A DNA stretch of 62,594 nucleotides, filler included, from Collodictyon triciliatum (taxonomy: Eukaryota): the NCBI GenBank assembly GCA_043381765.1. It is 2 parts of 2 records of this genome, joined end to end, with 100 filler letters (N's around TTAATTAATTAA, not from the genome) between each part and the next. Parts side by side here need not be neighbours in the genome. Positions count along the whole stretch, not along the records: positions 1 to 31,068 come from JBHJMP010000928.1; 1 more part is not named here. One strand, written 5' to 3'. The number at the start of each line of letters is the position of its first letter. The stretch's first letter is position 1. Both the position numbers and the translations under genes were made by a program. Below, piece by piece: positions 1-62,594 of the stretch. The notes beneath the pieces were generated by a model, which saw only the letters and a program-made list of their open reading frames with translations, made no database searches and was not told where the DNA came from.

Positions 1-142
1 TTCAAACCCAAAAAAAAGTACAAACTGCGGCCCAAAAAACCAAAACGAAAAAAAAAAAAAAAAAAACAAAAAAAAAAAAGACGGCTTAGTACATACCGAA
101 TGAATGTGATTTCATATTATCTAAGCTACAAAAAATATTGTC

Positions 143-2634
143 TTATACTAACAGCTTCGGGGAAATGGAGGACTCAGCCTGTTGTTGCGGCTGACTCTCG
201 GTAGGCTCGGGCACCAGAAGAGATTTGGATATCTGCCGCGACATTGTGTTGCGCTCTTCAGCCTCAGCGTGGCTGGGGAGGATTTCCAATGGCTCAGGGC
301 TCTCTTTTGGTATGATTAATGCTGTTGGGATATGTTTTTCTCGGACTTGATTCTCTGAGGGGTTGGACACCAGCGACTCCTTTTTTTTCTCGTATTCCTG
401 AACTCTTGAGTGCCCATTTATTTGTGCATTTCGTATGATGGGGACCTCTTCATGCTCTTTTTTTTCTCGGGTTGGTTCGGTACTGTGAAAATGCGGCCTC
501 GAGGCTTGCGTGCTTTTTTCTCTGCCACCAAATGTGTCCCGAACATCAAGAAAGCTCGCGTCTGTCAAGGACAATGGTTTTGCGTCCACTTTTTGAGGGA
601 ACATTTCTTTCGTCTGTTGAAATTCATGGGGATCTTCCAATATTTCTGTGTTGGTTGATGGAGGAGATCTGACGGTTTCCCGTGGACAGGCGGTTGTAGT
701 TCTATACAGAAGCGACTCTGTTTTCTGTTCTTTGAATGTTGGTGGAGCAGGAGGAGGATAAGATGGCGGGGTGGATCGATTCACGGGAACGGGTGGCTCT
801 GCTTTATCAGGAGAGTTCATCCTCGGTTTCTCCTTTCGCTGTGATGATACATGCTGCTTCTCTGTAGTCCGTATCAAAGATGTTGGAGAGGCACTGGACG
901 CTTTGCCGAATCGCAGGGGCGGCTGCTGAATCTTTGATGCGACAGTGGACCTCGGGGTAGTTGGAGACATGCTTTTTGCCGGGATAGCTTTCCTTGGAGG
1001 TGAAGGCTTCGATTGAACCTGCCTGTTTCCTGACAAAAGACGCGGAGATGTGGGTGTAGAGCGCGAGGAAAGTGCCTGGGGCACAGGTGACTTTGACTGT
1101 CTGAGAGGTTCTGGTCGAGATGGCTGGACAGGGGGTTTCGAGGAGACTCGAGAAACCGGCTTTGGAGGAGATGTTGAACTTTGGGTTTCCTTGAAAGAAT
1201 GATAGAGTGTTGGTGATGAGTGCCTGCTTGAAACATTCTGTAGAAAATCAGTCTGATTGGACGGCTCGATTCTTTTGGGAGGCGAAATGTGCAGTGATTG
1301 AGGCAATCTGGGCACGGGGTCTGGCAGGAGAGAAAAGCAATTTGCGTGGCCGTATATGCGCGCATAATCCCTGGGTAAGTGGCCACGTTGCTCAGCTATC
1401 CAAGGATTGGCTCTCCAGGAAAGAAGCAGCTGGACCAATTGCAAATGCCCTTTCCTGCACGCCAGATGCAAGGCCGTCTCCTTGGCGTTATTCTGGGCGT
1501 CGATGCTGCACCTGTGGTTCAACAGTAAAAGAGCCATGGTTGGAGACTGGATCTCCACAGCAAGATGCAAAACCGTGTTGCCTTCGCCATCGCGGCAATA
1601 CGTGGCTGCCTGATACTGCAGTAGGAGTTGTGCCACTAGAATATTGTTTTTTGCCACTGCGAGGTGCAGCGGTGTGAAGTTGAAATCATCACGAAGATTG
1701 ACACGAGCGCCAGCACACACAAGCATCTGCACAAGGTCGATGTGTCCCTGTTGGCAGGCGTAGTGGAGCGGCTTCATCCCTTGGAATCCAGCATGATTAA
1801 CGTCTGCGTGCGACTCCAAGAGCAGCTGCGCAACAGCTGGGAAGCCTAGATAGGATGCCTTTGTGGAATATGCGACGCCATTCGGCATAAAGGCAAATGC
1901 GTAAGTCATGTGATTGTATTGATATACAGATAATTCTGCAGTTCTATTCACATTCCGAGAAGGCTCTTTCGAAACAGCATTAAGATAAAGACAAGGAGGC
2001 GCATGTACAATCAATAATGACAGATTATCGGGGATAGGTTTCTTCTAGTTTCAATCTATTTTTTCTTTCTTTGTTTCTTCGTTTCTTTGTTTCTTTGTTT
2101 CTTTGTTTCTTTTTTTCTTTCTTTCTTTCTTTTTTCTCTTTCTTTCTTTCTTGTTTAGCTACTGGGCGGTTCGAAAGGCGTAAATGGGAAGCCAGACGCA
2201 AAGCGCGACTTACAAAGTGGAGAGGCGTGTCATTCTGTGCGTTTGTCACGTTGGGCTTTGCACCGGCCGAAAGCAGGCCCGCAACAATCTCTGGCGAGTT
2301 TGAAAGGACGGCGCAGTGGAGGGTCGAGTCTCCGTTGGAGTCTAGCATGTTTGGGTAGTTTCTCTGCGAAAGGAAGGAGACAGCCTCGTATGGCCGGCCT
2401 TCTTTCAAGGACAAGTGGACACTGCGTTTTGCAAGCGTTATAAACAAGGCGCGTGTGTTTAAGAAAGACGAAAGCAAGGATAGCACTGTTGCTTTCTTTC
2501 TTTCTTTCTTTTTGGGTTTGCTTGTGCTTTGCGATTTGCGCGGGAATGAGAGGCGAGTGCGGAGTACAGGAGCTTGTCGACTGCGAAAGGACTTACTTGT
2601 CGATCAGGGTTGCGCTATAGTCGAAGTGGAGCAT
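143..2634 (-). CDS. Ankyrin-repeat protein with a long Pro/Ser-rich low-complexity C-terminus (at least 3 exons; 3' end uncertain)
   Basis: Exon 1 2634-2597 (MLHFDYSATLID, donor GTAAGT). Exon 2 ~2422-2213 (GDSTLHCAV...NDTPLHF, donor GTAAGT). Exon 3 from ~1858 (ASYLGFPAVAQLLL...KPLHYAC...FTPLHLAV...NTVLHLAV...ETALHLAC). About 7 ankyrin repeats, then a P/S-rich tail. The stop at 143 may be bypassed by further splicing. Confidence 0.85.
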
Positions 2635-2966
2635 GCTGAGCGGCGCTTTTCTTTTCTTTCTTGTGCGGCTGTCGTGTTCTCTGCTTTTGTTTTTTCCCCT
2701 TTATCCTTCAAACCTGTCTTCTTATCTTCCAACGGTCGGTTTTTGTTTTGTTTTCCTCTTAAACGGACATCTTCAAAGGCTACTGCGTTGTTCAAACAAT
2801 ATCTCTTTGTCATTTAACTCGCTGTGTTTGGATGTCATCGGTTGTGGACTTGTTTGTGATATCGAGATACGTGAAGGGCGACGGTGCACACATCATCCAC
2901 GGTTTGCTTTTTTTATTTTTATTTTTGTAGTTGTTCTTTTAACAGGTGTGCGTGTCAGAATTGAGT

Positions 2967-5326
2967 TCAGTCGAGGCAGGCGGCAAAGGACTCCTGAATC
3001 TCCTTGCGGTCGAGGTTTCGGCCGATGAATATCATCCGGTTTGTCTTCTCCATGTCGCCCCACTTGCGGCCTGGCTTCGAGTCAAAGAGCATGTGCACTC
3101 CCTAATGGCCAACAAGAGAAGGGAGAAGAAAATGAAACAATAGTGTCATCAAGCAATGTCCCAGCCATAGTTTGTTCAGCAGGTTTCTTATCTGTGTAAC
3201 ATTGAGATAACGAAGCAGTGTGCTGGTCTCTGTGGTGGATAGTAAATATTGTTGTGGGATTGCAACACTCGCCTGGAAGACAGTCATGTGGTCGTTGCCT
3301 TTGATGTTCAAGACGCCCTTCATGCGGAAGATGTCCTTTAATGTACGTATGACGTTTAGAGCCGGCCTTTCATTTTACTGCGGTGACCAAAGAACGATGT
3401 TGAAGAGTGAGTGAGTGAGTGAGTGTCTCCAGTGCTCACATTTCCTTTGGTCATCAGGATGGACCGAATCCACTTGTCTAGCTTTGTCTGGTCAACTGCG
3501 CCGGGCATGTGAACACCGACTGATGTGACAGAAAGGTCATGCTGGAAGCAGAAGAAGGCAAACAGTTATTATTTATGGGCATTTTTCATCGCCTCTTTCT
3601 TTTTCTTTCCTGTGAGCGATGGTTATGTTGGCGGTAGAAGTGATGAGAGATGTCTTGGGTGTCGATGGAACAGCATACTTGATGGTCTCCTTCCTCGAGG
3701 AATTGCGGGTCCATCTCGATGATTCTGGACAACTTGAAGGCACCAACCTCAAAGATGGCACTCAGGTCGATCTGTGCACATAATAATAAACCGGTGTGAA
3801 TATGAGAAACCGCATCCTGATTGAAGTGCAAGAGCGATAATTGAAATGCTCATAGCCGATTATGATGACTTCAGTCGTGGGAGACACTGACGCTTTTACT
3901 TTCCTTTCATATATATGATTACATGGGAAATGCCGGGTCTGATAGTGCCTATCGCATACACTTTACCTTGCAATAGGATGTGGTGAAGATGCTTGCTGCA
4001 GCGTTGATGATTCGGACGCGTGTCTTGATCGATTCTAGCTATGATGGTGAGTCACGTGTGAGTCTCATAGCTGCAGCTTATGGCATTAACGAGTTACGCT
4101 CAACTGTATCTAACCTCGGCTTCGGTGACCAAGTCCAGCTTATTGAGAAGAACTCTGTCTGCAAAAGCAATTTGTTCCAAGGCCTCATTCTCAACGCCCT
4201 GTTGTTTCTTTATGATAAGCAAAAGCACAGCTTCCACATATACATGAACGATACGCAAAACCCCAGCGATTCAGCCTCAACTCACCTCTTCCTTCTTCTC
4301 GTCCAGATGAAGCAGCAGGTGTTTGCAATCAACCACGGTGACGATAGCATCCAAATGGTACTGACTGTAAAGATAATTGGAGGGAAAATGAGCACAAGGT
4401 AGGAACACAACACAATACAACACAACACAACATAAAAAAGATATGTATTTGTATGTATATCTCTTCGAGCCTTGTTCAAAGCTGCTGAGATGGATAGATG
4501 ATATCTGTAATATATGTGCGTGCATATTTAGTAGGCCATACGAGCGAATCTCCGGGTCCATAAAGAACGTCTGCGCAACGGGGCCGGGGTCAGCAAGTCC
4601 CGTGGTTTCAATGAGGACATAGTCGAAGCGGTCGCGTCTTTTGGCCAGCGTCCCAAGTATGCGAATCAAGTCCCCGCGAACTGTGCAACAGATGCATCCG
4701 TTGTTCATTTCAAAGACCTGCAGAGTTATCAAAGTGTGATTCATCAGTCGGGATTTATCGTAAGGCTGAGTCGGGACAGACTCCCTTTCATAGTGATAGT
4801 GCTTCATTTATCCTTTTATCTTCATATTGCCTATCAGTGCTTGGAGATTCAAAGATACCTCCTCTTCGGCTGTGATAACCAGAGCATCGTCCACACCGAC
4901 CTAGAGATATATATATATATATATGAGGAAACTCGTTATTCAGGGCAAGTCGGGCATAGATTCTGTTCCTGAGTATCTTTGTGATTTCTCTGAATGAAAC
5001 CGTATGCATCAAGCAGATACGCTTATGCCTCGAGTCCCTACCTCACCAAACTCATTTTCTATGACAGCAATTTTCTTGCCATGCTTCTCGTGCAGAATGT
5101 AGTTCAAAAGCGTTGTCTTTCCAGCTCCAAGAAAGCCTGACAAGAGATTATGCTTAGAACACAAGATGAAGTCCATAGTGAAGAAGAAAGGCGTGTGCAG
5201 CGAACGATAAACAGATTCAAAGCAGCGGCGAACAAGCAGTCGTCTTTTTTCTTCATCCCTCCAGCGAGTCTTACCTGTGAGCACAGTGACAGGAATGCTG
5301 AAGCGGGCCGGTCCGGATTCTTCCAT
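2967..5326 (-). CDS. COG0523/CobW family (G3E P-loop GTPase) putative zinc/metal chaperone, 11 exons
   Basis: Spliced translation gives [18 protein letters not shown] (Walker A), [29 protein letters not shown] (CxCC metal motif), [14 protein letters not shown] (Walker B), LLNKLD (G4), and the CobW_C motifs [17 protein letters not shown] and MIFIGRNLD. Stop TGA at 2967-2969. Confidence 0.95.
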
Positions 5327-6093
5327 TGGAAACTTACAAAGCGCGGGATATCACTAATGCGCCAGATTGTACGAACGATGTTACTATGCTATGCCGCCTG
5401 CCTCACAAGCTGACTGGACGAATGACAGGTTTAACTGCATGCGAGTCCTCGCTGTGTTCCGACTTGCCGGACAGGCGAAGGTCTTGTGTGATTCATCACG
5501 TATCTGTGCTGCTTCTCGAGTCCAAGATATCATTTGCATGCAGTGTTCTGCACCTGAAGCATTATTCTTGCGCAGTGCAAGCTAGGATTTCGCCAGATAT
5601 GAGGCTGACTGAAAAGACTTTATACATCCCCACATGCACCTGGGTTGGAAGAGACTCCCGTGCGAATCGCAAGTGTGGGCAACTTCCCGAGCCTCTTGTG
5701 TCCGAGCCAAGCGGTATCGTCTTCTTCCCTCCGGAACATGCGAATTCCTTCTGCCCAGGGTGGGAAGCCACATGCAGCAGAAAGAAGGAACGCACAGGGA
5801 ATAGCAAAGACATCCGATATATAAAACAACGCACGCACTGGCTTCATCATCTTCCATCATATTAATAATAATCAGATTCTTTTGTTGGTAACCGATAATC
5901 CACTCATTCCTGCACAAGGCAGCTCCGTGTGTCTGTCACCAGCAACATACACGTTCAGTGTGATGCGGCGGCCTCCGCCAAAGACACAAAGCGAAGCTGT
6001 TGACTGTCGTTTTGCGCTATACTTGCTGTCTCATATGTATAATATGTGTATGCTTTCTAGTAAGCCGCCTGACGAAAGGAGACATCCCCAGAC
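5327..6093. promoter_or_regulatory. Putative bidirectional promoter/5' UTR region between the CobW and WD40 genes
   Basis: 767 bp lie between the divergent start codons at 5326 (-) and 6094 (+). No convincing coding sequence was seen. The function is inferred from geometry only. Confidence 0.55.
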
Positions 6094-6305
6094 ATGAAGA
6101 AAGCCGCTGCTTCGAAAGCGCCGAAGAGCCCGCCAGTTGAAGACGGCGAACAAGACAAGAGCCAGACATACGATGCCTCCAAAGTGCAGAGACAATGGAA
6201 GACGCAACTGCAGGACTCCATCGGGTTTCTCCACGCCAACCCAGTTTGCAACACGCTTACAATTCAACGCCTTTCTCTCACTCCCGCCTTTGTCTTTCTC
6301 ATTTT

Positions 6306-6346
<41 letters not shown>

Positions 6347-6879
6347 TTTCCCTCTCTTTTGCCAAGCGCCATGGCGAGTCTGTCAGCGCAACATTATTGT
6401 ATCTGCCTGGCCAATATGCTCCGTGGCTTTCAGGTTCATCCGGTCTTTCTGTCGGGTGACTCGTCTGGTGCGGTGACGCTGAGCTCGACGGCTTCAGGAA
6501 AGCGCATCTGGACAGACCCAAAGGCCCACAACTTTGGAGTCCACTTTGTGAATTGGGTGACGCCAGACTCGTTTGTTTCTTTCGGCTTGGATGCAAAGAT
6601 AAAAGTCTGGACTTACAACGTGGGTATCTGATGTACTTTCTTGTGCTGCTCTCTTTTCCTTCTTTCTCTGCGGAGACGTCAATAAGCACTCTTTAATGAG
6701 TCTTCCTCTCCTCTCCTTTTTGTGTTTTTTGGTTTGCCCTTCTCCTTCTGCATTTTTTCGAATCGCGAGTTGTCTTATTCATTACCCTCGTATTTTTACT
6801 TTTCTACTTCTTTATTCAGCATAATTACGAGGCTGCGGCTGCATCAGGTAAAAGACTGTTACCAGCAAATGCATCCGCT

Positions 6880-6922
<43 letters not shown>

Positions 6923-8764
6923 TCACAAACGAGTCCGTGCAAGTCAGTTACTTGAGCCTCAAACAGAAGCCTTTTTTTTTCCGGCAAAAAATGAAAAAAA
7001 TATATATAGACCGCTCTGAAGCCTGTGCGTTTGTCAAGAGTCCATCAGTAAAAGCCAGCTGGATTCTGGCAACCATCGTGTCACTTCCCGACAAGGTGAA
7101 AGAGACCTGGAACGTTCATTATGCAGTCGGAGTCGACAAGAAGATTGTCCTTTTCAACAAGGATTTTGAGGTTGTCAAGGAATCCCCGGCACTGCCGAGC
7201 ACAATCACAGGCACGTTCAGATAATTCCAGCTTGCCGTATACATCTACCTTTCATTTCAAGCGTTGAACAAGACATGCGAAATCGTGACACGAAGGCGGT
7301 TCAAGATTTATTGAATCACGACTTTATACCTTTTTTTTTCTTCTTTCTCGTCTTTCCCGTTTTCTTTGGTCTGCGCCCACAACTGCTTCAATGAAGGCCT
7401 TGTTTACAGCGACCCGCTGGTCTCATTGCTAGCCACAGCATATGGAAAGATAACGATGTTTACCTTTACTGAACTCTTCCTGGACGACCCAAGAGCATCT
7501 CTGATAAGGCAAAAGGAAAAAGAAATGCTCGTCATGAAAGGTGGGTGGTTATATGTAGTTAAAAAAAATGGGTTCGCTTGTGTTACAATTGAAAAGGGTT
7601 TCTCATTCATCAACACCATGCTTATCATATATAGGTTCTTTCATATCGCTCGGTCAAATGCCATCCTACCAGGTAGTTCTGGGAGGGATGCAGGACGACA
7701 TGGTCTTGGTCTTTGACTTGAAGAATGACAAGCAATACACCCTGAGCGGCTATCAAGGAAAGGTACTTCAAGTTTTTCTTTTTTGTTGATGTTGAAATCT
7801 ATCCATCGAAAATCGCTGTGTGCACATATCAAAGACGATGATGTAGAAGCCACAATAGCCTATTGGTGCCCCATCTCATTTCATGTCCGTGATACATTCC
7901 AGGTGGTCTCCATATCGGTGAGCAAGGACGAGGTCTTCATGGCTAGCGCGGGCGGACCTATTACGACTGTCTGGAGGCTTATTGATCTGATTGGAGGCAA
8001 AACACGCTCGCCAACGCAATATACACTCAGTGGTCACAGACATCTAATCGAAAAGGTTTGTTAGTCTCTTACATCATCGATTTATCATTTATGCAGCCCG
8101 CATAAGAAAAGAAAAAGGTTAGCGCTGAGAGTAACTTGTCCGAATGACGCCAGGGTTATGCATACCAAGAGTGCGAAATCCTGTGATGGTCTTTCGTATT
8201 GACAAAGTATTGCAATGATAATCAAACACGAAATATGCACGCAGGTCGAGTTCAACCCACACAAGAATGTTCTCTTATCGTATGGAAAGGACAGCATCGT
8301 GCTCTTCTGGAACTTTGTCGGCCGAGAGACAAACCCAAAGCCCGACTATGAACTTGACCCCGACTCCATTTACATGAGACCAGTACGTACACTCAAATGA
8401 TATGCACGCGTATGCTGAAGAGAACTATGAAAATAAGAATTATTGCAAACGGAAACAATAATCTCAGCCTTTCTCTTCTTGTTTCGGTGCCTTATACCAA
8501 TTAAAAACCTTCCAATCCCCTGCTTCAAATGATTCGCCCTCCTTTTCCTATATTCCGCACTCACGCTGCCATTTGCATCCATGATGATTGAATCAAAGCG
8601 CACTCACACAAAGGGCTTAATCACACGCGCAGGAAAAGGAAACGTTTGGCAAAAACACAAGCACCGGCATCGTGGGCGTGACAAGCTCCTGCTGGGCTGG
8701 TCCGGACGTGGCCATCATCGGCTATGAAGACGGACACATTGCCTGCCTCAAAGTGGATGTCTAG
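6094..8764 (+). CDS. WD40-repeat beta-propeller protein resembling the bacterial COG0523-associated WD40 family, 8 exons
   Basis: Approximate exons: 6094-6243, 6434-6623, 7010-7210, 7397-7540, 7635-7762, 7903-8056, 8244-8383, 8633-8764. WD motifs: FVSFGLDAKIKVW, LSGHRHLIEKVEFNP...LLSYGKDSIVLFW, IIGYEDGHIACL. Family-like motifs: PSTITGL, LLATAYGKI, MKGSFISL, GGMQD, LSGYQGKVVSIS, MASAGGPITTVW. Confidence 0.88.
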
Positions 8765-9268
8765 GAACGCCGTCCTCGACTGCAGACGCTCTTTTCTCGC
8801 GCATTCCATAAAGTCCGACTTCCTGCTCCCAAACCGGCCGAAGCACGTCATCTACGGCTGCTGTTTTGTGGGGTGGTTTGACAGCTGGACAAGTTCCCTT
8901 TCCCGCGCGAGCAGCATGAAAATACATCGACAAATAAACACCCGAACCATGACATTCTGACAGGATTAATGAAAATGCGTCATGCAAGCAAACGCGCGTT
9001 CTTTCTTTCTACACCCGCAAATGCGCTATCGAAAAGAAAAAAAAAGAAAAAGAGAAGGGAATTGCAAACCAACCGCACAAGCGAGACAAACTAACAACCC
9101 GAACACATGACTCCGAAACAAAACAGCACTCGTCCATAAGAGAAACCTTTTTCCTTTTTTTTTTTTTTTCCTTTCTTTTTTTTGTTGTATCTTATTTTTC
9201 TGATATGATATCTTTGTGTAAAAATAACCAAAACCAAAACCAAAGTCGACAAAAAGGAGGCTGCCTTC

Positions 9269-12200
9269 ATGGGCGATCAAGACGCAAGCGGAGGCCATGC
9301 GCGCACACGCCACGGGCTTCTGAGTCTGCCTCCGCTTTTCCGCTCCCGATCACAAAGCGTCTCTGCGTCTTCTGCAGCAAATCCTGCCAACGCCGCATTG
9401 CCACCTCCGCTTGTCATACCAACTCGCGTCATCCCTGCAAAGCTGAGTATCGGAGATGACTCTGTTCTAGCTGAGGATGCATCCACGGTGTCTTCAACAC
9501 TGGGCACAATGTCTGCCCTTTCTGTTCCTGCTGCCTCTTCTCCCCGGCCTCGAAGCATCACGCAACCTTCTGCTGTTGCCGCTTCAGCGCACTCAGCCGC
9601 AAACTTCATCTCCGTGCCTAGTCCATCGCAGTCGATGGATGATTTGGAGACAGACGCTCTTTGGCGTGATGCAGCTGTTTTGTTTGACTCGGAAGCTCCG
9701 GTTCGCATGGTGCAAGACATTGAGTGGTCCAGGCCGATGCCAAAGCCTGTGCTTGCTGGAGAACTTACAGTGGCTGCATTTAGGCTTCGGGCTGCTGTGC
9801 CTTCTCCTCCTCGCTTTGTAATAATGTTTGTTGAACGAAAGTCCATGTCCTCATTTTAGAAGCGCTTATTCACGTTCACTCATTCATTTCTTTTTTTTCT
9901 TTTTTCTTTTTTCTTTTCTTTTGGTTTGTTTTCCCCTTGGTTTCATAGTTTCCCTTGCAATTTTTATTGCTTATATGAATTCAGTTTAATTACCTCTATA
10001 ATTCAAAAACCCCCAGTACTTTATCTTCCTTTTTGATTCTAAAATATTGTAATTTGTTTCGGTTATTACTCAATAATTCCGGTTTCTTCATTCGTTTTAT
10101 TCAGATCCGAAAAGAAGTATGTCGAGATGAAGGGGTTATGTCAGACGAGCGAGTCGGCAGAATACACATTTTCGTTTCTGATTAAAAGGCAATTATAGCT
10201 GATAATTTCATCAACAGAAAATTTATTCCTATATTCTGTATCCAGTTATTTTGTATCCGTGTGATTAAGTGCCTTGGTCGGTCTTGATTCCTTTCCATTA
10301 CTTTCCTTTTTTTTTAAAAAAAAATAAAATAATAATCTCAGAGCCTCGGAATATTACATTTACATCTCCCCAACGAAGGGTTCGTGGACGAAGCCTTTTT
10401 CCTTCCACGTCACAGCTGCTGAAACCGTATGCAAAAAGTCAATTCAAAAATTTTTTTATCGATGTATTAGTTTTCTTTCTTTCTTTTTTCAGATAAAAAT
10501 GCATTTATCTGTATTTTTTTTCCAAATTTTAAACCATAAACAAATAATTTCATAATGCCCGATAGTCCCACCGAGCGTGTCGCGTGGATGGGTGGGGCCT
10601 GATGGATTCCGTGGTTGGATACCCAACTTTCTTTACGATAAGAGCAATGTAAGTACAAAAATACTACTTCAATCATTTGGGGCATTTCAGATTCCAAAGT
10701 GTAAAGCGAATTGCGTAGGGACGTATATGGAAATAAAAAACTTCATGGAGGTGACGATTGTTTGGTTCATATATCTCACGAGATTTCTCACGATTCCCCC
10801 AAGGTAAATGCACTTCTCATTAGAATTGTTCATCGATATTTTTACGCTCTGCTTTGTGTTGCAATAGATATGAAAAATATGGTCTTATTAATCGATGTGC
10901 ACAACAGGCCATCACAAAAGTGAAAGTTATTGACCACAACAACGGGTTATATACCTGCAGCTTCACCCCAACGAAAGTCAGCATTTTTCTTTCTCTTTTT
11001 TTTCCCCCCTACATACCCATCATTACAGATCCATATCTTTGGGTAATATATACATATATCTTTTCACAATCAGGCTGGCCCACACAAGATATATATTACT
11101 GTTGAACAGCGCCAATGCCAAGGCAGCCCCTTCTCTGTTGACTTCATTCAGGGTACTTTGCCAGGATACATACGGAGAAAATAAGAGAAGCTGCGACCTT
11201 TATAATTTTTTTTATTTCCCTTACATTTATGACCGATGCGATTCAGGAATATATTCAGTTTTCTAATCACAATTTTTGCCGACACTGCTTGATTGAACTG
11301 CATCATCGGGACAAAAAAGAGAATGTCATGACTGATATTATTCGACAAGGAATGGTGAAGTTCGGTGCCAGCCATTATATTAGTGTTACAAAGATTCTGG
11401 ATGTACAGTTCCGCATATCCAGAGACAGTATCATCATCAAGCAGTACATCAAGAAGATGTACAAAACAAAGAAGGACCTCTACAAAATCGATGTGCGGCC
11501 AGCTTTGATTATCAAGAGAATTGAGACCCCAGTGCTGGCTCCGAGAACTGGATTCGTCATCATAGATGAAAAAGAAGAGTACCAGTTCTCGAGTCAAAGT
11601 GCGAGGGAAATAATCGCTTGCATAGGTGAGAATACTTTTTCCTTTTTTTTTTTTTTACCTTCTTTTATATATATTGCAAATTGGCCAGGAGGTTCAAGAC
11701 AATCCATTATTATTTTTCCTATTCTTTTGTTATTTTTCGTATCTTTCCCTCTTGTTTTGCAGGTGCTGTAATGGGCGATAAGATGAAGGCTTTATGTCCT
11801 CTCAACTGCACTTTAGAGGAAAGGCCAAAATTTAATTTGAAATCTGGTATTGCTGAAGTATATGTGATACAAGCGCGAGGTAATTATCACTTACGTGTTT
11901 TTATCTTGCGTCATGGATTAACGTCGTGTCATATGGAAAACCAGACTATTTTGGGGCTCCACTGAAGCAAGGTGGAGAAAAATCAATTCAAGTAAAATTG
12001 GTCGGAACCGATTCGATAACGGGAAAGATTACGGACACAAATGATGGCATGTCTTTGGATTGTGCATCAAATTAAAACTATCGGATCATATTCAAACACA
12101 TACATTTTACCATCACACAAAATATGATTCTGTTATCAAACATCCAATTATTTCGAATATATTTCGATTGTCTATATTTTTTTCTACCTTGGAACATCAA

Positions 12201-15200
12201 CAAGAACACTCAATATTCTTTTAGGAAAATACAGTGTTAGTTTCCAAGCAACAAAGTGTGGAATGTATGATGCGTACATAACTATCAATAGCAGGTCAGC
12301 AGTCTCCTTGATATTGAATTTTTTATATCGATTTTTCAACTCTTGAATTCCTATTGACTTTGTGTGACCAATTGAAAAACTGCCAAATTATATCAATCAC
12401 CCGCTTAATGCACGTTGCTCTAATTTCATCGATGAGAGTAGCCACATATCCATCTCCCCTATTCGAGGCATAATGGTTTCTCCAGGACCAGCATGCGCTA
12501 AGGAGTCTATGGTAGCTGGGTTAGATTCAACTCACAACACAGCAGGATTTGAGTCATATTTTACAATTCAAACAAGAGATCTCCACGGGAATTTATGTCT
12601 AGAAGGGGGTGCTCAAATTGATGGTTCGTTTTATCTTGTCTTCTTCCTTCAGACGTACAAAGTGTAAATGAGTTTTGTTCAAAATACAGCATTGTCACAC
12701 ACTCTCAAGTGTTCTCCCAAACCTTTCTTGTTTTCAAAAAGGATACCACATTTGTGACACATCCAGAAGATAGAGCTGAATTTAATTTTGAAAAATATCA
12801 TGCAGCTAATATAGAAAACGTCAAAGGACTTGCAGTCCCTGTTAAAATCGTGGACAACATGGATGGTTCATACACTATTTTTTACACAGCATCAAAAGCT
12901 GGGACATATAGGTTGGTACTCGTAATATCCATGCAACCTTTGTTATTGGGAAGCTTTTTCGGATTGCAAAACCAATCGTCATGAGCATCGTTCTTCTATC
13001 CATTCCTAATCAATAATCGTATGACAGCGTTATGGTTTTCGTGGAAAGAATTCCGCTGAGTGATATGTACTCTATCACTATAACAGCTGGTCTGTGCACA
13101 TACTGGTTGTCAAAAAAAAAAAAGCTCTCAAATATTGTATTATGTTACTAAAAAATGGCTACGTGTAGTTAAAATTCACATACCTATTGGTCTGTGTTTC
13201 ATCTATAAAATGACTTTTGAAAAAACTCAGGTGTCACATCACCAGAAAACTCTATTGCTTTTGGAGATTCACTGTCACAGGCGGTCGTCGGTCAGCAATC
13301 GAGCTTTACTATTCAGACATACGACGCACACTCAAATGAAAGAAGAACAGGTATTTCTCTTCCGAATCGAACAGGGTCATTCATTCTTTTTTTTTTTTTG
13401 AATGAATTACTTTCAACTGAATCGCTTTTCTGTATAATCAAGGTAAAATTCCGGTTGGTGAGCCCTTTCTTTTCTCTTTTTCTCTTTCTCTCTTTTGATG
13501 GCTTCGTTGTCAAATTAATATCATAATTCATCAGGTGGAGATGAAATTCACATTCTTATCGAAAAGGATGCCTTTCACGATGATGCAACTGTGATTGACC
13601 AGGGAGACGGCACTTACGTGGTATCTAATTTTACAACACATTAGCCTTTTTCGTTTGCCAAAGAGATCAAGTCTAATAACTTAAATGTGACGAACATATA
13701 TAATAGATTTACTTCATGGCATTCCGCAGTGGCTGCCATAAGCTCTCAATTAAAATTAGTGGCAAACATATTAATGGCAAGAATAATGGACGAATCCTTT
13801 TATATGAAGCTATGAATATGGATTACGTTTTGGCATATGTGAGTTTACGGCTAAGTAATTTAATGACCTCCAATAGGGAGCCCATTCACTTGCCAAGTTT
13901 ATCCGAGTTCTTCATGTCCCCATCATAGTGAAATCATTGGAGAATACCATTCTACCTTGGGGGCTTCCCAACAAGGTTTCTTCCCCTCTCTTTTTCACTT
14001 CCACGTTTTCTGTCTGTTCGATTTTTTATGTGCGACAATATAAGAATTTTTGTGACTTCTTCACACTAGCCGAAGTGATGGTGGAAGCTAATTTTCCTCT
14101 ATTTAATCCCCATCAGGTGAATTAACCATCATCACAAGAGATTCGCATTCCAATATTCGAGAAGCTGGCGGAGATAGAATTACAGCTTTTATGGTCGGAA
14201 AGGTAGATCAAACAATTATTGAATATTTTCATAATAACGCATTGATATTCACTGGTTGATTACTTTTTTTTAAACCAAAACAAATAAAATTTGCATGATT
14301 TAATGCATATGACCTGAGCCGCCCCTAAAAAATTGATATTTCACCTTTTTTGTTTTTGTTTTTGTTTAGAAAACCTATGCTTGCAAGGTAGTCGACCAAA
14401 AGAATGGTTCATACAGAATATTTTATTCTGCTGTTGAAAGTGGCCACTATCTTTTGCAATTGGAACTGGACTCCGTTCAGATTGGAAGAAAGCCTATCAT
14501 CGTTCAGGTCTTGCCATGCATAACAGAGTAAGATTTCCTTTACTATTTTATGGTAGACTGTCAAACCTTTTAGAACTCACAGCCACTTTTTTTTTTATTT
14601 GTCTTCCGTGTCAGTCCCAGGATGTGTTTGGCAAGTGGAGATGGACTTTTACAAAGTCGTGCTGGTATTGAAAGTGTTATTTACGTCCAGGTCCCACAAC
14701 GCAATTATTATGTCATATTTATCAGCCCTTTTCTGATATTCCAGAATGCGGCTTTTTGTCAAATTCAATATATTTGAACGAGAAATGATTTATTTGAAAA
14801 ATCTTTTTTTTTTTAAGTTTATGCTACTCTATTTGCGTTTTGAGCTAGAATTTTTTTTTTGTTTTCATCACGGACTATCCTCAGGCCAGAGATCAATTCG
14901 GCAATCCACGAAAGCAAGGAGGCGATACATTCAAAGTTGATTTCAAGCTGAACTCAAAGCCGATTGACGGCACAGGTTTAAAGAAATGAAGTTGTTTGAA
15001 TATGGACATTTTTGATTGAATAATTTCATCGTCAATTACCTTTTTTTCTTTTTTCTTTTGAAATTAATTTATTGTTTCAATTATCCAGATTTTAGAATTT
15101 CAGTGGTCGATAAGGCAGATGGCACATATCTAATCAAATACAGACTGTTCTCTATTGGTCTGTTTTTTTTTTTTTTTGTTTACCTGAACAATCGTTATTC

Positions 15201-18200
15201 ATTTGTAAACGTCGTGTTAAATGGTGATTTGATACTACCAATCAAGGGTTGTACGAGGCGTCTGTCTTATGCGCAAATCCGTCTGCTCCTGACCAGCTTT
15301 TTGATATCCACCAAAGTCCCTTCTCTGCACTGCAAGTTCTCAGCGCTCCCACTTACCCGGAAAACTGCCAAGTAGGCTTTATTCATGCCTGCCCGTTTGT
15401 ACGCTCGCCATGCATCTGCACTAAACTGAATTGACTCTTCACTTGTCGACTAGATTCTAGATTTGGATTCAGAACCAATTGTAGTAGGGCAGCTGTCGTG
15501 CTTCACATTGCAGGCGAGGGTGAATCTTGATACCGGCAATACAATACCCCTGCCACACTAGAATGCATTGATATTATGTCCTTTATTACTTTCCAATCAA
15601 CTAACCTTAAATGGTATTTTTCGATGTTTGAAACGACATCGGTTCTTGCATGCAGGATGTATATCAAAATGACAGAGAAACCGGCGGTGACCAATTCGAT
15701 GGACGACTTGTTCACTCTAAAAGGCATTCCACCAAAAATAATTAAAAAAATTATATATTTTTAGAATTCAAAAGTTTGGACATTTGGGTGCAAAACCTCA
15801 TTATTAAGGATATGTTATTGCTAGTGGGGATGTCATTCAAATGAAAATCAAGGATAGCAATGACGGAAAGTACTTTTTCTACTACATGCCGACCATAAGT
15901 GGTTTGCATGCTCTTGAAGTAACGCTGGGTGAGTTTAATCCTGTTCTTTCTTTTGATTATTTAACATCATTCTGTATATTAAATTTGAAAAAGATTGCAA
16001 ACTCCGTATTCACTGATATTCCGTATTTCCATACCTCTTTCTTTTCTTGTCTTTATTTTGGTTTTTTTTTTACGTAACGAAAAATTATTTAGGTTCTCAA
16101 ACTATTGGGTCTGTTGGAAAACATTTGATGATCAAACAAGCTTTGACAAGCGCCCGCGATTGCAATGCATTTGGAGATGTAAGAGTTTGCGTTTTTTGGC
16201 GCGCCCTATTCAAACGTAGTGACCTCGCTTGTGCATTTCCACAGCACTAATTTCATTATATATCATTTTCTGCGTCTCTTATTCCACTTGATAAATGATA
16301 GGGTCTTAACGATAGTAAGGCCGGCCGCGAGGGTGCATTCACTATATCATCCAATGACCGATTTGGCAATGCACGTGGAGTTGGAGGAGGTGCTTAATAA
16401 ATGCATTCATTACTAAAGGATGGGAAAAATATGTGGTCGATTTTTTTGTTGCAAAAAAAAAAAAAGCATTGAGAGGTTATCCCAAAGAAATGAGAAAAAT
16501 AATCGTGAAATTGCATCGCCGAGAATAAGTTACATTTTTTAAAAACCTTTATGAAGATCATGTGAATATTTATCTTTTAAATAATTGCAGACAATTTCGA
16601 TGTTGTTTTAAATGGCCCGTCAACAGTACATGGCAACGTGATTGACAAGTAATAGTTATTATTCAACATAATTGGATTTTTTTTTTTTTTTGCCTTTCAC
16701 CTTTTCAACAGTGCAGTGTTTAATGTTTTTAAACTTTAAAAAATTCTGTTGTAAACTATTCGTTCATCCAGCAACGATGGAACCTACACAGCCTCCTATT
16801 GTTGTAAGAAAAGTGGAATGTATTCACTGTCAGTCACATTGAAGGGAGTCCACATAAATGGCAGTGTGTTTAACCTTCGAGTTTCACCAGGTAAGAAAAA
16901 AGAAGCGAGTGTTTTCTTTTAGAAAATCAGCAATAATAAATCCGAGCAATAAATGTATCCAATCGCCATATCCTTGGTTTTGTTTGTAGTCTTTATTTTC
17001 TCAGCTCATAATGAGATAAAAATTTAATAATTAAAAAACCCGTCATGAAGGCGAACCTTGCGCCGCAAATTGCTCAGTGTTTGGACCTGGTATTGGACGT
17101 GTAATGGCTGGACAGCTGGTTGTTTTTTATATCGAATCTTTTGACAGGTAAGCAAATAGCATGGAACCGACTATAATTCTCTGCTACTTAAGGTCTTTAT
17201 AAGGGCTATTATCGAGCTCAAAATACATCTGTTTCAGTATAAAAAAAAAAGTAATTTTTTTTAGTTTTATGAATCGAGTTCAAGACAAATCAGACTTTAC
17301 AATTTACTTGGTATGTTTTAAATTTTCTGTAAATGTGTTCGCCCAAATATATTTTTTATGCTTTATCTATGTATGTTATATACTCTTGAGTTTTTTGCAA
17401 TCCCTTAGGTCCAGAAAGTTTCCATTGATGCTTCCTCTGAAAATACAAGCCAAAGCTCTACAATCAAACATGCTGATGTAAGCAAACCGTTAAGTTCTCG
17501 TTGAAGAATTATTCAGTGGAATTTTTTCTTTTTCCTCTTTTATAAATGAGATAGATGGTGTTTGTAAACATATAACTAGTTGGAAGAAACACGCACTTTA
17601 CTGGACAACATACATTATTCTGGAGATGGGAAATATCTCATCTGCTTCACGGTACGTCTTTTTCTTCATAATTCTAAATAAAAAAAATTTTTTTTGGTTC
17701 GGTGCAGTTGCCTGATATTTATCCACCATGGTAGGCTTACAAGATGGGTCCCTACAACATCTACGTATATCACAAAGAAGAAGCTGTTCGCGGAAGCCCG
17801 TTTCATATCGAAGTTGACCCTAGTAGCCTTAATATACATTCGTCTCCCTTGGTTCCTGATTTTATGTGAAAAAAAATGAAAATCGCTTATCATAAAACTC
17901 GCTGCAATTTATTTACCTTTCTATCAATTAATATTATTTCGGAGGGTAATGTGAAAGTTTTTCTTTCTTCCCAGCATCTACTTTTGCCCGAAAATGCGTA
18001 ATCACATCCAGCACAAGAGAAAGGATCAACGTGGGAGAGCAAAGTATGCCATGCTTGATATTACCAATGTATCCCACAATGCACATAATGTCATTCATTT
18101 TAACTCTGGTCTCGCGTAATTCTATAAATAAATCAATTATAGACTCTTTGGTTATCCAGGCCAGAGATCAATATGGAAACAACCGCAAAATCGGGGGAGA

Positions 18201-18880
18201 TAAATTCGAAGTGAAACTTACTATGGTAAGGCGCCAGAGAACGCTATCTTTGGCAAAACATTATTTCATCAAACTTCTATGGTACCAGAAAGATTGCTTG
18301 ACCAAAGTATGTTCTCGTAGGATGCCAGCTCTGAAATATTTGTTCGTGCGGTGATGGTCGATAATGGAGACGGAACATATTATGCTTACTTTACACTGAC
18401 ACGCAGCGGGAGGTTCTGTTAACATATCACCTTATAAATTCAAGCAAATCAAAATTTTCTCATTTTCACGCTCAAGTTTTATTATGATATTTGTTGTAAG
18501 GAAAAACAAAATATCTATTAAAAAAACCTCTGTAGGTATTCCCTTGAAGTTAGTTTGGATGGCGAGCCAATTCAAGGTACTGCAGCTCGCCAATTGGAAG
18601 TTTGGAGTCAAACAACATCTCCAAGAGATTGCCTTGCTTATGGTAATGGATTACATGGTGCTGTGGCTGGAATCGAGTCGTCTTTCAATGTAAAACACAA
18701 TTATAATTTCAATCACATAATTGAGTATTTAATGCTCTTTGACTATATCGCCTAACTCATTGTCCATGCATTACATACCATTTTATTAAATCTAAATATA
18801 AGATTCAAGCTCGCGATCTATATGGGAATTACTGCTGCGAAGGAGGGGATAAATTTGATATAAAGCTAACGGGACCAGGT

Positions 18881-18923
<43 letters not shown>

Positions 18924-21900
18924 GTGTGTGTGTTTGTGTGTGTGAGTGTGTATTAAAAAAAAATATCGAACTAGACAACCTTGTTTCGCACCGTTGATTT
19001 CCTCATTTAATGTACACCCCAAATTTTATGCTACAGCTTCTGTCCGTGTAAATATGTTTGATCAAGGAGACGGCTCATATGTAGTCAATTACTGTGCCTT
19101 CAAGTGCGGAAACTATTTGCTCTCAGGTGGCGAGAACGGCATTTATTCAGTTTTCCGCCAGTTCACATTTCCATATGCCCTATGTATGTCTAACCTCTCT
19201 TCAATATCTGCTATTTTCGAACTGTAGTTATGCTCGAGGAGGAACATCTTGCTTTCAGTCCGTGTTCCTTCTCTGTAGTTGCCGGAGTAACGCATCCGGA
19301 TGCCTGTATCGTCCAAGGAGATGGTATTAAAGGTGGCAGGGCTGGTGAAACAAATGTTTTCACAATTTTTGCCAATGATGTATGCCAGAATCCAAGGGGA
19401 GTGGGAGGGTATATCTTTTTAGGAGGGTGTTGCACCCAGTCAATATGCTACCCTATACTATCTTTTTGGTTTTATTGTCCATGTTAATGTGAGGGTTGTG
19501 AAAAAGTAAAGGATGAGGTTTTAATATCGTTTCTGATTAGGGACAAGTTTTCTGTTCTCATAAAAAATGCAGAATTGATTTCCATCTCAACAGTCGAGAG
19601 CCAAACCACATTATTCGACAATGCCGATGGCTCATATACTGTTTCTTACAAACTGAACCAAGCTGGTTTGTCTAAGTTGATTCATTCGTGGTTTCATCTC
19701 ATGGCTTCGATGCAACTTAAGTTTATGCCTTCTCAAATGGACAGGTGCATATACTGTCTGGATTCTTCTAGATAACGCACACATCCAAGGTAGCCCGTTC
19801 ACGGACCTCCGCATAAAATCGTCATTCTCTTCCTCCGAGTTTTGTCGGGTTTCCCAAGTTCCAGATGGGTAATAATACATCGCTTGCTAGCAACAAGTGA
19901 CATAGCAATATTCAGCTTTATTTTTTGAATTAAGATTTTATTTGTCTGGATTCTTAGATGCGCCAGGGCCGGTGAAGCATCCACTCTTAGAATTGAGGCC
20001 TGCGATGCTTTCGGAAACAAGCAAGACCAAGGAGGAGATGAATTTGAGATAAAGTTTAACGGTATTCGTACTAGTGTTTGATACTCCCTTTCAAATACGG
20101 CATAAATACAATATCCCGATTCATATCTCACAGTTTAAACTTTTTTTTATTTTCCCTAAAGGCCCGTCCGAAGTGACTCATCTTCTCATTGACAACGGTG
20201 GTGGTGCCTATACTTGCATTTTCAATGCAACAAAGTCGGGCGTTTATGAAGCTCTTGTTTATCTTCATGGATATCGCATCCCGTCAAGGTGATATTTGTA
20301 AAAGTTTGAAATACAACGCACTATTCGAAGGCAATCTTAATAAGAAGGCGTGAGGATTGTTGATCGTAAATTGCTTGACCATGATATCATTCTGCTTAAA
20401 TACGTATACATGCACACTTAAGTTTATTTTAATTTATTTTTTTAATTATATCATAGTCCCTCAAGAATTAACATCGGCCCTGGCTCCATTTTTGCGTTTT
20501 CATGCTGCGCTGCTGGTGATGCGCTAACTAACTCTGTAGCTGGGACTACATCTCGCTTTATCGTTCAAGTAACATCGTCTTCCAATACAGATTGCTCATA
20601 TTTGCCCAATTGATGCAATTTGGTGAGAAACATTTCCAATTATTATTTTATTTATCTCCAGACCTTCGATCGCTATATGAATAAATGCACTCTGGGTGGA
20701 GAAGGTATAAAACAGAAGAAAGACTACTGAAGCACATCTTCCAATAAAACAGAAACGTATAACGTTCGGTTCGGTACATGAAAGAACGAGATAACTGAAT
20801 CACCACTATAATTGTAGTCCATAACTTTGAGGTTCTTCTACTGGGAAGCTCAGGGAGGCTTGTAGCGAATATCACTGACGAAAATAATGTAAGTTGTATG
20901 GGGAAAACTACGCTAACTTGATAGTGCAATTCTTGGCACAGAATATTTCCCAACATAATCTCATTTCTGTCCTTTCTACCAAAAATATTTTTGGTTTTTG
21001 TAGGGTTCATATCTAGTATCATACAAGCCTCGGAAGAGTGGAACATATAGTCTCAGCATCAAATACAAAGGAGGTCATATACAGGGCAGGTTTGCTATAC
21101 TGACGCATGCTTTAAGAAGATTCGATATTTTGTACTCTGCTCTCTTTTTTATATATAATATTACATACAATAAAGAAAAGTTTGAAGTTTACTTTTCAAC
21201 AAAATACTTAATACTATGAAATACACACTAAAAATGAATAGCCCTTTTCGCACAAAAATCAACATCGCGCCAACTTCTGCGGCAGAGTCCACCATAACAA
21301 ATGATTTTCTGGACAAGGTTACGAATTAGATTAAAAAAAGTCTCCTAGAATATCTATCAATTTAGTGTCTATGGCATGTGTTTAATTGATATATTGATAT
21401 ATTCGCACCAAAAGTCTCAACTTCAATCTATAGTGCCAAGCAGGAACTGAATCATCCTTTGTTATTCAAGCACGCGATGAGAACGGAAACGAGAGAAATG
21501 AAGGAGGAGACTTGTTTGATGTGATTTTATGCGAATTAGTTGATAATATCACAGGTTCGATTACCAGCAAAAAAAAAAAAAAAANNNNNNNNNNNNNNNN
21601 NNNNNNNNNNNNNNNNNNNNNNNNNNNNNNNNNNNNNNNNNNNNNNNNNNNNNNNNNNNNNNNNNNNNNNNNNNNNNNNNNNNNNNNNNNNNNNNNNNNN
21701 NNNNNNNNNNNNNNNNNNNNNNNNNNNNNNNNNNNNNNNNNNNNNNNNNNNNNNNNNNNNNNNNNNNNNNNNNNNNNNNNNNNNNNNNNNNNNNNNNNNN
21801 NNNNNNNNNNNNNNNNNNNNNNNNNNNNNNNNNNNNNNNNNNNNNNNNNNNNNNNNNNNNNNNNNNNNNNNNNNNNNNNNNNNNNNNNNNNNNNNNNNNN

Positions 21901-24900
21901 NNNNNNNNNNNNNNNNNNNNNNNNNNNNNNNNNNNNNNNNNNNNNNNNNNNNNNNNNNNNNNNNNCACATTTTATGTTGATAATATCAAGAGGACTTATG
22001 AAATAATAAAAAATAATCCTATATATTCCTATCTTATTGAAACCAATTAATATATGCACCATTTCGTCCCCGTATGTTTAAAAATAATTACTTATATAAA
22101 TTGAATTAGGAAGCCCGTTCAAATTGATTATTTCGCCTGGACCAACGTCACCTGGTCAATGTGTAGCCTATGGCCCAGGACTAGAAGATTGTTATACTGA
22201 TTATCCAACCTTCTTCAACATTCAAGCGATGGATGTGTTTGGAAACTCTCGTCAAACAGGCGGTGACTCTTTTATGATAAGGTGCAGAGAAGACGCATTT
22301 TCGTAGTTGAAAATATAAAATAATAATCTGGCCGTTGAATCATTCGGCCATCTTTATATATAAAAATAATCAGTCTTTATATACTCTCGATTGCAGCTTG
22401 ACAGAGATTCAAGAGAAGGTTGCTGTCAGAACTCAGATTCTAAATTGCATCGATTTTCATAATGGATTGTGCTATGTTACCTTCACGCCTCGAGAAGTAT
22501 ATTTTGTTATTTAATTAACCCACGAAATTGCATATATATACATATCAAAAAAAATCTTTTATCCCTCTCTGTGCTACATAAGCTTATGCTCTCTTATCTT
22601 GATCAATTTTTAAATTTAGGCTGGAATTTTTGAGTTATCTATCAAACTGAGAGGAGTTCACATAAAGAATAGTCCTTTTCATATTGAAATCATCTCACCT
22701 GACGAGGAGAGGAGTATGAGAAAATTAATGCTATTTTAATTTCGTGTGAGAGTTGATGTCTCTCTGGGACCGATGATTTAATATTATCATTATACGAATG
22801 TTCAATAGGTCCTTTATTCTCAGAATATATGAAGGAAGGGGTTGTTAAGGTCGAGGGGTTTATCGGAAACGAAGTCAAGGTACCATCATATATAACAACA
22901 AATAAGACAGATGTCTTGTTCCTTATCCTCATGTGAATTCTGTTGCAACTTCTCTGATTTTTTAACGAATTTTCGTTCTTACAAGGACATCCCTGTTTAT
23001 GTGTGGCTGGATGAGAACGAAATATCGTTGCAACCTCGAGGACAAATGTTTCCAAGGAAAAAGAAAATTAACTCCTCATTAAGGCTATCTCCTAGAATAA
23101 AGGTAATCCCACCCCTACATCACCTTCTTTTTATACATGATTGAATGATCATTTTACAAATATAGGTAAAATTATAAACCCCCTACCTCGAAAAAATTAA
23201 ACAAATTAAATCCATGACAGAAAAAAGTTATCCACGATGAAATGTCGACCGTAGATTTGTCTTACAATTACGAAGATATACTGACATCAAAGACTTCCCC
23301 TTATAATATCAGACAGAATTTCATACAGTTTAACATGAAAGAACCTAGGGAATTTCTATCCCTCTTGTCTTTCGTTATGAACAGAAAATTCATGGAATTC
23401 AGGTCTCATGAATCACATGATACCCTATATCAAAACAATTCATTTATTTTTTTCTTTAATCGATTCAAAGTGAAAAACAATACGTTTATAAAACGAACTA
23501 CTTTAGGGACCATAACTGCATGGTTGAAAACAATTTTCAGAAAATAATGTGTCTTTTATCTGATGTTTCATGCTCATAGCGAGAAAAACTCAATCATTTA
23601 CGGAGATGGTATATCAAAATGCATCGCTGGCGAGTCTGCAACTTTTCTCATTCAAGGTAGTACAATCTATCGTTATGATACCTCCTGTCGATAACTTGTC
23701 ACTTTATTCGAAAATCTCTTCAAAATCTCAGAGCCATATAATTTGTGACACTCTGCTGTATTAGAATGTGACTTCTTTGGAAACTATCGTTTCGGAGGAG
23801 GGCGGAACTTTAAAGTGCTTATTGCACCATTGTCTGAACAGATGATGGATAGTGTTCCCTTTTCTGGTGGTAATTCACTAGATAGCCGTGCAACAACACG
23901 CTCTATCCAAGGGTCTGCATCGCCTGGAACAAGTGCTGGGGCTCATACAAATGCTTCATCCACACCTCCGGCACACACTCTTGTATTTTCATATGGAGCG
24001 ACTCCAACGCAAGAAAAATCGTAATTACTTTAGCTTATCTACATGGTCTCAAACCATTTTTATTTGGAAATATTATGGAGAACCTTCATCCTTCATCCTT
24101 TTTTTTATTTTGTTCAAAGAAACTTACAAATAATGATTCGAAAGGATTTTTGAAGAATCATTTGGGTCACCATCTATTACAGACAATAATGACGGGACAT
24201 ATACCGTACTTTTCAATCATTTCTGAATTTTATGAGCGGGCATAATGCTATTTCAAAGAAACCCCTTTTCATACTGTTCCCCTTCTTTGGTGGGCCTATC
24301 TCTAGTTTATGTCTGTGCTCTTTTTTTAACCTAACATGTTAATTTTCCATAAGGTCACATACAAGCTTTTCGAAACTGGAAACTTCACTCTCAGTTTGCT
24401 TCACAGCAACCGACATCTGTCACTCTCTCCATATGTCGTTAGAGTGAGCCCTGGTACGTCTCTGGTTAATAAATATGTATTACGATGTGACTATTTCCAT
24501 GAAACGAAATTCATGAAATACATCCGGAGAAAAATCTTGAAATAACTGTTTCATCTTACAGGTCGAATATGTTTTGTCCGCTCCATCGTTTTGAGAGAAC
24601 CAGATACTCAAGATGTTGCTGGTCGAAAATCCACCTTTCTTATTCGCACCATGGACAGTTTCGATAACTCGTAAAAAATATATAATCGAATTTAACACCA
24701 CATTTTACATAATGCAATTTTGATGTTTCAAAGTACTAGATGAACATACCATTGATCCAATATAATAATAATAATAAAAAAAAAACGACACATAAAAGCA
24801 TTCTTTCTGGTGGAGAATGTTTCCATATTTCAATCATCAAACGCCCTGATGACTCAAAGAAAAGTTCAGAAACATGTTATGACGAATCTTTTTGCGACCG

Positions 24901-27900
24901 TATTTCTGAAATAATAACCGAGGTAAATTTTGAGTTTTAAAATGCTTGTATTCGTTCGATAAAATTATCAACCAGATCGGAAAAGGAATATTCGAGAGTC
25001 AATGAGTTGATTTTTCCGGCCAGGTTCAAGACAATCACGATGGAACCTACAGCTGCTTCTACATGATTAATGAAACAGGGGATTATGATATTCATGTACG
25101 TAGCACTGATGAAACGCAGCTGCAAGGAAGTCCTTTTCTTGTAAACGTAAAGCCCGGTACTATTTTAATGAATTAACTAATATTTAGCGGTACCTAGAGA
25201 AAAGGATATGTTTCGGCTGGTTAGCACCTTCATCCTAAGAAAAAAATAGATTTTATTTCAGGATGCTTTTTTTTACATAATGATTTTTGATTTAGGACCT
25301 CCATATGCAGATTTTTTTTCTGCTCAAGGGCGCGGATTGACGACAGGAACATGTGGAAATCCTTCGTATTTTTACGTAACTTTAAGAGACAGGTTCGGGA
25401 ATCTCATTCCTGGAGATGATTCAAGGTTGGAGATAACCGGGACACATGAGAAAGACTCCTCTAAAGTACTCAAACTATTTGACTTTCGTGACGAATTGAA
25501 CAACTCACTGATCTCATTCTGAATACAAGCACCATTATTTATTTTTTACTTTTCTTTCCCTATAAAACTGCTCCTAATTGCTCGATTTTCTTCCTTATCC
25601 TAAAAAAGGTCAGCAACTTGAATCTTAGAAGGACTATTGATGTATCGGGTAGAATCAGAGTATCCTACACCCCAATCAAATTCGGACGTCACAATATTTA
25701 CCGTACGCATCTTATTAATCATTCTGTGGTTAGTTCAAGTTATTTATTTGTCCTATTTTTAATGGCCGAAACAGCGTCAACTTACCTCTCATAGACATTT
25801 AAAAAACCATTCAGTTTCTTACGATGGTGCTCCTTTGAAATTTTCTCCAGCGACCTGTGTAGTTGAATCTGGTTTGATATGCGATAAAAATTCCCAATCA
25901 ATTTTTTCAAAGTCATTCCATATTAATTTATTTGTGTATAAACTAAATTTACGGATCAAGGCTCATTTTTGTCTATGTTTCAAATGAAGATGACCCATCA
26001 GAGGAGCATAGCAAATTCTTTACTGAAAAGTGCATGTATGCTGCTGGTGAAAATGTACCGGTACATGTACATATGAAAGACAAATATGGAAACCCATGCC
26101 AAAGTATTCAGTATGATTTCAAGGTTGCTTTAAGAGATAGAAATGGTAGGTGATTTATGTGGAATTGAATTTCTTGAAGGGTAAATTTTTCATTAAATTT
26201 TTCAAGCTGTTTTGGCAATCATGCTAATAATCAACACAAACTTTAACAAGAGGACATCAAATATTCGTCAAATAAACGTGACTATGGATTCGAAGTTGTA
26301 TTTGTCCTTGAAAAGGCGGGCTCATTTGAAGTTGGGATATATTTAAAGAGAACTTCATCACTGGATGAGGTATTTCGATTATTCCTCTGCTGGGATGCAA
26401 TCTAAATATAATATAGAAAAAATCAAGTAAATTCATTTCTTGCTTACTTGTTAATATGCAAATATTGGAAATGTTATCGCTTCAGACTTGGAAACTACTG
26501 AACGGAACATTCCTACACATCCAAATTCAACCTGACCATATATGTCCATCGAAAACATTCGCGCGTGGAGAAGGCCTGGTATGCTTAATTAATTGTTTTT
26601 TGACAGGCGGATTTATGGGTTAGGTTATTATTTATTGTATTTTGTAATTTCATTATGAATCATAAGAAAATAGTTAAAAAAATTAATAAGATAATTAAAT
26701 TTGCAAGATTCGTGCCGTTGCGGGTGCCGAGTCGAATTTTACTGTTGTAGCATCTGATAAGTACGGAAATCGATGCTGCAACGGGATTTCATTCATCAGT
26801 GTTAAGTTGGAAGGACGGGGTTCTCGAATACCAGTAAGACATTGGTTTTGTGCAAAACTACTGATGAAAAGAAAATAGCATTATTATATTCTGTGGCATT
26901 ACAAGAAATGCCCTGAAACTTCAACACCATCTTGTTTTGATTGGCGAATAGGTCACTTTGTTGGACAATGAAGATGGCTCATTCACAGCTAGCTTTCATG
27001 CGATACATGCCATGGAATATGAATTGAGCATTCTTTCCGAGGGAATACACATCCATGGGAGTCCATATCGACTAAATGTTGAGCCTGGTATTATAACTTT
27101 TAAAAAATTATTACGAAGCAACCTAATTCCTATATATGTTGTAAAATTACTCAAAAAAAAGGGCATTTTGCATAATTTTCTATGTTAACTGAACTCAAAA
27201 AAAAAAAGCATCAACAGCACCTATGAGATGCATCTGCCTTGTACCTGAAAGGTTTATAGCAGGGATAGTGGCTAAAGTTACCATAGCCGCAAAGGATAAG
27301 TTTGGGAATGCAAAACGAAGCGGAGGAGATATTTTTCGAGTGGATGTTTATTCAGATAGATCTAAGAGCATTCATCCATCACGGAGTCGTAATTTTAGCT
27401 CGAATGAAGAAACTTTTTCTATTCACCGTACCACAAGCAGCGATTCTTCGTCGTCCTACTCTTCTGAAAGTGCCGTTGCCCAAGAGAATTACATCCACCA
27501 AAGCTTCGGTCAGAGAATATATCGACTGCCCAGTTCTGATGTCAAGACAAACACTCTGTGGTCCTCCAATCGAGTTCACACTAGCACCTCTGAAATATTC
27601 TTGCATACAGATGCAAACGAAAAAGCCTCCAAACCGCAACGGCATTCTTTGAATCTCCAGAGTGGAGTTTTTTCCTCCTCTTTGAGTCATTCCCCCAATC
27701 TAGAATCCAACGCCCCAATGTTACCGACAGGTGATGATTCATTTGTTCACATGAGGCCCGATGTGGTTGATAATGGTGACGGAACCTACGATGTGGCCCT
27801 GGCTCTTGAAAAAAGTGGCATCTACCGAGTATCAATAGCTTCTTTCGAAGAGCATATTTTTGGGAGCCCATTGTACATCAGCTGTATTCCAGGTAACGAA

Positions 27901-30900
27901 GCACACCAATCATAAAACTTTTACACATATTTGGGTCAAAACCTCCATAGCCAAACTGAATGAAATATTTACAAAAAGAAAAATGATACGCATGCAAGCT
28001 GTTTGAACCAATTTTATTTCAATATCAATATGGTGCCATTAGATGTGCCTTACTCACAAAATTGCTTTGCGTTGGGCTCTGGGCTGGTTGCATCTACGGC
28101 TGGTTAGGCTTTATTGTCGCCCTCAATACCAACACATTGTTAATCCTATTGCTTTTTTATTTTATGATAGGGGATAGCATTTGTTTCAACATCGTCCTTC
28201 GCGATAAGTTTAATAACCCTACGTGGTTTATTTCCCAGTCGCCCAGGGTTAAATTCACCCGGTAAAATATAAACCACACATAACATAAAGGTTGCATTAA
28301 TTCCCCTTCCCTTTTTACAGCCTCTGTTTGCGATATTAATCTACAGGATTGGTCTCGACGCACATGATGAACTAGAAGTATTTTCCTCCGACATTGGAAA
28401 CGGAACTTATGCAGTCAATATAACGTGCACAAGAACGTCTGATTGTTTTAATTAATCTAAATGATTAGAATTGTCAGATTTAAGATTTCAGAAAACAATC
28501 CCTCGATTGAATAATACTCATGTCTCAACCCAACAGAGGGACATATACTATGGATGTTCTTGTTAACGAAGAACCAATTCGTGGGAGTCCGTTCAGTACA
28601 CGTATTTTTCCATCCAAGACCAGTGCAGCGCACAGTGTCGCTGAAGGTAAGTCAAATGCATATTGGAGATACATTTCGTTAGATGGTTTGAGTGTTTAGT
28701 TTTTTATTTATAGGGGAAGGACTTGAGTATGCGTCATGCGGAGTGACTTCCTCCTTTCTAATTATCGCAAAGGATGGATATGGAAATGACCGTTCTGTTG
28801 GAGGTGATGATGTTGAGGTCTTATTGGAATGTAAAGAATCAGCATTCAAGGTCTTATATGGGGAGAAAATCAGTCAAAATTGAACTAAAAACATATTCTC
28901 TAGACTTTAAAATTTAGACACTTATTTTCTTCTTTGCTAAACTTTATGTAAACTAAAGAGTGATCTATCACACTTCTTGCAGGCGAGGGTGAAAGACTTA
29001 CAAGATGGCTCATATGAAGTGGGATTTACGCCTGTCAAAAGCGGTGAACATACTATCAAAATTTTAGTGAACAACACCTTTATGCGGGTAATGGGATATA
29101 AAAGAGAGACTTTGCAATTATACATTCAACTTTTTTTTCTATTTCTCAGCTAAATCAATCATTTCACCAAATAGAAAGCGAATCAGCTAATATAATTGAA
29201 AATTTTGTAAAAAGGTTGCTAACCATCATAAAGTGTTTGTATCCCCTGACAAAATTCATCCTGGGTCGTGCATAATTCGGTTTTTAAAAAAATACATTAC
29301 GATCATTTATAGTGCGATATAAAAATCGCGTGTATTTTTTTTTTTAATCCTGGGTTAAAATTTTCCTCAGAAACGTAAACGAAAGATTCCTGGTTGGTGT
29401 GCCACAAAAATTCGAAATCATTCCGAAAGACCGATATTTTAATACACAACCAGCATCAGGTTTTTTGGTGGTTCAACTATAAATATTTTCGTCCATATTT
29501 GATTGATTAAATAAAAAAAATTATGAATAATCGACTTATTTAAACAAAAAACTTTTTCTATTTGAATCATAAATTAGTTCAACTTTTCAAAGTATCTGTA
29601 TGCCATACTCTCGCAAAAGAATTGGTTGTACTTGCCTCGCTTATCCTTTCAGAGGATGAATCTATCCTTGCTCTTTTTAATGTATCTGTTGCTGGAGTCT
29701 ATACCGTGGTGGCAACCTTTGATGATATACCTCTCCCTCTGTCCCCAATTCACATTTTTGCCTCCCCATCCTCTGTTTCGGCGGCCAACTGCAAATTCAT
29801 GTACCATGATTGTTGAATATTTCATATGTCACGAACAATATTATATCTTGCCGATTCCAACTTATCGTCGGTTTACCAAGAAAGATAGTCAGATGTTTTC
29901 ATCATTATTACATGCTGCAGGTGTCAACAAAAATGTGCTGTTCTTGGAAAGGAGAAAAGGTCTGTCTCTTTCTTCCTTTTATATGCATTTATGTATATGG
30001 TTTACTCTAATGCACACTTCTTTCTTAGGATTTATGTCCAAGCATGTGATGAATATGACAACATTATAACAACCGGCGGAGAAAATGAGTTTTCCTATTT
30101 AGTTTCTCGCCCAAATTTGACCACTCTTTGGTAAATGGTTTTATATGCAAAAATTTTTTGCAGTTCTAGGTGACTAAGAAATCAAAAATATTTATAAACT
30201 GTAACTTTCGTTTTGTAGGCAAAAATCTAGACTTCTGGATGAAATGGATGGGTCATATTCCTTGATATTCACTCCCGATGAATGTGGAGCTCATTATGTC
30301 GAGGTCAGTTATAAAGATTATCCAATCGACGGAAGTCCTTTTACGATAGATGTTGAAATAGGTAGTTTTTATATCCAATTTACGAATCAATTGTTTTTTA
30401 GACCTGAATTTAATTCGATATATTTGATGTGTATTTGAGCCATCGAGATGCATCTGAACTAATATATGGTATGTATTCGCCACCAGGCAAAACAAGTCCC
30501 TCCAAAACCCATGCCTATGGACTTGGTTTGAATCAGGCTGTGGCTGGTATACCCTCGGTATTCACACTGGAAACTAAAGACCAACTCGGACACTCAAGAA
30601 ACACAGGGGGAGATGAAGTGTTTGTTCAATTTGAATACGAGGTAACATTTGGCAAACAAAAAAAATTTTTAACCTTTTTTATCCCCAACGCATACTGAAC
30701 CCTGTGATAGAGGGTCGAAGTCTATCGACAGCTGCTACTTTGAATAACTTTCTCTGTTTAATCTCGCAAAATAGGCATCTTGGAAGGTTCTAGACGAAGG
30801 AAATGGATTTTATTGTGTTACTTATACCAGTTACGATGTTGGAAGGCAGTCCATCCGAGTTTCGGTTAATGGAGAGGACATTCCAGGGAGTCCATTCACA

Positions 30901-30917
30901 CTGACAACTGGGGCTGG
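9269..30917 (+). CDS. Giant filamin/ABP120 (gelation-factor type) Ig-repeat protein with at least 27 repeats and two PH-like inserts; about 90 exons; 3' truncated
   Basis: Hand splicing gives a continuous frame with recurring repeat motifs such as FTIQARDxxGNxxxxGGD, DNxDGTYxVxY and GxHIxGSPF. I counted 27 DxxGN-type motifs between ~10720 and ~30580. Exon(s) are lost in the N gap at 21585-21965. The last visible exon ends at a GT donor (~30918) before the repeat and linker. The exon 1 donor is uncertain. Confidence 0.92.
21585..21965. other. Assembly gap (381 N) inside the filamin-repeat gene
   Basis: N run. The flanking exons belong to the same repeat series, with about half a repeat missing, which fits the gap size. 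Confidence 0.95.
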
Positions 30918-30967
30918 TATGCCAGCTGCATTTCACCCTCATCGCAACATTTGACCATATCCATGTT

Positions 30968-31068
30968 CTTTTTCTTTTTCTTTTTCTTTTTCTTTTTCTT
31001 TTTCTTTTTCTTTTTCTTTTTCTTTTTCTTTTTCTTTTTCTTTTTCTTTTTCTTTTTCTTTTTCTTTT
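30968..31068. repeat. (TTTTTC)n microsatellite at the end of the left piece
   Basis: Direct tandem repeat abutting the Ns. Confidence 0.95.
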
Positions 31069-31168
31069 NNNNNNNNNNNNNNNNNNNNNNNNNNNNNNNN
31101 NNNNNNNNNNNNTTAATTAATTAANNNNNNNNNNNNNNNNNNNNNNNNNNNNNNNNNNNNNNNNNNNN
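31069..31168. other. Artificial 100-bp concatenation linker (N44-TTAATTAATTAA-N44)
   Basis: Symmetric N padding around a palindromic 12-mer (31113-31124) that puts stops in all six frames. The genes on both sides are truncated at it. Confidence 0.93.
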
Positions 31169-31250
31169 GAAGAAGAAGAAGAAGAAGAAGAAGAAGAAGA
31201 AGAAGAAGAAGAAGAAGAAGAAGAAGAAGAAGAAGAAGAAGAAGAAGAAG
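31169..31250. repeat. (GAA)n microsatellite at the start of the right piece
   Basis: Direct tandem repeat. Confidence 0.95.
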
Positions 31251-31456
31251 AAAACACCGAAAAAAAGAAGGAAGAAAAAAAAGGAAGAAAAAACAAGACG
31301 AGAAAAGCTTTTGAAGCGTGTATATGAATGGGTAAATATTTAGAATGGTTTTTTTCATATGTATGATAAATTATTTTTTTTTAAAAAAAAAGGAACAAAG
31401 TGATCACCGTATTTTATCTCCCAACGCTGCAAGACAAAATCAAATAACATGTTTAC

Positions 31457-34400
31457 ATTATCAAAAGATGATAATTTCTGTATCTCTGCATCAATAGCTT
31501 CGTAAATTCCAAAAATTCGAATCTCATCCAATACGGTTCGGAGATATAGAGGATGCCCTTTGATACAAAAGTATATTATTGTTATTTATACAAATGAATT
31601 AGAGGTATGAATAAGGGGGGAAAAACATATCAAAAATCAGTTAGTTCGCTTTTGCCTGTTGTATCCGATCTCTCTCTGATTGTTTCTATCTGCGATTCTG
31701 TTAAAGTCTTATCATATTTTATCATGAATGAAATTGAAGCATCTCTAATCTCAATCTTTGAAAGCTTAGGGACGTGGATAATCTCCAAACCAGATGATTT
31801 AAAAGTCTGTATTGATATAACTGGTGAGAGGTTGATTAATGAGTTTTTTTATTCGTTTTATTGTATTATCATTATATTAAAAAAATTGTTTCTTTTGTTG
31901 GCTCATTCAAGCATTTCCAGAATGGAGCTTTACCTCGCATGTCTGATGTTCAATTGTCGTGGATACCACAATAGCAATACCTTTAGGAGTTTTCTTTGGA
32001 ATCCAGTGCAGTGACCCAACGAGGGGGTACTGTTCAGAATTGGACAGCTGGTTCACCGCATCGATTACAAAAACAACATTTTCGTTGCTAAAAGAAAAAT
32101 TAAAAATGATGGTTTATGTGATATCTTTTTAAAGAAAGGCACATTTAAGTAAGCAGAGGACATCTAGGATATACCGTTATTTACCTAGAACTTTTTGATA
32201 TGTGGTCAATGATTCCAACAAATCCTCTTTTAATAATTTCTTTTCCTAAAAATAAGTGACAAAGAAAACAAAGTTTGTATTATTTCATTTTTTTTTAAAA
32301 AAAAAAAAATCAGTGCAACATAGGCCCTAAAAATATACAACATCGATATACGTTGTCTTTGGAGAAATTCATATTTCACTTCATTCAAATTTTCAAGAGA
32401 AATTGTTTGTTATAAACGTTCTGAACCTTGAACAGAGTCAGGGGAAGGAAGTATCCCTTTTTTGGACAAGGAATGAACGAAACGAAAGATAATGCTTCAT
32501 AATTTGAATAAGAGCGTGTAAGAAAAAGAAAATTTTCTTGAGCTAACAATTGCATGAAATGTAGGCTAGCGAATAATAATCTAGATAACGCACATTATTA
32601 ACCATACAAATGTACACGAGGGCACAAAAAGAATTTATAAATGATGAGAGAATACTTTTCTGGGTATAAACTGAGGTTTGTGGCTCCCACAAAGTGAAAA
32701 AGGGTATGTCTCTGGCTTGTTTCCATAAGTAAATTGCGTATCATAGCTGCCATGATGGACGATTTTCCTATTCCCGATTGAGCTCCTAAAACGGTTATGC
32801 TGCTATCATCGGATTCTAGTTGAGAGGATATCCTTATCGAGAGATCTTTTAACAAGTCAATCCTTCCCTCAAACCCAGTGAGACGGTGTTTCATCACTTG
32901 GTTATGCGCAACATCGTCTCCTACTGGATTCTTTACATTTACAAGGAAATATAATAGGTTCGTCAAAATTAAAATAACAGACCAAACCGAAGGCAAACAC
33001 ATGTACAAAGTATACTCTATATAATTCCCTATGGTTCTGATTACAGGAAAATCTCACACTTTCTCCCGGAAAATCCTCATTCATGGCAAATTCTAAGGCC
33101 GCAATAATATACTCACACAACTCCTTTGGTTCTTTATAAGTTGCAATAGGAAATTTTGAGCAAACTTTTTGCTTTAATAGGTTCTGGCTCTGCCTCTTTG
33201 TTTCGTGAAAAATAAAAAATAAAAAAAAAAATCATGTTAGCCAAAAAAGTCTACGTCAAATCAAGCATGCTGGTTAAAAGTATGCACTCTTACGTCTTTT
33301 TCGTCAACTGGGCGATATAGGGCTCTTTCTGCATCAGAGACAGCCACATGAATAACAGCATATTCCTCATCTCTAGCAAAAAAGAATGCCCTCCTGGATA
33401 TCGGCCTATCTAAAATAGCTCCATATTGTATCTAATCCCATATACTCCGAGTTATGAAATATTTGTAAGGGGGTAGGGGAGGGGTAGGGACGTGTAATCA
33501 TAATATACATTTTAAACTAGTACGACAGGTAGACCCCGTGATGGGGATATGTGGATAACCGAATAGATCGTCGAGCGAGGGGGAATAGAAAAATCTTGTA
33601 TTTTAACCAACCTCATATTCAGTCACGCTGAGATTGCGCATTTCCTCCAGAAATGGATACCGTGAATCTGTGCTTGGGTGCCATTCTGATGGTTTCGAAT
33701 AATTAGGAATCCAACCGTATCTTGCTCCCAGTGTACAGAGAAAATAAGGGCACTTCTCGATGGATTCCAGACAGCTAATCACAACCTGAAATCAAATGTT
33801 TGTATTTAGCAATTAACTCTTTCCGGAGGCTTCCCCATGTATCCCCCCCCCCATAGTTATAATCATCTATAAAAAGACTCACTAATCCGTTAGAGGATAC
33901 TTCTCCAGTCAATCCCCATCTAAGATCAATGAAAACAAGTACCACTCCCCTCTTTCTTGCAAATTCCTTCAGTCTAAATGCAGTAGAGTTGATAGTGAAA
34001 ATTGAATACATTGAAAATATATTCATATGCTTTAGGGGACATATCAGTCACTTGAAACGAGACAAACTCTTGTATAGTTCATTTAAAGAAGGGTACGTGA
34101 AGAATATATTGAGAGGTAATTTTTTTCCCTTTATTCGATTCAAGGGAATGATAGGTTTTTATATTTTAATCGATTGAGAGAGATAAAATATTTATAAGAA
34201 AAATAGGAAAATAAATAGACTATTTCATATATATATATATAGAGGCTACTTTTCATCTATCATATGACCAGTCACCTGTTTTCTCCTAGTTGAAAGAAAA
34301 TATCGCGTTCCCTTTGCATATCACGAAAAGTCGATGACATAAAGACTCGTAGGACTCTGTCATTACAGACATATTGCCATACATTTTCGCGAGAATATTT

Positions 34401-35785
34401 TGAGTTAGGAACTGGAACTGATTTGTGGGAAAATTTGACGTCGAGCTGATGAGTCTCTATGCCACCAGTTGCGAGATGTTGAGGATCTGTAGAGTGGACA
34501 TGCTCATCTAGTGTGGAAGAGGCTTCTCTTGTAATATCTGTGACTCCGTGGTGGTCACTTTCCACAAGAGACATCATGGATACGGATACCGCGGGGGAAT
34601 TATCAATATCCAATTCCTAAATAATGGATATTATTTTGGTTTATAAAAGGAAGAGATATAAATTTCATATGGTAAAAAACATTCAAGATTAGTTTCAATT
34701 TGAGAAATATTGATATTAGGAACTATATCATACCTTTGATTTTATCCAGGAAATGAACAACATTATGATTGTTTGATTGTGCTTCTTAAAATCACCTTTT
34801 TGAAATAATAATAATAATTCAATAATTAAATGTGGTAATTATGATGAACCGGCTAACTGATTTTGGCTGAAACTTAATCGATTTAAATCATACAATTTAT
34901 TCCGAAGTAGGCAGGAACAATAGATGATGAATCTGACGATTCATAGGGAACGGCCATACTGCTCGACCCAGCAGTCTTTGTACATAGCAAATATAAGAAT
35001 ACTATGTCAATTTAATTCCATTTTTTTCTTCAAATGCCTCAAAATACATTCATATGTAAACTGAAATTACATCGTCGTATCTCCCCGTGTTAAAGACTTT
35101 AGAGAGAAGAATACTTAGTGCTCTTCCATCTGCCCAACTAGATTTTTCAAATAAATCATCAAAAATTAACAAGTAGAGAAAAATTATGATACCTCGGCAT
35201 CCATAAGATAAAACTGGACGAATTTTTAAATTAAATATTTACTTTACTCATGTCAATTACCTGCGATGAAAGTTATCCACGCCAATATTGTGTGAATTTA
35301 AAATTCCATTCGACCATTTTAGCAAATACTTTTTTAGATCTTTTCCTGAGGCGAATACGAATCAGTGATTATATTATAAGGAGAAGCTATCAAACTGAGG
35401 TCTTTTCAAATGCAAAATTGAACGCTTAATCTGTATAATGTCTCACGTTCCATCGGAGCATCGGACCCACAAGACAATCCAACCAAACCCCACATTGCTT
35501 CAACCAGGCTTCTGCTGAAAATTTCTAGTTGAAAGGAATTACTACAATTAATAAAGTGATATTCCTCGAATGGAATCGCCATATCAGCCATATCCTACGA
35601 GGGAATGAGATTGATGAGCCGAAAATTAAAGGTCACCCTCTGGCGTGAATGTTTGCGACGTCTTTCGTCTTCGAGCTTCCTTGTTCATGATCTCGCACAC
35701 TTTTTGCATGTTTTCCTTGCTCTCCTGGCTCCCATACGCATAGGGGACAGAGCTAACCAAAGAAAATTATCTGATTACAAATGGC

Positions 35786-35876
<91 letters not shown>

Positions 35877-36279
35877 TAACAATAACAATAATAATAATAA
35901 TAATAGCGAAGACATGAAGTAGATAATATGGTAAAATATGATCATGAAATCAAAAATTCAATACAGGTATTCACCTTTCTCTCTGGCAAAAGATCCCTAC
36001 CGAGCAGATTTTCCATTGATGAATCAACTCCAGAATGATCACCCCGTCACACAAGTCCTCCGCGAGATTACTGATCACATAGCCACGGGCTTTCAAGTGC
36101 AGATTCATCCATAGCTCGAACTCCTGCGTTCATAAATAACACTTCATATATAAAGGAAAAGTGGCAACAGGACAGAGACGAGAACACGAGTTCATTCTAG
36201 ACGGAAGAAGCAAGAGGCCCAATGAACTTTCATAACCCAAACATACCTTCTCTGTCTCTTTTGTTTGAGAAGCTCCCAT
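31457..36279 (-). CDS. Tandem calponin-homology (CH1-CH2) + DUF4062 + NACHT/STAND-like P-loop protein with a TEP1/NPHP3/NWD1-like core; 3' truncated
   Basis: Exon 1 36279-36247 encodes MGASQTKETEK. CH1: EFELWMNLHLKARGYVISNLAEDLCDGVIILELI...SLVEAMWGLV. CH2: DLKKYLLKWSNGIL...VDNFHRSWADGRALSILL. DUF4062: LRVFMSSTFRDMQRERD, FIDLRWGL, FLCTLGARYGWIP, SVTEYEI. Walker A GAQSGIGKSS, FHFVGA, Walker B VVFVIDAVNQL, then HPLYLRTVLDEIRIFG. Confidence 0.87.
35787..35903. repeat. (AAT)n intronic microsatellite
   Basis: Tandem AAT/AAC repeat within an intron of the CH-NACHT gene. Confidence 0.95.
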
Positions 36280-36895
36280 GGAAACAAAGGAGACTCCTTA
36301 TAATTCCTAGCCGACAGAACAGGCCTACGACAACTCATAATTATGGGGCTATGTCACGCACAAGAATGCTCCTCAAACAATATGGGACGTTGTCACGGTG
36401 GAAGAAAAAAAGGAAAAGGAAAAAAAAAGTGGAAGGATCATAAGAAAAATGGAAGAATAATGCTTGTGCAAGGGAACCTAAGCCGCAAGCAAAAGTCGAC
36501 GCCTCATCGCCAAAGAAGGTATCCACACTCTGCTACAGTACCGCCACCACGCCAACTCCAGACATAACACCTCCGCCTTACCCAAAGATAGCAGGACGTT
36601 TTCTCGAGGCACGGATTTATCAAGCCAGAGTTACAGGGAGGGAACGGGAGTGAGAAGGCGCGGAATGGCGGGAGCGAACAGACAGCCAGCATCGAAAGAA
36701 AGGTGTTCCGCAAGACCATGGACAACCAAAGCGCAGGACGAGGAGAAAAAAAAAATTAATTGGAAGAGATGGCAGCAACGCTGAACAGACAGGCAGACAA
36801 AGCAACAGCAGGACGAAGCAAGTGCTGCACCACCCCATGCAATCAAGTGGATGCAAACTCTCCCCATTCTCCCTGTTGCACTGCAGCCCGCCTGC

Positions 36896-39800
36896 TTAGC
36901 GGCGCCAGTTGTCCGAGTTATCTGTCTCGCGGGATGACGACGGGTAGGAGCGGCCACTCGCGCCAGACTGACGACCGGACTGGCCAGCGTAGCCCTGCTG
37001 CTGCTGCCCTTGTTGCTGCTGCGGTCTCGTCTCGCCTGAGCCGTACGTTGGGCGGCCTGCGTCGCGGTTGCGGGGCGCATCCCCAAAGGACGATTGGCGG
37101 GTGTATGGGGCGTCGCGGCCTCCCTGCTGGCTGCTGGGGAACGAGTCAGACTGGCGGAAGGGGGCGCGGCCAGATGCACTGGGGCCGTCGCTGAAGCGCG
37201 GCTCTGACGAGAAGCGGCTCATGGGCGCGGTTGACCCGGACGGCGGAGTGTTTTCTGGGCGAGCAGCGGCGCTTGCGCCCGGGTTCGAACCGGCCTGTCC
37301 GGACGGGGTGGCGGCGAGCTTATCCTTTTCTCTCTCGCGCCAGCTCTTGGCTGCTCCGGGCTTGGCTGCATCTCCTAGAGAGTCGCGTGAGTCGTGTGTT
37401 GGGTGTGTTCGGGTCTTTTTCCGGAGCAATCTGGGGAAGGGGAGGGAGATAGGGTTGGGGCTTTAGGTTGGGTGAGCATACCAGACGCCTTTTGGTCTGT
37501 GAGGGCGGCGGCAGCAAGGGCGGCCTGCAGCTGCTCCTTGCGCTTCTCCTCCTCGATTCTTTTTTCCTCGCGAAGCTTCTCTTCTCGCTTACGCCTCTCC
37601 TCCTCTTTGACGCGCTCTTCTTCCTTCCGTTTCTCCTCTTCTTTGAGCCTCTCCTCCTCTTTGATTCGCTCTTCCTCCTTTCGCCTCTCCTCCTCCTGAA
37701 ATTCAAGATGTAAAGCAATTAGAACATCACAATGGATTAGCCCGGCTGGCTATTGTTCACATTCACAGAAAGGCGATGGCCTGGTAAGTAGAAACAAAAC
37801 TCTGCGGTTCGTGTTAATTAAAACGTATCTTACAGGAAAGAAAAAGGTACAAGAGCTTAATTTTCCTTTTTGGCCAGAACGATAATGTAAATTACCTCTC
37901 TCAGTCGCACTTGCTGCAGATAATCTTCATAAAGCTTTTCAGCGTATCTCTGGCGAGATTCAGTCATCTTCTTGTTGTATTCCTCTTGGCGAGCAGCCAT
38001 GACAGTTTTTTCGAAAGCAGCCTATTTATTTCAGATTGAAAACGTTGCGTTATTATATTGCCATTGTGGAATGTTCTGAAGAGTAAAATAGACAAACAGG
38101 AATATGGCATCTAGGACGAGAGTCATATTTAAATCGTCAGCCTATTTTTTCTCATTAACATTTTTTGATAGTAATGATACACAAATATTATCGATTAAAC
38201 CTTGTCATCAGCAATGGCAAGGATGCGGGCCTTGTCCTCTAAATCCTTCTCCCATCTCTTACGGTGGGAGTCAATAAACTGGGCGTGGGAAGACTCGAAC
38301 GTTTTCTTCTCTTCAGCAATAGCAGTACGGAACTTATCTTCAATAATATGGCGTTCCATATCGCGGCGGCCTCTTTCGATGTACTCATACTATATCAGCG
38401 GTATAGATACATGGCTCAATTAAAGCAGTGAAGAAGTCAGTATATAATAATAAATAAATAATAATAATAAACTAAAATTATTCAATAAAGTATCATCATG
38501 CGAATATTCGAATTTAAACGTTCAATACTAATAATGATTGAATATACTTTGAGAGAAATATTCTTGATTTTCTTCTCAGCTTCTTCTCTTTCCGCCAAAA
38601 GTAGTTCAGTTTTCTTCTTGCGGAGGGCACGAACCAGATCAGATCCTGTAATTCCAGGGAATTCCTGAGAGATAACAAAACTGCCTGTAAGTCATATGTT
38701 TACATATCGGGTACATGGCGCTTGGGTAAATTATGCATGAATTAAGATAATGGACAAACCGTTTTGACGTCAATCTTCTTCTTGGTCAGCTTGAAGATCT
38801 CCTGGACCATGTCTTCAGCTTGCTTGATTTGACTTTCAAGAATCTGCTGCTGAACACTGGGCTCAGTTGAGACTGGTGTCGGAGCAGAAGCATGAGCCTC
38901 TTCGGTCTTGTTGGATTCTGCAATAGCAGCAGCTTTAGCGACAGCCTGTTTAGATGGTGTAATCATTTAGGCATTTTGAATTGTTTTCCCCTTTGATATT
39001 GTACCTGCGTTCAATCTCAACGTATGAGTTAATGAATGGGTAGACTAAATTGCTGGTTATTTGATTTATGCGTAAAATAAGAAAAAACCTCCAGACGCTT
39101 GGCGACCAGCTCTTTTCGGGCGACATTCTCCTTGTATTCTAGTTTGGCACTCTGTCCACCAACAAGATAGATAATCGAGAGAACAGCTTTCAGTGAAACA
39201 TTTGTCATGCGCACCAGGGAACAATACATTATGACTTGTTAACAAATTAAATTCTCTGCAGTGCAAAGGGTTTCAAATCACCTTGAGGGCGACAGAAATG
39301 AGCTCTTTTTTCGCCTTCTTGCGGGCCTCAACGATGGATGGGTCGACAAGCTCTGCTGCGTGGCTCAGACCCTCAGCGAAATTGACGAGTTGTCTACGGA
39401 CGTTGGTCACGTTGGCAAACTGAGAGGTAGTAAGTGGTTTGAGTGTTTCGGAATTCATAGAAGAAGCTGAAGAATCCTTCGACTGTTCTAGAATACGAAT
39501 TAGTGTAATCTTGAAGGGAAAGAGAGATAGAGAAAAAGAACGTACCTTCTTTGTAAATATAACCAATCCTTTTTGGTGGTCAACACGGCCTGATACCAAA
39601 CCTTTCTTGATCATTCCAAGCAGATGGATTTCAATCTCGTGGGCAGGGGCAAACTTGACTAGAATTTTGTAAAATAAGTGAGAATCAAGAAGTATACCGC
39701 GTATTTCTTCAGGACAATCTTTATAGCATTATGGCATGGGATATAAGGTGGGAGTGATGAGAAATTTGTAGAATAGAGCGATTCTCGAGAAAATTGACCC

Positions 39801-42242
39801 ACTGATGGATGATAGGTTCTCCAATTTCAGCACTTTATATACTTGAGAGAGTTGCAATAAGATGCGTGACATGGCTGCCTGTATTTAAATTAGTGTAAAA
39901 CAGTTGAGTGGGACTTCGGGTAAAAACGCGGGTGGTGTGCATTGATGTGACTTGATACATTTTGGTTACCTTTTGAATGGGCTTTAAGAACTTAGAGAAA
40001 GAGCTGTTTGCCGAAATGAATTCAAAGATGGGCGCAAGCTTTTCTGAGAGTTCTAGCGGTTGGAACTCAGTCTGCGTAGTGAATAAAAAAATTAACATGA
40101 AATTTTCTTCAGGAAGTCACGTGTTTACTGATAAGTAGTAGAGTTGTACAAGAAAGAAACGCACCTCAAGTAAGCGGAAAATGTCCTTAAGTTCGCTGAT
40201 AACATAACCTTGCATGTTACGGGCAATGTTGACGATGGTCGAGATTAAGTCTCTCAGATGAGGGATACTGAAAAGTGTGGCGGTTTTCCTAGAGGTAACG
40301 ATAATATCATCAAGATGCAATATATGTACATGCGATATGTTTTGAGAGGATAATTGTTTGAAGGTGACAAAGAATGCAAATGCGAATCTGGCGCATGATT
40401 ACCCAGTCAAGTCGCTCGTAGTAGTTTTTGCCTGCAACTGGAAGCCCAGTAGAGAGGCGAGCTTGATATTCCTATCCTTCTCAACATCAAGTTCGAATGT
40501 GCGCTCTTCGGACATACGCTCTTCAACTGGGATACTGAGGGCTGAGAGTACCACAGTGGATGCAATCTGAGCCAGTTCTGCGTTACTGGTGTCCTTTTTG
40601 AAGTTCTTGGTAAGGCTGAAGAGACGGTACCACGCGTGGGCATGGAACAAATGGTTCTCTGAGACCCAGAAAATCTGGGTAAGGTAGTTGTAGTACTGGT
40701 TCATGAGCTTTGGCTTCGGGGCTCTCTTAGCCATATTCAGTAAGGTGTGAGCATCTTCAGCAGTTTTGTATGCTTCCTAACGACGGATGAAACATAAAGA
40801 AATCTTCAATCCAGGAGCCAACATATTTCATACTTTGATCCATTGAATGAAATGTCAACGTTTTCTATGCAGAAATGCCGGAAAATTACAGCTTATTTGA
40901 ACTGCTTACCTGCCATAAACCGAGCTCTGTAGCAACACCCAGCTGTGAGAACCTAACTTCAAGGGCCATCTCCATACTTTCGGGGTTATTCAAGTTGACT
41001 GATTGGGCAGAGCCCATGTATTTACTGTAAGGGGAATAAACCATGAGTATCCTCATTCCATTTGGTAAATTTGTTCATTGATACTTATTGTGCCGAAAAG
41101 GGTAGGATTCATAAGATAAAGGCAAATATATTGGTAATTACATGCTGAGACTGAGATGCAGGCGCAGAGATTCGCTCAGTCTGCGGAACTCGGTAGCTCT
41201 TTTGAAGTCTTTACAGAACTCCAGAGATTGTTGGGCAGTAAACTAGAAATATGCTCCAATTAATAAACCATGTACTTATGTGCAGAGTTGTTGAAATATG
41301 CTTCTCTCACTTTGCCACAATGGCACACGCGAAATTATACATATGTAATGACGAGCCCAGTAGAAACAATTCACCTGATAAAGCTTTTCAAATTTCTGGT
41401 TGGAGCGGGATAAATCGAGAACAGCTCGCAGAGATTCCCACCAAAAACGAAGCCACGGAGTAGCACCCTCACGGTCCCCCTTATCGCCAGCATCCCCACC
41501 AAATGCCTCTCCGCCTTCGTCTTCGAGATCTTCGATGGCGTCCAAACTGAACTGAAGTCTTTCACGCTCATTGGTGGCTTTTGTACTGCAGAGCTAGAGA
41601 TATGGTCATAGTTATGAAACCTGAGTGAAAACGAAAAAAAGGTTGTTGTTGCTTCTCCAAAGCAGGTAAAAAAACACAGCTGTGTTATGTATTTGCTATT
41701 CCTATGGACATCCGCCATAATAGCGCATCAAAGAGAAATATCAGCTAAAGAACATGTGAGATCTGTTGGGGCAATTACCTCCAAGAAAGTCTTCGCAACA
41801 TGATCAAAGGACTCAGAATTGTTTTGGGAGCACACAGTGCGGAAAAACTGAAGCCCATCTCTGGCTATATTTCCCCGGCGAAGTTGGACGCAGAGCTTCA
41901 CATGGGTCAACATAATGTCTTCGAGTCCCAACGACCAGACACGCAGTACGCGGGCAGACATGAATTCGTGCAGAATGGAGAGGGCCTGGCTCCTTTGTTT
42001 CAGGCGGTAGAGCTCTATGGTCGCATAAAAAGAGTGTCAGCCACCCATGAGGCAGTGCATAAACTTTTTCTCCTTTCTTTGTAAGCCACAACCCTCTCGC
42101 TCCACAGCCCCACCAACGAAACTGTTTTCGGCATGGAGGGACTGCGAGACAAAAGCAAGTCGCAGACCAGCAGCCCAACTACTTGTCAAATGTGCTTACC
42201 TTGAGCTCTCTCCAAGACGGTTTCGGGCTTCAGTGTTGCCAT
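36896..42242 (-). CDS. EIF3A: Eukaryotic translation initiation factor 3 subunit A
   Basis: N-terminus MATLKPETVLERAQEL...ALSILHEF. Conserved blocks: TPWLRFWWESLRAVLDLSRSN, KRATEFRRLSESLRLHL, LELRFSQLGVATELGLWQEAYKTAEDAH, LTQIFWVSENHLFHAHAW. Also the PCI-domain end (GRVDH), a charged coiled coil, and an R/G/D-rich tail ending DNSDNWRR*. Confidence 0.95.
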
Positions 42243-43195
42243 CGGTGGTTGTTTCCTATAAGAGAGTTCCCCAAGGTCAGTTTCTCTGTGTGTTGGGGCA
42301 ACCGCACTCTCTCGGGTTGATACGAGTCACATTGAGGAAGGAATTTGTCGACCCCTTTAGATTGGTTGAGGTTTCTCTGATCTTCAACCGATCCATTGAG
42401 GCTAGTCAGACTTGGATATGTGGTCAGATCGATCGTGCGGGAGAGGTTTCGAGCTCGCGGTTCGTGTTGTTGCAGGATCAAAGTCACAGCTCGACGCTTG
42501 ATAAGTTCAAGTAATTGCCTGCCAACAACACATCAAACTTCTCGATCTAATGAATAATCACCTGCGCCTTCCGTGTGATGCGCGCGACACACTTTGAGCA
42601 CGATACTTCCCAATATGAAAATATCGCGAAAAAAGGCCACAGGTGCGCAGGATGTATGGTACAATTATCGCAGTGCGTGGGAAAAAATATTAATTTGGGA
42701 AATTTCGAATGATGAACCTATAAAATATTATATAAGCATACAAATATATACATATCATGTACTATCAAGGTTTTGGTCATTTAACTAAGCTGCATAGTGA
42801 TATATATTATAGATTCCACAAATATATACTCCAATTCTGTTTCCCATCACCCAAAGAGATCAAGGTCGTCGGAAGCCTGATCGCACTTTTGTTAAGCTGC
42901 GAGTGGTTCTTTTCATGAGTCTTAGGGAACAAGATAGTGGCAGAGTTATTTCCGATTCTTAAGCTGTGCCATTCTTTTCTTCCATCCTCGGTCACCTCAG
43001 CATCCCCCCAGAATCTTTCTCTTTATTATAGCTCAAGAATGAGGCTCTAAAGGGCTAGTGTTCCTTTTCAATTATTCTTATTCTTGTTATTGCTACAAAC
43101 TTTTAGCTAGGTTAAACTGCTGTGCCTTTCATAGCCAGCACATCCCTGTTGGAAGTCTGAACGTAAAGAGCCTGGGAAATACATTATATTATTCG

Positions 43196-44415
43196 ATGGA
43201 TCCATCCGCTGAGGAACAAACAAACGGGACGGGTACAAGCCAAACTCCGGAAAGCCAAAATGACGTGAACACGGTATATGTGTCGGGTATCATTCAAACC
43301 ATAGTCACGATAAAGCATATGTGCATTATTGGTGAAAATCCCATACTGTGTGCTGCGCCATATGAACTTCCACTCTCAACCGAAGGTCTTCCCCTTGATG
43401 TGAAGCCACGAGAGTTATACCTTCTTTTCAAAGACCAGCCTGGGTACATTCGATCTGTTATCCGGCCGTATGAAAATAATGTTAGTCCTATTTTCCTTTT
43501 CCGAAATATTTGATTCATGTATTTTATTACTAACAATGCCTTCATGTTTGCCTCAAGAACGAGCCTTCTAAATTCCAAAGTTCAAAGTATGGCTCTGTTT
43601 AGCAAATGAAAGGTGAATGATTGAATTTTATAGGCGATCGCGTTTTGCACGTTTGACACGCACGACCATGCACTTGAAGCCATACAAAATTGCAATGTAC
43701 AGTATCTACTATAATTATCCAGATACATAGAGCAGGGCTGCATTGGCTCAATATATATACATATCGCTCTGTATATGATTTCTGGTTATTTTGATGTTAT
43801 TAGAATTATGCTTAAATGAATCAACCTTCGGTATTTAAAATGATAAATTATGCAGCTAGATAAACGAATAATCAACATATCCCTTGCCTAACTTTTAAAC
43901 CGATAAATAAATAATTAAAACAGGATGCTATATTTGATCCCGAAGCATCCATATCCGTGAAAGTGATGCTTGCAAAAACATCATCAAAAAGAACCAGGAG
44001 CGGTATACAATTTACAATTCGTCGATACATCATCACTATCTTTCCGCCCAATTTCGATTCATCACAATCCAGATCAAATACCAAATCTGCAAAGTAATCC
44101 AAAAGCTCCTTACATCACACTTTTTTTTTCGTGAACGAATTATAAACAATAAGAAACGTTAAATTAAAGCATTCGCATAATGGTTATCCTTTGTATCATT
44201 CATCGGTAGGTGGGTTTCAGTATAACGATAGCCATCAGTTGGAATACAGTAAGTTTAATGTTAACCGAGAACGATATTACAAACCTACAATAAGCGAGCC
44301 CAGGATATTGTCAACCATGTAGCATCATATATTCGAGAAAAATTTAAAGTTTTTTTCTTCATAATTAGGTGCCGTATACACCCCAGCAAGAGCTAAACAG
44401 TACCGCCTCACACAC

Positions 44416-44489
<74 letters not shown>

Positions 44490-45341
44490 CAGTAATTTCT
44501 CCCCATTTACTTTGCACGCACAAAACTTTAAGAAAGCTATAGGTTTGTATAGCGAGCACTTTCTTCATTCTTGCTTGTTTTTTTTTTCCATGCAGGTTGG
44601 TTCGAAACCCTCACCCGAATCCCTACACATGGATTCCATCAATGGTATGCCATCCCAATTTTAAATTATCGATAATAGTGGAACCTAAATCATTCAAACA
44701 AACGCAGACGAGATATAGAGCAGAAGTTCCGTGTGCAACTCTTTACATTTCAGGAATAAGCAGTTCTTTAACATATGAGGCCTTGATTGGGATTCTATCC
44801 CAGTAAGCGGACAACAAGCACTTTTTCTTCAACGGCGATAGTCTTTTGCGATTTATTTGTCTGAACATGTAGATATCTGAATCAGAATGTGCGTCGGTGA
44901 AGCACATTGAATTTTTCACTTTTTCAACCTTGTGAACGATTAGGTACCAGGGATTTGTCCAAGCGAACAGTTTAAAGGGACAAAATGTCGCTTTCGCAAA
45001 ATTTTCGGCAAGAGATTACTCAATTCTATATTTTGTTCTTGTGTGGCACATGGGACGAATTTTTTTTTTAAAAGAGTAATAATTAAAAATGATTTAGAGC
45101 ACCGAATATGCCCAGTCGGCAATGAGGATTCTCCAGAGCGCGTACAGCAGACAGGAACACCCTCTTTTCAAGATTGAGTAATCCGATTTATATAATGTAA
45201 AAAATAAAGGCGAGAATGGGGATTGTAAAAAAGAAGAAAAAAACAGGACATTAAATATTTCTTGACGCCTAATGAAATTCTTTCTTTTACTCTTATCACA
45301 CAAGATTTGCAAGACATGATTCCCAGGCAGCAAAAAAATAG
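43196..45341 (+). CDS. Two-RRM RNA-binding protein, RBPMS/MEC-8/couch potato-like
   Basis: RRM1: [22 protein letters not shown]...AIAFCTFDTHDHALEAI...FDPEASISVKVMLAK. RRM2: PCATLYISGI...YQGFVQANSLKGQNVAFAKFSSTEYAQSAMRILQ...KIEFAR. Stop TAG at 45339-45341. The linker exons are uncertain. Confidence 0.85.
44421..44486. repeat. (CT)n intronic microsatellite
   Basis: Dinucleotide run. Confidence 0.95.
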
Positions 45342-46793
45342 AGCCCTGATAGGAAAGTTATCCTTTTCGTCGAGTGGATCAGTCTGAATAAAAATGGGCA
45401 GCTTTTGAAAGCACAAGCATTGTGATACGGTCGATGTGTCTTTTGTTGTATGCCACCATCGCGCGAAGTGGAGTTTCGAAACCTTTGGGGAATTGGAGAT
45501 TCTTTGGATTTTCAATATTTCTCTTTTTTATTAATTACAAAATAAAGATATAAAATTTATGCTGCAAGGGCTCAATCGGAGTTACCATAGAAAAGAAAAG
45601 TTCACTATATTATAAATTCCAGAATATAAGTTTTGCATTTCATCCAAATTTATTTCCAAATCTGACAATTTATCCATTATTGGGTCATAATTGATCGCAA
45701 CAGATTTCAATCTTATGCTTAAAATAGAATCGATTTCAAGTCATATATTGCAATCGGCTTCCATTCTGGGCGACCAGATAGGCTGCCTGGTTGATTAATC
45801 AGCCCGACACAAGCGGCTTGTGCTCTGGCGGCTTTGGGAGATGAAGACATCGCTTCGGTTGCGACTGCCGCCTCGAGAACGCGTTGGAGACAAGACCGGA
45901 GCAACTCATGACTCGCACCCACACAGTATCCGCATATCTGCGCCTTTATTTATTTTATTTTATTTTATTTTTTATATTAAAAAAACGACATATGTTGGTA
46001 TTTTATGGTGGAAGCCTGTTGCTAATGGAGCGGCCGAACGAATGATGTCCTTGCTATGAGTTGTGGCCGGGTGAATTGCGATCGATTCCGGTGTTTTGTA
46101 TTTGAACTGCGTGATAGGCACCACTCGCTTGAATGATTACTCTGTTTTTTTTTTGCTGGATTCAACATACATTTGCGGACTGTTTCGTTTCTTTTTCTTT
46201 TTCTTTTTCTTTTTCTTTTTCTTCTCTTTTTTCTGTTTCTTTTCCTCAAGAAAGAACAAAAGAAAACAAAAGAAAACAAAACAAGTTCTCTGGCGAAGTT
46301 TTTTGATTGTGTTCTGCTTTGCAACCAAGCACAGTCTGTTCGGTTTGCAAAATTCTTGTCTGAAACGAGAATATTCACACGGCTTCTTTTCTTCTTCGAA
46401 TCAAGGACAAGTCCGCTTCTTTGATTTTGTCACGCCCCTTCGACGACGGCCGCACACGCTGGAAGGTTTCCCTTGCTTACATAATCATTCTCTGTCATGC
46501 ATCGAATAAAGGAAAAGAAAATCTATCATTCATTTCTCCACAAAACTTACGCTCACCGCTAGTCAAAGCCCATACTGCGTCCTGCCTACTTTTTCGATTG
46601 CCCCTTTCTTATGCTGATTTACCCTTCATTCATTTCGCATTTGGTGTTGGGACCTTACACAACTCCTTTCTCATGATGTTATCACTAAATCAATAAATAA
46701 AATAAAAAAATTAAGCAAATAGATAAAAAAAGAAAAAAGAAAAAAGAGCATATTTCCTATAATATCTCACGAGTACTTGATACCTCACTAGAC

Positions 46794-48480
46794 ATGCCAA
46801 AGTCACCAGAAGGCTCATCGCAGACCGTTGCCCATGAAGAAGGACGGCCAGGTCCTAGCCCTTGGTTCATATCTCTGGATGCAGGGCGAGTCATGCAGTC
46901 CCAGTCAGCACCGTTAATCAGTAAATTACAATTCCTTTGGAAAAACTTGTTGTTTCTAATATACCAAGGAAGGTACTTATTTGCTTCTTATCTTCACAGA
47001 TACGATGATTTCTGGTGCATTTGCCGGGTAACATAACACTCAATTTATTTTACAAATGCTATGACTTTTTTCAATTCATCTTGCTGATTGCTCAATAAAT
47101 TAAAATGTCTCTTTTCTCTTTCTTTTTCATAAAAATTTTAATTTTTTTCTTCTAATTTACTCCTCCTATCTCTCAAACCACTACAGTGGACTAGCTGATA
47201 CTGTGATGCATCCGTTTGATACGGTGAAAACTCGCCTACAGGCGCAAGTCAGGGCTCCATTTTTATATAGTGGAATGCTACATGCATTTAAAACAATTGT
47301 CCAAAAAGAGGGGATCCGAGGATTATATGGAGGTGCATATCATCATTCTGCATTTAACAATTTCACCACAAATTATTAGTTCCAAATGAAGCGTTTGACA
47401 TGTTCATGCGAAATATCAGTAGCTGGATATACCTAAATGGTTACAACATGATATATCGAATCGATGTTGATGATATTGGTATATACAGGTCTTGGTGCCA
47501 CTATGTACTCTGCTATCCCATCTACTGCCGTTTATTTTGTGGTGTACGAACGAACCAAATCATTCCTACTTTCTAATGTGCGACCTGAGTTTCACTCCTT
47601 GGTCTATTTCCTCTCTGGGGCCTCTGGCGAGGCCGTTGCTTCACTTATATCAGTACCATTAGAGGTTTTCTTCTGGATATATAACTTACTTTTTTTTCTT
47701 CTCTGGGGAGGGGGCATTGCTGTGTTGTAAATACGAACCGGTTTTTTTCTACACACTCATATGTATTAGTCTAAAATACATCTCGTCCAATAGATAATGA
47801 ATCAAAAATTTATTTTAATCTAAATAGGTCATAAAACAGAGGATGCAGCTTAAGGGACTACAATCAGACAACCCAGCATATGCATCCAAATACAAACATA
47901 CAATACACGCTCTCCTATCAATTTTACGAAAGGTATTCCCTTCGCAACGCAATCATACCCTCCTATCCTCTCCAACAATCCACTTCTTTTTTTCTTTTCT
48001 CTTGGGAATCTTTTTCATACTTCTCATTCTGACTTGCCACTCCAATAGGACGGGATTCGAGGCATCTATATCGGATACGGTGCTACCATCATGCGTGACG
48101 TGCCATTCAGTGCCGTCCAGTTCGCTGTATATGAGCAAATCAACCGGGTTATGCAATGGAGGCGTGGTTCGGGGCGGCCGTCGCAGCCATCAACACCAGA
48201 GGCAATATTCATGGGAGGGATAGCCGGAGGTATTGCAGCCGCATGCACCGCACCCTTAGACTTGGTCAAAACACGCTTACAAATCCAGGGCGAGGCATTT
48301 GGAGTTCCCCAGTACACAGGAATCAGACATGCTTTTGTAAGCATAGCAAAGCAGGAGGGATTTCGTGGGCTTTGGAAAGGGATAGCTCCCCGTGTTGTTT
48401 GGGTGGCTCCTCAAAGCGCACTGATGTTTTCGGGCTATGAGTTTATGAAATCTGTTTTTGCTTTGCGGCTGTCTCAATAA
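46794..48480 (+). CDS. Mitochondrial carrier (SLC25) protein; substrate uncertain (Mme1/SAM-carrier-like)
   Basis: Three carrier signatures PxD/ExxKxRxQ: MHPFDTVKTRLQ, VPLEVIKQRMQ, APLDLVKTRLQ. Also EGIRGLYGG, RDVPFSAVQFAVYE and EGFRGLWKG. The start codon is tentative. Confidence 0.92.
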
Positions 48481-49567
48481 ATTGTTTTTACACTTTAAGA
48501 TGGCCCCTTCTATCACCCTATTCCTCCCTCTTTTTCCTCGGTTTTTCTTCGGCCTTTCCCTTTGCTTCTCCTACTGCCACCCTTTTCACCCAGGTGAATC
48601 CCCTCGTGCAGCAGGCTTCAAACTGGTAAGTATCTTATGGAAAGCTAATCACATCCATAATCAAATAATCGAGATGTCTATTTATTAAACCCTCGGGTCC
48701 GCATGCGGCTGTTCATGAAATAGATCTAGTAGCCGATTACAGTTGAAACTATCAAAATACTTCACCTGCCTTTGCGCTATCTTTCTATATCTAACTGAAC
48801 TTTTTGGCATAATGTAGTGGCCAGTAAATCGGGTTAATAGCTAATATTACTGTTTGTTTAGATAAGCCAACAAGGGACTCGCGTTTTTTGCTTCAATAGA
48901 ATACTTTTTCCATCACAATTTTCAACCTATTGTTTGAAAAGAACACTACCCTTTTTCTTTTCTTACAGCGACAAAAAAATCTCGATATGCGCCAGGTGTT
49001 CTGTTTCTCAATGTTTCTTTATCCTTCGCCCTTTTGTCCTCGCTACACTTTGAATCGAATAAAGGAAAAAAAAATCCTTCGCCCTTTTGACTCTTTTCAT
49101 TTTATTATTATTCTACAGCTCTGCTTCGCCATATTCTCCGACATTTTGCTTTCCTTCTCTATCCCACCTTAGCCATATACATATCGCAATTCCTATCATA
49201 AACATGTTAACGACAAGCCCCTAAAGTGTCCTGTTCAGTCATCAAACCTTTTGGGCCAACCAAAGGAATCAAAACGCTATCAATCCGATAAGAACAGAAT
49301 GCCACCTAGAGATAGGTTTGATTATGCCGTGTGATAGTCATTTCTTGATTAGTTGGACGGGAATACGACTTTCAGAACTCGTTGTGTATGGATTTGTTCG
49401 AAATGAATACAATCGTGGTATTCTAAACTACCTAATATATAGTTTAGAGTACCAGAACAATTTTAGCAATTTACAGATTATAAGAGTTGCATACATTTAG
49501 GAAACTCGAACAGAGCACTCGTTGGGAGTAATTCAAGCTTGTAAATTGGTTTTATATCTCCAATCTT

Positions 49568-52500
49568 TTATGAATCATCATTCTTTGGCTGACTATCGTT
49601 GTTGAGCGCAAGTAAAGGGGGAGTAGATATGCACTCCAATAGTTGGTGGTGAAAATGAAGAACAAAAGCCTGAAACTTGGAGGCGGAGGAGTGAGTGGGA
49701 AAAAAATATCGGAAAAGGCGCTCCTAGATACCTTATATATTTTCTGCGTCTGCACGGAGTGTGATTACAACACCACGCTTAATCCTGTGGTTAGGGACAA
49801 AGGAAAAGGATGGTTCATATCAAAAGTACATCACGTAAATCAAAAAAATTGAGGATGATTCGAACAATAGAGGAAAATTGTATATAAATAGTCATGCAGG
49901 GTTATCCCCAGATGATGGAAGAAAAAATATGAAAAAAATGAAGAAAAAAAAAGAGAGTAGAGAAAGTAGAAAAAGGGTGAGATAGAGGAAATCCAACCAG
50001 TGTTTCTCAGGTTGGTCCGCAGGGAGTTGTATCGAACGAAGGAAGTTAGCAAAGCGATTTCCATCAGAATTCGGCTCGGACTCTGGGATGCCCTGGTCTT
50101 CAAACATCGGGTCCATTCTGTTCGTTACTCGCAAGACTGGGCAGTGATAGGACGGAGATGGTGGTTTGTAATCGTTTTTCAACACCGGTTTGAACCATAT
50201 CTATCAGTGTCAAGGACTTTCTCAAAGTTTATAGACAAGGATGACTTGTTCTAAGCATATCTGATAAAACATAGAGGTACTGTTCGGTATATTATAGTTG
50301 TTTAACTAAATGAAAATTAAATAAAATAAATAAGTAAATGATTTTCTTTCTTTTCTGTAGAGGATACAACAGGCATTTGCGTATGTCGGCTTTGTGAAAA
50401 CACAGTTGCCTCAGTCAACAAATTACTCGGGTCCCACGAGGCTCCACGCACATTAAGACCACTGTGTATAGTAATATATTTTAAAACAAAAGACAAAAGA
50501 CAAAAGACAAAAGACAAAAGACAAAAGACAAAAGACAAAAGACAAAAGACAAAAGACAAAAGACAAAAGACAAAAGACAAAAGACAATGACAATAATTCG
50601 TACCGCCCGTAAAATCCTGTATGTGGCGGATGGGGTGGCTCTTCGGGAAGGAACAGTTGGTCATAGGTCAGTTGGTCTACCGAAAATCCGTTGCGACTGG
50701 CATAATCCTTCAAATAATCTATTGGATGTATAACTTTTCTGTTAAAAATGTGGCTTCAAAAATTCACTTAAGTTAATAAATGATTACAGATAATAATCGC
50801 CTCGGGTCTTGTGAAAGCACTAAGCCAAAAGACAATTGGCGTTCCTCTACTGAGCCACTCTTGGAAAAAGGAGACATATGACTTCAAGTCAGTCAGGAAA
50901 CCACGGAGAGATTGGTTGTATCTAATGTTGAGAGCTCCCCACGACTAAGAAAATTATAGATGAAATCAATAGCCAGGTATGGAATTGGTGAATATGTATT
51001 CCCTTCATTGGGGTTTCTCTAGCGCGCCATATGCTTTGAGTGTAAAATAAGTGAACACATTCTTAGGATATAAGTGAATATGTGTGTATTGATATCATGT
51101 GTTTTAGACAAATTACCAAAGGTACACGGTCTTCCAGACATTTTGCCACAACATCCTGTGTATCAAAGGAAAAGACACTGGGGCATGAAAGGGAGGTTTT
51201 GATGATGCCAATAGAATGGGTGATTAAGTGAATGAGCTTGTTGATGCGGTCACACTCTTGTGAGAGAATATTTCTATGAGGCCCTTGCACGACTTTGGGT
51301 TCAGCTTCAAGAAGATTGATAGGCTTCGGGATGTACTGCTCGATGTCTGAAAAAAAATGAAAGAAAAAAAAAAGGAGGTGAGGAGCTACAGTAACAGTAA
51401 CAATAACAATAACAATAACAATAACAATAACAATAACAATAACAATAACAATAACAATAACAATAACAATAACAATAACAATAACAATAACAATAACAAC
51501 AATAATAGCAATAATAGCAATAATAGCAATAATAGCAATAATAGCAATAATAGCAATAATAGCAATAATAGCAATAATAGCAATAATAGCAATAATAGCA
51601 ATAATAGCAATAATAGCAATAATAACAATAATAACAATAGCAGCAAAACAATAATAATAACAATAGCAGCAAAACAATAACAATAATAAACAAAAAAATC
51701 ATGAGATTTACCAAGCAAGAGCTGTGACAGTTGACTTTGAATCGATACAGACTTCATTAAATGCAGTGGTGGTTTAATGTCAAACATGGTTTTGAGGAAA
51801 GCGTCAAAGCGGGAGGAAAAGTATCTAAACATAATATAATTTTGTAAGATTTTCTCGTGTGCAGTGGCATATTTAATGTAGATATTGCCGTTATCAACTT
51901 AATTGAATGTACAAACCTTTCGCCAGTCTGGCGTGCTCCTTCGTTTAACCCCAGGGCATCCATCTTATCCACGATTGGGAAGGAATCAATGTGCGTGCTG
52001 AAAAGAAGGGAATGTTTGTAAAGAATTTCCGATATTATGTCCTATCTTCTTCACACAAACAAATATAAATATAAACATAGATATGAAACAATAAAATTTG
52101 AGAAAATCAATAAATCAAAAACAATATAAATAAAAAAAAAATACCGAATAGACGCGACAGGGCCATCTCCTGGTGGGTGATAAGAAGTTGAGCCAAAGAA
52201 AGTGTACTTATCTTCCATGAGTTGGGGATTCATAAACTCCTGTAGAAGCGACTTAAGTAGTCTTTTGTCCCATCGATTCAAAACTCTGCCACCATAGATA
52301 ATCTACAATATGAGTTTAAGGTAAATAGGGTGATCCATTCAATGCTTACATATTCATGTTGAGGGATTCACTCGTACATTTCAATCAATAATGATAATTC
52401 GCTTACCTCGGCAATAAGAAATTGAAGTGTGCTATATGGGATATCTCCATGTTCGTTGAGGTACTCTCGGAGTTGTGTGATTGCAAGCTGACAAACAAAT

Positions 52501-53161
52501 CACATCAATAATAGGTCTTATACACATTCGATACTAACAGTTTTTATTTCCCCAGAAGAAGACTTCACATATAATACAGTAGAAAAAGTTACCTGCAAAT
52601 CAGTCTCTGTAAATTCATAAAGTGTTTGGAAACCAGTTTGACCGAACCAACGACGACCCATCAAAATACCGTGGAAAAAGCCCAGCGAGAAGACAAGCTT
52701 TTTGAATGGCTGAAGTAAATGGTGTTGAGTTAGAAAATTAGTGCAAACAAGATGATAATATCTATGGCGATGTAAATAATAATGATAATAAAAAGAAGCA
52801 AATTTTAATATTAGCAAATGATTACCTTGACTTTCTTGCAGGATGTAAAGAATTGGTCAGTAAGGTCTCTGAAGAGGAACGACAGAGTCGTACGGATTCC
52901 GTTTGAGGGCTCGCACCAGACTCGAATACTTCGACGTATTAAAGAGACCTACCACCAACATCGTTTAGTTTTATGTATGCATCGATTATTACATCGACAG
53001 GACGTAAATAGAGCAAAACAGCTACATAATAAGAGGGAAGAACAAGAGCAAGACATACAGAAAAGTTATCCGCAGACTCAGTTGACAACCAAAGGCGGAA
53101 ATCCTGTTTGGGTTATGGAGGATTTAAAATATAGGATTATTGAACCTTTACAAGATTGAGT
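49568..53161 (-). CDS. Dynein heavy chain, divergent, probably axonemal type; only the AAA6 end/lid and C-terminal domain are visible (5' truncated at the gap)
   Basis: DFRLWLSTE...VWCEPSNGIR; FKKLVFSLGFFHGILMGRRWFGQTGFQTLYEFTETDL; IPYSTLQFLIAEIIYGGRVLNRWDKRLL; ILSQECDRINKLI; VFWLSAFTRPEA; GLNVRGASWD; YHCPV; IQLPADQPEKHWIKRGVV. The terminal exon is tentative. Confidence 0.85.
50487..50587. repeat. (CAAAAGA)n 7-mer tandem repeat in a dynein intron
   Basis: About 14 direct copies. Confidence 0.93.
51390..51690. repeat. Compound (AATAAC)n/(AATAATAGC)n repeat in a dynein intron
   Basis: Tandem 6-mer array followed by a 9-mer array. Confidence 0.93.

Positions 53162-62594: not shown

Follow-up and report, generated by a model that had tools for sequence, protein, structure and literature searches.

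Does a two-gene operon module of bacteria – a COG0523 GTPase gene and the WD40-repeat gene that accompanies it – survive as a linked pair in a eukaryote? The question is raised by a locus of Collodictyon triciliatum, contained in a stretch of 62,594 nucleotides (the window), in which a COG0523 gene and a WD40 gene lie head to head. The linkage of the two families in bacteria is already known (2009); what we describe here is the same pair, head to head and rich in introns, in a eukaryote. Our literature searches, in keeping with the original prediction, found no description of a eukaryotic COG0523-WD40 pair.

Both genes are present on the strands predicted for them, and their start codons (5326 and 6094) are indeed 767 bp apart (Table 1). 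The spliced COG0523 coding sequence, 993 nt in the 11 exons first proposed, is open, and its introns comprise nine of the GT-AG type and one GC-AG. For the WD40 gene there are three in-frame models: one of eight exons (400 aa), one of nine in which the additional exon is a micro-exon of 28 nt (419 aa), and a third whose intron 4 begins at a GT donor (416 aa). Against a profile of the bacterial partner family they score 140.9, 136.2 and 125.5 bits, respectively. The profile favours the GC-donor joint of intron 4 and, slightly, the eight-exon model; the eight exons first counted are thus plausible, as one model of three. The GT-donor model was rejected, being 11 bits lower and breaking the spacing of the family motif. 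All eight WD40 peptide strings listed in the original prediction occur in the spliced product, in the order given. An ankyrin-like ORF is the neighbour, in the first 2 kb of the window, and Rfam matched nothing in the window. Notwithstanding the runs of N in the window, an artefact – contamination by bacterial DNA, a chimera in the assembly or two pseudogenes – is highly improbable, given that both genes are cut by many spliceosomal-type GT/GC-AG introns and have frames that open only once spliced, that the GC content of 2-10 kb (0.44-0.47) resembles values elsewhere in the window (0.485 in the first 2 kb, 0.44-0.48 at 40-42 kb and 56-58 kb), and that the alignment of the COG0523 product to bacterial proteins runs from end to end with no frame breaks.

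Table 1. Features of the COG0523-WD40 locus; positions are counted along the window.
Feature	Position	Strand	Remarks
COG0523 (G3E P-loop GTPase) gene	2967..5326	-	11 exons, 330 aa; open spliced frame
COG0523 exons 1-6	5326-5275, 5136-5042, 4900-4859, 4717-4542, 4364-4286, 4198-4115	-	
COG0523 exons 7-11	4038-3967, 3771-3679, 3541-3440, 3335-3273, 3101-2967	-	GC donor after 3335-3273; last exon with stop
Stretch separating the start codons	5327..6093		767 bp; candidate bidirectional promoter
WD40 gene	6094..8764	+	8 or 9 exons; 400-419 aa; open spliced frames
WD40 nine-exon model, exons 1-5	6094-6243, 6434-6619, 6820-6847, 7010-7210, 7397-7540	+	GC donor after 7010-7210
WD40 nine-exon model, exons 6-9	7635-7762, 7903-8055, 8245-8382, 8633-8764	+	last exon with stop; 419 aa
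WD40 eight-exon alternative	without 6820-6847; following exon from 7039	+	400 aa
WD40 exons 6 and 7 (nine-exon numbering)	7637..8055	+	most family-specific motifs (G.QD, GY..KV, A..GG...T.VW) in the alignment to 48 bacterial partners

Evidence for the nature of the GTPase came from domains, motifs and overall similarity. Pfam recognises cobW (PF02492) on exons 2, 4 and 6 (44.6, 65.0 and 22.1 bits; cut-off 20.7) and CobW_C (PF07683) on exon 11 (37.9 bits; cut-off 22), with exon 10 under the cut-off at 18.6 bits. The spliced product holds a single match to the Walker A pattern GxxGxGK[ST][ST] and a single CxCC metal-binding motif (CICC). Over about 320 aa – its full length – it shares 62-67% identity with Actinomycetota proteins and 55-59.5% with short cyanobacterial forms; the best bacterial match quoted, from locus L024 (66.9% over 320 columns), shows no notable gaps across any exon joint, and the 120 best proteins listed carry bacterial names or no name. 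The window GTPase is a COG0523 protein, probably of the ZNG cluster (Haas subfamily 5).

According to the available text of Haas et al. 2009 (PMC2770081), prokaryotic members of this subfamily are found in clusters with znuABC, creatinase genes and genes for WD40-repeat proteins. The WD40 gene downstream of the COG0523 gene receives one passing sentence there, and curated models specific for the partner family number 0 in Pfam and 0 in NCBIfam. The adjacency claimed for bacteria, in print since that paper, is plain in the 80 bacterial loci (3843 ORFs) closest to the window COG0523. A phmmer search of these ORFs with the spliced WD40 protein returned 50 matches at E<=1e-3, 47 of which lie on the same strand at -255 to +89 nt from the end of a COG0523 ORF; with the family profile, a partner is found in 66 of the 80 loci and sits directly downstream on the same strand in 62, often overlapping the GTPase gene that it follows. 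The linkage spans 14 bacterial phylum labels. As in the clusters described for subfamily 5, the same two families adjoin in a context of zinc uptake and Fur-family regulators: among the 66 partner-bearing loci, an ABC ATPase occurs in 21, ZnuA in 19, an ABC-3 permease in 15 and a Fur-family gene in 12. Bacterial partners are far more divergent than the GTPases: at COG0523 identities of 55-65%, the WD40 identity has a median of about 26%. The window pair, at medians of 58% (COG0523) and 19.6% (WD40) to bacteria, lies at the low end of the bacterial range.

The argument turns on whether the window WD40 protein belongs to this family, or whether the two genes are merely chance neighbours – an ordinary, fast-evolving eukaryotic WD40 gene, with generic repeat likeness only, that came to lie beside a COG0523 gene by accident. 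Scores alone are compatible with an accident. Against the family profile, for which there is no curated threshold, the window protein gains 134-141 bits, compared with 241-363 for held-out members and 297-467 for training members; it thus scores less than half of true partners, is far more divergent than they are, and is equalled or exceeded by generic controls (up to 168 bits). In phmmer, too, generic multi-repeat WD40 proteins outscore the linked partner (82 versus 63.5 bits), and with a second family profile (alignment A2) solved eukaryotic WD40 proteins reach 125-250 bits. A raw score is no proof of membership, since generic WD40 proteins do equally well. Moreover, no single WD40 exon matches a Pfam family at E<0.05, and the protein is therefore very divergent.

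The order of matches along the protein tells a different story. Each protein was cut into independent 44-aa pieces and each piece was scored alone against the family profile: all 12 window pieces reach their cognate blades in profile order (rho 1.00), at scores per piece that are low (6-23 bits). Held-out true partners gave rho 1.00 in four of five cases, whereas none of ten generic WD40 controls, drawn from the same genomes, kept the order (rho -0.20 to 0.56). Single exons likewise map in order – exon 6 to profile positions 191-230 (18.3 bits), exon 7 to 233-274 (7.0 bits) and exon 9 to 321-344 – and the protein aligns over positions 8-307. Motifs that are specific to the family and foreign to the general WD40 consensus stay in register, and of the columns conserved among 48 bacterial partners the window protein has the identical residue in 30 of 66 (>=70% conserved) and 12 of 18 (>=90% conserved). 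Two histidines common in the bacterial consensus, one before the PST motif and one after the QD motif, are absent from the window protein, and several conserved positions differ; the bacterial motifs cited in the original prediction resemble the consensus of the 48 partners without matching it letter for letter. Since its pieces are collinear and those of generic controls are not, we assign the window WD40 protein, by sequence, to the bacterial COG0523-linked family as a divergent member, which agrees with the kinship first claimed and with the adjacency of 47 of the 50 phmmer matches to COG0523. That a family-matched WD40 gene should lie by accident beside a COG0523 gene of its own bacterial partner subfamily would be surprising, and we regard chance as improbable.

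Nor did searches for eukaryotic relatives supply another family. None was found with exon 4 in a set of 5.8 billion proteins, in which matches to longer proteins were admitted, with exon 7 against genome contigs or with exon 2 against metagenome contigs. An exhaustive search of 1.84 billion representatives with exon 2 gave 14 matches; the seven picked by length (247-453 aa) are all generic, matching the family profile in short, repeated or out-of-order stretches only. All ten atlas clusters of look-alikes of a bacterial partner are bacterial. A standard eukaryotic WD40 family – the explanation that the original prediction had set against its own – accounts for the protein neither in Pfam, nor among solved structures compared with its exons, nor in the exon-2 search. 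A mitochondrial-carrier exon reached at most 43% identity among the proteins listed, and that collection thus holds no close relative of the organism.

Probably, in our estimation, the locus represents the two-gene operon module of bacteria in a eukaryotic copy with introns, most likely transferred as one piece. Both genes are intact; Walker A and CxCC are preserved in the GTPase, and the WD40 protein fits the family of bacterial partners blade by blade. An unlikely, though not negligible, alternative grants the module and gives it another history: the pair may be old in eukaryotes (by vertical or endosymbiotic descent) and kept by selection, or the genes may have arrived separately and been joined afterwards. 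Such a history would suit the high intron density (10 introns per 993 nt of COG0523, 7-8 per about 1.2 kb of WD40), the orientation, which is unlike that of an operon, and the long window branch in both trees (1.16 for COG0523, 2.83 for WD40). The identity of the window to bacteria in the alignment (50-65%) resembles that between bacterial phyla, and hence there is no sign of recent arrival; furthermore, subfamily 5 is said, in the available text of PMC2770081, to hold most eukaryotic COG0523 proteins. Against this history, the COG0523 tree, which contains no eukaryotic reference, groups the window protein with three Actinomycetota rows (SH-aLRT 100), the window GTPase lacks both the N-terminal motif of ZNG1 and the His-rich loop of the two Arabidopsis ZNG2 proteins, and the exon-based searches gave the WD40 protein no eukaryotic relative. 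In the WD40 tree the window protein falls near Actinomycetota only under a long-branch warning, and without L056 it shifts to a Melainabacteria row (support 64); because its place within the family is unstable, congruence of the two trees is neither shown nor rejected.

If a single piece of bacterial DNA brought the pair into the eukaryotic lineage, as seems most likely, then one gene would have been inverted after entry and both would have gained introns. Bacterial clusters are tandem on one strand, whereas the window genes are divergent, and at least one inversion must therefore be assumed. In the proposed module the GTPase would be a GTP-dependent metallochaperone for zinc, like the COG0523 proteins that have been characterised, and the WD40 protein may provide it with a protein-binding platform, as client adaptor or as regulator of the GTPase cycle. 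The head-to-head layout may allow one intergenic region to drive both genes; the 767-bp stretch holds no inverted repeats, one 11-nt pair of direct repeats, and no match to two Zn-responsive elements of plants and yeast. The fullest version of this account – a whole zinc-metallochaperone operon that crossed to a eukaryote, stayed linked and was rebuilt, intron-rich, around one bidirectional promoter – we advance tentatively, with rather more doubt than conviction. Of the metal-delivery module originally envisaged, the specific relationship of the WD40 protein to COG0523-linked bacterial WD40s stands, while binding, co-regulation and co-acquisition stay proposals.

What gives the pair its interest is that few COG0523 metallochaperones have known clients or partners, ZNG1 with METAP1 being the one well-established eukaryotic case in the available text of PMC11672702; for the COG0523-linked WD40 protein the literature found reports no function. 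That the linkage holds across 14 bacterial phylum labels, and persists in a eukaryote, for which an operon brings no advantage, argues that the proteins need each other and suggests that they work together. Were the operon-transfer reading true, COG0523 proteins of the ZNG cluster would have in the WD40 protein an obligate partner, serving as client adaptor or as GTPase regulator, and of a class absent from the present ZNG1-METAP1 picture. The pair is a rare case of prokaryotic genes kept together in a eukaryote, and offers a concrete hypothesis testable in tractable bacteria.

Comparison with known systems sharpens these points. ZNG1, the eukaryotic COG0523 zinc metallochaperone whose client is METAP1 (PMC11672702, PMC10642216, as far as their available text goes), is defined by an N-terminal CPxLxP-type motif (CPxLxP / PxLVp) that docks on the METAP1 zinc finger (PMC11672702). 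It has in common with the window GTPase the COG0523 fold, Walker A and CxCC and, by the literature, the broad ZNG cluster or subfamily 5. The window protein, however, has about 10 residues before its first strand (exon 1 encodes 17 in total), and no ZNG1-type motif (P.L.P or P.L[VI]) occurs in any minus-strand frame of 5275-7000, although an exon farther upstream may have been missed. The term WD40 has 0 occurrences in the available text of PMC11672702 and PMC10642216. ZNG2, a plastid COG0523 protein of green algae, land plants and some red algae, also has CxCC, is tied to zinc deficiency and is described as having no known client; it carries a plastid-targeting extension and, in the two Arabidopsis proteins for which this is described, a His-rich loop between the domains (PMC10642216, available text). 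The window protein lacks an N-terminal extension, and its interdomain linker has 3 His in 31 residues. E. coli YjiA, which has the same fold, is the only COG0523 protein that the profile of alignment A1 matched among those of solved structure; its NCBIfam family, PRK11537, ranks first for the bacterial relatives, which fall under that family's cut-off (266 versus 361 bits), and no WD40 neighbour of YjiA appears in the literature found.

Among propellers, the nearest comparison is AztD, a periplasmic or cell-surface beta-propeller zinc chaperone that passes zinc to a solute-binding protein and is often encoded near CobW-family genes (PMC6689063, available text). AztD was rejected as the identity of the partner: although both are propellers tied to zinc handling, the COG0523-linked protein is a canonical cytoplasmic-type WD40 (PF00400) whose propeller, in the model, begins at about residue 10, with no room for a signal peptide. 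The predicted structure of the bacterial partner from L024 has a pLDDT of 95.2 and 31 strands. Its best fold matches are to solved proteins that we take to be eight-bladed (TMq 0.85-0.87), ahead of presumed seven-bladed ones (0.67-0.69), and the partner family is probably, on this model, a beta-propeller of about 340 aa with eight blades.

Both genes of the pair are intact. The window is eukaryotic in style, its frames opening only once short GT/GC-AG introns are removed, and the spliced models confirm the predicted arrangement: a COG0523 GTPase gene and a WD40 gene lying head to head, with 767 bp between their start codons. The eleven exons proposed for the COG0523 gene stand, since the CDS is open and, when the product is aligned to bacterial proteins, there are no notable gaps at any exon joint. 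The structure of the WD40 gene is less sharply defined: the eight-exon model of the original prediction is in frame, and a nine-exon model (whose exon numbers we use here) and a GT-donor variant are equally so. All eight peptide strings quoted for this gene are present, in the same order, in the spliced product. In the homology-preferred models each gene contains one GC-AG intron, the remaining introns all being GT-AG. A long poly-T run was noted in WD40 intron 1, and a (TTTA)n microsatellite past the 28-nt micro-exon.

Features of the gene pair and of the rest of the window
Feature	Position	Strand	Structure	Product
COG0523 gene	5326-2967	minus	11 exons, 993-nt CDS	330 aa
GC-AG intron of COG0523 (intron 10)	3273-3335 / 3101	minus
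WD40-like gene	6094-8764	plus	three in-frame models
WD40 model 1			8 exons	400 aa
WD40 model 2			9 exons, including 28-nt micro-exon	419 aa
WD40 model 3			GT-donor variant of intron 4	416 aa
GC-AG intron of WD40 (intron 4)	7210-7397	plus
Poly-T run	6310-6346
(TTTA)n microsatellite	6880-6925
Ankyrin-like ORFs	143-2603	minus
ORF pieces with GGD.F.V repeat	17950-18354, 21434-21560, 27193-27915	plus
Mitochondrial carrier exon	48049-48477	plus
Trinucleotide repeats	51063-51898	minus
N runs (assembly gaps)	~21.58-21.97 kb, 53.16-53.65 kb

The catalytic and metal-binding motifs of the GTPase are conserved – Walker A and CxCC each occur once in the spliced product – and, with exons searched singly, Pfam cobW is matched by exons 2, 4 and 6, and CobW_C by exons 10 and 11. 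With exon 4 as query we retrieved the best 80 bacterial loci (74–88% identity over 58 aa). Full-length identity is 66.9% to an Actinomycetota MAG protein (locus L024), 65.3% and 62.2% to the proteins of loci L048 and L056, and 55–59.5% to short cyanobacterial forms. The bacterial relatives all fall short of the NCBIfam thresholds set for YjiA-type GTPase, CobW and ZigA; YjiA is the sole relative with a solved structure.

The locally spliced WD40 was searched by tblastn and phmmer against the 3843 ORFs of these 80 loci. Fifty ORFs matched at E<=1e-3, and 47 of them lie on the same strand as a COG0523 ORF, -255 to +89 nt from its end. By a family profile built from 48 such ORFs (partner called at >=200 bits), the partner is present in 66 of the 80 loci, these 66 carrying 14 phylum labels, and directly downstream of COG0523 in 62 of the 80. 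Seven of the 14 partnerless loci are incomplete or hold a fragment only (L026, L031, L050, L052, L059, L060, L067); in the remaining seven, plenty of sequence follows COG0523 (L069, L070, L072, L077, L078, L079, L080). The cyanobacterial contig L060 has a C-terminal partner fragment (2-391, plus; 101 bits) upstream of its COG0523 ORF (364-1416, plus), the reverse of the usual bacterial order. In a metagenomic protein of 209 aa (P0002), an N-terminal COG0523 half runs straight into partner-like sequence, with precomputed Pfam matches to cobW and beta-propeller families; this may reflect a true fusion, a deletion, or an error of gene calling where the two genes overlap.

The bacterial linkage, given as background in the original prediction, is already in print: according to Haas et al. 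2009 (PMC2770081), subfamily-5 COG0523 genes of prokaryotes occur in clusters with WD40-repeat and creatinase genes and with znuABC, and the subfamily includes most eukaryotic COG0523 proteins. Our counts of the genes lying up to 4 kb from the pair in the 66 loci (Pfam on one representative per cluster) agree with that clustering: an ABC ATPase in 21, ZnuA in 19, an ABC-3 permease in 15, and a Fur-family regulator and a second COG0523 in 12 each. The second COG0523 is a more distant paralogue, for example L039:194-1489 (minus). In bacteria the pair thus forms a tight operon in a zinc context.

The bacterial partners are canonical WD40 proteins (PF00400), for which no specific Pfam or NCBIfam family was found. 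The AlphaFold model of the L024 partner (pLDDT 95.2, 31 strands) has as its top fold matches ODA16, Rsa4/Notchless and TBL1XR1 (TMq 0.85–0.87), which we take to be eight-bladed, as against 0.67–0.69 for G-beta, RACK1 and WDR61 (presumably seven-bladed) and a seven-bladed designer protein. Because the fit is better to the former group, we read the partner, on the strength of this model, as an eight-bladed propeller.

Similarity scores alone are no evidence for family membership here. In one of the bacterial genomes, generic multi-repeat WD40s outscore the linked partner against the window WD40 (82 vs 63.5 bits); the family profile gives the window WD40 134 bits, true partners 241–467 and generic controls up to 168; and a second profile, from an alignment of the bacterial partner family (A2), gives solved eukaryotic WD40s such as WDR5 or CIAO1 ~125 bits. 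Since scores fail to discriminate, we devised a test of blade-specific collinearity in which 44-aa pieces, at a step of 22, were each scored separately against the family profile. The proposed collinear match to the COG0523-linked family was seen: the window WD40 gave 12 pieces that scored, every one of which fell in profile order (rho 1.00), as did those of four of five held-out true partners (rho 1.00; L058, 0.52), whereas pieces of ten generic WD40 controls were scattered across blades (rho -0.20 to 0.56). Exons scored one by one were also in profile order. Aligned together with the bacterial partners, the window WD40 has the same residue at 30 of the 66 columns conserved at >=70% in bacteria and at 12 of the 18 conserved at >=90%, and its identities with bacterial partners include motifs outside the general WD40 consensus. 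Ordered pieces, ordered exons and kept family motifs together lead us to conclude, from sequence, that the window WD40, though divergent, is related to this one bacterial partner family in particular. The control could have overturned the central claim of homology, and the claim stood.

A standard eukaryotic WD40 family, an alternative that would tell against this reading, was looked for with exon-sized queries and none was found. No single exon fell below E 0.05 for any Pfam family. Among solved structures exon 2 matched AIP1 (2.8e-6) and exon 6 a designer repeat protein, exon 4 found no WD40 protein, exon 7 gave one chance-level match to a ribosomal protein, and there were no other WD40 matches. 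Exon 2, searched exhaustively against 1.84 billion representatives, returned 14 weak matches; the seven of moderate length (247–453 aa) fit no more than short parts of the family profile, and these parts were repeated or out of order. The window WD40 thus appears, by these exon-sized queries, which are weak, not to be a standard eukaryotic WD40, although a distant eukaryotic family may exist.

In a tree of 66 bacterial COG0523 proteins and the window (references all bacterial), the window protein groups with three rows of Actinomycetota (SH-aLRT 100), its own branch being long (1.16). The same three rows lie nearest to it in the WD40 tree, with a long-branch warning; without L056 it stands beside a Melainabacteria row (support 64), and given this shifting place the trees decide congruence neither way. 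Bacterial partners have diverged far faster than their GTPases, and the window pair falls at the lower edge of what bacterial pairs show for COG0523 versus WD40 identity, a position compatible with shared descent. Its identity to bacteria is about that between bacterial phyla, so arrival cannot be dated from it.

As to function and history, we infer that the GTPase would be a zinc metallochaperone, the WD40 protein its docking platform or regulator, and the 767-bp stretch a shared promoter; the pair would come from a bacterial operon, with an inversion and intron gain afterwards. Within the intergenic stretch we found neither an inverted repeat nor a match to two zinc-responsive elements of plants and yeast.

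The GTPase lacks features described for two eukaryotic COG0523 families, ZNG1 and ZNG2. An N-terminal CPxLxP-type motif, absent from bacterial homologues, defines ZNG1 (PMC11672702), whereas none is present in the window COG0523 gene or upstream of it as far as position 7000. Arabidopsis ZNG2 proteins are described in PMC10642216 as plastid-localised, with long His stretches between two domains; the window protein has neither targeting extension nor His-rich loop. The term WD40 occurs in neither of these two papers. While the bacterial linkage is known, we found no description of a eukaryotic COG0523–WD40 pair, in this divergent, intron-bearing form, in the literature searched.

Elsewhere in the window, the 3′-side neighbour of the COG0523 gene consists of large ORFs that, translated, resemble ankyrin repeats with a tail rich in Ser and Pro behind them. 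Several ORF pieces sharing a GGD.F.V repeat, filamin-type Ig-like in look, are probably exons of one large gene. The long trinucleotide repeats would read, depending on frame, as poly-Leu, Ile-Ala or Cys-Tyr runs. The relatives of the mitochondrial carrier exon carry PF00153; among the matches listed, identity reaches no more than 43%, to plant and fungal proteins, which indicates that, as far as those matches go, the collection searched contains no close relative of the organism.
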